Part shown: piece by piece, positions 1 to 13,756 of the stretch
How positions within the stretch are numbered: the first letter of the stretch is position 1
Layout of the letters: each line of letters starts with the position of its first letter
UHGV virus genome: UHGV-0099327
Origin: a virus
DNA length: 13,756 nucleotides
Reading direction: 5' to 3' (one strand)
Made by a program: the position numbers and the translations under genes
Notes under the pieces: generated by a model
The model's database searches: none
Told to the model about the DNA's origin: nothing
The model's input: only the letters and a program-made list of their open reading frames with translations

Positions 1-21
1 CTCCGGATGAATATGATGATC

Positions 22-321
22 TCATATCAGGAACTTGTTCGCACCTTCCCTAATTTCTTTTTCTTCGCTGATTGAACTGATATCAGTAAAGTCACCAGCG
101 GCAATAAAATTCTTACCTTGATATTGCAAGTCGTAATAAGCATCAGTTAACAACAGTTCTGCGCCGTTATGCATCTTAATCTGAACAAGATGAAACAACG
201 CGCCAACACTGAACAACTGACCAGTAGTCAGTTCAGTATAAGCAGTGCCGTTAAAATCGTTATACGCTTCGATGAAGTCGGGGTCTTTTCTCAGTCTGTT
301 AAATTGGTCTTTTACTGACAT
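22..321 (-). CDS. hypothetical protein (99 aa)
   Basis: ORF in the supplied track. ATG at 321..319 is preceded by an AGAGGTGG Shine-Dalgarno-like sequence. Its start overlaps the stop of the upstream 191-aa ORF (TAATG), suggesting translational coupling. No family recognised. Confidence 0.45.
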   Translation of the reverse strand: MSVKDQFNRLRKDPDFIEAYNDFNGTAYTELTTGQLFSVGALFHLVQIKMHNGAELLLTDAYYDLQYQGKNFIAAGDFTDISSISEEKEIREGANKFLI

Positions 322-896
322 TACACCACCTCTGTTGCAGTGAGTTTAATATTTGAAATTGATGCTAAGTCTAACGGGATAGTATCGTTCGTTAGGATGA
401 ATCGTCCTTTTGTTCCTCTGTAACTGACAGTTTCACCAGCTTGAACGTTCTGCAACAGATTCGGAAATAGTTTCATCTCTCCACCTGCTTTGACATCCTC
501 CGTCACGGTGTACAGCTTGGAGTGATTCTGAAACTGAACAAGTGCTCCCGCTTCTAAAGTATCTGCAAAGCTGTTCAGAGTGACCTTACGCGCTCCTTTG
601 TTAGCTGTAACAGATGCCTGGATAAGTCCCTGAGCCGAGCCTTTATAGTCAGTCAAGTAGCTTAACGGAAAGTCAAACGGTTGACCTTGTTGATGCATCG
701 CGATAAAGCGTTGAACGTGTCTTGTGTCCTGCGACATATAATTCACAGTGAAATTCAATTCGAAATATTGAACGCCTGTATAACGTTTCTGAAAACGTCC
801 TGATACTGCTCTGTTAGAGAAAAACGGAGCATTTGATTTAAGCTGAACATCGGTCAGCCTAACGTCTGTGTCTAATAGATTCATAAGTCCTCTCAT
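321..896 (-). CDS. hypothetical protein (191 aa); true start may be the second Met at 884
   Basis: Long ORF transcribed divergently from the endolysin gene, with only 33 bp between the two starts. The second ATG (884..882) has a GAGGA motif a few nt upstream. No family recognised. Confidence 0.45.
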   Translation of the reverse strand: MRGLMNLLDTDVRLTDVQLKSNAPFFSNRAVSGRFQKRYTGVQYFELNFTVNYMSQDTRHVQRFIAMHQQGQPFDFPLSYLTDYKGSAQGLIQASVTANKGARKVTLNSFADTLEAGALVQFQNHSKLYTVTEDVKAGGEMKLFPNLLQNVQAGETVSYRGTKGRFILTNDTIPLDLASISNIKLTATEVV

Positions 897-929
897 AAAT
901 AAGATTTTAACTATATTTATGAGGCCAAT

Positions 930-1415
930 ATGGAACTAAACGCAATGCTTCGTTATGACGAAGGCGAAAAACTCACGATGTATAAAGACACAGAAGGATA
1001 TTTCACAATCGGTGTCGGACACTTGATTACAAAAAATCCATCAAGAGACTACGCTTTGAAAGAACTTGATAAAGCTGTTGGTCATCCTTGTTATGGATAT
1101 ATCACAGCGAAAAAATCTGATCAGTTACTGAATATTGATGTTAACTCAACTCTGCGTCAGCTTAGTAAAACAGAACTGCATCCAGCTTATATCAGAATCG
1201 ATACAGCCAGGCGTTCAGCGTTAATCAATATGTGTTTTCAACTCGGCGTTTCTGGCGTATGTCAGTTCAAGAAATTCTTGGGATACATAGCTGTTGGAGA
1301 TTATCAAAATGCGGCTGATGAAGCTTTAGACTCAAGATGGGCACGTCAGACTCCTAATAGAGCAAAACGTGTAACTGATGTTATTAGATATGGCGATTTC
1401 AGAAGTTATAATTAA
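930..1415 (+). CDS. endolysin, T4 lysozyme (gene e)-type muramidase, GH24
   Basis: 161-aa product aligns by eye along its length with T4 lysozyme (MELNAMLRYDEGEKLTMYKDTEGYFTIGVGHL versus T4 [32 protein letters not shown]). The catalytic Glu11, Asp20 and Thr26 equivalents are conserved, as are the ALINMCFQLG and RWARQTPNRAKRV blocks. GAGG sits 5 nt before the ATG. Confidence 0.9.
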   Translation: MELNAMLRYDEGEKLTMYKDTEGYFTIGVGHLITKNPSRDYALKELDKAVGHPCYGYITAKKSDQLLNIDVNSTLRQLSKTELHPAYIRIDTARRSALINMCFQLGVSGVCQFKKFLGYIAVGDYQNAADEALDSRWARQTPNRAKRVTDVIRYGDFRSYN

Positions 1416-1767
1416 AAATTTATATTATCTAATTTGAACAGCATCAAGTTGATGAATCGGACTAAGCAGATATGTAATTAACACCATCAGCTTAGTCTAC
1501 ATATAGCTTGTTATAATTTTTTACGACTCAACGAAGTCTTGTTAGGATAATGTAAACAAATCCGTTTTTTAGATGTTAGTAATATTAGCAATGTTCATCT
1601 TAGAATGTGATATCGAAGGAAACTCGAAAATGATAATAGCTTTACACTATTGAGAAAATTTGGTTGAGGCTTCAAAATAGAGCATTCATACGTGATCAAT
1701 AGCCAGACTAAGCAAGCAACAGCTAACCCCCGTAACGTACTGATTAAATTGATAATTGAAGGTGCAT

Positions 1768-2055
1768 ATGTTAAAAGTTACTGGTCTTGATAAGCTTCAG
1801 AAAGAACTCAAGGATGCAAAGCGTATACTGAGTGAGCTGGATGGCGAGCTAGGAGTCGTAAAGTTTAACCCTAACGACCCTGCTAGCATCGAGTCGGCAA
1901 TTCAAACAGTTAATCACATGATTGATGAACGCATTGGCGGATGTTCAACCAACTCCATAGTCGGCTCGCTTGCGCAGCAGATGAAGGAAACATACAGAGA
2001 AGGCATTCTTAAAAAAGCTGCCGAAGCCAGATTGACTTCAAGTGAGGATGAGTAA
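1768..2055 (+). CDS. hypothetical small protein (95 aa from ATG 1768), first gene of a two-gene operon with the TIR-like protein
   Basis: ORF with a GAAGGTG SD-like motif 3 nt before ATG 1768 (spacing short; the track starts at TTG 1756). Its stop overlaps the next gene's start (TAATG at 2053..2057). No family recognised. Confidence 0.5.
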   Translation: MLKVTGLDKLQKELKDAKRILSELDGELGVVKFNPNDPASIESAIQTVNHMIDERIGGCSTNSIVGSLAQQMKETYREGILKKAAEARLTSSEDE

Positions 2056-2951
2056 TGGCTCAAGATATTTTTTCTGAAATGAACAATGCTGTTCTGGATT
2101 TACAGGCTTCACAATACCAGACCTTTGAACGTCCACTCAAAAAGCTTGCTCAGCTTCTAAAACATTCCGATCTTGAATCATACAATGCAGACCTGACTGA
2201 AGGACTCAATCTTACAGAGTTTCTCGCAGAAAGTGAGAAGACTGGAGGAAGTATGGCTGGGAGTGCCCAGCTTGTCTGGCCAGATGATGCAAGAAAAACA
2301 CTAGGCCTTACATTACTTTTGATTTTTAAGTTAGCAGAAGATCCTAATTATGCAATCAACTTTGGACATCATTTTTTCTATTCCGGAAGTAAAGTTATAG
2401 CAGGCATTCATTCGATTACAGGACAACTTATCATTCCTTTCGTTAGAGATTACAAAAATTATGTTCAGTCTAAGGGAAGCACAGAAACTATGTTGAAGCC
2501 GCAGTTTTCGAACAAAGTTTTCATTGTTCATGGTCATGATGATGGCGCCCGTGAAACAGTCGCAAGGTTTCTTGAACGTATAGGTTTAGAAGCAATCATA
2601 TTACATGAGCAAGCTAATCAGGGACGAACTGTCATTGAGAAAGTTATAGCAAATAGTGATGTTGGATTTGCTGTTGTATTGCTAACACCAGATGATGAAG
2701 GTTGTGCTAAAGGAGGAATACCAGAACCAAGGGCAAGGCAGAATGTAATGCTAGAATTAGGATATTTTATCGGGCGTTTAGGCAGAGAGAAAGTATGTGC
2801 ACTAAAACGCGGCTCACTAGATATTCCAAGTGATTTTGCTGGGGTTGTTTGGGAAAATATGGATAGCAGTGGAGGCTGGAAGCAAGCACTCGCACGAGAA
2901 CTTGAAGCTGCTGGTCACAATATTGATTGGAATAAAGCAATGCGGAGTTGA
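2055..2951 (+). CDS. TIR-like domain protein (Cap12/PycTIR-type nucleotide-binding domain at C-terminus, uncharacterised N-terminal ~150 aa); candidate anti-phage effector
   Basis: 298-aa ORF with a GAGGA SD. The C-terminal half carries the motif series KVFIVHGHDDG (nt 2517..2546), AVVLLTPDDEG, RARQNVMLELGYFIGRLGREKVCAL and IPSDFAGVV. From memory this matches the bacterial TIR-like family found in CBASS Cap12 and Pycsar effectors. The N-terminal domain is not recognised. Confidence 0.6.
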   Translation: MAQDIFSEMNNAVLDLQASQYQTFERPLKKLAQLLKHSDLESYNADLTEGLNLTEFLAESEKTGGSMAGSAQLVWPDDARKTLGLTLLLIFKLAEDPNYAINFGHHFFYSGSKVIAGIHSITGQLIIPFVRDYKNYVQSKGSTETMLKPQFSNKVFIVHGHDDGARETVARFLERIGLEAIILHEQANQGRTVIEKVIANSDVGFAVVLLTPDDEGCAKGGIPEPRARQNVMLELGYFIGRLGREKVCALKRGSLDIPSDFAGVVWENMDSSGGWKQALARELEAAGHNIDWNKAMRS

Positions 2952-3002
2952 TTTTATATAGCTCTATTTTTAGCGATACTGGCGTTTCATCGACAATTAA
3001 AA

Positions 3003-3037
3003 ATTTGGCTGCTGATTAGCCTAAAACGCAGCCAAAT
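3003..3037. repeat. 10-bp inverted repeat (ATTTGGCTGC ... GCAGCCAAAT) with 15-nt spacer in the terS-upstream intergenic region; possible protein-binding site or cos/pac-associated element
   Basis: Arms at 3003..3012 and 3028..3037 are exact reverse complements. The repeat lies in the 337-bp non-coding stretch upstream of the Nu1-like gene, where lambda-like phages place cos. Confidence 0.35.
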
Positions 3038-3134
3038 ATAAATCATTAATGATATTGCTTAAATAAGTTTTAACGACTCATCTTCTGCCCCCCCTCTAAC
3101 AAAAAATAATAGTTACTCTGGGACTTCTGAAACA

Positions 3135-3163
3135 CCGAGATGTTTCGAGCGCTCGGCTTTTTT
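3135..3163 (+). terminator. putative intrinsic terminator downstream of the TIR-like operon
   Basis: CCGAG ... CTCGG stem (3135..3139 and 3152..3156) contains the palindrome CGAGCGCTCG and is followed by TTTTTT (3158..3163). Confidence 0.35.
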
Positions 3164-3288
3164 CTGCTGTGTGAAAATTCCAAATCAATTCAGTTCATCA
3201 TCGATAGACAGGACTGATTCCGGATGATTTTTCCGTTCAAGATAAATACAGTAATAAACCCTTGGGCCACTTGTGTAAGGAGAATAAA

Positions 3289-3810
3289 ATGGCACGTAAA
3301 ATTTACGTCAGTATGACTGATATGGCAAAACGTTATGGTTATACCCTTAACGCTATTAAATCATGGAGAGCAGAAGGACTTCCTTATTCAGATAATCCAG
3401 CAGGAATACCAGAAAACGAAGGCACTTTATGGATCGTTCAGAACAAAATTAATCCGATGCGCAATATGTCTGTTCGTGATGAATTCGAGAAAGAAAAACT
3501 TCGTGAACAGGTGGCGAAGGCTGACTTAGCAACTTATGCAGCGCAAGAAAAATCAGGTGAATTAATCCCTGTTGAGTTGGTGCAAGCTCAATTGAATCAG
3601 TTCTGTCAGTCTCTGAAAGATTCCATCAGGCTGATTCCGTCAAAACACGGTATCGAAATCATGGAGTCTGCTAATGATATCCAGGAGCTGAAAGAAAAAC
3701 TCAAAGAGATTTTCAACAGAACATTGAATGAACTTGGTGAGTCGTTCGAACAAGACTTCGAACACGTTGACAAACCAGAAGAGAAAGAAGATAGTGAAAT
3801 TGAACTTTAA
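3289..3810 (+). CDS. terS: terminase small subunit, lambda Nu1-like (N-terminal winged HTH)
   Basis: ATG at 3289 with an AAGGAG SD 6 nt upstream. The N-terminus (SMTDMAKRYGYTLNAIKSWRAEGLP) resembles the lambda Nu1 HTH (KKQLADIFGASIRTIQNWQEQGMP), followed by a similar EKEKLREQV acidic/coiled segment. An intrinsic terminator follows immediately. Confidence 0.6.
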   Translation: MARKIYVSMTDMAKRYGYTLNAIKSWRAEGLPYSDNPAGIPENEGTLWIVQNKINPMRNMSVRDEFEKEKLREQVAKADLATYAAQEKSGELIPVELVQAQLNQFCQSLKDSIRLIPSKHGIEIMESANDIQELKEKLKEIFNRTLNELGESFEQDFEHVDKPEEKEDSEIEL

Positions 3811-3835
3811 GGGAGTTTGCACTCCCTTTTTAATT
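3809..3835. terminator. intrinsic terminator (stem AAGGGAGT / ACTCCCTT, loop TTGC, T-run), probably bidirectional
   Basis: Perfect 8-bp stem begins at the terS stop codon and is followed by TTTTT on the + strand. On the minus strand the same hairpin follows the 70-aa gene and is flanked by A/T-rich sequence. Confidence 0.65.
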
Positions 3836-3916
3836 TCAAACAGTTACCATGTTTATGTATTTCATTTTTAAAATCGAATGAAGGAATTTAAAGCGATGGT
3901 GGGACCAAAATGTTTT

Positions 3917-4129
3917 TCATCGTGTTGCTCCTTTAAAGATTTGTTTCTGACGATTAATGAACATTCTTTCCTGCTTGAAATAGCCTGCTTCAATTTCGAC
4001 TGACTCTGTTAGATGTTGCTTAGGGTATTTTTCGCGACTAGCGCAATGTACATTTTTTCGTTGTAACATAAAACTGATTTTCACATAATCGCGCTTGCAA
4101 ATTACACACTTGTAATCATGGCCTGTCAT
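3917..4129 (-). CDS. hypothetical small Cys/His-containing protein (70 aa) immediately downstream of the retron RT
   Basis: ATG at 4129..4127 is preceded by a strong AAAGGAG SD at 6-nt spacing. The product contains CVIC ... HC, a possible metal-binding motif. It sits 187 bp downstream of the RT gene on the same strand and is followed by the hairpin at 3809..3835. Confidence 0.5.
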   Translation of the reverse strand: MTGHDYKCVICKRDYVKISFMLQRKNVHCASREKYPKQHLTESVEIEAGYFKQERMFINRQKQIFKGATR

Positions 4130-4316
4130 ATATACTCCTTTGTAAAACTATATTTATAGCCTCCATAACATTACAAAAGAATGATATTTTTAATTTGAGG
4201 TGTCGTCCAAATATGATTATATTCCAAAGTGACATTAATGAATATTGTCCCGACTACGGAATAGGGATTAAAATAAACCGTAACCGGGAAATATATTTAT
4301 TATCCATTTTTAACCA

Positions 4317-6086
4317 TCATGGATAGTACAAATTTTTAAAGTGATTATTAATATCAACCATAGCATCAAGAATTGGTTTGAACAATGAAAAATCTATAGT
4401 CTGTCTATTTTCTCTGATAATATTGTTGGCAAACCTGTCTTTTCCAAAAGTAGTAGTGCTATCATGATTATTACTTTTATCAAAGGATTTACCGTTAATT
4501 GTCTTTGTCAGAACTTCATCTTTGAAAAAGTCTTCCATGCACGATTGTTTATCACCAGCCAATAGTGGAGTTAACAATACGTAGAGGTTATTCTCTAAAT
4601 GTAAAAATTTATGTTTTCTTACGTCCTCTGATTTTCTAGGCAGGTGAGAATATTCTTTGATTATATTATTAATAAAATCAGATGGCCCAGTGTCATTATC
4701 CAAAACAATTATTACTGGATTTTTAGGCGGTTGTCTTTCAAATTTCTTGCATTGTTCTCTATGCCTTCTAAAGAATCTTACATAGTCAGCAGCCCCACCG
4801 TAGAGGTCTAAAAAATATTCCTTTTTTGCGTTTGTTTTGAATAACGTAATATTTAAAATTCTATTCTTTGTTCTATCGTCAACTCTAACCAGAGCAGGAT
4901 AACTTAAATACAAAGAATCAATTGCACATTTCAAATAAATTGGATCTGTTTTACCTTCTGTCAAAACTGTAGGCTTTATATTCCCATAAAAATACTTATA
5001 ATGAAGAAAGTTACTGAATGCTGTCTCTCTTGAATTCAATTTGAGAGTAAAATTAATTCCAGTTTTCTTTAGCACATATTTTTCTGGGAGTGTATGTTTT
5101 TTAGCGTTAATGTTATTATACTTATCAAGCATATCAATATAAACGAAGCGGCCTTCAAGTTCATTTAGAGTACCTTTTCGCGGTTTTCCACTAATATCCA
5201 AAAGGGTAAAATCCCCTTCTTTATAAAGTGCATGCGCCATAGCTCTGGTTTTTTTAATATAATCTTTATTGACATTTATTTTTTTGTTTACGGTTAAACC
5301 TGTTACTTCCTGCCTTGATGTATGCCGCAATATTCTGGTCTTATTATTATTAATTTTAAATCCAGCTTTTTCAATTTCATTAACTAACAATGGTCCTAAC
5401 TCGTTAGAATTCTCATTTATAACAATTGAGTCAGGAAACTGATTTTTGTTAGTTGAGAATGTTATATCATCTGCATATCGACTATAACTGCATCCATTAG
5501 AAAGTGCCAACTTTGACAATCTAATATCTAAAATATTACATATAAGATTGCTTATTACAGGAGAGCAAGGACTTCCTTGCGGAAGTTTTCCATCATAGCA
5601 AGCTATCTGCGCAATTATAGTTGCTATTGATGGGTGCAAATTAAAATATTGATTCGCGATAAAATAACCACGGACCCTACCGAAATTAAATGTAGGGAAA
5701 AAATCCTCAAGATCAATATTTAAAACATTGGTTTTATTTCTATGTCTTTCTGCATTTGTTATTATTGTTTTATTTTTCTCAAATCCATGAGATAAGCTAG
5801 GGGTGATATTATTTGTTTTCCATATTTCGCTCTGACAAACATACAATAAATCTGATAAACGCCTTTGTATGTCTTTTAGTTTTTCAGTAGGCGCAAATAT
5901 CTCTCTGTCACCTCCAGACTTCTTTTTTATAATAAATCTTTCATATTGATGCTCAGGTCGTATTCTGTACAGGACATTAGTAAGAAAAGAAACTTTAATT
6001 TGAAGTAAGCGTGCAAACTCAAATTTGGTCTTGCATGACTTGAGTCTTTCTAAGTAGGAGGGAGTGAACATAATAGTAAATTCCAT
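4317..6086 (-). CDS. retron reverse transcriptase fused to a C-terminal TOPRIM (OLD-nuclease-like) domain, Ec67-type
   Basis: 589-aa ORF carrying RT motifs: KKSGGDREI (aa 55..63), NIDLEDFF (motif A, Asp125), QGSPCSPVISN, and YADD (aa 204..207, nt 5477..5466). The C-terminal region has TOPRIM-like TEGKTD and VLDNDTG motifs. Size and motif order match my recollection of the Ec67 RT (about 586 aa). A retron-like ncRNA lies directly upstream. Confidence 0.9.
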   Translation of the reverse strand: MEFTIMFTPSYLERLKSCKTKFEFARLLQIKVSFLTNVLYRIRPEHQYERFIIKKKSGGDREIFAPTEKLKDIQRRLSDLLYVCQSEIWKTNNITPSLSHGFEKNKTIITNAERHRNKTNVLNIDLEDFFPTFNFGRVRGYFIANQYFNLHPSIATIIAQIACYDGKLPQGSPCSPVISNLICNILDIRLSKLALSNGCSYSRYADDITFSTNKNQFPDSIVINENSNELGPLLVNEIEKAGFKINNNKTRILRHTSRQEVTGLTVNKKINVNKDYIKKTRAMAHALYKEGDFTLLDISGKPRKGTLNELEGRFVYIDMLDKYNNINAKKHTLPEKYVLKKTGINFTLKLNSRETAFSNFLHYKYFYGNIKPTVLTEGKTDPIYLKCAIDSLYLSYPALVRVDDRTKNRILNITLFKTNAKKEYFLDLYGGAADYVRFFRRHREQCKKFERQPPKNPVIIVLDNDTGPSDFINNIIKEYSHLPRKSEDVRKHKFLHLENNLYVLLTPLLAGDKQSCMEDFFKDEVLTKTINGKSFDKSNNHDSTTTFGKDRFANNIIRENRQTIDFSLFKPILDAMVDINNHFKNLYYP

Positions 6087-6102
6087 TATTAATTATGTTA
6101 TT

Positions 6103-6231
6103 GCACATGCAGGCACTCTTACGCATTTCAAAGTGACGCCCAAGAAGATCCGACGTCCGTCAGAGGCGAATACTGCCGACCTTTTAATCACTGATTGCGA
6201 TACCACAACCAACAAATCTACCTGCATGTGC
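6103..6231 (-). ncRNA. msr-msd: retron msr-msd non-coding RNA (template for msDNA), bounded by 11-bp inverted repeats a1/a2
   Basis: Exact inverted repeat GCACATGCAGG (6103..6113) and CCTGCATGTGC (6221..6231) flanks about 107 nt, immediately 5' of the RT start on the minus strand. This is the canonical a1-msr-msd-a2-RT layout. The 5' part of the minus-strand segment (AGATTTGTTGGTTGTGGTATCGCAATCAGTG) resembles my unverified recollection of the Ec67 msr. The only ORF here (6064..6249) is implausible. Exact ends are uncertain. Confidence 0.6.
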
Positions 6232-6516
6232 CTTGCTAATTTATCATAGTTAACAATCAAAACAAGCACTTTTGAAAATGGTTGTATCTTATTGATTAAC
6301 TAATCATGGTCAAAGCCGAACATTCCTCGTGAAGATTGTTAGAATTTGAGATCTTTACGAGCACTTAACAGACTGTCAGATTCAGTCATGGAGCAAGTTG
6401 AATGCAATGTTATCATGTATCACTTTTTCTTTTTCGTCGTTAAGATGGTTCATAAAACTTACCATTAAGTCGATTGATAACTAGTAATTACATCTGTAGG
6501 TTCTCTTGATGATTTG

Positions 6517-7257
6517 TCAGAGGGCATTTGAGCTAAATAAAGTTGATTCGACGAGTTCAATTGCTTCATCTTCGATAGTTGATTTGTCCATTGTTTTGGT
6601 CGGCTCAGAAATATCAATTTTCACAATTACAATCTCGTCATCAAAAGATAGTTTTTCACCCCTTCTTTCTTTACGTAAAACGCTGTTCTCTTTGCTGAGT
6701 TCAGCGTTTTTCCTTTCTAACTCTGCGACTCTTTTCATCAAATCTTCCATTTTGGAATTCACAACATCTAGTTTCTGCTCAGTCGGAAATTCAATACTTT
6801 CGATGATTTCAATAAATTCACCAGTATACATCTGAACAAACTGCTCGGTGTCTTTGATCTTCTGCATTCTTAGATCTGAACAGAAAGCTTTCCACGAGTT
6901 CTTTTTACCGTTAATTTCACAAGCAACGATAACAGCATTATCGGTTGTATAAGCAACGATTGCAGGCAGATTATTAACTTCGGTCGTACCGATTTCGAAG
7001 CTATGCATATTTTTTACAGTCACAGCATTTTCAATCTTCTGTAACATCTTAGCTCGAACATTACGATGAATATCTATAGCTTTAACAAGAGCTTTCAGGC
7101 TGTTTTTGTTATTGGTCATTCTATTAACTTTGATAATATTTCTGTTCAGGCTTGCTTTAACTGTTCTGTCTAGATTTTCGAAGACTGCAAATTTGAAATT
7201 CAATTTATTTGCCTTTATTGATTGGTTGAGTTCTGATATTACGTTTTTTGCAAGCAT
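6517..7257 (-). CDS. hypothetical protein (246 aa) with C-terminal coiled-coil-like segment
   Basis: Long ORF with phage-like codon usage. No SD before ATG 7257. The 5' 53 nt overlap the upstream HTH ORF in a different frame. C-terminal region (KMEDLMKRVAELERKNAELSKENSVLRKERR) is heptad-like. Family not recognised. Confidence 0.5.
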   Translation of the reverse strand: MLAKNVISELNQSIKANKLNFKFAVFENLDRTVKASLNRNIIKVNRMTNNKNSLKALVKAIDIHRNVRAKMLQKIENAVTVKNMHSFEIGTTEVNNLPAIVAYTTDNAVIVACEINGKKNSWKAFCSDLRMQKIKDTEQFVQMYTGEFIEIIESIEFPTEQKLDVVNSKMEDLMKRVAELERKNAELSKENSVLRKERRGEKLSFDDEIVIVKIDISEPTKTMDKSTIEDEAIELVESTLFSSNAL

Positions 7258-7363
7258 TATACATCGTTGCTTTATTCATTTGTTTAGATTCTGCAATTTG
7301 CTGAAATGTCTCACCAGAGTCTAAGCGAGATTCAATTTCGAATTTGTTAGGTATAAATTTCAT
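7205..7363 (-). CDS. small HTH-like protein (52 aa from Met at 7363); possibly the N-terminal part of a frameshifted larger gene
   Basis: ORF track entry 7205..7399. I prefer the internal ATG at 7363 because the terminator hairpin at 7394..7413 overlaps the longer version. The segment SGETFQQIAESKQMNKATMYNACKK looks like a helix-turn-helix. No convincing SD. Confidence 0.3.
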   Translation of the reverse strand: MKFIPNKFEIESRLDSGETFQQIAESKQMNKATMYNACKKRNIRTQPINKGK

Positions 7364-7393
7364 GGGGTTGCCTTTTTTATTGAATTGAAAAAT

Positions 7394-7419
7394 AAGCACT
7401 CCGAAGAGTGCTTTAAACT
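7394..7419 (-). terminator. intrinsic terminator on minus strand (8-bp stem, UUCG tetraloop, U-tract)
   Basis: The + strand AAGCACTC-CGAA-GAGTGCTT at 7394..7413 reads on the minus strand as AAGCACUC-UUCG-GAGUGCUU followed by AUUUUUCAAUUC. Confidence 0.45.
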
Positions 7420-7619
7420 TAAGGAATTTTTAAATGAACTAAGCTAATTGCTTATATCTTATTTTATGACGGATAAAGTCAGTAGTAAACAAACGAGAGA
7501 AAATAACGAGGAAGAAGAAACTCTCTGTGTTCATACTAATATTTATATAGTTCACCGAAAGTGTAAACAAAGTCCGAAAAATAATTTAGTGAAAAGCAGG
7601 TGCATTGATGCACATCAAA

Positions 7620-7643
7620 ACGCATCGATAACGCATCGATGCG
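7620..7643. repeat. tandem direct repeat ACGCATCGATA/ACGCATCGATG, the second copy lying within a perfect 12-bp palindrome CGCATCGATGCG; adjacent TGCAT-tg-ATGCA inverted repeat at 7601..7612
   Basis: Read directly from the sequence: two 11-nt copies at 7620..7630 and 7631..7641, and the palindrome at 7632..7643. Operator-like architecture in a stretch with no convincing ORF. Confidence 0.4.
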
Positions 7644-7762
7644 ACTCGGAGAAGTGCATGGACCCTAGAAAAAATCGCCCTATAAGAACAATTGGATAAA
7701 GATGAACTGGAAGGATATAGAAGCAGTACAAAACCTGGAAAACATAGCGAAGCGAGCAGATT

Positions 7763-7888
7763 GCGCGAAGCGCGGGCGAAGCCCTAATTGATAAACATTA
7801 GCGCGAAGCGCGACAGATAACACTATCGAACTTGATTACTAGCTACTGATTAGATGTTTCTAGATAAAGATTATTAGCGCTTCGCGCG
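7763..7888. repeat. cluster of GC-rich mini-hairpin repeats (GCGC-GAA-GCGC, GGGC-GAA-GCCC, GCGC-TTC-GCGC) embedded in AT-rich non-coding DNA
   Basis: GCGCGAAGCGCG at 7763..7774 and 7801..7812, GGGCGAAGCCC at 7774..7784, and the inverted version GCGCTTCGCGCG at 7877..7888. Copies two and three share the 5' flank ATTAGCGC. These are GCGAAGC-type hairpins, known to be unusually stable as DNA. Confidence 0.5.
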
Positions 7889-8350
7889 TTCGCTACGCTC
7901 ACAATATTATTTTTCAGATCTGGATAATAATGATTACTGGATAACTGCATTATACTGTTCGTCTGACAATCAATAAACATAACGATCGATAATTAATTGA
8001 AATAACGTTAATGAGTTCTCCTTCGCTATCGCTACGTCGAACGGGCAAGCCCTATCTTTGATGATAGTAATGATTGACTGCTACATCATCCCTCCTCGCT
8101 TCTCCCTGCTTCTACTGACCTAATGATACTCCAAGTCAATTCCCTGTTATCAAGTTCACCTGATGCTTCCTGCTTCGTTATCGACCTTATTGCTTTTGAC
8201 TCTACGCTTTCAGCTTCGCAGGAAGTACGCCCTGCTGTTTGCAGATCGTTCTAAAGAACTGAGTAATCAAGTTCTCAACTATTTGATTCCTTGCGCCCCA
8301 AAGATGCCTCCAGTATCTGTGGTTTACAATCTACTCATTTGAAATTCAAT

Positions 8351-8378
8351 AAAAAAGGGAGCACTAAGCTCCCTTTTG
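8351..8378. terminator. intrinsic terminator hairpin (GGGAGC-ACTAA-GCTCCC) flanked by A-run and T-run, probably bidirectional
   Basis: 6-bp GC-rich stem at 8357..8362 and 8368..8373, with AAAAAA upstream and TTTT downstream. It lies immediately 3' of the 59-aa minus-strand gene, whose stop is at 8379..8381. Confidence 0.55.
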
Positions 8379-8558
8379 TCATTTCAGATCAAGCACTAAT
8401 GCTTGTTCAAGTTTTTTCTCAAGCAGAGTGTTTAATCCACTTTCGAAAAATTCAATCGCTTGAACGTCTGAGTCTGTTTTTAAGCGAACAGCGGCATCGT
8501 CAACTGTTAACTCTTCGGTCTTAACATCACCGTTTTTATAAACCACATTAGCAATCAT
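8379..8558 (-). CDS. hypothetical small protein (59 aa), not in the supplied ORF track
   Basis: My own translation of the minus strand: AAAGGAGAAAGC-ATG (ATG at 8558..8556) opens a 59-codon frame, MIANVVYKNGDVKTEELTVDDAAVRLKTDSDVQAIEFFESGLNTLLEKKLEQALVLDLK, ending TGA at 8381..8379 and followed directly by the terminator. Strong SD with ideal spacing. Confidence 0.5.
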   Translation of the reverse strand: MIANVVYKNGDVKTEELTVDDAAVRLKTDSDVQAIEFFESGLNTLLEKKLEQALVLDLK

Positions 8559-8796
8559 GCTTTCTCCTTTGTTGCTAAAAAATAATAACCGAATGATATC
8601 ACTTGTTCAATTTTTCTTTCAATCAAATAAGTATCCGATGAATAGTCGGCTCTCTAAACTAGCAGGTATGAAATAGTTCCTTAATTCTGAACTTCCTCAC
8701 TTTGCTTCCTATTTAATATTGCAATTTTAAATCTAGTGTAATTAATTTAGCTACAAACTTGCATTTATTATACATTTAAAAAATCGCCTCCATTCG

Positions 8797-9231
8797 TTAG
8801 GCATTCTCAGTTTCACTCATTTCTCCTTTAGTGCTATTCACACAGCGAAGAAACTGATCCCTCTGATACGCGGCAGTTTTGTCTGACATCTGTTTTTTGA
8901 ATAACTCAAAATCCCCCTCTGTACGTTTAAAAATAATCATGCTAATCGCAGATGGTTTTTTATTAGCCGATTTGCTAGCAAGAAGTTTTTCGATGTTATC
9001 GAATCCGAAAGCCTGATTCACGATTCGTTGTGCTTCAACAGCATCGACAACTTCAACCGTATTTTCAGCTTTAACTTCTTCAACAACTGTATATTCCTCG
9101 ATGTTAGCTTTAACACGACGAACAACAGAACGAGGAACATCGTATTTTTCAGCAAGCTTACTCTCTGACATATCAGTACCAGCGTTTAATTCAGAAGCAA
9201 TTCGGTTTTCAACAGTCAGTTCAGTTTTCAT
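8797..9231 (-). CDS. hypothetical HTH-containing protein (144 aa from Met at 9231), divergent from terL
   Basis: The internal ATG at 9231..9229 is preceded by AGGAGA, whereas the track start at 9288 has no SD. The N-terminal segment SESKLAEKYDVPRSVVRRV looks like a helix-turn-helix. C-terminal part not recognised. Confidence 0.55.
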   Translation of the reverse strand: MKTELTVENRIASELNAGTDMSESKLAEKYDVPRSVVRRVKANIEEYTVVEEVKAENTVEVVDAVEAQRIVNQAFGFDNIEKLLASKSANKKPSAISMIIFKRTEGDFELFKKQMSDKTAAYQRDQFLRCVNSTKGEMSETENA

Positions 9232-9376
9232 TGTCGTTCTCCTGTGTTTTGTTGGAACAGACTTTAACAGGCGGATATCCAGGTGCAAGAACTCTTAGAA
9301 ATAATTTTATGGAGGTTTTCATAAATACAGACAGAGAAATGAAATCCATTTTGGGTTCATCCACTTAGGGCTGATT

Positions 9377-11260
9377 ATGAAAAACTCAAATAAACTGAAA
9401 AGTATCTTACAGAATGCAAAGCGCTTTTTAATGCCACCTCCTGACTACACTCCGTCCGAGTGGGTCGAACAGTACCTGAAATTCCCTGATGGTCCTTATA
9501 CAGGGCAGCCGATGAAACTGTTTGAGTTTCAGAAAGGCATGATTGACGTCATTAAAGAACGTAAGAAGAAAATCGTCTTCGAGACTTCTGCCCAGATTGG
9601 CAAGACAACCATCTTGAACGGAATTCTGTTCTATAAGTCTGCTACTGATCCCGGTAACGCTGGTGTCTTGCAGTCAACCGGTAAAGAGACGACTCAATGG
9701 CTATCAGGCAAGATTCGCCCAATGATTGACGAATCGGAAGAAATGCAACGAATCGTCACCGACAAGAACGACAGAAACGCAGTGAATAACACCAGTCAAA
9801 TTCAGCTACGTGCTGGAGGCTTTTGGTATTTCATGTCGCTCAATAGCCCTTCTCACTTACGCGGTAAAACTCTTCCGCTGATGTTGCTTGATGAAGTTGA
9901 CGCAGTTGAAACAGACACAGAAGAAGGCAACCCGATTATCATCGCGGAACAACGTGCTACGACGTTCGGTGAAGACGCTCGTGTTTTCATTAGCTCGACG
10001 CCTACAAGTAAATACGGTGCTATCCACACGCAGTATGAAGCATCCGACAAGCGCAAGTATCATGTTCCCTGTCCTACATGTGGTCATAAGCACGAACTGA
10101 CGTGGGAGAATATCAAATTCGACTGGGTAAAAATCGATGGTAAATCATTACCTGATCCTAACTCTGCCAGAATTGAATGTCCTGAATGTCATCACGCTTT
10201 CTCTGAAGGCGACCGAGCACGAGCAATTAAACAAGGTGAATGGATTATTCATCAACCTGAAAGTCGAATTGCTGGATTCCACGTAAGTCGTTTATACAGC
10301 CCAATGAGTTCTATCAAATCAGTTGTTGAAGACTATAAGCAAGCATGGCAAACGTTCAGCTTGTCAACGTTTTATAACACTGTTCTTGGTCTACCGTTTG
10401 ATGATTTAAACGAAGACATTGAGGTTAGTAAATTAGAAACACTCAAGACGAATATCGGCATCAGCAATATACCAGAAGACACGTTGTTTTTAACCGCTGG
10501 GGTTGACCAACAGCAAGACCGTTTAGAAGTAACCTTGATGGGTCACAACGAACGAACCGTTTATATTCTTGCACATCGTAGCTTTATGACAATGAACGCT
10601 GAGGTTATCGATTCCCCTGCTTATAAAGAACTTCTTGCATACGTTAAAGCACCGTTCAGAACAGCTTTGGGAAGAAAGGTTCCTTTAGCGTGGGTGAACG
10701 TCGATAGCTCAAACGGTCGAGCAACTAAAACAATCTATCGTTTCTGCTCTCAGTGGACAAACCTGAAAGCAATTAAAGGTGCCAGCTCTGTTGATGCCCC
10801 TTATGTTCCAACGAAAATCACGAAAACCGGTGGTTATGAACTTTATATGATTGGTGTAAACCAAGGAAAAAACTTAGTTCGTGAACTGCTAAACAGAAGC
10901 GTGAAATCTGGAAATACACCAGTCAGAGTCGAAATCTCTGATGATGTTCCAGATGATTACTGCGAACAGCTTATGTCCGAAGAATTAAAACGCTCTGGTA
11001 ATACTGTTAGATGGGTTATTAAACAAGGCGGTGTTCGTAACGAAGGTCTTGACTGCTTTAACTACGGTTATTGCGCGCGTCTGCAAGTTCTAGAGAAAAT
11101 CAAATTTCACGAGTGGAGGAAACTCGCTGCTAAACCTGATATTGAAATGCCAGAAGAACAAAACGAAACAAATTCTCCTATTATTCAAACTCCTGAACCT
11201 CGTCGAAACATTATCAAACGAAACAGACCAGTTAATAAGCCTCGTGGTTTCGGATTATAA
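9377..11260 (+). CDS. terL: terminase large subunit, lambda GpA family
   Basis: 627-aa product with Walker A-like ETSAQIGKTT and Walker B-like LMLLDEVDAV. Blocks resemble lambda gpA: HVPCPTCGHKHEL ... CPECHH (Cys-rich), FHVSRLYSP, LTAGVDQQQDRLEVTLMG, IKGASS, GLDCFNYGYCA. Length is close to lambda gpA (about 641 aa). Confidence 0.9.
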   Translation: MKNSNKLKSILQNAKRFLMPPPDYTPSEWVEQYLKFPDGPYTGQPMKLFEFQKGMIDVIKERKKKIVFETSAQIGKTTILNGILFYKSATDPGNAGVLQSTGKETTQWLSGKIRPMIDESEEMQRIVTDKNDRNAVNNTSQIQLRAGGFWYFMSLNSPSHLRGKTLPLMLLDEVDAVETDTEEGNPIIIAEQRATTFGEDARVFISSTPTSKYGAIHTQYEASDKRKYHVPCPTCGHKHELTWENIKFDWVKIDGKSLPDPNSARIECPECHHAFSEGDRARAIKQGEWIIHQPESRIAGFHVSRLYSPMSSIKSVVEDYKQAWQTFSLSTFYNTVLGLPFDDLNEDIEVSKLETLKTNIGISNIPEDTLFLTAGVDQQQDRLEVTLMGHNERTVYILAHRSFMTMNAEVIDSPAYKELLAYVKAPFRTALGRKVPLAWVNVDSSNGRATKTIYRFCSQWTNLKAIKGASSVDAPYVPTKITKTGGYELYMIGVNQGKNLVRELLNRSVKSGNTPVRVEISDDVPDDYCEQLMSEELKRSGNTVRWVIKQGGVRNEGLDCFNYGYCARLQVLEKIKFHEWRKLAAKPDIEMPEEQNETNSPIIQTPEPRRNIIKRNRPVNKPRGFGL

Positions 11261-11280
11261 ATATAAGAAAGGAGAACTCA

Positions 11281-11775
11281 ATGCAAAAATCAAATTCAGA
11301 AATTTACATCGGTGAAAAACTCGCTGTTTATAATCCTGAAGGTGCAACAGTCTCCATAGGCTCAACTGAAACTAAATTGTTTTCTCAAACTGATTGTCCA
11401 GCGAATATCTCGGTGGACACATCAGATTTTATCGAAGGAACTTTTTCTGTTGTTGTTCTCTATGAAGGTGCGCTTATCAGTAACAGCATTATCAAAGTGA
11501 AATCACCATTCGTTTCAAAAACGAAAAAAGAACAACTCAGGGAAATGATTAACGATATCGATACGGTTATTCAGTATCGTCTGACAAGTAACGAAGAAGC
11601 TATTCAGCAAATGAGCATTAACGGTAAATCATTCGTATATGAAACCCTTGATTCTCTGCTATTAGCTCGCAAACGTCTATTAGCAAACTTGGCGAATCTG
11701 ATTAAGTCAGAACAAATGGCAAACGGTAAATCTCCGATTGTTACTATTAAAGCGAGGTTCACGAATCCATCATGA
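11281..11775 (+). CDS. gpW-like head-tail joining/head completion protein with N-terminal extension (putative)
   Basis: Strong SD (AAAGGAGAA) before the ATG. Sits between terL and portal, where lambda has gpW. The C-terminal ~70 aa (SINGKSFVYETLDSLLLARKRLLANL) loosely resemble the gpW fold signature. At 164 aa it is much longer than lambda W (68 aa). Confidence 0.4.
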   Translation: MQKSNSEIYIGEKLAVYNPEGATVSIGSTETKLFSQTDCPANISVDTSDFIEGTFSVVVLYEGALISNSIIKVKSPFVSKTKKEQLREMINDIDTVIQYRLTSNEEAIQQMSINGKSFVYETLDSLLLARKRLLANLANLIKSEQMANGKSPIVTIKARFTNPS

Positions 11776-13337
11776 CATTAAAAGAATTTTTCACATTTAA
11801 AAAACCAGAACCTGAAAAGCGTTCGAAGGGTTACAGATTAGTAAATTACAAACAACCAAAGCTTATTATCGATAACGACAAAGCTTATGGTTCAGAGATG
11901 AAACGTCTTATGGGTCCTCGTGTTGACCGTTTGGATGGTGATTTCAATACTAATCTGATCAGAACTGCAACGATTAATAACGAGATTCGAGGCAACGTTG
12001 AAAAACTGCGTGATATGTCCCGAACTCTGACAGTTAATAGTCCGTTTGCAAAACATGCAGCACAATATCAGATTGATAACGTTATTGGTGAAGGTATTAA
12101 TCCTCAACTGCGTATTCTTCAATCTAATGGTAAACCGAATAAGAAACTGAACTCTGCTATTTCAAATCAGTTTTATTTCTGGGCAGACTCTGCAAAACGT
12201 TTCAGTAAAAACGAGCGTATGAACTGGCGCAGATTCCAAGAAATGGTTGAACGTTCTCGCTTCGTTGATGGTGAAGTTTTTATCCGTATCTATGAAACAG
12301 AAACTGAATTTAAACTCGAACTGATTGAAGCAGCTCGCTGTAAATTCGGTGAAAGAGCAACAACTGAAAACGGTTATATTCTTGACGGTATCGAATACGA
12401 CGCATCGAATACACCGATTCGTTATTACTTTGACAGCGTAAACCAATCGACTCAGACAGCATCAGGAAAGTCTTATTCTGTTGAAGCATCAGACGTTATT
12501 CATTATTTCAAAGACGAGTTCCCTGATCAGCGTAGAGGTTATCCAGAGATAACTCCTAATATCGACGTTATGAATCAATACGACGCTTTTACAAAAGCCA
12601 CTCTTGTTCAAAAACGTGCTGCTGCAAGTTCTATGGGTTTCATCACTCAAGATAAAGACGGTCAGGATAACATCGAACTCGATGACGATAACGAAATGCA
12701 AGAAACTCCTGAAATCATTCAGAACTTTGAATCAGGAACAATTCATCAATTGCCTGCTGGTTACGATATCAAGCAGTTTAGCTCTACTCAGGGCGGTGAT
12801 GATTACTTGAATTTCACAAGTCGTCTGGAAGATATGCTTTCGATGGGTTACGGCTTTTATAAGCAAGGTTGGAAAGGTGATACGTCAGGTATTAACTATT
12901 CTGCGGCTCGCTTCGGTGATTTAACTCAACGTAATAAATTCCGTTCTGTTCAACGCAATATTAAAGAGCAAGTTTTTGAAACTATCTTTGAACGTTGGTT
13001 GACTTGGATGATTATGCAAGAACGAATTCAAATGCGCATGACTGCTATTCCAGAGATGTTAAGACAGACTGTTTGGACATATCCAAAATGGGCATCAATC
13101 GACCCAAGCAAAGACGCACAGAAAGACGCGCTTGATGTTGAAAACGGTTTTAAATCTGCTGCTGACGTAATTATTGAACGCGGTGAAGATCCAGAACTGG
13201 TGTTTGCTCAGATTGAACAAGAGAAAACTCGTTTTGTTCCGAAATACAGTAATCAAATTGCGGTTGCTTCTGTTGCTGCTGATGCGCAAGTGGAAGTTGC
13301 TGAAATTAATTCGGATAACAGCCAGAAAAACATCTAA
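11772..13337 (+). CDS. portal protein, lambda gpB-type
   Basis: 521-aa ORF whose start overlaps the upstream stop (ATGA). Position after terL and W, length and sequence character (for example GYDIKQFSSTQGGDDYLNFTSRLEDMLSMGYG, SAARFGDLTQRNKFRSVQ) are consistent with lambda-family portals. Confidence 0.8.
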   Translation: MTLKEFFTFKKPEPEKRSKGYRLVNYKQPKLIIDNDKAYGSEMKRLMGPRVDRLDGDFNTNLIRTATINNEIRGNVEKLRDMSRTLTVNSPFAKHAAQYQIDNVIGEGINPQLRILQSNGKPNKKLNSAISNQFYFWADSAKRFSKNERMNWRRFQEMVERSRFVDGEVFIRIYETETEFKLELIEAARCKFGERATTENGYILDGIEYDASNTPIRYYFDSVNQSTQTASGKSYSVEASDVIHYFKDEFPDQRRGYPEITPNIDVMNQYDAFTKATLVQKRAAASSMGFITQDKDGQDNIELDDDNEMQETPEIIQNFESGTIHQLPAGYDIKQFSSTQGGDDYLNFTSRLEDMLSMGYGFYKQGWKGDTSGINYSAARFGDLTQRNKFRSVQRNIKEQVFETIFERWLTWMIMQERIQMRMTAIPEMLRQTVWTYPKWASIDPSKDAQKDALDVENGFKSAADVIIERGEDPELVFAQIEQEKTRFVPKYSNQIAVASVAADAQVEVAEINSDNSQKNI

Positions 13338-13390
13338 ATACATTCAGTAAAACAAAGAGCGTCGAAAGACGCTCAACAAGAGGAATCGAA

Positions 13391-13756
13391 ATGCTAAAAC
13401 TAAAACGCGATTTCGAAGCCCAAGAAATTAAAATTACTGATGATAGTTATGAAATTGCGTTCTCAAGTGAAACTCCTGTTGAACGTCAAATTCTCGATAG
13501 TTACGGTCAACCAATAACAGTTAACGAAATTCTTTTGCATGACGGCCCTCAAAATGCTGACCTCGAGCGAATTAATAACGGTGCTGCTCTGTTGTTTAAC
13601 CATAATTTCGACAATCATCTAGGCGTTGTAATTCCTGGGTCTGTAAGAATCGATAATGACCGTAAAGGTCGCGCTGTTGTTAAATTCAGTAAAGTTGGTC
13701 AATTAGCTAAGGAAGGTGCGAATAAGCGGGGAAATTCTTCTCGGCTGACTCAGTCA
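13391..13756 (+). CDS. prohead protease (HK97-type), 5' partial; runs off the window end
   Basis: ATG at 13391 is preceded by AAGAGGAA. The N-terminal segment EIAFSSETPVERQILDSYGQPITVNEILLHDGP ... ALLFNHNFDNHLGVV ... DRKGRAVVKFSK resembles HK97-family prohead proteases. It is in the expected position after the portal gene. Confidence 0.55.
   Translation, partial: MLKLKRDFEAQEIKITDDSYEIAFSSETPVERQILDSYGQPITVNEILLHDGPQNADLERINNGAALLFNHNFDNHLGVVIPGSVRIDNDRKGRAVVKFSKVGQLAKEGANKRGNSSRLTQS

What the first reader, a model, noticed from the sequence alone, without database searches (positions are those of the whole stretch)
1768..2951. Two-gene operon encoding a TIR-like-domain protein between endolysin and terS
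The 298-aa protein combines an unrecognised ~150-aa N-terminal domain with a C-terminal TIR-like domain (FIVHGHD ... LLTPDDEG ... RxRQNVxxELGYF), the type used as an NAD-depleting effector in CBASS and Pycsar. It is translationally coupled to an unrecognised 95-aa protein. It occupies the position where lambdoid phages often carry morons, between the lysis genes and cos/terS. It could be an uncharacterised phage-borne abortive-infection or exclusion module, with the small protein as sensor, regulator or antitoxin.
Basis: partly seen in the sequence, partly recalled or inferred. Interest (0 to 1): 0.75.

Follow-up and report, generated by a model that had tools for sequence, protein, structure and literature searches.

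The report
Two-gene TIR-like candidate phage-defence cassette
A prophage carries a tightly coupled gene pair, a small helical protein plus a protein ending in an NAD-cleaving-type TIR domain, that belongs to a widespread but untested family (also on the F plasmid) built like an abortive-infection defence module with a new kind of sensor part.

Summary
A 95-aa ORF (1768-2055) and a 298-aa ORF (2055-2951) overlap by one base (TAATG). The large protein has a helical N-domain with no family match and a C-terminal PF10137 Cap12/Pycsar-type TIR domain (E 5e-38) with the motif Glu (E234) intact.

The small protein belongs to the new Pfam family YuaX, named after an F-plasmid gene.

Comparative results:
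- In 69 of 70 loci carrying the N-domain, a YuaX gene lies immediately upstream with overlapping stop and start codons. None of 89 loci with the same TIR type but another N-terminus has one.
- YuaX and the N-domain are fused in over 100 protein clusters.
- The C-terminal domain is swapped for classical TIR, DUF4145, a Hypoth_Ymh domain with an RNxxxH motif, two hydrophobic helices or unknown domains.

So YuaX plus the N-domain is a constant partner module and the TIR is an interchangeable effector. The pair has no conserved third gene. It sits among defence and mobile-element genes: a retron here, pifA on F, and Gabija on an integrative element.

Best reading: an autonomous abortive-infection or toxin-antitoxin-like defence cassette that depletes NAD+. 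It is not CBASS, Pycsar or Thoeris. No experimental study was found. It is a new variant of a known kind.

The parts
1416..1767 (+). AT-rich intergenic region upstream of the pair, about 31-34% GC. It is the presumed promoter region. It contains one weak sigma-70-like match at 1650-1678 and the Shine-Dalgarno AAGG(T)G at 1759-1764.
   Evidence: Promoter function is inferred only. The scan found fewer promoter-like sites than shuffled sequence gives.
1768..2055 (+). Small gene: a 95-aa acidic protein (pI 5.2) of Pfam family YuaX (PF27363). It is predicted to be three helices with a conserved loop, F(D/N)PxDPxSIExAI.
   Evidence: 167 homologues, all carrying PF27363; fused-homologue model, pLDDT 85-96 over this part; purifying selection.
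2044..2057 (+). Coupling junction: GAGGA (2044-2048) inside the 3' end of the small gene, then a TAATG stop/start overlap (2053-2057).
   Evidence: Equivalent TGATG, TAATG or ATGA overlaps occur in nearly all of 61 species loci.
2055..2477 (+). N-domain of the large protein (residues 1-141). It is all-helical with no known family. Invariant motifs are D15-L16, L73xW75-P76 and P128-F-x-R131-D132-Y.
   Evidence: no PDB relative; found joined to many different C-terminal domains.
2478..2504 (+). Predicted disordered linker (residues 142-150).
   Evidence: pLDDT below 50 for residues 142-150.
2514..2948 (+). TIR-like effector domain (residues 154-298), Pfam PF10137. The presumed catalytic Glu, E234, is the codon at 2754-2756.
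2949..2951 (+). Stop codon of the large gene.

Best explanation
The pair is an autonomous two-gene conflict cassette of the abortive-infection or toxin-antitoxin-like defence kind, carried here as prophage cargo.

The large protein is an effector. Its C-terminal PF10137 TIR domain is of the type that, in Cap12 (TIR-STING) and PycTIR, destroys NAD+ once the protein is driven to assemble. Its helical N-domain, together with the separately encoded and co-translated YuaX-family protein, forms the constant regulatory or sensing module.

Proposed working. In the uninfected lysogen, YuaX bound to the N-domain keeps the TIR domain inactive. A phage-derived cue, such as a phage protein or a consequence of infection, alters or removes that complex. 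TIR domains can then self-associate and hydrolyse NAD+, which stops growth of the infected cell and replication of the superinfecting phage.

Shown here: the domain identities, an intact conserved active-site motif, the strict YuaX/N-domain partnership, natural fusions, effector swapping, the absence of any signal-generating enzyme, and a defence or mobile-element genomic context.

Inferred, not shown: physical binding of YuaX to the N-domain, NADase activity, toxicity, the nature of the trigger, and phage protection.

For: 2. Partnership. 61 of 62 species loci and 8 of 8 viral loci with the N-domain have YuaX directly upstream on the same strand, with stop/start overlap. 0 of 17 and 0 of 72 loci with the same TIR type but a different N-terminus have it.

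3. Fusion evidence. About 25 representative clusters at 50% identity, and more than 100 clusters at 90% identity, encode YuaX, N-domain and TIR in one roughly 404-aa chain. The fused model has pLDDT 88.7.

4. Effector swapping on a constant YuaX plus N-domain module. Alternatives are TIR_2, DUF4145, Hypoth_Ymh with an RNPKAH motif, two hydrophobic helices, and domains with no Pfam match. YuaX was verified upstream of the TIR_2, DUF4145 and unknown-domain variants.

5. Self-contained. 341 flanking ORFs fall into 308 clusters, so there is no conserved third gene. No cyclase or Thoeris-type effector is in the window.

6. Context:
- Retron Ec67 RT-Toprim two genes downstream in the window.
- pifA/pifC, ccdAB or vapBC on F and about 990 other plasmids.
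- Gabija-like AAA_15/OLD-TOPRIM plus UvrD in a Yersinia integrative element.
- ThsB-TIR/caspase genes in Pseudomonas aeruginosa.
- GajA, type I methylase and BrxL among neighbours.
- A Tn7-like element in Bradyrhizobium.

7. PADLOC candidate-defence models PDC-S35 hit the TIR half at E 1e-70.
Against: No functional data exist. No paper on this pair was found in the searchable library.

One locus (L057) has an intact large gene without YuaX, so YuaX may not be an obligatory inhibitor.

Neighbourhoods also include many housekeeping genes, and defence enrichment was not quantified statistically.

All related E. coli prophages carry the pair, so there is no presence/absence contrast linked to a phenotype.
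Confidence: 0.55

Rival explanations
1. It is a plain toxin-antitoxin addiction module. The TIR protein is a growth-arresting toxin and YuaX is its labile protein antitoxin. The main role is stabilising the prophage, plasmid or integrative element through post-segregational killing, not sensing phage.
For: The layout is small upstream gene then larger downstream gene with overlapping stop/start, as in type II toxin-antitoxin pairs. The pair lives on plasmids beside ccdAB, vapBC and parDE. In strain PSS-15 the TIR gene is split by IS2 while the small gene is intact, as expected if only loss of the toxin is tolerated. NAD+-degrading toxin-antitoxin toxins exist (RES-Xre, MbcT; from established knowledge, not tested here).
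Against: YuaX is acidic (pI 5.2) and has no recognisable DNA-binding domain. Covalent fusion of YuaX to the toxin is common, which does not fit control by differential proteolysis. L057 keeps the large gene without YuaX. Many toxin-antitoxin modules also act in defence, so this rival overlaps the main explanation rather than excluding it.
Confidence: 0.2
2. It is a non-immune nucleotide-metabolism or regulatory function. The PF10137 domain acts as a nucleotide or nucleoside hydrolase, a transferase, or only a nucleotide-binding module that benefits the phage or host, for example by remodelling the nucleotide pool. The annotation 'nucleotide-binding protein' would then be literally correct.
Against: Sequence profiles place it in the Cap12/PycTIR TIR family, not in the deoxyribosyltransferase families. 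The same YuaX plus N-domain module carries TIR_2, DUF4145, Hypoth_Ymh and hydrophobic-helix C-termini, which share cell-killing potential rather than a metabolic reaction. There is no conserved metabolic neighbour.
Confidence: 0.08
3. It is a Thoeris-like signalling pair. The TIR protein senses infection and makes an ADPR-derived signal, and the small YuaX protein is the downstream effector.
For: It is a two-gene operon containing a TIR domain. Many new two-gene Thoeris types were recently described (bioRxiv 10.64898/2025.12.03.692087).
Against: The TIR domain is the replaceable part, while YuaX and the N-domain are constant. That is the opposite of Thoeris, where the TIR is constant and the effectors vary. 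The TIR is of the PF10137 effector type, with no ThsB_TIR match. YuaX is a 95-aa soluble helical protein with no enzymatic or membrane domain. Fusion proteins exist.
Confidence: 0.03
4. It is a phage counter-defence gene. The prophage TIR-like enzyme degrades or sequesters host immune nucleotides or NAD-derived signals to help the phage.
For: It is located in a phage genome next to lysis and packaging genes. PF10137-type domains are fairly common in viral contigs, with 139 relatives.
Against: The YuaX/N-domain architecture is overwhelmingly on plasmids, integrative elements and chromosomal islands. No full-length homologue occurs in 50,697 isolate phage genomes. The variety of swapped effectors does not fit signal degradation.
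Confidence: 0.04

Closest known systems
Cap12 (TIR-STING) and PycTIR effectors of CBASS and Pycsar
   Same: Same Pfam TIR subfamily (PF10137), with conserved RxNVxxExG and PSD motifs and the same fold. It probably shares the NAD+-depleting output that requires self-assembly; that activity is established for those proteins, not for this one.
   Different: There is no STING, SAVED or cNMP-binding sensor domain and no cyclase gene nearby. The NCBIfam Cap12 equivalog scores 36 bits against a 450-bit cut-off. The sensor part is instead a novel helical N-domain plus a separate YuaX protein.
PADLOC candidate system PDC-S35 (single-gene, untested)
   Same: Five PDC-S35 models match at E 1e-40 to 1e-70. 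It is the same TIR-like domain type, flagged as a defence candidate.
   Different: The match covers only residues about 136-295, which is model positions about 115-278. The models' N-terminal part is not matched. The group with a different N-terminus never has a YuaX gene. The window's version is a two-gene system with a different N-domain.
F-plasmid yuaX and the adjacent 'nucleotide-binding protein' gene (NC_002483.1 41216-42395)
   Same: It is a full-length homologous pair: 45% identity for the small protein and 51% for the large one, with the same order and coupling.
   Different: It is plasmid-borne and convergent on pifA/pifC. It is a divergent clade. No function is reported for either copy.
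Fused toxin-antitoxin sensors such as CapRel(SJ46), and NAD+-depleting toxin-antitoxin toxins (RES-Xre, MbcTA)
   Same: The logic is similar. An inhibitory or sensing module, either separate or fused, controls a growth-arresting enzyme, and fused and split forms coexist. This is an analogy from established knowledge.
   Different: There is no sequence or fold relation. The effector chemistry and the sensor fold are different. Trigger sensing by YuaX and the N-domain is hypothetical.
Thoeris (ThsB TIR plus ThsA-type effectors)
   Same: It is a TIR-containing multigene defence operon.
   Different: In Thoeris the TIR is the constant signal generator and the effectors vary. Here the TIR is one of several interchangeable C-terminal effectors. 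There is no ThsB_TIR match.

Membership tests
Pfam PF10137 CAP12-PCTIR_TIR (TIR-like domain) | Profile score above the curated gathering threshold | tested here: met
   130.3 bits against a 24.7-bit cut-off, E 4.8e-38, residues 154-270 covering model positions 1-118 of 119.
Pfam PF10137 CAP12-PCTIR_TIR (TIR-like domain) | TIR (flavodoxin-like) fold with the conserved Glu of the NVxxExG motif | tested here: met
Pfam PF10137 CAP12-PCTIR_TIR (TIR-like domain) | NAD+ glycohydrolase activity | not testable with these tools
   This needs an enzyme assay.
CBASS (Cap12 effector) | Adjacent CD-NTase cyclase gene | tested here: not met
   No PADLOC or Pfam cyclase hit among the window ORFs. There is no conserved third gene across 62 loci.
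CBASS (Cap12 effector) | Cyclic-nucleotide sensor domain (STING or SAVED) fused to the TIR, and the NCBIfam Cap12 equivalog score | tested here: not met
   NF050171 scores 36 bits against a 450-bit cut-off and matches only the TIR core. The non-TIR part is a helical domain with no PDB match.
Pycsar (PycTIR) | Adjacent PycC cyclase and a cNMP-binding domain | tested here: not met
   The PADLOC PycTIR hit is partial only (E 1e-8, residues 201-270). There is no cyclase in the window.
Thoeris | ThsB-type TIR plus a signal-responsive effector gene (for example SIR2-SLOG or Macro) | tested here: not met
   No PF08937 match for the window protein. The partner is a 95-aa helical protein. The TIR domain is the swappable part.
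PADLOC PDC-S35 candidate | Full-length match to the PDC-S35 models as a single-gene system | tested here: inconclusive
   E is down to 9.6e-71, but only the C-terminal roughly 160 residues align (model positions 115-277 of 278). The N-terminus differs, and an obligatory partner gene is present.
Pfam PF27363 YuaX (small protein) | Profile match | tested here: met
   This is indirect. The model is not in the local Pfam copy (one search found nothing). All 120 listed homologues, including the 99%-identical P0121, carry the precomputed PF27363.1, and the name is given. The protein is 45% identical to the F-plasmid protein.
Type II toxin-antitoxin system | Antitoxin with a DNA-binding domain that autoregulates the operon, and neutralisation of the toxin by direct binding | tested here: inconclusive
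   No HTH or RHH family match, and the small protein is acidic (pI 5.2). Binding and neutralisation are not testable here. Gene order and coupling are compatible with this family.

The most novel reading that the evidence does not exclude
YuaX plus the helical N-domain is a previously undescribed, direct infection-sensing module. It has been combined by evolution with at least five kinds of cell-killing effectors: two TIR types, two domains that I recall as HEPN-type (DUF4145 and Hypoth_Ymh), two hydrophobic helices, and others. It exists in split and fused forms. It would define a new family of defence systems present on the classical F plasmid beside pifA, on about a thousand enterobacterial plasmids including Klebsiella virulence plasmids, on integrative elements and in prophages. 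The F copy may contribute to F-mediated phage exclusion.
Probability: 0.45. Interest if true: 0.72.

Novelty: new variant of a known kind. Interest (0 to 1): 0.6.

Why it matters
If the inference holds, this is a compact defence family that is easy to test. Its sensor has no counterpart among solved structures, and it is carried by medically and historically important elements: the F plasmid, large Klebsiella plasmids including at least one rmpA2-bearing plasmid, Pseudomonas and Yersinia integrative elements, and an E. coli prophage that also carries a retron.

The coexistence of split and fused forms, and the interchangeable effectors, make it a good model for two questions: how a small partner protein gates a TIR NADase, and how sensing modules are recombined with effectors. 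It would also add a second candidate exclusion function next to pifA on F.

If it proves to be only an addiction module, it still documents a new regulator for TIR-type toxins.

Tried and rejected
Literature. Searches for PDC-S35, PF27363, YuaX, yuaY/yuaZ/yuaW, COG4271, 'TIR-like' with pifA, six RefSeq protein accessions, and 'TIR-like domain' with phage all found nothing relevant. The PF10137 search gave only general TIR surveys. The supplements of the Thoeris survey had no PF10137 or TIR-like entries.

Near-identical DNA in isolate phage genomes: none.

Sequence and profile searches of YuaX and the N-domain against PDB: nothing below E 0.08. Foldseek of the fused model against PDB and BFVD hit only the TIR part. 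The afdb50 library was unavailable.

Test for homology between YuaX and the N-domain, in case of an internal duplication: rejected, hhalign probability 0.3%.

Terminator search downstream of the pair. The scan found none on the + strand. Folding of 2952-3060 and 3100-3180 was not significantly better than shuffles, so no terminator is claimed.

Rfam and tRNA scans of the window: empty.

It was replaced by single look-ups.

The first dN/dS attempt for the small gene was out of frame and was redone.

The neighbourhood census with bundled ORFs gives only family counts, so defence enrichment could not be quantified.

CBASS, Pycsar and Thoeris membership were considered and rejected (see the membership tests).

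Full report
**Observation**

The small one is 95 aa (1768-2055). The large one is 298 aa (2055-2951).
- The small gene's TAA and the large gene's ATG share base 2055.
- A GAGGA lies 7 nt upstream, inside the small gene.
- The quoted motifs are present at residues 156, 209 and 226.
- The flanks are a phage lysozyme gene (930-1415) and a small terminase subunit (3289-3810; phrog_57, E 6e-21).

Both ORFs are genuine genes. The large protein has thousands of homologues and the small one at least 167. Against orthologues from other genera, synonymous sites are saturated (pS about 0.8). Non-synonymous differences are only 0.09-0.12 for the large gene and 0.15-0.20 for the small gene.

**What the proteins are**

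The C-terminal half of the large protein matches Pfam PF10137 (CAP12/Pycsar effector TIR domain) at E 4.8e-38. That is 130 bits against a 24.7-bit threshold.
- Solved Cap12 (TIR-STING) chains align over the RxNVxxExG and PSD motifs.
- An AlphaFold model built on a 90-sequence alignment has mean pLDDT 86.6. It shows a helical N-domain (residues 1-141), a disordered linker (142-150) and an alpha/beta domain (154-298).
- E234 and the surrounding motif are invariant across sequences down to about 47% identity.

The N-domain has no Pfam, NCBIfam or PHROG annotation and no relative among PDB sequences or structures.

The small protein has no hit in the local libraries. Its close homologues carry the recently created Pfam family PF27363 'YuaX'. 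It is acidic (pI 5.2). In a high-confidence model of a fused homologue it forms three helices with a conserved FDPxDPxSIExAI loop. It is not homologous to the N-domain.

**Comparative anatomy, the main result**

1. I searched the N-domain alone against 1.84 billion representative proteins. It found 256 relatives. Domain mapping showed three architectures:
   - N-domain plus a PF10137 TIR.
   - N-domain plus other C-termini. These are the classical TIR_2, DUF4145, Hypoth_Ymh carrying an RNPKAH motif, two hydrophobic helices, or domains with no Pfam match. From memory, DUF4145 and Hypoth_Ymh are HEPN-type domains; that was not tested here.
   - About 25 clusters in which a YuaX segment is covalently fused in front of the N-domain.

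2. The fusion is common. More than 100 clusters at 90% identity, about 404 aa long and carrying PF27363 plus PF10137, occur in Bradyrhizobium, Bosea, Reyranella, Asticcacaulis and others.

3. I fetched loci from one genome per species and scanned them with my own HMMs.
   - 61 of 62 loci with the N-domain have a YuaX ORF immediately upstream on the same strand. One of these is an in-frame fusion.
   - Nearly all of these junctions show TGATG, TAATG or ATGA overlaps.
   - None of 17 loci with the same TIR type but another N-terminus has YuaX.
   - Viral contigs give the same split: 8 of 8 against 0 of 72.

4. YuaX also precedes N-domain proteins that carry TIR_2, DUF4145 or an unknown C-terminus.

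5. The three ORFs on each side of the pair form 308 clusters from 341 ORFs, so there is no conserved third gene.

Together these results say that YuaX and the N-domain are an obligate partnership. The C-terminal TIR is one of several interchangeable effector domains.

**Genomic context**

The window is 95.8% identical to a prophage inserted next to ybiT in E. coli MS 115-1. Only 7 of 5,426 complete E. coli genomes carry this cassette. All carry it in this prophage family at the same position, between the lysozyme gene and terS.

The stretch between terS and terL is the variable one. In the window it holds a retron Ec67-family RT-Toprim gene (NF038237, 709 bits).

Elsewhere the pair is cargo of other mobile elements.
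- The classical F plasmid carries it at NC_002483.1 41216-42395, convergent on pifA/pifC and next to ccdAB.
- About 990 other plasmids carry it, including IncI plasmids and large Klebsiella plasmids such as the rmpA2-bearing pK214_rmpA2, beside vapBC.
- An integrative element shared by Pseudomonas aeruginosa and Yersinia enterocolitica carries it. There an Xre-type gene precedes it, and Gabija-like genes or ThsB-TIR/caspase genes follow.
- It sits in a Tn7-like element in Bradyrhizobium.
- It sits in Vibrio and Serratia islands with AAA_15/AAA_21 ATPases and parDE.
- A census of 150 representative neighbours found GajA, type I methylases, BrxL, OLD-TOPRIM, integrases and resolvases, along with ordinary genes.

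**Mechanism**

The pattern of a constant module with swappable cell-killing domains is the signature of abortive-infection effectors.

This cassette has no cyclase or other signal generator. The constant YuaX/N-domain module must therefore receive the cue itself.

My best-supported model (confidence 0.55) is this. YuaX binds the N-domain and holds the TIR domain off. Infection disturbs the complex. The TIR domains then assemble and deplete NAD+, aborting the infection.

Fused forms show that proteolytic removal of YuaX is not universally required. That fits a conformational sensor of the kind seen in fused toxin-antitoxin defence proteins, which is an analogy only.

Rival explanations:
- A classical addiction module (0.2). 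It overlaps the main model rather than excluding it.
- A non-immune nucleotide enzyme (0.08).
- Phage counter-defence (0.04).
- Thoeris-like signalling (0.03). This is contradicted because the TIR is the variable part here.

Binding, activity, toxicity, the trigger and protection are all inferred.

**Comparison with known systems**

The TIR domain is a member of PF10137. The system is not CBASS, Pycsar or Thoeris, because their defining partners and sensor domains were looked for and not found.

PADLOC's untested candidate PDC-S35 matches only the TIR half. It corresponds to the relatives that have another N-terminus and never have YuaX.

Ten literature searches found no paper on the pair. The library is incomplete, so prior work cannot be excluded.

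**Verdict**

Its interpretation is supported as far as sequence and comparative evidence can go. The finding is a new variant of a known kind: a TIR-effector conflict system with a previously undescribed two-part sensor or regulator, which is widespread and easy to test. Interest is 0.6.

Noticed in passing
window 4317-6086 (-), and upstream to about 6500: A retron Ec67-family RT-Toprim gene (NCBIfam NF038237, 709 bits; PADLOC RT-Toprim_I-C, E 7e-216) lies between terS and terL. No Rfam family matched the expected msr/msd region. Related prophages (E-93, PSS-15) carry unrelated genes at this place.
   Followed up: partly
window 3289-3810 and 9377-11260: The small and large terminase genes are separated by about 5.5 kb of cargo on both strands: the retron, a 246-aa coiled-coil protein at 6517-7257 (-), and a roughly 1.4-kb stretch (7400-8800) with only short ORFs. 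This is an unusual split of the packaging module and the hypervariable slot of this prophage family.
   Followed up: partly
L001 (E. coli MS 115-1) 24326-27434; L011 (PSS-15) 3021-5253: In MS 115-1 the large terminase gene is split by an IS3 element, whereas it is intact in the window. In PSS-15 the TIR-like gene is split by IS2 while the small gene stays intact.
   Followed up: no
L177 (F plasmid NC_002483.1) 6217-7396 of the locus, record 41216-42395: The classical F plasmid carries a 45%/51%-identical copy of the pair. It converges on pifA (T7 exclusion) and pifC, with ccdAB next. I found no record of its role in F-mediated phage exclusion.
   Followed up: partly
L005 7406-7699; L182 7401-7700: Copies on the integrative element (Pseudomonas aeruginosa, Yersinia enterocolitica) have an extra Xre-type HTH_3 gene 13 nt upstream of YuaX. 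This suggests a three-gene operon variant. The gene is absent from the window.
   Followed up: no
L057 5962-6894: This is the only locus of 70 where an intact N-domain plus TIR-like gene lacks an upstream YuaX ORF. The upstream gene is unrelated.
   Followed up: partly
L059 7247-8657: Downstream of the pair in an alphaproteobacterial MAG, there are two or three further ORFs or fragments matching the same TIR-like C-domain. They could be an array of paralogues or decayed copies.
   Followed up: no
L178/L179 3900-7135 and 11057-14286: In Bradyrhizobium, the fused YuaX-TIR gene sits in a Tn7-like element (TniB/TniQ). Two divergent copies of a gene pair flank it: a large PNP_UDP_1-domain protein (about 595 aa) plus a 482-aa protein. 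This may be another conflict system.
   Followed up: no
window 1-13756: GC content is low for E. coli, about 30-44% throughout and 30-33% over the retron. This is consistent with foreign origin of the whole prophage region.
   Followed up: no

What the first reader, a model, noticed from the sequence alone, without database searches (positions are those of the whole stretch)
3840..9376. About 5.5 kb of minus-strand cargo separates terS from terL
In lambda-like packaging modules Nu1 and A are adjacent and usually overlap. Here the Nu1-like gene ends at 3810 with its own terminator and the GpA-like gene starts at 9377. Everything between them is on the opposite strand: a retron, a small Cys-rich protein, a 246-aa protein, HTH proteins, a 59-aa protein and a hairpin-repeat region. 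That layout looks like an accessory or defense island acquired inside the packaging operon. It also implies terL needs its own promoter in the 9232..9376 divergent region.
Basis: partly seen in the sequence, partly recalled or inferred. Interest (0 to 1): 0.75.

Follow-up and report, generated by a model that had tools for sequence, protein, structure and literature searches.

The report
Retron cargo between split terminase genes
In a rare family of enterobacterial prophages, a conserved block of small genes and non-coding DNA always keeps the two DNA-packaging genes 4.6-7 kb apart. In this copy an Ec67-type retron (a known anti-phage system) sits in one variable slot of that block, so this is familiar defence cargo in an unusual but family-wide genome layout.

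Summary
terS (3289-3810, with its own terminator) and terL (9377-11260) are 5.5 kb apart, and every supported gene between them is on the minus strand.

Comparison with 15+ related prophages (E. coli, Kluyvera, Citrobacter, Klebsiella, Pantoea) shows the interval is composite:
- **Family backbone, about 3.1 kb.** It holds a GntR-like HTH, a 59-aa protein, about 1 kb of conserved non-coding DNA with GCGAAGC mini-hairpins and a short terminated transcript, a 52-aa HTH, a coiled-coil protein (F3) and a zinc-ribbon-derived 70-aa protein (F4). It separates terS from terL in every relative.
- **Swappable cargo, 2.39 kb (4130-6516).** This is a complete type I-C retron: msr-msd at 6103-6231 and RT-Toprim at 4317-6086, roughly 60% identical by eye to the solved Retron Ec67/Eco2 protein. 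It lies exactly between F3 and F4, which overlap or are fused in relatives with an empty slot. Other relatives carry three unknown plus-strand genes there.

In the nearest cultured phages with a GpA-type terL, terS and terL overlap, so the split looks like an old trait of this family. The retron is recent, low-GC cargo.

Verdict: a new member of a known kind (prophage defence hotspot carrying a retron), with moderately interesting unexplained backbone features.

The parts
3289..3810 (+). terS, a Nu1-like small terminase subunit with an N-terminal MerR-type winged HTH. The C-terminal ~70 residues vary among relatives.
   Evidence: phrog_57 3e-21. hhalign against phage ECO1230-10 terS: 92% probability, E 5.8e-7. 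BLASTP against lambda Nu1: E 3e-4. No Pfam or NCBIfam hit.
3809..3828 (+). Intrinsic terminator-like hairpin and T-run that overlaps the terS stop codon.
3917..4129 (-). F4, a 70-aa derivative of an FmdB-type zinc ribbon and part of the conserved backbone. The second Cys pair is lost here, but the C-terminal motif NRxKQxFKxAxR is kept.
   Evidence: tblastn hits in all relatives at 28-43% identity. Alignment A6. Fused to F3 in P0002, P0006 and P0010.
4130..6516 (-). Swappable cargo slot A, occupied here by a 2.39-kb retron cassette with 32.2% GC.
   Evidence: Boundaries. GC. Homology to other Ec67-family retrons spans about 4337-6270.
4317..6086 (-). Retron RT-Toprim fusion protein, type I-C, Ec67/Eco2 family.
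   Evidence: PADLOC RT-Toprim_I-C 7e-216. NCBIfam NF038237 scores 708.7 bits against a cutoff of 450. PDB 9lm3/9i2f 'Retron Ec67 protein' 5.5e-189, with YADD, TEGKTD and DNDTG aligned.
6103..6231 (-). msr-msd non-coding RNA gene, bounded by the a1/a2 inverted repeats.
   Evidence: Perfect 11-nt inverted repeat. Fold of -53.4 kcal/mol, z-score -3.8. Alignment A7 to the ncRNA of an Ec67-family retron is 84% identical overall and by eye higher between a1 and a2.
6517..7203 (-). F3, a backbone protein with an N-terminal domain, a coiled coil and an acidic tail. The ORF extends to 7257, but the likely start is the TTG at 7203, one base after the HTH52 stop.
   Evidence: Only 10 homologues were found, those named all Enterobacteriaceae, and some are fused to the zinc ribbon. 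The only family hits are coiled-coil matches. Start position inferred from the sequence and from homologue N-termini.
7205..7363 (-). HTH52, a small helix-turn-helix protein and the first gene of the HTH52-F3-(slot)-F4 operon.
   Evidence: 92% identical in E-93 and PSS-15. Weak match to the HTH of phrog_125.
7384..7489 (-). Conserved sigma-70-like promoter (TTTACT-17-TAAAAT, 7489->7461), followed by a short transcript of roughly 55-70 nt that ends at a conserved terminator (7413->7394). This is a candidate sRNA or attenuated leader.
   Evidence: Compensatory change in the terminator stem. Weak Rfam TarB-like hit, E 0.032.
7364..8378 (.). Conserved non-coding region of about 1 kb. It holds a GCGAAGC mini-hairpin cluster (7747-8219, in convergent orientation) and a tandem AACGCATCGAT repeat (7619-7640).
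   Evidence: The cluster and its polarity are conserved in E. coli, Kluyvera and Citrobacter relatives.
8379..8558 (-). 59-aa backbone protein of unknown function. It has its own promoter-like site (8622->8593) and a hairpin plus U-run at 8373->8351.
   Evidence: The hairpin was read from the sequence.
8797..9231 (-). F2, a GntR-like winged-HTH protein transcribed divergently from terL.
   Evidence: Pfam GntR 1.2e-4, below the gathering score. RefSeq names the orthologues 'GntR family transcriptional regulator'. 54-66% identical in relatives.
9232..9376 (.). Divergent intergenic region where the terL promoter is expected. It contains the conserved blocks GAACTTTAACA and TTCATAAATAC.
   Evidence: Alignment A3. 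The scan found no consensus sigma-70 site on the plus strand here.
9377..11260 (+). terL, a GpA-type large terminase subunit.

Best explanation
The terS-terL interval has two layers of different age.

**Layer 1: family backbone.** This is a minus-strand block made of the following, in order from terL towards terS:
- a GntR-like HTH and a 59-aa protein;
- a ~1 kb cis-acting non-coding region rich in GC mini-hairpins and short repeats;
- a short terminated transcript;
- the operon HTH52-F3-F4.

This block lies between terS and terL in every member of a rare prophage family of Enterobacterales that uses a serine recombinase. The split of the packaging genes is therefore a fixed family trait and not a recent insertion. 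terL and the head genes must be transcribed from their own promoter in 9232-9376.

**Layer 2: recent cargo.** A complete type I-C (Ec67/Eco2-family) retron occupies a recombination-exchanged slot between F3 and F4.

**Likely mechanism, by homology to Eco2.** These steps are inferred and were not shown here. The RT copies the msd into msDNA. The msDNA cages the fused Toprim nuclease in a trimer. A nuclease of an infecting phage (DenB in T-even phages) degrades the msDNA. The freed Toprim then cuts tRNAs and stops translation, which aborts the infection and protects the lysogen population.

The backbone's own role is unknown. My best guess is a replication or regulatory control region.
For: **Backbone synteny**
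- tblastn and ORF clustering place F4, F3, HTH52 and F2 (with p59 in some relatives) between terS and terL in E. coli E-93 and PSS-15 and in the IMG/VR loci L008-L012.
- The same layout is seen in Kluyvera and Citrobacter.
- It is also seen in K. pneumoniae and Pantoea, whose terS proteins are only 53-63% identical to this one.

**Slot A holds different contents in different relatives**
- Retron: window, L001, L004, L006, L007.
- Three unknown plus-strand genes: L002/L010, L011, L012.
- Empty, with F3 and F4 overlapping or fused: L003, L008, L009, L016-L018, and proteins P0002, P0006, P0010.

**Retron identity**
- Protein family and structure matches.
- ncRNA.
- Cassette GC is 32.2% and RT GC3 is 0.25, against about 39% GC and 0.30-0.41 GC3 for the backbone.

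**terS identity**.

**The norm elsewhere**: terS and terL overlap in lambda, Persinger and ECO1230-10, which otherwise share the order lysis, terS, terL, a ~170-aa gene, portal.

**Eco2 mechanism**: PMC12916289 and PMC12405507.
Against: - No expression, msDNA or phage-challenge data exist for this copy.
- The RT is only roughly 60% identical to Eco2 by eye, so its trigger and target could differ.
- All three retron-bearing prophage copies found in genomes are hit by IS elements: IS5 at both window ends, IS3 in terL of MS 115-1, and IS5 in 2021CK-01361. The phage context may therefore be dead.
- The backbone's function is unassigned. The AF2 model of F3-F4 is poor, with pLDDT 52.
- terS has no Pfam or NCBIfam hit, and its fold matches are not significant.
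- No plus-strand consensus promoter was found upstream of terL.
Confidence: 0.8

Rival explanations
1. One reading: the whole 3840-9376 block is one accessory or defence island recently acquired inside a contiguous Nu1-A packaging operon.
For: - In lambda, Persinger and ECO1230-10, terS and terL overlap.
- The interval is on the opposite strand and is generally lower in GC than terL.
- It contains a bona fide defence system.
Against: - About 3.1 kb of the block is syntenic in every relative, including Klebsiella and Pantoea prophages integrated at other loci.
- Only 4130-6516 is swapped.
- None of the backbone proteins matches a PADLOC model.
Confidence: 0.07
2. The backbone is the phage's replication module. 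The ~1 kb non-coding region would be the origin, with GC mini-hairpins, iteron-like repeats and AT-rich flanks, and HTH52-F3-F4 would be its initiator or control proteins. On this view the early region simply sits between terS and terL. This refines the main explanation rather than excluding it.
For: - No recognisable replication or CI-type repressor genes were found elsewhere in the ~34 kb prophage.
- The GCGAAGC cluster is conserved and has a fixed convergent polarity.
- Short repeats are present: a tandem AACGCATCGAT here, and several copies of GTTCCACGA, direct and inverted, in the Klebsiella relative (read from the sequence printed).
- The HTH, zinc-ribbon and coiled-coil proteins lie directly beside the region.
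- From my own knowledge, d(GCGAAGC) is an unusually stable DNA mini-hairpin reported at phage origins.
Against: - No homology to any known initiator, helicase loader or primase.
- The structure prediction was uninformative.
- Palindromes with compensatory changes fit protein operators as well as hairpins.
- Many other prophage genes are unannotated and could carry out replication.
Confidence: 0.3
3. The non-coding hairpin region is the packaging site (cos or pac), bound by terS. In the linear virion DNA, terS and terL would then sit at opposite ends, and the cargo slots would be cos-adjacent as in P2 and P4.
For: - P2 and P4 defence hotspots, which include retrons, lie next to cos (PMC9122126).
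- The region has repeated inverted motifs of the kind a terS wHTH could bind.
- Relatives have an HNH or homing-endonuclease-like gene beside the region or before terL.
Against: - A ~220-bp block directly upstream of terS is conserved whatever cargo lies upstream of it, and it has its own inverted repeat. That is the lambda-like position for cos.
- No virion end data exist.
Confidence: 0.12
4. The 3289-3810 product is not the small terminase but another MerR-like DNA-binding protein, so there is no split packaging module.
For: - No Pfam or NCBIfam family hit.
- All database homologues are named 'hypothetical protein'.
- Foldseek hits are not significant and are mostly generic MerR wHTH proteins.
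Against: - phrog_57 'terminase small subunit' at 3e-21 over the full length.
- Full-length hhalign match to a terS that overlaps a GpA-type terL.
- Match to the Nu1 N-terminus.
- The same position after the lysis genes as in Persinger and ECO1230-10.
- No other terS candidate lies next to terL.
Confidence: 0.05

Closest known systems
Retron-Eco2 (Ec67), type I-C RT-Toprim retron
   Same: - Single-gene RT-Toprim fusion aligned over its full length (5.5e-189 to PDB 9lm3/9i2f).
- YADD and the Toprim acidic motifs are conserved.
- The msr-msd lies upstream with a1/a2 repeats, and the ncRNA aligns closely with that of an E. coli Ec67-family retron.
   Different: - Roughly 60% protein identity to Eco2 by eye.
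- Sits inside a phage operon between terminase genes rather than in a chromosomal island (Eco889: next to an ABC-three-component system near dhaR) or a P2/186-like prophage.
- Trigger and target are untested.
Cos-adjacent defence hotspots of P2-like phages and P4-like satellites (Rousset et al. 2022, PMC9122126)
   Same: - Conserved phage core genes flank a slot whose content differs between otherwise related prophages.
- The cargo occurs in either orientation and includes retrons.
   Different: - A different phage family (GpA-type terminase, serine recombinase).
- The slot lies between two genes that are fused or overlapping when it is empty, inside a block that separates terS from terL.
- Adjacency to cos is unknown.
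- Only three or four cargo states are known, from about 20 loci.
Lambda Nu1-A, and the Jilinvirus / Harrisonburgvirus terS-terL modules
   Same: - GpA-type terL and a Nu1-like terS with an N-terminal wHTH.
- Same gene order: lysis, terS, terL, a ~170-aa gene, portal, protease/capsid.
   Different: In those phages terS and terL overlap by 8-26 nt. Here they are 5.5 kb apart, terS has its own terminator, and terL needs a separate promoter.
Phage P2 terminase genes M and P (from my own knowledge, not tested here)
   Same: The small and large terminase genes are not adjacent and are transcribed in separate units.
   Different: In P2 they are separated by the capsid and scaffold genes in divergent late operons. 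Here they are separated by non-structural regulatory-type genes and cargo.
Retrons Ec67 and Ec86 in 186-related prophages, replacing DNA between cos and a terminator (Dodd & Egan 1996; from my own knowledge, the paper is not in the searchable library)
   Same: An Ec67-family retron carried as replaceable cargo close to a temperate phage's packaging functions.
   Different: A different phage backbone and a different insertion context.

Membership tests
Type I-C retron (Ec67/Eco2 family) | Retron-clade reverse transcriptase with a YADD catalytic motif | tested here: met
   NF038237 scores 708.7 bits against a cutoff of 450. Pfam RVT_1 4e-23. YADD aligns with Ec67.
Type I-C retron (Ec67/Eco2 family) | C-terminal Toprim effector fused to the RT in one polypeptide | tested here: met
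   PADLOC RT-Toprim_I-C 7e-216, covering residues 10-585. TEGKTD and DNDTG are conserved against 9lm3.
Type I-C retron (Ec67/Eco2 family) | msr-msd ncRNA directly upstream of the RT, closed by a1/a2 inverted repeats | tested here: met
   Perfect 11-nt repeats at 6221-6231 and 6103-6113. Structured fold, z-score -3.8. Homologous to an Ec67-family ncRNA.
Type I-C retron (Ec67/Eco2 family) | Production of branched msDNA, and anti-phage activity through a caged Toprim RNase | not testable with these tools
   Needs msDNA extraction and phage challenge. The mechanism is known only for Eco2.
Lambda-type (Nu1/GpA) terminase module | Large subunit with GpA ATPase and nuclease domains | tested here: met
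   PF05876 1.5e-60 and PF20454 1.3e-45.
Lambda-type (Nu1/GpA) terminase module | Small subunit with a Nu1-like N-terminal wHTH and a helical oligomerisation region | tested here: met
   phrog_57 3e-21. hhalign against ECO1230-10 terS E 5.8e-7. BLASTP against Nu1 3e-4. The AF2 model shows HTH then long helices. There is no Pfam Nu1 hit.
Lambda-type (Nu1/GpA) terminase module | terS and terL adjacent or overlapping in one operon | tested here: not met
   A 5,566-bp gap, a terminator after terS, and opposite-strand genes in between. The same holds in all relatives.
Prophage defence hotspot (P2/P4 type) | Conserved flanking core genes with alternative cargo in related elements | tested here: met
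   The F3/F4 flanks hold a retron, a three-gene cassette, small genes, or nothing.
Prophage defence hotspot (P2/P4 type) | Cargo is enriched in anti-phage systems | tested here: inconclusive
   The retron is a known system. The alternative three-gene cassette has no PADLOC, Pfam or PHROG match.
Prophage defence hotspot (P2/P4 type) | Location adjacent to the cos site | not testable with these tools
   cos is unmapped. The candidates are the ~220 bp upstream of terS and the hairpin region.

The most novel reading that the evidence does not exclude
The conserved block between terS and terL is a previously undescribed phage control or replication module. It would consist of a cis-acting array of d(GCGAAGC)-type mini-hairpins and iterons, a promoter-proximal terminated sRNA, and an HTH / coiled-coil / zinc-ribbon protein set. 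In relatives the sRNA base-pairs with the ribosome-binding site of a neighbouring homing-endonuclease-like gene. The retron would be wired into this module: it is inserted at the F3/F4 joint with no detected terminator on either side, so its expression, or that of the F4 gene it displaced, would depend on the prophage's regulatory state.
Probability: 0.2. Interest if true: 0.6.

Novelty: new member of a known kind. Interest (0 to 1): 0.4.

Why it matters
- **A new defence hotspot.** It adds a prophage family and a new kind of position to the catalogue of phage-borne defence hotspots: inside an operon, at the joint of two genes that are otherwise fused or overlapping. It also gives flanking genes (F3 and F4) that could be used to find further cargo, including an uncharacterised three-gene cassette in the same slot.
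- **Split packaging genes.** It documents a GpA-type packaging module whose two subunit genes are permanently uncoupled in transcription. That bears on how terS:terL stoichiometry is set.
- **A diverged Eco2-family retron.** The retron is a natural variant, roughly 60% identical to Eco2 by eye, and could help dissect trigger specificity.
- **Limits.** None of this overturns current understanding. The family is rare: 7 of 5,426 complete E. coli genomes carry it, and 2 of those have the retron.

Tried and rejected
**Searches that found little or nothing**
- DNA searches of the phage collection found only the IS5 ends (megablast), and nothing for 3000-9500 with the more sensitive blastn.
- tblastn of terS against phages found nothing.
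- Both genome-contig scans, with terS and with the F3 profile, found no relatives. A second viral scan added only one new locus.
- Rfam gave only a weak TarB-like hit, which is essentially a terminator.
- No tRNA genes were found.
- A search of the window for a target complementary to the candidate sRNA found none.

**Protein family and structure attempts**
- Pfam, NCBIfam and PADLOC gave nothing usable for F4, F3, HTH52 or p59 beyond coiled-coil noise.
- AF2 of the F3-F4 fusion had pLDDT 52, so I did not take it to a fold search.
- AF2 of terS (pLDDT 74) followed by Foldseek against the PDB gave no significant hit. The top hits were MerR-type wHTH proteins and the RppC-TerS entry 6hn7, all with E > 0.4.
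- A terS profile search of the PDB gave only the RppC N-terminus, at E 0.018.

**Ideas rejected**
- The 70-aa Cys-rich ORF as a spurious ORF or a retron accessory gene: it is conserved in relatives that have no retron.
- The 246-aa protein as a ZapB or YabA homologue: the matches cover only the coiled coil.
- Escherichia phage DCP80, the closest cultured terL (53% identity), as a guide to gene order: the match lies at the very start of a 141-kb Straboviridae record and looks out of place there.

Full report
**1. What the window is.**
The 13.7-kb window is part of a ~34-kb prophage. In complete E. coli genomes this prophage sits between ybiT and ldtB, next to a large serine recombinase. The window's two ends (1-50 and about 13703-13756) are IS5 termini.

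The closest genome copy is E. coli MS 115-1. It is 99.2% identical over 51-10346 and only 84.6% beyond that point. Its terL is split by an IS3. The family is rare: 7 of 5,426 complete E. coli genomes carry its terS region, and two of those carry the retron.

**2. Check of the observation.**
terS (3289-3810) ends at a hairpin followed by a T-run at 3809-3828. terL (9377-11260) has the GpA ATPase and nuclease domains.

All supported genes in between are on the minus strand:
- a 70-aa protein (3917-4129);
- RT-Toprim (4317-6086);
- msr-msd (6103-6231);
- a 246-aa ORF (6517-7257);
- a 52-aa HTH (7205-7363);
- a 59-aa protein (8379-8558);
- a GntR-like HTH (8797-9231).

About 1 kb (7364-8378) is non-coding. 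It holds all six GCGAAGC heptamers of the window, where 1.2 are expected and 0 of 200 shuffles reach six. In lambda, nu1 and A overlap by 26 nt.

**3. Is 3289-3810 a terS?**
- Pfam and NCBIfam give no hit, and all database homologues are named 'hypothetical'.
- PHROG 57 (terminase small subunit) matches over the full length at 3e-21.
- BLASTP against lambda Nu1 aligns the N-terminal wHTH at E 3e-4.
- A profile of 18 family members matches the annotated terS of phage vB_EcoM_ECO1230-10 over 135 columns, with hhalign probability 92% and E 5.8e-7. It matches the Persinger terS at E 2.2e-4.
- In both of those phages the terS overlaps a GpA-type terL and follows the lysis genes, which is the order seen here.
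- The AF2 model (pLDDT 74) shows an HTH followed by long helices. Fold hits are weak MerR-type and RppC/TerS-complex matches.

I accept the terS call.

**4. What relatives show.**
I compared four E. coli genome loci (L001-L004), IMG/VR loci (L006-L012, L026) and contigs from Kluyvera, Citrobacter, K. pneumoniae and Pantoea (L016-L020, L027, L028).

In every one, terS and terL are 4.6-6.9 kb apart. The same minus-strand genes lie between them in the same order: a zinc-ribbon protein (F4), a coiled-coil protein (F3), a small HTH protein, then roughly 1-2 kb without called genes. In E. coli and close relatives the 59-aa and GntR-like genes follow.

Against the nearest cultured phages with a GpA-type terL, which have the same flanking order and overlapping terS and terL, the whole block looks like an old addition at the base of this family. 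That last step is inference.

**5. The variable part.**
The DNA between F3 and F4 differs among relatives:
- the retron in the window lineage;
- three unknown plus-strand genes in E-93, L011 and L012;
- a few tiny genes in Pantoea;
- nothing in PSS-15, L008, L009, Kluyvera and K. pneumoniae.

Where the slot is empty, F3 and F4 overlap. In Kluyvera and some E. coli proteins they form a single polypeptide ending in an FmdB-type zinc ribbon.

The retron cassette is therefore 4130-6516 (2,387 bp), inserted at a gene or domain joint. Its GC is 32.2% (RT GC3 0.25), against about 39% for the backbone. Homology to other Ec67-family retrons covers about 4337-6270, so the unit that moves is promoter, msr-msd and RT.

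Against E-93, divergence runs from terS through the GntR-like gene, while the flanking TIR, h164 and portal genes are 99-100% identical at the protein level. This fits exchange by homologous recombination in the flanking genes rather than site-specific insertion (inference).

In both cargo-bearing lineages, F4 has lost its second Cys pair but keeps an invariant basic C-terminal motif.

**6. The retron.**
- The protein matches PADLOC RT-Toprim_I-C (7e-216), NCBIfam 'retron Ec67 family' (708.7 bits, cutoff 450) and the solved Retron Ec67 protein (9lm3/9i2f, 5.5e-189). YADD and the Toprim acidic motifs are aligned.
- The ncRNA has perfect 11-nt a1/a2 repeats and folds well, with a z-score of -3.8. 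It aligns closely with the ncRNA of an Ec67-family retron that sits in an unrelated chromosomal island in strain Eco889.
- For Eco2, msDNA cages the Toprim nuclease in a trimer. The phage nuclease DenB starts msDNA decay, and the released nuclease cuts tRNA and stops translation (PMC12916289, PMC12405507).
- I infer the same mechanism here. It is untested.

**7. The backbone.**
Its function is unknown. The features I can describe are:
- **Short transcript.** A promoter has conserved -35 and -10 hexamers and a non-conserved 17-nt spacer (7489->7461). A short transcript follows and ends at a conserved terminator that carries a compensatory change (7413->7394). HTH52 comes next.
- **Possible sRNA target in relatives.** Relatives carry a homing-endonuclease-like gene about 1 kb away. 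In five of six relatives the short RNA is perfectly complementary over 11-16 nt to that gene's Shine-Dalgarno region, and over 7 nt in the sixth. The window lacks that gene and has no other target.
- **Hairpin cluster.** GCGAAGC-type mini-palindromes cluster with a conserved convergent polarity in E. coli, Kluyvera and Citrobacter relatives.
- **Repeats.** The window has a tandem AACGCATCGAT. The Klebsiella relative has several copies of GTTCCACGA, direct and inverted, read from the sequence printed.
- **Missing functions elsewhere.** No replication or CI-type genes are recognisable in the rest of the prophage.

I favour a replication or regulatory control region. A packaging site is less likely, because a ~220-bp block just upstream of terS is conserved whatever lies upstream of it.

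**8. The terL promoter.**
The 145-bp divergent region has conserved blocks. The scan found no consensus sigma-70 site on the plus strand there, which would fit an activator-dependent late promoter (inference).

**9. Verdict.**
- The retron is a new member of a known family, carried in a new prophage hotspot.
- The split of terS and terL is a fixed trait of an uncharacterised prophage family rather than the scar of a recent island.
- The closest known concept is the set of cos-adjacent hotspots of P2 and P4, which also carry retrons (PMC9122126).
- Interest is moderate. The unexplained non-coding region, the short RNA and the F3/F4 joint are the parts most worth following up.

Noticed in passing
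window 1-50 and 13703-13756: Both window ends are IS5 termini in the same orientation, so the segment is flanked by two IS5 copies. They truncate the DUF2163 hub gene on the left and the prohead protease/capsid gene on the right. The other retron-bearing copies are also hit by IS elements: IS3 in terL of MS 115-1, and IS5 replacing the GntR-like gene and the 5' part of terL in 2021CK-01361. The retron-carrying prophages seen in genomes therefore look defective.
   Followed up: partly
window 1756-2951: A 99-aa gene followed by a 298-aa TIR-domain protein (Pfam CAP12-PCTIR_TIR 4.8e-38; PADLOC candidate system PDC-S35 9.6e-71) sits just upstream of terS. This pair is absent from L008, L011 and L012. 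At the same position Pantoea has a PIN_12/PIN_8 protein, K. pneumoniae a 754-aa protein, and Kluyvera and Citrobacter have small genes. It is a second cargo slot on the other side of terS.
   Followed up: partly
window 7747-8219: A cluster of six GCGAAGC heptamers, embedded in GCGCGAAGCGC and GGGCGAAGCCC mini-palindromes. Four are on the plus strand, followed by two on the minus strand. The cluster and its convergent polarity are conserved in E. coli, Kluyvera and Citrobacter relatives. From my own knowledge, d(GCGAAGC) is an unusually stable DNA mini-hairpin.
   Followed up: partly
window 7384-7489 (minus strand); L002 19797-19839, with equivalents in L008, L009, L011 and L012: A conserved promoter plus terminator defines a short RNA upstream of HTH52. 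In five of six relatives it has 11-16 nt of perfect complementarity to the Shine-Dalgarno region of a homing-endonuclease-like (NUMOD3) gene about 1 kb away, and 7 nt in PSS-15. A TTAAG/TTAAAG difference mostly tracks between the two sites. The window lineage has lost that gene but keeps the RNA.
   Followed up: partly
L002 16179-17977 (also L010, L011, L012): Three plus-strand genes (158, 168 and 240 aa) occupy the slot that holds the retron in the window. None has a Pfam, PHROG or PADLOC match. They are a candidate uncharacterised defence or accessory cassette.
   Followed up: partly
window 3070-3288: About 220 bp upstream of terS is conserved in relatives whatever cargo lies upstream. It includes an inverted repeat GAAACA-N6-TGTTTC and a GAGCGCTC palindrome. 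It is a candidate cos site or late promoter.
   Followed up: no
window 321-1415, compared with L008, L011 and L012: The block holding the 191-aa tail gene and the lysozyme gene is inverted relative to terS in three IMG/VR relatives.
   Followed up: no
window about 10342: A mosaic breakpoint inside terL. Identity to MS 115-1 drops from 99.2% to 84.6%. Beyond it the portal protein is 70% identical to that of MS 115-1 but 99% identical to that of E-93, which indicates recombination between family members.
   Followed up: no
window 9305-9324 and 9375-9394: A 20-nt inverted repeat (80% complementary) has one arm over the terL start codon. It lies beside a ~40-nt stretch that is absent from E-93. 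It could be an RNA structure or an operator affecting terL expression.
   Followed up: no
L013 (PQ671644.1, Escherichia phage DCP80) 1734-3716: The closest cultured-phage terL (53% identity) lies at the very start of a 141-kb record classified as Straboviridae. It is followed by genes whose sizes resemble this prophage's h164, portal and protease-capsid genes. This may be a chimeric assembly.
   Followed up: no

What the first reader, a model, noticed from the sequence alone, without database searches (positions are those of the whole stretch)
4317..6231. Ec67-like retron (msr-msd plus RT-TOPRIM) carried inside a phage structural region
The RT has all canonical motifs including YADD (nt 5477..5466) and a C-terminal TOPRIM-like domain, the architecture of retron Ec67. 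Directly upstream on the same strand is a non-coding segment bounded by an exact 11-bp inverted repeat, matching the a1/a2 arrangement of retron ncRNAs. Retrons are anti-phage systems, so a phage carrying one next to its terminase suggests superinfection exclusion or inter-phage conflict.
Basis: partly seen in the sequence, partly recalled or inferred. Interest (0 to 1): 0.7.

Follow-up and report, generated by a model that had tools for sequence, protein, structure and literature searches.

The report
Ec67-family retron in a decaying prophage
This is an intact copy of a well-understood one-gene bacterial anti-phage system, a type I-C "Ec67-family" retron, riding as cargo between the two DNA-packaging genes of a decaying E. 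coli prophage; the call is correct, but the finding is ordinary.

Summary
ORF 4317..6086(-) is a retron type I-C RT-Toprim fusion. It matches the PADLOC I-C model (E=7e-216), NCBIfam retron_Ec67_fus (709 bits, cutoff 450) and the solved Eco2/Ec67 structure (51% identity, predicted fold TM 0.77). YADD, EGxxD and DxD are all intact.

Directly upstream on the same strand, 6103..6231 is an msr-msd ncRNA. Its a1/a2 stem is really 13 bp, and the branching G is predicted at 6218. A covariance model built only from relatives hits the window at that one site (116 bits). The fold covaries across 57 distinct I-C loci.

The roughly 1.96-kb promoter-ncRNA-RT module sits in a variable slot between a terS-like gene and terL. 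The host element is an IS-riddled prophage-like element, seen at ybiT-ldtB in E. coli MS 115-1. Close relatives of the retron occupy the known cos-proximal hotspot of P2-like prophages, as Ec67 itself does.

RefSeq already labels this protein as Ec67 family, and the family mechanism was published in 2025-26: msDNA cages the Toprim nuclease, phage nucleases trigger it, and it cleaves tRNA. This is therefore a new, uncharacterised member of a known kind (predicted msDNA about 64 nt). Interest is low.

The parts
6238..6265 (-). Putative promoter of the retron transcript. -35 TTGTTT at 6265..6260, a 16-nt spacer, and a TG-extended -10 (TGATAAATT) with the hexamer at 6243..6238. This places +1 about 7 nt downstream, at the 5' end of the a2 arm.
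   Evidence: Read directly from the sequence. The same TTGTyT-16 nt-TGnTAnnnT arrangement is kept at the same distance in L087 and L088. It lies inside the DNA shared between unrelated genomic contexts, where homology ends at about 6250-6280. The generic promoter scan did not report it. This is an inference.
6103..6231 (-). msr-msd non-coding RNA, 129 nt from the a2 arm to the a1 arm.
   Evidence: Covariance model R1, built without the window, scores 116 bits, E=2e-30, and this is its only real hit in the window. The MFE is -52 kcal/mol, z=-4.6. It aligns with the Ec67 ncRNA and 7 other relatives. Rfam has no matching family.
6219..6231 (-). a2, the 5' arm of the terminal inverted repeat: GCACATGCAGGUA.
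   Evidence: Compensatory changes occur at 6 of its 13 pairs among 9 close relatives. In the 57-locus set, 13 of the 17 pairs of the model's outer helix, which contains this stem, show changes on both sides.
6218..6218 (-). Predicted branching guanosine, whose 2'-OH primes msDNA synthesis. It is equivalent to G15 of Ec67.
   Evidence: It aligns with Ec67 G15 (numbering from PMC12916289). The A-G-A immediately after the a2 stem is invariant in 58 of 58 I-C loci. The branch chemistry was not tested.
6191..6212 (-). msr hairpin: 9-bp stem with a UAUC loop.
   Evidence: z=-3.9. 8 of its 9 pairs show changes on both sides across I-C loci.
6117..6180 (-). Predicted msd template, 64 nt. Predicted msDNA: 5'-TCTTACGCATTTCAAAGTGACGCCCAAGAAGATCCGACGTCCGTCAGAGGCGAATACTGCCGAC-3'.
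   Evidence: Homology mapping onto the Ec67 start (A118) and stop (G52:dC67) positions (PMC12916289). This is an inference, and the true ends may differ by a few nt.
6103..6115 (-). a1, the 3' arm of the terminal inverted repeat: UGCCUGCAUGUGC.
4317..6086 (-). RT-Toprim fusion gene, retron type I-C. 589 aa from the first ATG; more likely 584 aa from the ATG at 6071. Stop codon at 4317-4319.
   Evidence: PADLOC RT-Toprim_I-C E=7e-216, residues 10-585. NCBIfam NF038237, 708.7 bits against a cutoff of 450. PDB Ec67 chains 9lm3/9i2f, E=5.5e-189. AF2 model with pLDDT 84.8, matching Eco2 at TM 0.77.
5466..5477 (-). YADD, the RT catalytic motif (aa 204-207).
   Evidence: It aligns with Ec67 YADD 199-202 and is invariant in 26 family members.
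4320..5069 (-). C-terminal Toprim nuclease domain, about aa 340-589. It contains EGKTD (nt 4958..4944, motif IV EGxxD), DND (nt 4700..4692, motif V DxD), E518 (4535..4533) and K549 (4442..4440).
   Evidence: The domain alone matches Ec67 chain residues 329-582, E=7e-68. Ec67 catalytic residues E374, D378, D460, D462 and E515 are conserved here; S513 is Cys here, with Ser one residue earlier. These columns are invariant in the family alignment. The motif definitions come from PMC7736814. There is no Pfam Toprim hit.
4248..4289 (-). 12-bp stem-loop 28 nt after the RT stop codon. It may be a transcript-end structure. It has no U-tract and lies outside the module shared with other contexts.
   Evidence: -16.7 kcal/mol, z=-2.1, which is weak. 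Homology with other retron loci ends at 4297-4337. Its assignment is uncertain.

Best explanation
The locus is an intact, probably functional type I-C (Ec67/Eco2-family) retron, a single-gene abortive-infection-type anti-phage system. It is carried as accessory cargo in a variable slot between the terS-like and terL genes of a prophage-like element.

Steps shown here:
- The sequence encodes a full-length RT-Toprim fusion with all catalytic residues.
- A cognate msr-msd RNA with a covarying fold lies directly upstream on the same strand.
- Promoter, ncRNA and RT form a discrete module of about 1.96 kb that also occurs in unrelated contexts.

Steps inferred from published work on Eco2 (PMC12916289, PMC12405507):
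1. One transcript supplies both the ncRNA and the RT mRNA.
2. The RT uses the 2'-OH of the G after the a1/a2 stem (6218) to copy the msd into a branched msDNA of about 64 nt.
3. RT-Toprim and msDNA assemble into an oligomer, a trimer in Eco2, in which the msDNA cages and inactivates the Toprim site.
4. DNA endonucleases of an infecting phage (DenB of T-even phages, A1 of T5-like phages) nick the msDNA.
5. [quoted passage not shown] Translation stops and the infection aborts.

The beneficiary is the lysogen. While the prophage was still viable, the prophage also benefited through exclusion of competing phages.
For: Protein identity. These cover full-length matches to I-C-specific profiles and to the solved Eco2 structure, and conservation of YADD, EGxxD, DxD, E518 and K549.

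ncRNA. The 13-bp a1/a2 stem carries compensatory changes. An independent covariance model hits the window at one site only. The same RNA lies 0-70 nt upstream of the RT in 58 of 60 other I-C loci. 29 of 34 pairs covary, and 90.5% of cells are paired against 34-49% in slid controls. The AGA branch motif is invariant.

Integrity: RT and ncRNA are 100% identical in five independent records, with only two SNPs in 2.7 kb, both outside them.

Module boundaries: homology with loci from five other contexts ends at about 4297-4337 and about 6250-6280.

Prophage context: a terS-like gene (phrog_57, E=3e-21), a gpA-type terL, a lambda-family portal, a distal tail protein and a lysozyme. In MS 115-1 there is also a serine recombinase, and the element lies between ybiT and ldtB.

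Variable slot: three different contents occur at this position in sister prophages.

Mechanism and precedent.
Against: Nothing was tested experimentally: msDNA, oligomeric state, trigger and RNA target all rest on a homologue that is only 51% identical. The Eco2 trimer-contact loop (residues 325-347) is poorly conserved, 9 of 22 identical, and is the lowest-confidence part of the model. The msd differs completely from that of Ec67, and the predicted msDNA folds weakly (-4.2 kcal/mol), so formation of an Eco2-like three-way junction is not assured. The residue equivalent to metal-B ligand S513 is Cys. The promoter is weak by consensus and was missed by the scan. Pfam Toprim models do not match.
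Confidence: 0.85

Rival explanations
1. The retron is real and active, but it differs functionally from Eco2. Because its msd, its msDNA and its trimer-contact loop are divergent, it may assemble differently. It may also sense other phage factors, or cut other RNAs, than Eco2 does.
For: Identity to Ec67 is only 51%, and 9 of 22 in the trimer loop. The msd is unrelated in sequence, the predicted msDNA is 64 nt, and it has only a weak 5-bp hairpin. The Eco2 authors note that Eco2 must respond to triggers other than DenB and A1, and that the I-C classification is unsettled.
Against: All catalytic and most structural positions are conserved. The predicted fold superposes on Eco2 over its full length, TM 0.77. 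The msr, which is the RT-recognition part, is nearly identical to that of Ec67.
Confidence: 0.2
2. The locus is a silent or decaying relic, carried along in a dead prophage and no longer contributing to defence.
For: Every copy of the host element seen is hit by IS elements. MS 115-1 has IS3 in terL. Strain 2021CK-01361 has an IS5-family element with a deletion at terL. The window itself ends in IS5-family termini inside tail-hub and prohead-protease genes. The promoter has only a 3/6 match at -35.
Against: The ORF is intact and every invariant family residue is kept. The ncRNA stem is intact. RT and ncRNA are 100% identical in five records, while the flanking packaging genes differ by up to 15%. 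A conserved TG-extended -10 is present.
Confidence: 0.07
3. The RT belongs to another class of prokaryotic RT (group II intron, DGR, Abi/DRT, or retron types XI/XII), and the inverted repeat is an unrelated terminator or a chance palindrome.
For: The RT domain alone also scores well against the RT-TIR (XII) and RT-protease (XI) models, E about 1e-100. Rfam finds no retron RNA here.
Against: The XI and XII matches stop at residue 292-329, whereas the I-C models cover residues 10-585. The group II intron model scores 48 bits against a cutoff of 300, and Drt2 scores 40 against 390. The C-terminal domain matches only the Ec67 Toprim domain. The ncRNA is supported by the covariance model and by covariation.
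Confidence: 0.01

Closest known systems
Retron-Eco2 (Ec67), type I-C1. Solved structures 9LM3, 9I2F, 9I2G, 9S1F.
   Same: Same architecture: promoter, msr-msd, then one RT-Toprim gene. Full-length homology, E=5.5e-189. YADD, EGxxD, DxD and E515 are conserved. The msr is nearly identical, including the hairpin and the AGA branch motif. Both have a 13-bp a1/a2 stem. Both are carried by a prophage next to its packaging genes.
   Different: Protein identity is only 51%. The msd sequence is unrelated, and the predicted msDNA is 64 nt rather than 67. The branch context is TAGA rather than CAGA. S513 is replaced by Cys, and the trimer loop is divergent. The host phage is a gpA/lambda-portal type element with a serine recombinase, not a P2/186-like phage.
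Ec67-family retrons in P2-like prophages of Serratia and other Enterobacterales (P0002 and P0003; loci L087, L088, L097).
   Same: These are the closest relatives found: 76-77% protein identity and about 77% nucleotide identity across the whole promoter-ncRNA-RT module. The a1/a2 arms and the msr are identical.
   Different: They sit in the classical hotspot between replication gene gpA and portal gpQ of P2-like phages. The interior of the msd differs.
Common E. coli Ec67-family retron next to dhaR (WP_000476153.1, locus L002), present in 523 of 5426 complete genomes.
   Same: 71% protein identity, the same a1/a2 arms and the same msr.
   Different: It lies in a chromosomal island beside an ABC-three-component system, not in a prophage packaging region. 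The variant in this window occurs in only 2 of 5426 complete genomes.
Retron types XI (RT-protease) and XII (RT-TIR).
   Same: The RT domains are closely related, PADLOC E about 1e-100, and all are single-protein RT-effector fusions.
   Different: The effector domain here is Toprim, not TIR or protease. Matches to those models end near residue 300-330.
cos-proximal defence hotspots of P2-like phages and P4-like satellites (Rousset et al. 2022, PMC9122126; Dodd & Egan 1996, cited in PMC6868368).
   Same: Both are variable cargo slots adjacent to phage packaging functions that hold retrons among other systems. Relatives of this retron occupy exactly those hotspots.
   Different: Here the slot lies between a terS-like gene and terL of an unrelated phage type. 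No cos site was identified. Only three alternative contents were seen.

Membership tests
Retron (general) | Retron-clade reverse transcriptase with the complete RT motifs, including YADD. | tested here: met
   RVT_1 matches profile positions 1-205 of 205. All of the best PADLOC and NCBIfam hits are retron RTs. YADD is at aa 204-207.
Retron (general) | msr-msd ncRNA directly upstream on the same strand, closed by the a1/a2 inverted repeats. | tested here: met
   A 13-bp stem formed by 6231..6219 and 6115..6103, ending 16-31 nt before the start codon. An independent covariance model gives E=2e-30. Covariation is documented.
Retron (general) | A conserved priming guanosine immediately 3' of the a2 arm. 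| tested here: met
   G6218 aligns with Ec67 G15. The AGA motif is invariant in 58 of 58 I-C loci.
Retron (general) | Production of 2'-5' branched msDNA. | not testable with these tools
   This needs expression and nucleic-acid analysis. Only the template (6180..6117) can be predicted, by homology.
Retron type I-C (Ec67 family) | RT fused at its C-terminus to a Toprim domain. | tested here: met
   The C-terminal 259 aa match residues 329-582 of the solved Ec67 chain, E=7e-68. That region is described as a Toprim/OLD-like fold (PMC12405507). The full-length model superposes on Eco2 at TM 0.77. Generic Pfam Toprim models do not hit.
Retron type I-C (Ec67 family) | Toprim motif IV EGxxD and motif V DxD. 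DxD marks I-C1 and I-C3; DxE marks I-C2. | tested here: met
   EGKTD is at aa 377-381 and DND at aa 463-465. The definitions come from PMC7736814. I-C1 was not separated from I-C3.
Retron type I-C (Ec67 family) | Curated family score: NCBIfam NF038237 retron_Ec67_fus. | tested here: met
   708.7 bits against a cutoff of 450, covering profile positions 1-572 of 572.
Retron type I-C (Ec67 family) | Single protein-coding gene with no conserved accessory effector gene. | tested here: met
   Homology with loci in five other contexts stops at the RT stop codon and about 20-50 nt upstream of the ncRNA. Both neighbours have homologues in retron-less sister prophages: the 246-aa ORF in E-93 and orf70 in PSS-15.
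Retron type I-C (Ec67 family) | msDNA-caged trimer, activation by a phage nuclease, and tRNA/RNA cleavage. | not testable with these tools
   Known only for Eco2. The trimer-loop residues are poorly conserved here.
Retron-Eco2 (Ec67) itself | The same RT and the same 67-nt msDNA. | tested here: not met
   51% protein identity. The msd sequence is unrelated, and the predicted msDNA is 64 nt.
Group II intron RT / DRT / Abi RTs | Score above the curated family cutoff. | tested here: not met
   TIGR04416 scores 48 bits against 300. Drt2 scores 40 bits against 390.
Prophage-borne defence hotspot | The same backbone position carries different cargo in related elements. | tested here: met
   The slot between the terS-like gene and the 246-aa (ZapB-like) gene holds the retron plus orf70 here, three unrelated plus-strand ORFs in E-93-type elements, and two small ORFs in PSS-15. 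Only three variants were sampled.

The most novel reading that the evidence does not exclude
The terS-terL interval of this gpA-terminase, serine-recombinase prophage family may be a previously undescribed defence hotspot, analogous to the cos-proximal hotspots of P2 and P4. If so, the compact promoter-msr-msd-RT module of about 1.96 kb is exchanged as a discrete cassette between packaging-proximal hotspots of unrelated phages (P2-like, P4-like and this lineage). That would point to a shared but unknown insertion or recombination route for retrons, which encode no mobility function. The divergent msd and trimer loop might also give this retron a trigger specificity different from that of Eco2.
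Probability: 0.3. Interest if true: 0.4.

Novelty: new member of a known kind. Interest (0 to 1): 0.2.

Why it matters
Little is at stake scientifically. The family, its architecture, its mechanism and its association with prophages are all published, and RefSeq already names this protein as an Ec67-family retron.

The locus does offer three modest things:
- A natural, 51%-diverged I-C homologue with a different msd. It could be used to test which features of the Eco2 model are general: the three-way junction, the trimer loop, and the DenB/A1 triggers.
- A clean example of the retron module as a discrete cassette of about 2 kb, with an empty-site comparison in sister prophages.
- An example of defence cargo kept intact while its prophage is dismantled by IS elements.

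Tried and rejected
- Rfam. At gathering thresholds over the whole window it found nothing. At E<=10 on 6000-6450 it gave only a spurious snoRNA hit. Rfam 15 returns no family for this Ec67-type msr-msd, so I built a covariance model from relatives instead.
- Pfam. No Toprim/OLD model hits either the full protein or the C-terminal 259 aa, even at E<=10. The domain assignment rests on the Ec67 structure and on I-C-specific profiles.
- Phage database. Megablast of the retron and of the terL-portal region against the GenBank phage collection found no match. The host element is known only as a prophage and from IMG/VR contigs.
- Genome scan. I recovered close relatives through the look-up of encoding contigs instead.
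- 246-aa upstream ORF as a possible retron accessory gene. Rejected: it has a 55%-identical homologue at the same place in a retron-less prophage.
- 70-aa downstream ORF as a possible accessory gene. Rejected: it is absent from other retron contexts, and a 43%-identical zinc-ribbon homologue occupies the same position in retron-less PSS-15.
- Literature searches for the accessions, the strain plus 'retron', and the sequence strings found nothing.
- 'K562'. The catalytic lysine named in PMC12405507 does not map to a Lys in the Ec67 chain numbering. The lysine that is invariant in the family alignment is Ec67 K546, which is K549 here.
Full report
**Observation**

The window has a 589-aa ORF at 4317..6086 on the minus strand. 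Pfam RVT_1 covers its N-terminal half end to end, E=4e-23. An exact 11-nt inverted repeat lies at 6103-6113 and 6221-6231. So the thing described is really there, at the stated coordinates.

**The protein**

The best PADLOC models are the four RT-Toprim_I-C models, which cover residues about 10-585 (E=7e-216 to 8e-177). The models for the related fusion types XI (RT-protease) and XII (RT-TIR) match only the RT part, up to residue 292-329. NCBIfam NF038237 'retron_Ec67_fus' scores 708.7 bits against a curated cutoff of 450. The group II intron and Drt2 models fall far below their cutoffs.

The protein aligns over residues 9-585 with the solved Retron-Eco2 (Ec67) chains 9LM3 and 9I2F, E=5.5e-189, at 51% identity. 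Generic Pfam Toprim profiles do not detect the C-terminal domain, even at E<=10. That domain alone does match Ec67 residues 329-582, E=7e-68. An AlphaFold2 model (pLDDT 84.8) superposes on the Eco2 cryo-EM chains over its full length, TM 0.77.

Mutagenesis of Eco2 identified several essential residues (PMC12405507 and PMC12916289). Their equivalents are conserved here: YADD, E377, D381, D463, D465 and E518, which correspond to Ec67 E374, D378, D460, D462 and E515. S513 is Cys here, with a Ser one residue earlier. In a 26-member family alignment, YADD, E-G-K-T-D, D-N-D, E and a GK lysine are invariant. The motifs EGxxD and DxD are those that Mestre et al. use to define I-C1/I-C3 (PMC7736814).

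The likely start is the second ATG, at 6071. That gives 584 aa, as in RefSeq WP_000494974.1 and as in relatives.

**The RNA**

On the minus strand, the segment 6231..6103 reads a2 (GCACAUGCAGGUA), G, AUUUG, a 9-bp hairpin, the msd region, then a1 (UGCCUGCAUGUGC). The terminal stem is 13 bp, made of 11 exact pairs plus one G.U and one A-U pair. The RNA folds at -52 kcal/mol, z=-4.6.

It aligns with the Ec67 ncRNA and with seven other relatives. Their msr parts are nearly identical and their msd interiors differ. Among these nine sequences, 9 of 26 predicted pairs show compensatory double changes, six of them in the a1/a2 stem.

Rfam has no matching family. I therefore built a covariance model from the eight relatives, without the window. 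It hits the window only at 6101-6234(-), at 116 bits and E=2e-30. The next hit is the antisense of the same site, at 17 bits.

The same model finds an RNA just upstream of the RT gene, on the same strand, in 58 of 60 further I-C loci from many phyla. On that alignment, 90.5% of cells are paired, against 34-49% when the partners are slid. 29 of 34 pairs change on both sides. That alignment is fitted to the model, so the numbers lean towards the structure.

The A-G-A that follows the a2 stem is invariant in 58 of 58 loci. The G, at window position 6218, aligns with the Ec67 branching G15. Mapping the Ec67 template limits (A118 down to G52; PMC12916289) onto the window gives a template at 6180..6117 and a predicted msDNA of 64 nt. 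This is an inference.

A promoter conserved in position may lie at 6265..6238: TTGTTT, 16 nt, then a TG-extended TAAATT. It is also present in L087 and L088, but the generic scan did not call it.

**Context**

The window is 99% identical, over 51-10346, to a region of E. coli MS 115-1. There, an element of about 34 kb lies between ybiT and ldtB. It carries a serine recombinase, tail, lysis, packaging and head genes.

Only 2 of 5426 complete E. coli genomes carry this retron variant. 523 carry a variant about 73% identical at the DNA level, next to dhaR. 14 carry classical Ec67.

In the window, the ORF at 3262-3810(+) matches phage small-terminase families (phrog_57, E=3e-21) and is followed by a terminator-like hairpin. 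terL, a gpA-type terminase with ATPase and nuclease domains, is at 9377-11260. A head-tail joining protein and a lambda-family portal follow it. The retron therefore lies between terS and terL, transcribed in the opposite direction.

Sister prophages show that this position is variable. E-93-type elements carry three unrelated ORFs there. PSS-15 carries two small ORFs there.

Neither neighbouring gene is a retron accessory. The 246-aa ORF upstream of the retron (6517-7257) has a 55%-identical homologue at the same place in a retron-less sister prophage. The 70-aa zinc-ribbon ORF downstream (3917-4129) has a 43%-identical one. Both are backbone genes.

Homology with retron loci from five other contexts is confined to about 4297/4337 through about 6250/6280. 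The transferable unit is therefore promoter plus ncRNA plus RT-Toprim, about 1.96 kb. It is 100% identical in RT and ncRNA across five independent records.

**Precedent**

Classical Ec67 in strain 2012C-4502 lies between the replication and DinI-like genes and the portal/terminase genes of a P2-like prophage. The closest relatives of the present RT (76-77% identity) and several 53-55% relatives lie at the same gpA-gpQ position. One lies in a P4-like element.

This is the long-known cos-proximal site (Dodd & Egan 1996, cited in PMC6868368). It is also the P2/P4 defence hotspot described by Rousset et al. (PMC9122126). [quoted passage not shown]

**Mechanism**

By homology with Eco2, I infer the following sequence. 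The transcript provides both the ncRNA and the mRNA. The RT primes on G6218 and makes a branched msDNA of about 64 nt. RT-Toprim and msDNA assemble into an oligomer in which the msDNA cages the Toprim nuclease. Phage DNA endonucleases (DenB, A1) nick the msDNA. The freed Toprim domain cuts tRNA acceptor stems, which shuts down translation.

What is shown here is only the presence and integrity of every sequence element this mechanism needs. Three things leave room for differences in assembly or trigger: the trimer loop is poorly conserved (9 of 22 identical), the msd is different and the predicted msDNA weakly structured, and S513 is replaced by Cys.

**State of the host element**

Every copy seen is damaged by IS elements. 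MS 115-1 has IS3 in terL. Strain 2021CK-01361 has an IS5-family element with a deletion at terL. The window itself begins and ends in IS5-family termini, which interrupt the tail-hub and prohead-protease genes. The retron and the neighbouring TIR gene stay intact. This fits retention of the defence cargo by the host, but it does not prove it.

**Verdict**

The locus is a new, uncharacterised member of a well-characterised family, in a setting that is already typical for that family. Interest is low (0.2). The most novel reading that the evidence does not exclude is that the terS-terL slot is an undescribed hotspot, and that the 2-kb retron module moves between packaging-proximal hotspots of unrelated phages.

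Noticed in passing
window 1756-2951 (+): A two-gene pair just upstream of the terS-like gene. The first gene is a 99-aa YuaX-like ORF (PF27363 in the Logan gene call). It overlaps by one base a 298-aa protein with a CAP12/Pycsar-type TIR domain (Pfam E=5e-38), which matches the PADLOC candidate system PDC-S35 (E=1e-70). It is probably a second defence gene of the prophage. It is also present in retron-less sister prophages, and IS2 disrupts it in PSS-15.
   Followed up: partly
window 7400-8378: A stretch of about 1 kb between terS and terL with no ORF and no annotation in any genome. It is single-copy and is conserved at about 76% nucleotide identity, with many indels, in sister prophages. No reading frame is conserved. 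A 21-nt inverted repeat brackets it (7371-7391 and 8338-8358, 19 of 21 complementary). Its GC content (0.42) is higher than that of its flanks. No Rfam family matches. It could hold the packaging (cos/pac) signals or a long ncRNA.
   Followed up: partly
window 1-49 and 13711-13756: Both ends of the window are IS5-family termini (...GTTCGCACCTTCC | CTAA and CTAA | GGAAGGTGCGAATAAG...). The start of the terminus (GGAAGGTGCGAATAAG) matches the ISEc68 boundary in L005. In the source genome, two IS copies in the same orientation interrupt the baseplate-hub (DUF2163) gene and the prohead-protease gene, and the contig was probably broken at these repeats. These termini also explain the thousands of spurious E. 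coli hits to the full window.
   Followed up: partly
window 3262-3810 versus 9377-11260: The terS-like and terL genes lie 5.6 kb apart. The interval is filled with genes on the opposite strand and with non-coding DNA: orf70, the retron, a ZapB-like 246-aa ORF, small ORFs and a GntR-like HTH protein. This split is conserved in sister prophages.
   Followed up: partly
window 10346 onward, compared with L001: The element is mosaic. The window is 99.2% identical to MS 115-1 up to the IS3 insertion point in terL (10346), but only 84.6% identical from there through the portal gene. terL is intact in the window (627 aa) but is split by IS3 in MS 115-1, and it is truncated beside an IS5-family element in 2021CK-01361.
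   Followed up: no
L004 5990-7930 (NZ_CP027440.1, classical Ec67 locus): The RefSeq CDS for the Ec67 RT is annotated with an over-extended start. It runs across the whole msr-msd ncRNA (L004 6001-6132), giving 646 aa instead of 586.
   Followed up: no
L003 8837-9451 (E. coli E-93 sister prophage): A NUMOD3-domain gene, typical of homing endonucleases, occupies a 0.9-kb insertion where the window has only 152 nt (8192-8344). This is a second variable point in the terS-terL interval.
   Followed up: no
L004 and L093, about 85-100 nt upstream of their ncRNAs: Both loci carry the motif GGCGTGGCGGGGATA just upstream of the retron. From memory it resembles the 186/P2/P4 cos core, which would fit the published placement of Ec67 next to cos. 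No such motif was seen upstream of the retron in the window.
   Followed up: no

What the first reader, a model, noticed from the sequence alone, without database searches (positions are those of the whole stretch)
6103..6231. Candidate msr-msd with a1/a2 inverted repeats and a divergent msd
GCACATGCAGG at 6103..6113 and its exact reverse complement at 6221..6231 enclose about 107 nt, about the right size for an Ec67-like ncRNA (msr and msd overlapping). The msr-proximal half resembles my recollection of Ec67 msr, while the msd-proximal half (including a GACGTC-centred imperfect palindrome near 6150) looks different. That pattern, conserved msr with variable msd, is typical of retrons and would mean a distinct msDNA.
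Basis: partly seen in the sequence, partly recalled or inferred. Interest (0 to 1): 0.55.

Follow-up and report, generated by a model that had tools for sequence, protein, structure and literature searches.

The report
Ec67-family retron ncRNA, new msDNA
The inverted repeat really does frame the non-coding RNA (msr-msd) of a retron, an anti-phage reverse-transcriptase system of the well-studied Ec67/Eco2 family, here in a rare E. coli variant predicted to make a different ~64-nt single-stranded DNA; this is a routine new member of a known family.

Summary
GCACATGCAGG (6103-6113) and its exact reverse complement (6221-6231) are present. Read on the minus strand, they are the core of a 13-bp a1/a2 stem.

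An 11-nt inverted repeat alone is not beyond chance: the window has 3 and about 1.3 are expected. Three other results make this one real:
- It lies 16 nt upstream of a 589-aa RT-Toprim ORF (6086-4317, minus strand). That ORF passes NCBIfam 'retron Ec67 family' (709 bits, cut-off 450) and is 50.6% identical to the Ec67/Eco2 protein.
- Its msr core (branching G, AUUU, single hairpin) is 90% identical to a published Eco2 ncRNA.
- Across 11 distinct family variants, a1/a2 is 100% paired, with compensatory changes at 5 of 13 pairs.

The msd centre is only 32% identical to Ec67, while both msd ends are conserved. By homology the msDNA equals + strand 6117-6180 (64 nt; 61 nt is the alternative).

RT (YADD) and Toprim (EGKTD, DND) catalytic residues are intact. 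The likely mechanism is therefore that of Eco2: msDNA cages the Toprim RNase until phage nucleases degrade it.

The locus sits in a prophage-like element of E. coli MS 115-1 and 2021CK-01361. RefSeq names the RT there but leaves the ncRNA unannotated. Verdict: new member of a known kind, of modest interest.

The parts
6238..6246 (-). Putative extended -10 promoter element TGaTAAATT (TG at 6246-6245, hexamer TAAATT at 6243-6238). It would place the transcript start at or within a few nt of a1.
   Evidence: Inference. A TGnTAnnnT motif lies at the same distance upstream of a1 in all 11 ncRNA variants examined, although the surrounding sequence differs. It was not reported by the stricter two-hexamer scan, which instead listed TTGACC-16-TAAGAT at 6313-6286 on the minus strand.
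6219..6231 (-). a1 arm of the ncRNA closing stem (RNA 5'-GCACAUGCAGGUA-3').
   Evidence: Exact 11-nt inverted repeat plus G-U and A-U extension. 100% paired in 11 variants, with compensatory changes at 5 of 13 pairs.
6218..6218 (-). Predicted branching guanosine, which would prime msDNA synthesis from its 2'-OH. Equivalent to rG15 of Eco2.
   Evidence: It aligns with G15 of Eco2 in ...GG(C/U)A-G-AUUUGUUGG. G15 is the branching nucleotide in the Eco2 structures. The invariance of this column in my variant set is by construction of the search pattern.
6190..6213 (-). The single msr stem-loop. Nine pairs, 6212-6204 with 6199-6191, loop GUAU at 6203-6200. Equivalent to Eco2 rG20-rU42.
   Evidence: MFE fold and consensus fold, 100% paired in 11 variants, with one-sided changes only: G-C/G-U and U-G/U-A. 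The 5' arm was fixed by the search pattern.
6181..6189 (-). Single-stranded linker (GAUUAAAAG) between the msr hairpin and the predicted reverse-transcription stop. Equivalent to Eco2 ssRb G43-U51.
   Evidence: Same length (9 nt) as in Eco2, but only 3/9 identical. Eco2 assignments.
6117..6180 (-). msd, the template for msDNA. The predicted msDNA equals the + strand 6117-6180: 5'-TCTTACGCATTTCAAAGTGACGCCCAAGAAGATCCGACGTCCGTCAGAGGCGAATACTGCCGAC-3' (64 nt). If the stop is set by the GGCAG motif instead of by distance, it ends at 6177 (61 nt).
   Evidence: Positional homology with Eco2. Synthesis starts at the A two nt 5' of a2 (dT1) and stops at the invariant G ten nt 3' of the msr hairpin (Eco2 G52:dC67). 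The centre is 32% identical to Ec67; the ends are 71% and 78% identical.
6149..6164 (-). Small hairpin inside msd (UCUGAC-GGAC-GUCGGA) containing the GACGTC palindrome (6152-6157).
   Evidence: It lies at msDNA nt 33-48, roughly where Eco2 msDNA nt 29-50 form the three-way junction. That correspondence is an inference.
6103..6115 (-). a2 arm of the closing stem (RNA 5'-UGCCUGCAUGUGC-3'). 6116 is the unpaired G opposite the branching G.
4317..6086 (-). Retron RT-Toprim fusion gene, 589 aa from the first ATG. RefSeq starts it at the second ATG, 6071, giving 584 aa. Motifs: NAERH 111-115, YADD 204-207, VTG 261-263, Toprim EGKTD 377-381 and DND 463-465.
   Evidence: Pfam RVT_1 4e-23. PADLOC RT-Toprim_I-C 7e-216. 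NCBIfam NF038237 708.7 bits against a cut-off of 450. PDB Eco2 chains 9lm3/9i2f E = 5.5e-189. 50.6% identity to the Ec67 RT. Catalytic and msr-contact residues conserved.

Best explanation
6231-6103 on the minus strand is the msr-msd non-coding RNA gene of a type I-C (Ec67/Eco2-family) retron. Its single protein, an RT-Toprim fusion, is encoded 16 nt downstream (6086-4317).

Proposed mechanism, by analogy with Eco2:
1. The RNA is transcribed from a promoter just upstream of a1.
2. a1 and a2 pair, which presents the G at 6218.
3. The RT binds the msr hairpin and primes from the 2'-OH of that G.
4. It copies the msd from 6117 up to about 6180, yielding a branched RNA-DNA molecule with a DNA part of about 64 nt.
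5. The msDNA holds three RT-Toprim protomers together and cages the Toprim RNase.
6. When a phage nuclease degrades the msDNA, Toprim is released, cuts tRNAs, and translation stops.

Shown here: the repeat, the fold, homology of both RNA and protein, covariation in a1/a2, and intact catalytic motifs.

Inferred from Eco2 papers: the branch point, the msDNA ends, trimerisation, the trigger and the tRNA target.
For: - RNA: exact inverted repeat. The minus-strand fold is closed by a 13-bp a1/a2 stem, z = -3.8, against z = -1.8 for the plus strand.
- Homology: alignment to a published Eco2 ncRNA gives an msr core of 26/29 identical, with the G, AUUU, the hairpin and GAGUGCCUGCAUG conserved.
- Covariation: 11 distinct variants from E. 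coli genomes, IMG/VR and metagenomes keep a1/a2 100% paired, with double changes at 5 of 13 pairs. No slid register comes close, reaching only 23-43% paired.
- Protein: NF038237 at 708.7 bits against 450. PADLOC RT-Toprim_I-C, with the same two best models as the Ec67 RT itself. PDB Eco2 at 5.5e-189.
- Residues: the equivalents of YADD and of E374/D378/D460/D462 are all conserved, as are msr-contact residues F46, R56, K66, R70, K245, R247, S253 and H281. NAxxH and VTG are present.
- Annotation: RefSeq names the gene 'retron Ec67 family RNA-directed DNA polymerase/endonuclease' in the two identical genomes.
- Eco2 mechanism.
Against: - No experimental evidence for msDNA from this locus, and no paper on it was found.
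- The msDNA 3' end is ambiguous between 64 and 61 nt, because the linker before the stop site is only 3/9 identical to Eco2.
- Eco2's flipped U51 is a G here.
- The predicted msDNA monomer folds no better than shuffles (z = +0.94). The same is true of the Ec67 msDNA (z = +0.05).
- The RT is only 50.6% identical to Eco2 and the Toprim part 44%. Trigger and target could therefore differ.
- The invariance of the msr 5' arm in my variant set is partly imposed by the search pattern.
- Rfam has no model to test against.
Confidence: 0.92

Rival explanations
1. The inverted repeat is a chance match in AT-rich intergenic DNA with no RNA function.
For: An 11-nt perfect inverted repeat with a 20-200 nt loop is expected about 1.3 times per shuffled window. 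Two others occur, at 7763/7801 with 7877.
Against: The enclosed sequence is homologous to the Eco2 ncRNA. The repeat is kept through compensatory substitutions in relatives whose RTs are only about 50% identical. It sits directly upstream of a retron RT in every variant.
Confidence: 0.01
2. It is a decayed or inactive retron. The RNA and RT are recognisable relics carried by a defective prophage, and they no longer make msDNA or defend.
For: - The element is rare, found in 2 of 5426 complete E. coli genomes.
- It looks partly degraded in MS 115-1, where IS3 interrupts the large terminase gene.
- Relatives do decay: IS1 sits inside the msd in L004, and the RT is truncated in L003.
Against: - The 589-aa ORF is full length.
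- All tested catalytic and RNA-contact residues are intact.
- The ncRNA stem has no mismatch.
- Identical or 99.8% identical copies occur in two genomes, two IMG/VR contigs and a metagenome contig.
Confidence: 0.05
3. The hairpin at 6164-6149 followed by UCUUCUU is an intrinsic terminator or attenuator. On this view the region is mainly a regulatory leader controlling RT expression, not an msDNA template.
For: The terminator scan reports this site, with 0.1 expected per shuffle.
Against: - The T tract is weak: 5 T in 8, interrupted.
- The hairpin sequence is not conserved in relatives.
- The flanking msd ends match the Eco2 initiation and termination sites.
- A strong terminator would block the downstream RT.
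Confidence: 0.02

Closest known systems
Retron Ec67 / Retron-Eco2 (type I-C1; cryo-EM structures PDB 9I2F, 9I2G, 9S1F, 9LM3)
   Same: - Gene order: promoter, then a1-msr-msd-a2, then a single RT-Toprim gene.
- A 13-bp a1/a2 stem followed by G, AUUU and one msr hairpin, 26/29 identical across the G plus msr core.
- A 9-nt linker, then an invariant G at the stop position.
- A GA-G-UGCCUGCAUG initiation context.
- YADD, EGxxD and DxD motifs, and conserved msr-contact residues.
- The same best PADLOC and NCBIfam models.
   Different: - The protein is only 50.6% identical: RT part 55%, Toprim part 44%.
- The msd centre is unrelated (32%).
- The predicted msDNA is 64 (or 61) nt instead of 67.
- The msr loop is GUAU instead of AAU, and U51 is replaced by G.
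- a2 lies 16 nt from the start codon, against about 47 nt in the published Eco2 sequence.
- It sits in a prophage-like element with lambda-type gpA terminase and HK97-type head genes next to ybiT, whereas a P2-like prophage carries the related L003 variant.
The common E. coli Ec67-family retron next to dhaR (RT WP_000476153.1, e.g. ST131 strains; about 511 of 5426 complete genomes)
   Same: It is the closest relative found. RT is 72% identical at protein level and 73% at DNA level. The ncRNA is 84-86% identical. a1, the G and the msr core are 100% identical, and both msd ends are conserved.
   Different: The msd centre is 62% identical with indels. The genomic context differs: a chromosomal island beside an ABC-three-component system instead of a prophage. 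I found no paper describing its msDNA either.
Retrons of types XI (RT-protease) and XII (RT-TIR)
   Same: The RT domain is related (PADLOC 1e-99 to 4e-101 over the N-terminal 290-330 residues), and each is a single fusion-protein system.
   Different: The C-terminal effector here is Toprim, not protease or TIR. NF042941 scores 284 bits against a cut-off of 600.

Membership tests
Retron (general) | Reverse transcriptase with the retron-specific NAxxH (region X) and VTG (region Y) motifs and the YxDD catalytic site (defined in Mestre et al. 2020). | tested here: met
   NAERH 111-115, YADD 204-207, VTG 261-263. RVT_1 4e-23.
Retron (general) | A structured ncRNA gene adjacent to and co-oriented with the RT, closed by inverted repeats a1/a2. 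| tested here: met
   13-bp stem 6231-6219 / 6115-6103, 16 nt upstream of the RT ORF. 100% paired with 5 compensatory pairs in 11 variants.
Retron (general) | Conserved branching G immediately 3' of a1, with a 2'-5' RNA-DNA linkage. | tested here: inconclusive
   A G is present at 6218 in the position of Eco2 rG15. The 2'-5' bond cannot be tested from sequence.
Retron (general) | Production of multicopy single-stranded DNA. | not testable with these tools
   Requires expression and gel or sequencing analysis. Only a homology-based prediction is given.
Type I-C retron (Ec67/Eco2 family) | RT fused at its C-terminus to a Toprim domain with motif IV EGxxD and motif V DxD. DxE would indicate I-C2. 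| tested here: met
   EGKTD 377-381 and DND 463-465, aligned to Eco2 E374/D378/D460/D462. PADLOC RT-Toprim_I-C 7e-216. This excludes I-C2. I-C1 versus I-C3 was not resolved by a tree, but the best PADLOC models are the same as for the Ec67 RT.
Type I-C retron (Ec67/Eco2 family) | Score above the curated cut-off of NCBIfam NF038237 (retron_Ec67_fus). | tested here: met
   708.7 bits against a cut-off of 450, covering profile positions 1-572 of 572.
Type I-C retron (Ec67/Eco2 family) | msr with a single stem-loop homologous to Eco2 rG20-rU42. | tested here: met
   Architecture as described for Eco2.
Type I-C retron (Ec67/Eco2 family) | Single-protein system with no conserved accessory effector gene. 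| tested here: met
   Genes flanking the ncRNA-RT unit differ completely among the window, the dhaR-island locus and the P2-like locus.
Type I-C retron (Ec67/Eco2 family) | 3:3 RT-Toprim:msDNA complex, activation by phage nucleases (DenB, A1), and tRNA cleavage. | not testable with these tools
   Known for Eco2 only.
Retron Ec67 itself (same retron, same msDNA) | Near-identical RT and the msDNA-Ec67 sequence. | tested here: not met
   RT 50.6% identical. ncRNA 62% identical overall, msd centre 32%.

The most novel reading that the evidence does not exclude
Within the Ec67 family, the msr and both msd ends are held almost constant across RTs that have diverged to about 50% identity. The msd centre, which in Eco2 forms the three-way junction that cages the Toprim, is replaced freely. 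The most novel reading not excluded is that this centre is a swappable sensor cassette. It would set which phage nucleases or DNA-binding proteins trip the system, so this 64-nt msDNA would give a different trigger spectrum from Eco2. The near-identical msr might also let co-resident family members cross-prime.
Probability: 0.2. Interest if true: 0.5.

Novelty: new member of a known kind. Interest (0 to 1): 0.25.

Why it matters
- It adds an unannotated ncRNA and a predicted new msDNA to a family whose structure and mechanism were solved only in 2025-2026.
- With the other ten variants, it gives a natural series of same msr with different msd centre. That series could test how msDNA sequence governs caging of the Toprim RNase and trigger specificity, and which msd positions can be replaced when Eco2-type retrons are engineered.
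- It does not change any concept. RefSeq already names the RT, and the RNA is found by simple homology.

Tried and rejected
- Rfam at gathering thresholds over the whole window, and at E up to 10 over 6000-6350, gave no retron family, only two chance-level hits. Rfam appears to hold no model for this RNA, so the result is uninformative.
- megablast against the phage collection found nothing.
- The search for related loci on genome contigs with the single RT protein returned only three distant RTs (41-45% over the RT domain, in KSB1, Neomegalonema and Bacillota MAGs).
- A full-text search for the Eco2 msr string, for WP_000494974 and for 'MS 115-1' plus retron found no paper.
- No supplements are held for Mestre et al. 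2020.
- The retron census supplement contains the msr 15-mer GATTTGTTGGTTGTG only once, in the Eco2 entry. Line breaks in that file could hide other entries.
- Of the 53 viral-contig hits to the 16-mer, most were chance matches in unrelated DNA. They were filtered out by requiring the 3' arm of the hairpin.
- I looked for a long msDNA hairpin of the classical kind. The monomer fold is no better than shuffles, for this msDNA and for Ec67 alike, so I make no structural claim for the msd centre.
- The 61-aa GTG ORF on the + strand (6064-6249), which overlaps the RNA, was taken as spurious. It was not tested further.

Full report
**1. Observation**

The + strand reads GCACATGCAGG at 6103-6113 and CCTGCATGTGC at 6221-6231. 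This is an exact 11-nt inverted repeat with 107 nt between the arms (pair I4).

The repeat on its own is not statistically unusual. The 13.7-kb window contains three perfect inverted repeats of at least 11 nt with 20-200 nt loops. First-order Markov shuffles give 1.3 on average. The case for function therefore rests on other evidence.

**2. What surrounds it**

- A 589-aa ORF runs on the minus strand from 6086 to 4317, starting 16 nt beyond the 6103 arm.
- It has a reverse-transcriptase domain (Pfam RVT_1, 4e-23).
- It matches PADLOC RT-Toprim_I-C over its full length (7e-216).
- It scores 708.7 bits on NCBIfam NF038237 'retron Ec67 family RNA-directed DNA polymerase/endonuclease', where the cut-off is 450.
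- It matches the cryo-EM chains of retron Ec67/Eco2 (9lm3, 9i2f) at 5.5e-189.
- It is 50.6% identical to the Ec67 protein: RT part 55%, Toprim part 44%.
- The retron signatures are present: NAERH (111-115), YADD (204-207) and VTG (261-263), plus the Toprim motifs EGKTD (377-381) and DND (463-465). These align with Eco2 E374/D378/D460/D462, the residues whose mutation abolishes Eco2 RNase activity.
- DxD rather than DxE excludes subtype I-C2 as defined by Mestre et al..
- The two best PADLOC models are the same ones that the Ec67 protein hits best.

**3. The RNA**

The minus-strand RNA across 6240-6095 folds at -53.4 kcal/mol (z = -3.8; none of 200 shuffles as good). The fold has three main features:
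- a 13-bp closing stem, made of the 11-nt repeat plus a G-U and an A-U pair;
- a 9-bp hairpin, UUGGUUGUG-GUAU-CGCAAUCAG;
- smaller hairpins in the 3' half.

The plus strand folds much less well (-32.9 kcal/mol, z = -1.8). This fits the several G-U pairs that exist only on the minus strand.

I obtained a published Eco2 sequence from the supplement of an eLife paper. It agrees with every residue number quoted in the two Eco2 structure papers, including G15, A16-U19, G20-U42, G43-U51, G52-A62 and dC63-dC67.

Identity of the window to Ec67, by segment:

| Segment | Identity |
|---|---|
| a1 | 9/13 |
| Branching G plus msr core | 26/29 |
| Linker | 3/9 |
| Start of the template (RT stop end) | 12/17 |
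| msd centre | 13/41 (32%, chance level) |
| End of the template (initiation end) | 7/9 |
| G plus a2 | 12/14 |

One refinement applies: both msd ends are conserved and only the centre is replaced.

**4. Comparative evidence**

BLAST of the 156-nt region against 5426 complete E. coli genomes found it in 526:
- 2 at 99% identity or above (100% in the one listed);
- 511 at 80-90%, sampled rows being the variant next to dhaR, as in ST131;
- 13 at 60-80%.

No feature is annotated under any match.

Exact-pattern scans of IMG/VR and of metagenome contigs with the msr 5' arm gave further loci. After removing chance hits, 11 distinct full-length ncRNA variants remained, each followed by an RT-Toprim ORF. 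Those RTs are 47-72% identical to the window's.

In their alignment (A2), results for the two helices were:
- The a1/a2 helix is paired in 100% of cells.
- 5 of its 13 pairs show changes on both sides. Examples are G-C to A-U at columns 7/134, U-A to C-G at 12/129 and C-G to U-A at 16/125.
- Sliding the 3' partner by 1-3 columns drops pairing to 23-43%, with no double changes.
- a1 (except its last base) and a2 were not part of the search pattern, so this test is independent of how the loci were found.
- The msr hairpin is also 100% paired, but shows only one-sided changes. Its 5' arm was fixed by the pattern, so it adds less.

The pattern of states implies several independent substitution events, but the sequences are related, so the shuffle statistics are not probabilities.

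**5. Anatomy in window coordinates (minus strand)**

| Feature | Coordinates |
|---|---|
| a1 | 6231-6219 |
| Predicted branching G | 6218 |
| AUUU | 6217-6214 |
| msr stem-loop | 6213-6190 |
| Linker | 6189-6181 |
| msd template | 6180-6117 |
| Unpaired G | 6116 |
| a2 | 6115-6103 |

In Eco2, DNA synthesis starts opposite the A two nt 5' of a2 (dT1). It ends opposite G52, ten nt after the hairpin. That G is invariant in all 11 variants.

By position, the msDNA here is the + strand 6117-6180, 64 nt long. If the GGCAG motif rather than the distance sets the stop, it is 61 nt, ending at 6177.

As a monomer this DNA folds no better than shuffles (z = +0.94). The same holds for the Ec67 msDNA (z = +0.05). 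This is compatible with the cryo-EM finding that Eco2 msDNA does not form the textbook hairpin but a three-way junction between protomers.

The GACGTC palindrome (6152-6157) and its small hairpin fall at msDNA nt 33-48, roughly the region that forms that junction in Eco2 (nt 29-50). I did not test whether a junction can form here.

**6. Promoter**

All 11 variants have TGnTAnnnT ending 6-8 nt before a1, although the surrounding sequence differs. In the window this is TGATAAATT at 6246-6238.

It looks like an extended -10 element that would start the transcript at about a1. In Ec67 the same spacing puts the start at the residue numbered 1 in the structure papers. This is an inference.

The generic two-hexamer scan did not list it. 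That scan gave a weaker candidate at 6313-6286.

**7. Mechanism**

The most likely mechanism is that of Eco2:
1. The RT primes on the 2'-OH of the branching G and copies the msd.
2. The msr hairpin bridges neighbouring RT protomers.
3. The msDNA cages the Toprim domains of a trimer.
4. Phage nucleases (DenB or A1 for Eco2) degrade the msDNA.
5. The freed Toprim nicks tRNA acceptor stems, and translation stops.

Support from this window is indirect. All catalytic residues are conserved, and so are most residues reported to contact the msr: F46, R56, K66, R70, K245, R247, S253 and H281.

The double protein contact of the msr hairpin in the trimer may explain why the msr is 90-100% conserved while the proteins have drifted to 50% identity. 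This too is an inference.

Because the msd centre and the Toprim domain differ most from Eco2, the trigger and target are the least secure parts of the analogy.

**8. Context**

The window is identical over the 2084-bp retron segment (4317-6400) to E. coli MS 115-1 and 2021CK-01361. There the retron lies in a prophage-like element next to ybiT. That element encodes a serine recombinase, tail and lysozyme genes, a TIR protein, terminase, portal and an HK97-type protease.

Neighbouring genes are not shared with the dhaR-island variant or the P2-like variant. This fits a self-contained single-gene system.

**9. Novelty**

RefSeq already names the RT. The ncRNA is unannotated, and Rfam has no model for it. 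I found no paper on this locus.

It is a new member of a known kind: a diverged Ec67-family retron with a new predicted msDNA. A specialist would not be surprised. The modest value lies in the natural series of same msr with different msd.

Noticed in passing
window 7759-7888: Three copies of the GC-rich 11-mer GCGCGAAGCGC. Two are direct (7763, 7801) and one inverted (7877). Each is itself a GCGC-GAA-GCGC mini-hairpin. They lie in a 1.5-kb AT-rich stretch (about 7260-8800) with no ORF over about 83 aa, between the retron-side genes and the terminase genes. This could be an origin, packaging or operator region.
   Followed up: partly
window 1756-2951 (+): A 298-aa protein has a CAP12/Pycsar-type TIR domain (Pfam 4.8e-38; PADLOC candidate system PDC-S35, 1e-70). 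It is preceded by an overlapping 99-aa ORF with no family match. This is probably a second defence module in the same element.
   Followed up: partly
window 3262-3810 (+) and 9377-11260 (+): A small-terminase-like gene (phrog_57, 3e-21) is separated from the gpA-type large terminase by about 5.5 kb. That stretch holds mostly minus-strand cargo: the retron, a 246-aa gene and a GntR-like gene. It looks like an accessory island inserted between the packaging genes.
   Followed up: no
window 6517-7257 (-): A 246-aa ORF lies directly upstream of the retron on the same strand. It has no Pfam, NCBIfam or PADLOC match and only a marginal PHROG hit (3.6e-4). It is absent next to the other Ec67-family variants, so it is probably not part of the retron.
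   Followed up: partly
L001 15101-16221 (E. coli MS 115-1) versus window 9377-11260: In MS 115-1 an IS3 element splits the large terminase gene, which is intact in the window. The window therefore corresponds to the 2021CK-01361-type copy or a similar one.
   Followed up: no
L004 about 4110-4830 (E. coli CH4794): An IS1 element is inserted inside the msd of the dhaR-island Ec67-family retron, cutting the ncRNA after ...GGCGTCAC. This is a natural knock-out of the RNA with the RT gene left intact.
   Followed up: no
L003 4167-5923 (E. coli 2014C-3061, P2-like prophage): The RT-Toprim gene of this variant is split into a 500-aa ORF and a 73-aa ORF. The same variant is intact (585 aa) in IMG/VR loci L033 and L047.
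   Followed up: no
window 6064-6249 (+): A 61-aa GTG-initiated ORF on the opposite strand spans the whole ncRNA. It is presumably spurious.
   Followed up: no

What the first reader, a model, noticed from the sequence alone, without database searches (positions are those of the whole stretch)
6517..9231. Block of uncharacterised minus-strand genes next to the retron
None of the 246-aa protein, the 52-aa HTH ORF, the 59-aa protein and the 144-aa HTH protein matches a family I recognise. They sit between a retron and terL, separated by intrinsic terminators at 7394..7419 and 8351..8378, so each may be its own transcription unit. By position they could be regulators, a toxin-antitoxin-like pair or parts of a second exclusion function. 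This is the least explained coding stretch in the window.
Basis: inference. Interest (0 to 1): 0.5.

Follow-up and report, generated by a model that had tools for sequence, protein, structure and literature searches.

The report
Prophage control region with hairpin-rich origin
The "unexplained genes next to the retron" are the conserved control region of a little-known E. coli prophage family, and its most striking part is a very strongly conserved non-coding stretch full of tiny DNA hairpins that looks like a new kind of phage replication origin, with a protein of unknown fold that appears to bind repeats beside it.

Summary
The four minus-strand ORFs and both terminators are real. They are not retron accessories, a toxin-antitoxin pair or a recognisable defence system. 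They form the conserved core module of a rare prophage family that integrates next to ybiT through a large serine recombinase (E. coli, Citrobacter, Enterobacter, Kluyvera). The module is present whether or not a retron is there. In this window the Ec67-type retron lies between the body of the 246-aa-family gene and its zinc-ribbon tail.

About 0.8 kb of non-coding DNA (window 8110-7390) is better conserved than the flanking proteins. It holds:
- three tandem promoter-like elements and a conserved attenuator-like terminator;
- 3-4 repeats phased at 11 bp, whose sequence tracks the N-domain clade of the 246-aa family and no other gene;
- two arrays of GCGNAGC-type DNA mini-hairpins that switch strand across an AT-rich, GATC-rich centre.

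Best model (about 0.4): a replication origin plus an iteron-binding initiator, with HTH regulators. The rivals are a lysis-lysogeny switch, functional RNAs and a packaging site. All of this is computational inference.

The parts
8797..9231 (-). Gene for a 144-aa protein with an N-terminal GntR-type winged HTH. It is transcribed divergently from terL.
   Evidence: Pfam GntR E 1e-4, below the cutoff. There are 25 homologous clusters, many carrying PF00392, all from this prophage family. dN/dS is 0.12-0.29. It is present in all ybiT-type relatives.
9261..9288 (-). Promoter-like element TTGCAC-16-TAAAGT upstream of the GntR-like gene, inside a conserved 145-bp divergent intergenic region shared with terL.
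   Evidence: Alignment A8 of six loci; both hexamers are invariant or nearly so. It is a consensus match only; function is not shown.
8379..8558 (-). Gene for a 59-aa acidic protein of unknown function.
   Evidence: ORF. Homologues at 56-65% identity in L002/L010, L011/L026 and L020/L021. No family hit. Other relatives carry different small genes in this slot.
8351..8378 (-). Intrinsic terminator ending the GntR-like/59-aa unit.
   Evidence: Fold of -17.7 kcal/mol, z -4.4. Conserved in L002.
8025..8110 (-). Left conserved blocks of the non-coding element: a purine-rich block (8110-8089), GGGCTTGCCC (8052-8043), CGTTCGACGTAGCG, and the mini-hairpin GCGATAGC (8032-8025).
   Evidence: Alignments A1, A3 and A7. 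The blocks persist in distant loci L020 and L025. Hairpin catalogue.
7949..7977 (-). P1: promoter-like TTTATT-17-TATAAT. In relatives GATC/TGATCA sites lie at about -33, -6 and +30.
   Evidence: TATAATGC is present in 13 of 14 loci. The -35 reads TTGTTTAC in L023 and L025. GATC positions. Consensus match only.
7877..7898 (-). Two mini-hairpins with G-N-A loops on the minus strand: GCGTAGC (7898-7892) and GCGCGAAGCGC (7887-7877).
   Evidence: Present in 14 of 14 loci. They are replaced by other G-N(N)-A hairpins in some loci (GGCGCAGCC; GTTTGC-GTAA-GCAAAC). The DNA search.
7812..7876 (.). AT-rich spacer of variable length between the two hairpin arrays. It carries TGATCA sites in relatives and is the candidate unwinding region.
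   Evidence: Indel-rich, AT-rich columns in A3 and A7. GATC enrichment of 12/kb against 2.5/kb. The role is inferred.
7747..7811 (+). Right array of mini-hairpins whose G-N-A or G-N-N-A loops read on the plus strand: GCGCGAAGCGC (7801-7811), GGGCGAAGCCC (7774-7784), GCGCGAAGCGC (7763-7773) and GCGAAGC (7747-7753).
   Evidence: the DNA search finds 4 plus-strand GCGAAGC here, with 1.2 expected in the whole window. In 14 loci, plus-sense hairpins number 50 right of the spacer against 7 left. Loop variants are GAA, GTA, GTAA, GTTA, GACA and GCCA, with stems kept.
7676..7704 (-). Conserved block CATCTTTATCCAATTGTTCTTATAGGGCG. Its CTTATA reads TATAAG on the plus strand (7681-7686) and is a possible -10 of a plus-strand promoter convergent with P1.
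   Evidence: ATTGTTCTTATAGGG is invariant in 8 of 8 close loci. TTATCTTATA is kept in L020, L022 and L023. The promoter reading is inference.
7600..7642 (.). Three repeats of (C)ATCGATGC(G) phased at about 11 and 21 bp (iteron or operator type I).
   Evidence: The repeats are replaced by other 11-bp-phased repeats in other clades: CCAGTTACG, CCAGTCACA, GTCTC-type and GGCGCCTT-type. The repeat type tracks the N-domain clade of the 246-aa family. The hairpin-plus-T-run that the scan tool flagged here is not conserved as a hairpin in other clades.
7461..7570 (-). Tandem promoter-like elements P2 (TTTACA 7567-7562, TAAATA 7545-7540) and P3 (TTTACT 7489-7484, TAAAAT 7466-7461). Both carry the extended motif TTTGTTTAC.
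   Evidence: Scan. TTTGTTTAC and ATAAA(A/T)TA are invariant in the alignment of 8 loci. They are also present in L020 and L022-L026.
7388..7413 (-). Conserved intrinsic terminator 25-30 nt upstream of the 52-aa ORF start. It would act as an attenuator of the HTH52/246 operon, or as the 3' end of a roughly 70-nt RNA from P3.
   Evidence: Fold of -12 kcal/mol, z -4.2. Compensatory stem changes and tetraloop swaps in relatives. The weak Rfam TarB hit (E 0.03, far below gathering) reflects only this terminator.
7205..7363 (-). Gene for a 52-aa resolvase- or transposase-type HTH protein (HTH52).
   Evidence: dN/dS 0.03-0.07. Family members hit HTH_7, HTH_28 and HTH_38 weakly and a PHROG DNA-invertase HTH at E 0.014. 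Four sequence types are shuffled independently of the repeat type.
6517..7203 (-). Gene of the '246-aa family' (likely start TTG 7203). It encodes a beta-rich N-domain of about 135 aa, a coiled coil and the conserved GE-LSF-EE motif. Here the C-terminal part is truncated or altered.
   Evidence: 10 clusters in 5.8e9 proteins and 15 representatives in 1.84e9. Alignments A2 and A6. AF2 pLDDT 79. No fold match. Only coiled-coil Pfam hits.
3917..4129 (-). Remnant of the FmdB-type zinc-ribbon tail (or separate zinc-ribbon gene) of the same operon, now separated from it by the retron.
   Evidence: tblastn against the P0010 tail gives 43% identity over 70 aa, E 1e-13. The second CxxC is lost (CPEC becomes CASR). 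In relatives the ribbon is fused (P0002, P0006, P0010) or is a separate 68-69-aa gene just downstream.

Best explanation
The block is the conserved control module of a temperate phage family that integrates next to ybiT by a large serine recombinase. The retron is a later insertion into its last operon.

I propose that the module is the phage's replication origin together with its initiator and regulators.

Shown from sequence comparison:
- A non-coding element of about 0.8 kb is conserved more strongly than the flanking proteins.
- The element contains 3-4 repeats phased at 11 bp, whose sequence changes together with the N-terminal domain of the downstream 246-aa-family protein.
- It contains two arrays of GCGNAGC/GCGNNAGC mini-hairpin motifs. 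Those on the left read on the minus strand and those on the right on the plus strand, either side of an AT-rich, GATC-rich spacer.
- It contains promoter-like elements P1, P2 and P3, followed by a conserved terminator placed directly before the HTH52/246 operon.

Inferred:
- The coiled-coil dimeric 246-family protein binds the phased repeats through its N-domain and opens, or licenses, the neighbouring AT-rich DNA.
- The mini-hairpins then form on the exposed single strands, resist SSB, and act as single-strand initiation signals for a conserved host enzyme (primase or primosome). Synthesis primed on the two arrays would run outward in both directions.
- The conserved C-terminal motifs and zinc ribbon of the protein recruit host factors.
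- Expression of the initiator operon is held down by the terminator and by the HTH52 and GntR-like regulators.
- GATC/TGATCA sites couple firing, or P1 activity, to Dam methylation.
For: Core status:
- The same gene order recurs in E. coli, Kluyvera, Enterobacter and Citrobacter prophages with or without a retron. The sub-module homing endonuclease / non-coding DNA / HTH52 / 246-family also appears in a second phage backbone.
- Retron insertion: homology to relatives runs over 7194-6610 and resumes at 4129-3916.

Constraint on the non-coding DNA:
- dS between loci is about 1 and third-codon-position identity is 0.5-0.7, yet blocks of 10-40 nt are invariant.
- Locus L020 keeps these blocks although its homing endonuclease is 45-50%, its HTH52 42-47% and its 246-family protein 27-30% identical.

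Repeat and protein co-variation:
- All nine loci with N-domain identity of 44% or more have the CGATGC-type repeats.
- L022 and L023 (65% identical to each other) have CCAGTCACA. L020 has the related CCAGTTACG. L024 and L026 each have their own repeat.
- HTH52 types a-d and the GntR-like type do not track the repeats.

Hairpins:
- 110 G-N(N)-A mini-hairpins occur in 14 loci, against 28 +/- 5 in shuffles.
- The strand split is 50/3 and 7/50 across the spacer.
- Stem-preserving replacements occur: GTGC-GAA-GCAC, GTTTGC-GTAA-GCAAAC, GGC-GCA-GCC and TGGC-GAA-GCCA.
- All six GCGAAGC in the 13.7-kb window lie within 7747-8219.

Other points:
- Literature: such mini-hairpins sit at the primase-dependent origins of phages G4, St-1 and alpha3, in RSF1010 ssiA, and in N4 hairpin promoters, and they bind SSB poorly (PMC13037366).
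- GATC occurs at 12/kb here against 2.5/kb elsewhere.
- No replication protein is annotated or detectable by Pfam elsewhere in the roughly 34-kb prophage.
Against: - There is no experimental datum.
- No conserved DnaA box was found, and no helicase loader is identified.
- The module is absent from the plasmid collection, so it is not a known autonomous replicon.
- Repressor-operator pairs in phage immunity regions would give the same protein-site co-variation.
- Promoter-like elements on both strands mean the hairpins could act in RNA. Pairing statistics cannot separate the strands for palindromic GC stems.
- The co-variation rests on five repeat types only.
- 'No other replication gene' is absence of evidence, since many prophage proteins remain unannotated.
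Confidence: 0.4

Rival explanations
1. Lysis-lysogeny (immunity) switch. The 246-family protein would be the specificity-determining repressor or activator that binds the phased repeats between divergent promoters. HTH52 and the GntR-like protein would be co-regulators. P1-P3, the convergent plus-strand promoter and the attenuator terminator would form the decision circuit. The hairpins would be incidental, or would be sites for regulators.
For: - A temperate phage needs an immunity region and none is annotated elsewhere.
- Highly variable protein-site pairs embedded in conserved flanks are typical of immunity regions.
- Three promoter-like elements and a conserved terminator lie directly upstream of an operon that begins with an HTH gene.
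- The invariant TTTGTTTAC in the -35 regions fits the GT-N-AC type of GntR operator. That fit is my own knowledge and was not tested.
Against: - The repeats lie about 30-80 bp upstream of the -35 of P2 and do not overlap any core promoter.
- This model does not explain a strand-switching array of G-N(N)-A mini-hairpins with stem-preserving replacements.
- It does not explain why the non-coding blocks are conserved across clades whose regulators have diverged to 27-47% identity.
Confidence: 0.25
2. Functional RNAs. P1, and a convergent plus-strand promoter, would produce structured or antisense RNAs whose small hairpins act in RNA. Possible roles are cis-acting antitermination of the downstream terminator in the style of put or nut sites, P4/P1-type RNA immunity, or priming RNA. 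P3 plus the terminator would give an sRNA of about 70 nt.
For: - Promoter-like elements are conserved and correctly placed.
- The terminator in front of HTH52 shows RNA-type compensatory changes and UUCG or GNRA loops on the minus strand.
- The two hairpins just downstream of P1 have their G-N-A loops in the sense of the P1 transcript.
- A host RNA polymerase partner would also explain the extreme conservation (inference).
Against: - Rfam gives no family, only a sub-threshold TarB hit caused by the terminator.
- The consensus fold gives no preference for either strand.
- The minus-sense hairpins at about -94 and -75 lie upstream of P1 and would not be in its transcript.
- The special stability of C-GNA-G triloops with two or three pairs is a property of DNA (PMC13037366).
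- No complementary target for the putative sRNA was found in the prophage.
Confidence: 0.15
3. DNA-packaging recognition site (cos or pac). The element lies between terS and terL, and its TGATCA hexamers flanking a central region recall the Dam-dependent pac site of phage P1.
For: - Its position between the terminase genes.
- 4-6 (T/C)GATCA sites within about 300 bp in relatives.
- The resemblance to P1 pac comes from my own knowledge and was not tested.
Against: - The terminase is of the lambda Nu1/gpA type, and its cos site is expected next to terS. A separate non-coding gap of about 300 bp lies upstream of terS (2952-3261).
- In the second backbone (L020, L024) the module sits at a prophage end, not next to terL.
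- The repeats track the 246-family protein, not terS.
- The window copy has only two GATC sites.
Confidence: 0.07
4. An accessory defence, exclusion or toxin-antitoxin function associated with the retron.
For: - It lies next to a retron, with a TIR-domain gene 4 kb away.
- It contains small genes of unknown function.
Against: - No PADLOC hit apart from a chance-level E 0.012 for the 59-aa protein.
- It is present in all relatives irrespective of the retron, in a fixed order.
- The retron interrupts it.
- Type I-C retrons are single-gene systems.
Confidence: 0.03

Closest known systems
[quoted passage not shown]
   Same: - Phased direct repeats lie next to AT-rich DNA.
- GC-rich hairpin signals sit on opposite strands, oriented so that priming on each would give continuous synthesis outward.
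- ssiA contains a C-GAA-G mini-hairpin (PMC13037366).
   Different: - No RepA-, RepB'- or RepC-like proteins are present.
- There are arrays of 3-4 mini-hairpins per side rather than one 40-nt hairpin per strand.
- The candidate repeat-binding protein has an unrecognised fold.
- The element is in an integrated phage.
- No similarity to any plasmid record was found.
Complementary-strand origins of phages G4, St-1 and alpha3 (host DnaG primase recognises hairpins on SSB-coated single-stranded DNA)
   Same: - The same GCGNNAGC/GCGNAGC mini-hairpin motifs occur (G4 GCGAAAGC; St-1 and alpha3 GCGTTAGC).
- A host-enzyme partner would explain why the motifs are more conserved than the phage's own proteins.
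   Different: - Those are single-stranded DNA phages with one origin on one strand. Here a double-stranded temperate phage has two opposed arrays plus iteron-like repeats.
- Priming has not been tested.
Iteron-type origins with an adjacent initiator gene (lambda O/ori, P1 RepA/oriR, pSC101)
   Same: - Phased repeats co-vary with the N-terminal domain of the neighbouring protein.
- GATC clusters and AT-rich DNA are present.
- The initiator gene lies beside its sites and is probably kept at low expression.
   Different: - No sequence or fold similarity to O, RepA or winged-helix Rep proteins.
- No conserved DnaA boxes.
- Only 3-4 repeats.
Hairpin promoters of the phage N4 virion RNA polymerase
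   Same: They are DNA hairpins with 5-7-bp stems and GGA or GAA triloops, extruded from duplex DNA.
   Different: No virion RNA polymerase exists in this 34-kb prophage. The stems here are shorter (2-6 bp) and occur in arrays.
Immunity regions of lambdoid and P2/186-type phages
   Same: - Specificity pairs of DNA-binding protein and repeated sites lie between oppositely oriented promoters.
- The modules are shuffled mosaically between phages.
   Different: - No CI-, Cro-, Cox- or Apl-like proteins are present.
- The sites do not overlap the core promoters.
- Hairpin arrays are not a feature of those switches.

Membership tests
Retron accessory/effector gene (part of the Ec67-type retron) | Co-occurs with the retron RT and ncRNA across genomes | tested here: not met
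   The block is present in at least 10 related loci that lack a retron. The RT matches single-gene type I-C models (RT-Toprim_I-C, E 7e-216).
Known anti-phage defence or toxin-antitoxin system | Protein matches to defence or TA profile models | tested here: not met
   PADLOC gives no hit for the 246-, 52- and 144-aa proteins and only E 0.012 for the 59-aa protein. No TA family appears in Pfam or NCBIfam.
GntR family transcription regulators (144-aa protein) | N-terminal winged HTH matching PF00392 at the gathering threshold | tested here: inconclusive
   The window protein scores 22.2 bits against a cutoff of 27. Many homologues carry a precomputed PF00392 hit. The best PDB match is a GntR regulator at E 0.02.
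GntR family transcription regulators (144-aa protein) | C-terminal effector-binding or oligomerisation domain of a known subfamily (FadR, HutC, MocR, YtrA) | tested here: not met
   No Pfam or NCBIfam match covers residues 60-144. At 144 aa the protein is too short for the FadR, HutC or MocR domains. That length argument is my own knowledge.
Resolvase/transposase-type HTH proteins (52-aa protein) | Match to HTH_7, HTH_28 or HTH_38 models | tested here: inconclusive
   The window protein gives no hit at E 1 or less. 3-4 of 10 family members hit HTH_7 (best E 1e-4), HTH_28 or HTH_38. A PHROG DNA-invertase HTH matches at E 0.014.
Iteron-binding replication initiators (Rep/RepA/lambda O) | Sequence or fold homology to a known initiator family | tested here: not met
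Iteron-binding replication initiators (Rep/RepA/lambda O) | Cognate phased repeats next to the gene that co-vary with the protein | tested here: met
   Five repeat types match five N-domain lineages across 14 loci and are independent of the HTH52 and GntR-like types.
Iteron-binding replication initiators (Rep/RepA/lambda O) | Supports origin-dependent replication | not testable with these tools
   Requires a plasmid-replication or in vitro assay.
Single-strand initiation signals (G4-type or RSF1010 ssi-type) | Stable hairpins with GNA or GNNA mini-hairpin cores on the strand to be primed | tested here: met
   110 motifs against 28 +/- 5 in shuffles. They are strand-specific by side (50/3 and 7/50), and stems are kept through replacements. 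Motif definition from PMC13037366.
Single-strand initiation signals (G4-type or RSF1010 ssi-type) | Primase- or PriA-dependent priming on the single-stranded form | not testable with these tools
   Requires an M13 delta-ori complementation assay or an in vitro priming assay.
Curated RNA families (Rfam 15) | Covariance-model match at the gathering score | tested here: not met
   The only hit is TarB at 29.9 bits against a gathering score of 80, and it covers the terminator.

The most novel reading that the evidence does not exclude
A previously undescribed origin architecture in a double-stranded-DNA temperate phage. A dimeric repeat-binding protein of unrecognised fold would open an AT-rich, GATC-rich centre. 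Two opposed arrays of SSB-resistant GCGNAGC-type DNA mini-hairpins would then recruit the host primase or primosome, starting outward leading-strand synthesis on both strands. That would be RSF1010/G4-like priming logic operating without any phage-encoded primase or helicase.
Probability: 0.25. Interest if true: 0.75.

Novelty: new variant of a known kind. Interest (0 to 1): 0.6.

Why it matters
- **Replication model:** If the model is right, this small phage family would be a natural, genetically compact system for studying how DNA mini-hairpins direct priming on duplex genomes. So far that question has been tied mainly to single-stranded phages and one plasmid.
- **Protein family:** The model would assign a function to an orphan protein family with no recognisable fold.
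- **Retron boundaries:** Independently of the mechanism, the result fixes the limits of the retron cassette at about 4130-6600. It shows the neighbouring genes should not be counted as retron-associated in guilt-by-association screens for defence genes.
- **Insertion hot spot:** It identifies a hot spot for insertions (retron, TIR gene, homing endonucleases) around a highly conserved cis element.

Tried and rejected
- **Link to the historical Ec67 element.** From memory I suspected this was the 34-kb Ec67 element. This is not supported: Ec67 and Ec86 lie in a 186-related prophage between cos and a terminator (Dodd & Egan 1996, as cited in PMC6868368).
- **Rfam.** A search of the whole window at E 1 or less gave only a terminator-driven TarB hit. 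No tRNA or tmRNA was found.
- **Phage and plasmid nucleotide searches.** blastn of the block against phage records and of the non-coding element against plasmids gave no match.
- **Protein searches with full-length P0010.** tblastn against plasmids and phages matched only the zinc-ribbon tail, for example the small FmdB-like genes next to dexA in T4-like phages.
- **Closest isolated phage.** By TerL this is DCP80 at 53% identity, and it gave no useful context.
- **RNA folding.** Consensus folding of the non-coding element on both strands gave similar energies and no clear covariation, because the stems are invariant GC palindromes. A column-based pair table on A7 was mostly invariant and was confounded by misalignment of replaced hairpins, so I relied on a direct hairpin scan.
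- **The hairpin at 7643-7621.** It is not a conserved terminator: other clades have direct repeats there that do not fold.
- **Who binds the phased repeats.** HTH52 was rejected because L011, L022 and L024 share one HTH52 type but have three repeat types. The GntR-like protein was rejected because L022 and L016 share their left arm (homing endonuclease 98.5% identical) but differ in repeats.
- **Coding potential of the non-coding DNA.** It was rejected: stops occur in all frames and indels are not multiples of three.
- **Public collection scans.** The viral scan returned only the same contigs, and the genome scan returned chance hits in GC-rich MAGs. The genome contigs protein scan found no relative.
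- **sRNA target.** A search for a trans target of the putative P3 sRNA found nothing beyond AT-rich chance matches.
- **DnaA boxes.** No conserved box was found.

Full report
**What the window is**

The window is 99.9% identical over the block to the chromosome of E. coli MS 115-1. It belongs to a prophage of about 34 kb lying between ybiT and ldtB. The gene order is:
- large serine recombinase;
- a 245-aa protein;
- two tail genes on the opposite strand;
- lysozyme;
- a small gene plus a TIR-domain gene;
- terS (PHROG 57, E 4e-21);
- the retron;
- the block under study;
- terL (lambda gpA type), portal, protease-capsid fusion and tail genes.

The RT is an Ec67-family RT-Toprim, a type I-C single-gene retron (NCBIfam 5e-213; PADLOC 7e-216). 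It is described as self-sufficient in PMC12916289. I had recalled that the historical Ec67 element might be this prophage. That is wrong: Ec67 and Ec86 sit in a 186-related prophage (PMC6868368).

**Checking the observation**

Their homologues show purifying selection:

| ORF | dN/dS or identity |
|---|---|
| 52 aa | 0.03-0.07 |
| 246 aa | 0.19-0.33 |
| 144 aa | 0.12-0.29 |
| 59 aa | 63% identical, dS saturated |

Both terminators fold far better than shuffled controls. The one at 7413-7394 keeps its stem in relatives through paired A-U to G-C changes, while its loop switches among UUCG, GCAA and CGCA.

Curated libraries give no confident family:
- The 144-aa protein has a sub-threshold GntR winged HTH, which many homologues match properly.
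- The 52-aa family has weak matches to resolvase or transposase HTH models.
- The 246-aa protein has only coiled-coil matches.

Its true start is probably TTG 7203, because homologues begin MKFSVFDNL or MNF....

**The block does not belong to the retron**

A diverged prophage at the same site in E. coli L3Cip3 lacks the retron but keeps the block. So do prophages in Kluyvera, Enterobacter, Citrobacter and other E. coli. Written along the window's minus strand, the shared order runs as follows:
- terL is transcribed away from the block.
- The GntR-like gene comes next, followed by one to three small variable genes.
- Often a NUMOD3 homing endonuclease lies on the other strand.
- About 0.8-1.1 kb with no conserved ORF follows.
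- The 49-56-aa HTH gene and then the 246-family gene follow.
- The 246-family gene is convergent with terS.

In relatives the 246-family protein is 200-331 aa long. It ends in an FmdB-type zinc ribbon or is followed by a separate zinc-ribbon gene.

In the window, homology to relatives stops at about 6610 and resumes at 4129-3916. The resumed stretch is a 70-aa ORF 43% identical to the zinc-ribbon tail (E 1e-13) that has lost its second CxxC. The retron cassette therefore sits inside this operon. The window copy of the operon is damaged, and the prophage is decaying: IS5 sequence lies at the window ends, and IS3 interrupts terL in MS 115-1.

Between the two terminators lies about 0.95 kb without a conserved ORF. 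Stops occur in all frames and indels are not multiples of three. Yet this is the best-conserved DNA of the region.
- Among loci whose synonymous sites are saturated (dS about 1; third-position identity 0.5-0.7), blocks of 10-40 nt are invariant.
- The same blocks persist in a second phage backbone (L020, L024). There the homing endonuclease is 45-50%, the HTH gene 42-47% and the 246-family protein 27-30% identical to those of the first group.
- Co-conversion by the endonuclease alone cannot explain this, because the endonuclease itself has diverged.

**Anatomy of the non-coding element**

Read on the minus strand in window coordinates, the element contains:
1. Left conserved blocks (8110-8025).
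2. P1, TTTATT-17-TATAAT (7977-7949). TATAATGC is kept in 13 of 14 loci.
3. Two mini-hairpins, GCGTAGC and GCGCGAAGCGC (7898-7877).
4. An AT-rich, indel-rich spacer (7876-7812).
5. Four hairpins that read GCGCGAAGCGC, GGGCGAAGCCC, GCGCGAAGCGC and GCGAAGC on the plus strand (7811-7747).
6. The invariant block ...TTATCCAATTGTTCTTATAGGG (7704-7676).
7. Three repeats of ATCGATGC spaced 11 and about 21 bp apart (7642-7600).
8. Two tandem promoter-like elements that share TTTGTTTAC-N16/17-TAAA(T/A)(A/T) (7570-7461).
9. The conserved terminator (7413-7388), only 25-30 nt before the HTH52 start codon. The HTH52/246 operon can therefore be expressed only by read-through.

**Hairpin arrays**

I scanned 14 loci for short stems closing G-N-A or G-N-N-A loops.
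- The scan found 110 such hairpins, against 28 +/- 5 in shuffled sequences.
- On the minus-sense strand, 50 lie to the left of the spacer and 3 to the right.
- On the plus-sense strand, 7 lie left and 50 right.
- Loops vary (GAA, GTA, GCA, GTAA, GATA, GTTA, GACA, GCCA), but the first G and the last A are kept.
- Whole hairpins are sometimes replaced by different ones at the same place: GCGC-GAA-GCGC by GTTTGC-GTAA-GCAAAC, GC-GAA-GC by GTGC-GAA-GCAC, and GGGC-GAA-GCCC by TGGC-GAA-GCCA.

This is selection for a strand-specific hairpin, not for a duplex sequence. In the window all six GCGAAGC heptamers fall within 7747-8219, where 1.2 are expected in the whole window.

GCGNAGC and GCGNNAGC are the 'extraordinarily stable DNA mini-hairpins'. 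A 2026 review reports them at the primase-dependent origins of G4, St-1 and alpha3, in RSF1010 ssiA and in N4 hairpin promoters, and notes poor SSB binding (PMC13037366).

GATC is five-fold enriched around P1 and the spacer (12/kb against 2.5/kb). It occurs mostly as TGATCA, at conserved positions of about -33, -6 and +30 from P1. No conserved DnaA box was found.

**Who binds the phased repeats**

The repeats just upstream of P2 come in five types:

| Type | Repeat | Loci |
|---|---|---|
| I / I' | CGATGC | nine loci |
| II | CCAGTTACG | L020 |
| III | CCAGTCACA | L022, L023 (L023 also keeps two type I copies) |
| IV | GTCTC-type | L024 |
| V | GGCGCCTT-type | L026 |

All are phased at roughly one helical turn. 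The type follows the N-domain clade of the 246-family protein:
- at least 44% identity within type I;
- 65% between the two type III proteins;
- 45-47% between types II and III, whose repeats are similar;
- about 30% or less otherwise.

It does not follow HTH52. HTH52 type b occurs with repeat types I, II and III, and type c with I', III and IV. It does not follow the GntR-like arm either, because L022 and L016 share that arm but differ in repeats. The 246-family protein is therefore the best candidate for the repeat-binding protein.

**Interpretation**

The broad conclusion is well supported: this is core phage control DNA, the retron is an insertion into it, and it is not a defence or toxin-antitoxin function.

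For the mechanism I favour a replication origin with its initiator (about 0.4), for these reasons:
- Phased repeats co-vary with the adjacent protein.
- There is an AT-rich, GATC-rich centre.
- Opposed arrays of mini-hairpins are oriented so that priming on each would proceed outward.
- A conserved host partner would explain why the cis element out-conserves the phage proteins.
- No other replication function is detectable in the prophage.

The steps 'protein binds repeats', 'hairpins form on single strands' and 'host primase uses them' are inferences. None is shown.

The main rival is a lysis-lysogeny switch (0.25). It explains the co-variation, the promoters and the attenuator, but not the hairpin arrays or the cross-clade conservation. 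Functional RNAs (0.15) cannot be excluded. The promoter-like elements are well placed and the terminator is clearly an RNA feature, but two of the four left hairpins lie upstream of P1, and the special stability of these loops belongs to DNA. A packaging site (0.07) and a defence role (0.03) are unlikely. These readings are not mutually exclusive, since an early region can hold both the origin and the switch.

**Roles of the other genes**

These roles are inferred and held with low confidence:
- The GntR-like protein, with its own conserved TTGCAC-16-TAAAGT promoter facing terL, is a candidate repressor of the late operon or of the TTTGTTTAC promoters.
- HTH52 is highly constrained and exchanged as a cassette whose boundary is the terminator. 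It is a candidate co-regulator or a recombination directionality factor.
- The 59-aa protein is unknown.

**Verdict**

The finding as written is ordinary in one sense, because these are phage core genes and not retron partners. It nevertheless uncovers an unusual cis element and an orphan protein family that deserve experiments.

Noticed in passing
window 1756..2951 (+): A 99-aa gene is followed by a 298-aa protein with a CAP12/Pycsar-type TIR domain (Pfam E 5e-38; PADLOC candidate system PDC-S35, E 1e-70). The same pair (YuaX-like plus TIR) occupies the slot between lysozyme and terS in some relatives (L018, L019, L026) and is absent from others. It is probably a second defence moron.
   Followed up: partly
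window 3917..4129 (-) and 4130..6600: A degenerate FmdB zinc-ribbon ORF lies downstream of the retron RT. It marks the retron cassette as an insertion of about 2.4 kb into the 246-family/zinc-ribbon operon. The historical Ec67 and Ec86 retrons also sit beside packaging genes, but in a different (186-like) prophage.
   Followed up: yes
window 1..53 and 13703..13756: Both ends of the window match IS5 or IS-flanking sequence found in many phage records, so the prophage copy in this genome appears to be interrupted by IS elements. In MS 115-1, terL is itself split by an IS3-family element.
   Followed up: partly
L002 13779-14393; L016 7448-8056; L018 9168-9614; L016 8931-9599; L020 6302-6898: Free-standing homing-endonuclease genes (NUMOD3-containing; GIY-YIG), or another 222-aa gene, are inserted at the left edge of the conserved non-coding element or between its hairpin part and the P2/P3 part. 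The window has none (tblastn negative). The element is a recurrent target or refuge for selfish genes.
   Followed up: partly
L023 about 3600-3700: One relative carries both type III repeats (CCCAGTCACA, three copies) and two type I repeats (TATCGATGCG) in tandem. This looks like a recombination intermediate between specificity types.
   Followed up: no
window 2952..3261: A non-coding gap of about 310 bp lies upstream of the Nu1-like terS gene. It is the expected place for cos in a lambda-type packaging system. It was not analysed.
   Followed up: no
window 7910..7898 (minus strand: AATATTGTGAGCG): A conserved block contains TTGTGAGCG, identical to nine bases of the left half of the lac operator O1. 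This is probably coincidence.
   Followed up: no
L001 12509..13246 (245-aa gene next to the serine recombinase): A conserved 245-aa protein with no Pfam match is always adjacent to the integrase. Its size and position resemble the recombination directionality factors of large serine integrases such as phiC31 gp3 and Bxb1 gp47. That comparison is from my own knowledge and was not tested.
   Followed up: no
phage records, e.g. NC_025425.1 5147-5335: The zinc-ribbon tail of the 246-family protein is 62% identical to a small 'FmdB-like' gene next to dexA in many T4-like coliphages (850 records).
   Followed up: no

What the first reader, a model, noticed from the sequence alone, without database searches (positions are those of the whole stretch)
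7740..7900. GCGAAGC-type mini-hairpin repeat cluster in a non-coding stretch
Within about 130 bp there are three copies of a GCGC-(GAA or TTC)-GCGC hairpin motif plus a GGGC-GAA-GCCC hairpin, all strongly GC-rich against an AT-rich background. GAA-triloop GC-clamped hairpins are exceptionally stable as single-stranded DNA and occur at some ssDNA-phage origins and processing sites. The cluster could be a replication or packaging signal, a set of protein-binding sites, or part of a structured RNA that ends at the minus-strand terminator at 7394..7419.
Basis: seen in the sequence. Interest (0 to 1): 0.5.

Follow-up and report, generated by a model that had tools for sequence, protein, structure and literature searches.

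The report
Opposed DNA mini-hairpin arrays in prophage
The GC-rich hairpins are real and form the conserved core of a 0.95-kb non-coding control region in a small E. coli prophage, where they follow the sequence rules of ultra-stable single-stranded-DNA "mini-hairpins" and face opposite ways around an AT-rich spacer, which most likely marks a replication start region.

Summary
All six GCGAAGC 7-mers of the 13.7-kb window lie in 7747-8219 (expected 1.2). With GCGTAGC and GCGATAGC they form eight cores: four on the + strand (7747-7809), then a 65-nt AT-rich spacer, then four on the - strand (7879-8219).

The window is a ~31-kb E. coli prophage with no recognisable replication genes. The hairpins lie in a 944-nt gene-free region between two minus-strand gene blocks. 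This region is kept in relatives that lack the neighbouring retron.

Across 11 lineages, 84% of two-pair GC hairpin cores in this region have G-N-A (or complementary) loops, against 13% outside (24-fold denser). Ten of 11 lineages show the same + then - order. Stems change by compensatory pairs, and indels switch GNA to GNNA loops. These are the published rules for DNA mini-hairpins, not RNA tetraloops.

Best reading (about 0.4): a replication origin or control region whose extruded ssDNA hairpins serve as priming or loading marks, as in G4 oric and IncQ ssiA/ssiB. RNA hairpins in overlapping transcripts remain a serious rival. It is not a known Rfam RNA, not the retron RNA, probably not cos, and not a scattered repeat.

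The parts
7414..8356 (.). Conserved gene-free control region of the prophage, which holds every feature listed below.
   Evidence: It has no conserved ORF, and indels among relatives are not multiples of three. It is 73-76% identical in retron-less relatives, with blocks of 100% identity. An analogous 1.2-1.8-kb region sits at the same position in distant relatives L037, L043 and DCP80.
7394..7413 (-). Intrinsic terminator or leader hairpin (AAGCACTC-UUCG-GAGUGCUU plus U run) just upstream of the 52-aa HTH gene.
   Evidence: The terminator scan found it. Its stem changes by compensatory pairs in relatives, GCACTC/GAGTGC to GCGCTC/GAGCGC.
7461..7489 (-). Promoter-like site for the leftward operon (TTTACT-17-TAAAAT). 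A second such site lies at 7567..7538.
   Evidence: The promoter scan found it. Both hexamers lie in blocks conserved in the window-type lineages. Its function is inferred, not shown.
7600..7645 (.). Operator or iteron repeats: GTGCATTGATGCAC and AACGCATCGAT x2 with the palindrome GCATCGATGC.
   Evidence: The repeats appear. Their sequence differs by lineage: GCATCGCAAA in L042, GGTGCCC x4 in L035, AAATGCAATTTCTGAACC x3 in L037, and TGTGCAACGTTG x7 in L043.
7747..7753 (+). H0: minimal mini-hairpin core GCGAAGC with two G-C pairs.
   Evidence: It is present in the window, L034, L042, L123 and L124.
7763..7773 (+). H1: GCGC-GAA-GCGC.
   Evidence: L035 has GACGC-GAA-GCGTC, where the fourth pair changes from G-C to A-T on both sides.
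7774..7784 (+). H2: GGGC-GAA-GCCC, abutting H1 to form a tandem pair.
   Evidence: L034 has TGGC-GAA-GCCA, a compensatory G-C to T-A change. The loop is GTA in L042 and L121, and GTAA in L035.
7801..7811 (+). H3: GCGC-GAA-GCGC inside the conserved ATTAGCGCGAAGCGCGACAGATA.
   Evidence: L033 has the loop GTAA through a 1-nt insertion. The 37-38-nt unit H1+H2+spacer is deleted in L007 and duplicated in L123.
7812..7876 (.). AT-rich spacer between the + and - arrays. It varies in sequence and in length (about 50-105 nt among window-type relatives) and is a candidate unwinding element.
   Evidence: Alignments. Only the edges (GACAGATA... and ...TTTCTAGAT) are conserved.
7877..7887 (-). H4: GCGC-GAA-GCGC on the minus strand (GCGCTTCGCGC on +).
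   Evidence: It lies in a 33-nt block identical in the four lineages aligned.
7892..7898 (-). H5: GCGTAGC on the minus strand, forming a tandem pair with H4.
   Evidence: L034 has GCGTCAGC through a 1-nt insertion, which switches GNA to GNNA.
7949..7954 (-). Perfect TATAAT on the minus strand within the conserved block TAACTGCATTATA. It is a possible leftward promoter.
   Evidence: Read from the sequence. It is conserved in most window-type lineages, and similar CATTATA blocks occur in L043 and DCP80. It is absent in L123. The -35 is weak, and function is inferred.
8025..8032 (-). GCGATAGC (GNNA class) on the minus strand.
8043..8052 (.). GGGCAAGCCC palindrome after GTCGAAC.
   Evidence: Relatives carry a different hairpin at the homologous place: GCGC-TTC-GCGC and GGGC-TTAC-GCCC in L035, GCGCC-GGA-GGCGC in L042, and GGC-TGGC-GCC or GGC-TGAC-GCC in L123, L124 and L121.
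8213..8219 (-). Outermost minus-strand GCGAAGC core.
8357..8376 (.). Bidirectional terminator GGGAGC-ACTA-GCTCCC, flanked by an A run and a T run. It ends the 59-aa gene and bounds the region on the right.
   Evidence: Read from the sequence. The flanking 21-nt inverted repeat with 7371-7391 appears.

Best explanation
The hairpin cluster is the core of the replication-origin and control region of a small (~30-kb) temperate enterobacterial phage.

**Proposed mechanism.**

- The region has lineage-specific operator or iteron repeats (7600-7645).
- Next comes an array of mini-hairpin cores on the + strand (7747-7811).
- Then a variable AT-rich spacer (7812-7876).
- Then an array of the same cores on the - strand (7877-8219).
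- When the spacer is opened, by an initiator, by transcription or by supercoiling, each template strand can snap into very stable C-GNA-G or GNNA mini-hairpins.
- These hairpins exclude SSB and act as single-strand initiation marks, as in phage G4 oric and IncQ ssiA/ssiB.
- Host or phage priming and loading machinery would then start DNA synthesis inside the spacer and run outward in both directions.

**Shown here.**

- The motifs exist and are strongly enriched.
- They are confined to this region.
- They obey the ssDNA mini-hairpin sequence rules.
- Their strand order is conserved.
- Their stems change by compensatory pairs.
- The region does not depend on the retron.

**Inferred.**

- That the hairpins form in vivo.
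- That the region is an origin.
- That priming occurs there.
For: 1. **Enrichment in the window.** There are 6 GCGAAGC against 1.23 expected, all in 7747-8219. Seven of the 8 GCGNAGC matches lie in the same stretch.
2. **Enrichment across lineages.** Eleven lineages were compared, from E. coli, Kluyvera, Enterobacter and Citrobacter, plus three distant phages. Of the two-pair cores S-C-NNN-G-S' inside the region, 80 of 95 have GNA or TNC loops. Outside it, 34 of 257 do. Density is 6.5 per kb against 0.28 per kb, with Fisher p = 4e-36.
3. **Strand order.** In 10 of 11 lineages nearly all + strand cores precede the - strand cores, with one stray + core in L042. Examples are the window (++++----) and L123 (++++++--------). 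At the 5-mer level, CGNAG occurs 5 times on + at 7647-7808, then 7 times on - at 7880-8218.
4. **Selection on structure.** Compensatory pairs occur in H1 (L035) and H2 (L034). Loops are GAA, GTA, GCA, GGA or GTAA. Three independent 1-nt indels switch GNA to GNNA while keeping G...A. Distant relatives have unrelated stems with the same loop rule.
5. **DNA rather than RNA.** Two-pair cores are conserved. Tetraloops GATA, GTCA and GCCA break the RNA GNRA rule. The review PMC13037366 reports four relevant points:
   - Only GNA triloops form the mini-hairpin.
   - d(GCGAAGC) and d(GCGAAAGC) both melt at 76.5 C, against 39 C for r(GCGAAAGC).
   - Tandem mini-hairpins bind SSB poorly.
   - Such cores occur in G4 oric, RSF1010 ssiA and N4 promoters.
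6. **Origin-like context.** Repeats that differ by lineage sit beside an AT-rich variable spacer.
7. **No replication genes.** None is recognisable in the ~31-kb element. The phage must therefore recruit host functions through a cis site.
8. **IncQ comparison.** In an IncQ oriV the two ssi sites carry GNA cores on opposite strands next to iterons and an AT-rich stretch.
Against: - There is no experimental or marker-frequency evidence for an origin here.
- No DnaA box or IHF consensus site, and no CTG primase start, was noted by eye next to the hairpins. No dedicated scan of this region was run.
- The order of the opposite-strand sites is the reverse of IncQ, which has - then +.
- DCP80 shows mixed polarity.
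- In L042 one right-side hairpin has its GNA loop on the + strand.
- Promoter-like sites flank the arrays, and terminators bound the region. The hairpins are therefore probably transcribed as well.
- RNA folding of 7740-7900 scores well on both strands, with z = -4.15 and -3.59.
- Nearest-neighbour DNA folding shows no special stability and no difference between strands.
- The candidate initiator (246 aa) could not be characterised. AlphaFold2 gave a pLDDT of 48.
Confidence: 0.4

Rival explanations
1. The hairpins act as RNA. The region is transcribed from flanking promoters on both strands into overlapping leader or antisense RNAs. The GC hairpins would then serve as protein-binding, processing, pausing or stabilising elements that regulate the leftward early operon and the rightward late operon. 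This would resemble nut/boxB or antisense control.
For: - Promoter-like sites are conserved on both sides: 7489..7461 and 7567..7538 on the minus strand, TATAAT at 7954-7949 on the minus strand, and a weak + site TGGACC-17-TATAAG at 7658-7686.
- Terminators bound the region.
- Each half is purine-rich on the strand that carries the GNA loops.
- RNA folds score z = -4.15 and -3.59.
- In L037, L043 and DCP80 the region directly precedes the late genes.
- A hairpin conserved between L037 and L043 reads C(UUCG)G on the minus strand and has compensatory stem changes.
Against: - Two-pair cores would not be stable as RNA. r(GCGAAAGC) melts at 39 C.
- Tetraloops GATA, GTCA and GCCA are not GNRA.
- The loop rule holds on whichever strand carries G-N-A, which would need two convergent RNAs. 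Minus-strand cores extend to 8219, which is right of the TATAAT site.
- The long-range pairing behind the good fold scores is lost in L033 and L035, while the local hairpins are kept.
- There is no boxA, no N-like arginine-rich protein, and no Rfam match.
Confidence: 0.25
2. The hairpins are duplex-DNA binding sites or cruciform targets for an architectural or regulatory protein. Alternatively, a polar GAAGC motif is read by a protein, and the hairpin potential is secondary.
For: - GAAGC occurs 5 times on + (7726-7809) and 6 times on - (7879-8219), and no copy breaks the strand order. Some copies lie outside hairpins.
- Several small HTH proteins are encoded beside the region: a 52-aa HTH and a GntR-like protein.
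Against: - Stems share no half-site across lineages. Only the closing C-G pair and the G...A loop ends are constant.
- Loops GTA, GCA, GGA and GTAA replace GAA at homologous places.
- Lineage-specific operator repeats already exist at 7600-7645.
Confidence: 0.1
3. The arrays are self-propagating small palindromic repeats that expand and contract in a tolerant non-coding region. They would have no function of their own.
For: - Copy number varies. The 37-38-nt unit is deleted in L007 and duplicated in L123, and L035 carries an extra block.
- Loops flip between GAA and TTC while the flanks stay in direct orientation: ATTAGCGC-GAA-GCGCG against ATTAGCGC-TTC-GCGCG.
- GCGAAGC tandem arrays occur in many unrelated phage contigs.
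Against: - H3, H4 and H5 lie in blocks that are 100% identical across lineages whose terminase proteins are only 82-87% identical.
- Strand order is kept in 10 of 11 lineages.
- The loop rule is kept through indels.
- The repeats are confined to one locus.
Confidence: 0.08
4. The cluster is a packaging (cos) or end-protection signal. The genome would be cut in the central spacer, and the hairpins, lying on the 3'-ended strand of each end, would resist exonucleases.
For: - The strand order (+ on the left, - on the right) places the GNA cores on the 3'-ended strand at a central break. This is an inference.
- Mini-hairpins resist 3' exonucleases.
- The region lies upstream of the gpA-type large terminase.
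Against: - The central spacer varies in sequence and length, unlike a cosN site.
- A block conserved in all lineages, including distant ones, lies about 100-150 nt upstream of the small-terminase gene at about 3112-3165. This is the position expected for cos in lambda-like phages.
Confidence: 0.05
5. The hairpins are hairpin-form promoters of the phage N4 type. Extruded template-strand hairpins would be read by a single-subunit RNA polymerase that transcribes outward.
For: - N4 early promoters are hairpins with 5-7-bp stems and 3-nt loops carrying GGA or GAA mini-hairpin cores.
- The strand order here would give outward transcription from both arrays. This is an inference.
Against: - No RNA polymerase-like gene is annotated in the ~31-kb element. 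The large proteins there are annotated as tape measure, tail fibre and a DUF1983 protein, and the tape measure was confirmed by PHROGs.
- Stems in the window are only 4 bp.
- Many copies would point transcription into the same short stretch.
Confidence: 0.05

Closest known systems
Single-strand initiation signals ssiA and ssiB of IncQ plasmid RSF1010 oriV
   Same: - Hairpins with a C-GNA-G mini-hairpin core (CCGAAGG in ssiA, GCGCAGC in ssiB).
- The two sites lie on opposite strands.
- They sit beside iterons and an AT-rich stretch.

These points were checked in an IncQ1 plasmid and in the review.
   Different: - The order is reversed. IncQ has the - strand site on the left and the + strand site on the right. 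The phage has + then -.
- IncQ has one site per strand, with 7-bp stems and long conserved flanks. The phage has arrays of 3-8 short cores per strand.
- IncQ encodes its own primase (RepB'), helicase and initiator. No such genes are found in the phage.
Complementary-strand origins of phages G4, St-1 and alpha3 (DnaG-only priming)
   Same: - A mini-hairpin core (GCGAAAGC or GCGTTAGC) lies at the place where host primase starts on SSB-coated ssDNA.
- Mini-hairpins bind SSB poorly.
- Priming by host primase alone would suit a phage with no replication genes.
   Different: - Those are ssDNA phages with one origin on one strand.
- This is a dsDNA prophage with opposed arrays.
- No conserved CTG start site was found next to the hairpins.
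Phage N4 virion-RNA-polymerase hairpin promoters
   Same: Both have short GC stems with 3-nt GNA loops (GGA or GAA) on one strand of duplex DNA.
   Different: - N4 needs a 3,500-aa virion RNA polymerase, and none is encoded here.
- N4 has three promoters, all with the same polarity, at a genome end.
Lambda-type nut sites (boxA plus boxB RNA hairpins)
   Same: Both have GC-stem hairpins with purine-rich G...A loops on opposite strands of a central control region.
   Different: - nut sites lie downstream of divergent promoters, which gives the opposite geometry.
- boxB has a pentaloop with a GNRA-like fold, together with boxA and an N protein.
- None of these was found here.

Membership tests
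DNA mini-hairpin motif (GCGNAGC / GCGNNAGC, Hirao) | Sequence G-C-G-N-A-G-C or G-C-G-N-N-A-G-C: two G-C pairs, a closing C-G, and a G...A pair across the loop. | tested here: met
   There are eight cores in 7747-8219. Across 11 lineages, 80 of 95 cores inside the region obey the rule, against 34 of 257 outside.
DNA mini-hairpin motif (GCGNAGC / GCGNNAGC, Hirao) | The structure forms as single-stranded DNA, with high Tm and resistance to nucleases and SSB. | not testable with these tools
   Nearest-neighbour folding lacks the mini-hairpin term and gave ordinary energies. Published data are for oligonucleotides.
ssi signals (IncQ ssiA/ssiB; G4-type) | Hairpins on opposite template strands, adjacent to iterons and an AT-rich segment. 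| tested here: inconclusive
   Opposite-strand arrays, repeats and an AT-rich spacer are all present. However, the order of the strands is the reverse of IncQ.
ssi signals (IncQ ssiA/ssiB; G4-type) | A cognate primase (RepB') is encoded, or DnaG-dependent priming has been demonstrated. | tested here: not met
   No primase, helicase or initiator family hit was found in the proteins flanking the region (window ORFs, the integrase-side 245-aa protein and the tape measure), and none is annotated in the rest of the element. DnaG priming cannot be tested with these tools.
N4-type hairpin promoters | A 5-7-bp stem with a 3-nt GNA loop on the template strand. | tested here: inconclusive
   Loops fit the rule. 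Stems are 2-4 bp in the window and 5-7 bp in L035, L037 and L043.
N4-type hairpin promoters | The phage encodes a virion RNA polymerase. | tested here: not met
   No RNA-polymerase-like gene is annotated in the ~31-kb element, and PHROGs identifies the 799-aa protein as a tape measure.
Retron msr-msd non-coding RNA | It lies directly upstream of the RT and has flanking a1/a2 inverted repeats. | tested here: not met
   The a1/a2 repeats GCACATGCAGG and CCTGCATGTGC lie at about 6232-6102 (-), next to the RT start at 6086. The hairpin region is kept in relatives that have no RT.
Known structured RNA families (Rfam 15) | A match at or above a family's gathering score. | tested here: not met
   There were no matches at gathering thresholds. 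At E <= 5 only weak matches appeared, all at the two terminators.
Lambda-type cos site | A conserved nicking site with terminase-binding repeats, just upstream of the small-terminase gene. | tested here: not met
   The central spacer is variable. A conserved block upstream of the small-terminase gene at about 3112-3165 is the better candidate. Actual virion ends were not determined.
Genome-wide palindromic repeats (REP/BIME-like) | Many dispersed copies in the host genome. | tested here: not met
   Each genome has one place. The 11-mer is absent from 62 kb of flanking sequence outside the region.

The most novel reading that the evidence does not exclude
A previously undescribed type of phage replication-initiation element. 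It would be built from opposed, strand-polar arrays of DNA mini-hairpins (GCGNAGC / GCGNNAGC) around an unwinding spacer. Through it, a ~30-kb dsDNA phage with no replication genes would recruit host priming on both strands. This would be the first natural system in which mini-hairpins are the repeated, selected functional unit. Similar GCGAAGC arrays in other phage contigs may be related.
Probability: 0.3. Interest if true: 0.8.

Novelty: new variant of a known kind. Interest (0 to 1): 0.6.

Why it matters
The d(GCGAAGC) mini-hairpin has been a biophysical curiosity for decades. A 2026 review still lists only isolated natural examples: G4 oric, RSF1010 ssiA and N4 promoters.

Here a family of small enterobacterial prophages keeps 8-14 such cores per genome. 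They obey exactly the in-vitro sequence rules and show a conserved strand switch. This amounts to comparative evidence that the ssDNA structure is selected in vivo.

It also gives a compact, testable system of about 500 bp in E. coli. With it one could ask what mini-hairpins do, and how a phage with no recognisable replication genes starts replication.

The finding also helps annotation. The long non-coding stretch next to a retron and a TIR defence gene is a core phage control region, not part of either defence system.

Tried and rejected
**Searches that found nothing useful**

- **Rfam.** Gathering and E-value searches gave no family.
- **tRNA/tmRNA.** None found.
- **Phage collection (INPHARED).** No DNA match to the region.
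- **Genome contigs.** Two scans with the terminase, as a single sequence and as an alignment, found no relatives.
- **Metagenome scan.** A 19-mer returned 69 loci. Only 2 were real relatives, and the rest were chance hits in GC-rich contigs.

**Ideas tested and rejected**

- **Retron RNA.** Rejected; the a1/a2 repeats lie elsewhere.
- **Long-range helix.** Both DNA and RNA folds predict pairing of 7746-7774 with 7877-7899. This pairing is not conserved in L033 and L035, while the local stems are.
- **DnaA boxes near GCGAAGC arrays in other phages.** No enrichment: 0.11 against 0.09 per kb. The L152 example is therefore only an anecdote.
- **IncQ comparison.** It showed the reverse strand order, so membership in that family is not claimed.
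- **21-nt inverted repeat (7371-7391 / 8338-8358) as the ends of a mobile or invertible segment.** The right arm is not conserved in relatives and the sequence is A/T-rich, so this was not pursued.

**Methods that failed**

- **Nearest-neighbour DNA folding of single hairpins.** It gave ordinary energies and no strand difference. The model lacks the mini-hairpin term, so the result is uninformative.
- **Pair counting.** MAFFT shifted the GTAA-loop variant by one column. The count of structure pairs was therefore not run, and compensatory changes were read directly from the sequences.
- **AlphaFold2 of the neighbouring 246-aa protein.** pLDDT was 48, so no fold search was made.
Full report
**1. 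The observation**

- GCGCGAAGCGC lies at 7763-7773 and 7801-7811.
- GGGCGAAGCCC lies at 7774-7784, abutting the first copy.
- GCGCTTCGCGC lies at 7877-7887.
- The 17-mer ATTAGCGCGAAGCGCGA lies at 7797-7813.

The 7-mer GCGAAGC occurs six times in the 13,756-nt window on both strands. All six fall in 7747-8219. Shuffles give 1.23 +/- 1.07, and none of 200 reaches six.

Widening the pattern to the published classes GCGNAGC and GCGNNAGC adds two more cores. GCGTAGC lies at 7892-7898 and GCGATAGC at 8025-8032, both on the minus strand.

The eight cores are ordered ++++----. At the 5-mer level (CGNAG) there are five on the + strand at 7647-7808, then seven on the - strand at 7880-8218, with one + exception at 8217.

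The motif is not a dispersed repeat. The region is single-copy in the 6 of 5,426 complete E. coli genomes that have it. The 11-mer is absent from the rest of 62 kb of flanking chromosome and prophage.

**2. What surrounds it**

The window is part of a ~31-kb prophage. In strain 2021CK-01361 it sits between ybiT and ldtB, integrated by a large serine recombinase. It is also present in MS 115-1.

| Coordinates | Strand | Gene or feature |
|---|---|---|
| 930-1415 | + | lysozyme |
| 2055-2951 | + | TIR-domain protein |
| 3262-3810 | + | Nu1-like small terminase |
| 4317-6086 | - | Ec67-type retron RT-Toprim |
| 6517-7257 | - | 246-aa coiled-coil protein |
| 7205-7363 | - | 52-aa HTH protein |
| 7414-8356 | . 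| gene-free region |
| 8379-8558 | - | 59-aa ORF |
| 8797-9288 | - | GntR-like protein |
| 9377-11260 | + | gpA-type large terminase |
| 11772-13337 | + | portal |

No replication, primase, helicase or RNA-polymerase gene is recognisable. The proteins flanking the region were scanned directly, and none is annotated in the rest of the element.

The retron's own RNA is elsewhere. Its a1/a2 repeats lie at about 6232-6102 on the minus strand, next to the RT start.

Relatives without the retron keep the non-coding region at 73-76% identity, with blocks of complete identity. The hairpin region is therefore core phage DNA, not part of a defence system.

**3. Comparative anatomy**

Eleven lineages were collected.

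- Eight are window-type: the window, L033, L034/L070, L035, L042, Kluyvera L121/122, Enterobacter L123 and Citrobacter L124.
- Three are distant: L037, L043, and the ~29-kb small-phage part of GenBank record PQ671644 (DCP80), which appears to be chimeric.

All carry a 0.9-1.8-kb gene-free region at the same place. Its contents, from left to right, are as follows.

- A minus-strand terminator hairpin whose stem changes by compensatory pairs.
- Promoter-like sites for the leftward operon.
- Partly palindromic repeats that differ by lineage. The window has CGCATCGAT-type repeats, L042 has GCATCGCAAA, L035 has GGTGCCC, L037 has AAATGCAATTTCTGAACC x3, and L043 has TGTGCAACGTTG x7.
- Short GC hairpins.

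Inside these regions, 80 of 95 two-pair cores (S-C-NNN-G-S') have GNA or TNC loops. Outside them, 34 of 257 do, which is the random 12.5%. Density is 6.5 per kb against 0.28 per kb, with Fisher p = 4e-36. The lineages are related, so this p-value overstates independence.

In 10 of 11 lineages nearly all + strand cores precede the - strand cores. L123 reads ++++++--------. L042 has one stray + core at the right end, and DCP80 is mixed.

**4. Selection is on the structure, and on its DNA form**

Homologous hairpins change while keeping the fold.

- H1 is GCGC/GCGC in the window and GACGC/GCGTC in L035.
- H2 is GGGC/GCCC in the window and TGGC/GCCA in L034.
- The H2 loop is GAA, GTA or GTAA, depending on lineage.
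- The H3 loop is GAA, or GTAA in L033.
- H5 is GCGTAGC, or GCGTCAGC in L034.
- The palindrome at 8043-8052 corresponds to hairpins with TTC, TTAC, GGA, TGGC or TGAC loops in relatives.

These changes appear. Distant lineages have unrelated stems of 5-7 bp with the same loops.

Every change respects the rule "closing C-G, loop G...A". Three separate 1-nt indels convert GNA into GNNA.

The review PMC13037366 states four relevant points.

- Among GCNNNGC fragments, only GNA forms the mini-hairpin.
- GCGNAGC and GCGNNAGC are the two classes.
- d(GCGAAGC) and d(GCGAAAGC) both melt at 76.5 C, whereas r(GCGAAAGC) melts at 39 C.
- Two consecutive mini-hairpins bind SSB poorly.

Three features here fit DNA better than RNA. 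Two-pair cores are conserved (H0, H5 and 8213-8219). Tetraloops GATA, GTCA and GCCA are not GNRA. The rule applies on whichever strand carries the G...A.

The RNA fold scores for 7740-7900 (z = -4.15 and -3.59) come from a long-range pairing of 7746-7774 with 7877-7899. That pairing is lost in L033 and L035, while the local stems are kept.

Nearest-neighbour DNA energies are ordinary and equal on both strands. The model does not contain the mini-hairpin effect, so this result is uninformative.

**5. Mechanism**

The layout is repeats, then the + array, then a variable AT-rich spacer (7812-7876, about 50-105 nt in window-type relatives), then the - array. A small phage genome with no replication genes carries it. 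This fits a replication-initiation region best.

If the spacer opens, each strand presents GNA hairpins on its 5' side. A primer started in the spacer would then be extended outward through them, leftward on the + template and rightward on the - template. This is an inference.

Known systems use the same core.

- G4, St-1 and alpha3 oric use it, with host primase and SSB.
- RSF1010 ssiA (CCGAAGG) uses it.
- N4 hairpin promoters use it.

I checked an IncQ1 oriV directly. It has iterons, an AT-rich stretch, a GCGCAGC core on the minus strand, and then the CCGAAGG core of ssiA on the plus strand. The ingredients match, but the strand order is the reverse of the phage. IncQ also encodes its own primase. 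I therefore say the phage element works like an ssi-bearing origin, and I do not file it as a member of that family.

**6. Rivals**

**RNA hairpins in overlapping transcripts** remain plausible (0.25).

- Promoter-like sites and terminators flank the arrays.
- Each half is purine-rich on the GNA strand.
- In distant relatives the region is the leader of the late operon.

**The terminator at 7394-7413** more likely ends a short leader from the promoter-like site at 7489..7461 than a long RNA from the hairpins.

**A cos or packaging role** is unlikely. The spacer is variable, and a block conserved in all lineages lies about 100-150 nt upstream of the small-terminase gene, at about 3112-3165.

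**N4-type promoters** lack their polymerase here.

**Duplex-binding palindromes** lack any shared half-site.

**A purely selfish repeat** is hard to reconcile with 100%-identical blocks and a conserved strand order. Unit copy number does vary, however: the unit is deleted in L007 and duplicated in L123.

**7. Wider occurrence**

Many hits are regular tandem arrays in gene-free DNA of unrelated phage contigs. Their periods of 5, 11, 14, 16 or 29 nt are not multiples of three, and a few show strand switches.

One array, in L152, lies beside a Dda-like helicase gene and between TTATCCAC motifs. DnaA boxes are not generally enriched near such arrays. This lead was not followed further.

**8. Verdict**

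The "RNA ending at the terminator" and "packaging" options are not supported.

The element is a new variant of a known kind, namely mini-hairpin-bearing initiation regions. Its function has not been shown experimentally.

Noticed in passing
window 4317-6086 (-) and about 6102-6232 (-): This is an Ec67-family retron RT fused to Toprim (PADLOC RT-Toprim_I-C, E = 7e-216; NCBIfam retron_Ec67_fus). Its likely msr-msd lies directly upstream, marked by the inverted repeats GCACATGCAGG and CCTGCATGTGC. The retron is absent from related prophages at the same position.
   Followed up: partly
window 1756-2951 (+): A two-gene module made of a YuaX-like 99-aa protein and a 298-aa protein with a CAP12/Pycsar-type TIR domain (PADLOC PDC-S35, E = 1e-70). 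It looks like a second defence cargo in the same prophage.
   Followed up: no
window about 3112-3165, upstream of the small-terminase gene at 3262-3810: The block AGTTACTCTGGG...CGAGATGTTTCG...TTTTT is conserved in all lineages, including distant ones whose surrounding intergenic DNA does not align. It is a candidate cos or terminase-binding site. The small and large terminase genes are separated by 5.5 kb of other genes, which is unusual for lambda-like packaging modules.
   Followed up: partly
window 7371-7391 and 8338-8358: A 21-nt inverted repeat, 90% complementary (CCTTTTTTATTGAATTGAAAA / TTTGAAATTCAATAAAAAAGG), brackets the whole non-coding region next to the two terminators. The right arm is not conserved in relatives, and the sequence is A/T-rich, so it may be chance.
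   Followed up: partly
L012 8997-9611; L121 485-1090; L123 3187-3801; L124 2448-3056; L023 5377-5883; L028 5385-5873: Free-standing homing-endonuclease-like genes (NUMOD3 or HNH) are inserted at the right edge of the non-coding region in many relatives, but not in the window.
   Followed up: no
L007 (about 9409-9495) and L123 (4359-4443): The 37-38-nt unit GCGCGAAGCGC-G-GGCGAAGCCC-TAATTRATAACATTA is deleted in L007 and tandemly duplicated in L123. This looks like recombination between the GCGCGAAGCGCG copies.
   Followed up: yes
whole prophage (L029 9895 to L030 2831): The ~31-kb element encodes head, tail, lysis, terminase and integrase functions. It has no recognisable replication genes or CI/Cro-type repressor. 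The tail gene order is also atypical, with the tape measure last.
   Followed up: partly
GenBank PQ671644.1 (L050, L120): The record for 'Escherichia phage DCP80' (140,978 bp, filed under Tevenvirinae) appears chimeric. The first ~29 kb is a small phage related to this prophage (terminase 53% identical). T4-like genes (motA, rIIA) follow.
   Followed up: partly
IMG/VR loci L129, L152, L157, L159, L187, L202, L242 and others: Regular tandem arrays of GCGAAGC, with periods of 5-29 nt and up to 17 copies, occur in gene-free DNA of unrelated phage contigs. The L152 array lies next to a Dda-like helicase gene and between TTATCCAC motifs. L157 shows a - to + strand switch.
   Followed up: partly
L005 (CP128440.1) 13448-14425: In one genome the prophage sequence ends right after the small-terminase gene and abuts the pykF-lpp-suf region instead of the ybiT side. 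This suggests a different integration site or a rearrangement.
   Followed up: no
homologues of window 6517-7257 (P0002, P0006, P0010): Several homologues of the 246-aa protein carry a C-terminal FmdB-type zinc ribbon. In L123 the ribbon is a separate downstream gene. This hints at a nucleic-acid-binding or regulatory role for this early protein.
   Followed up: no
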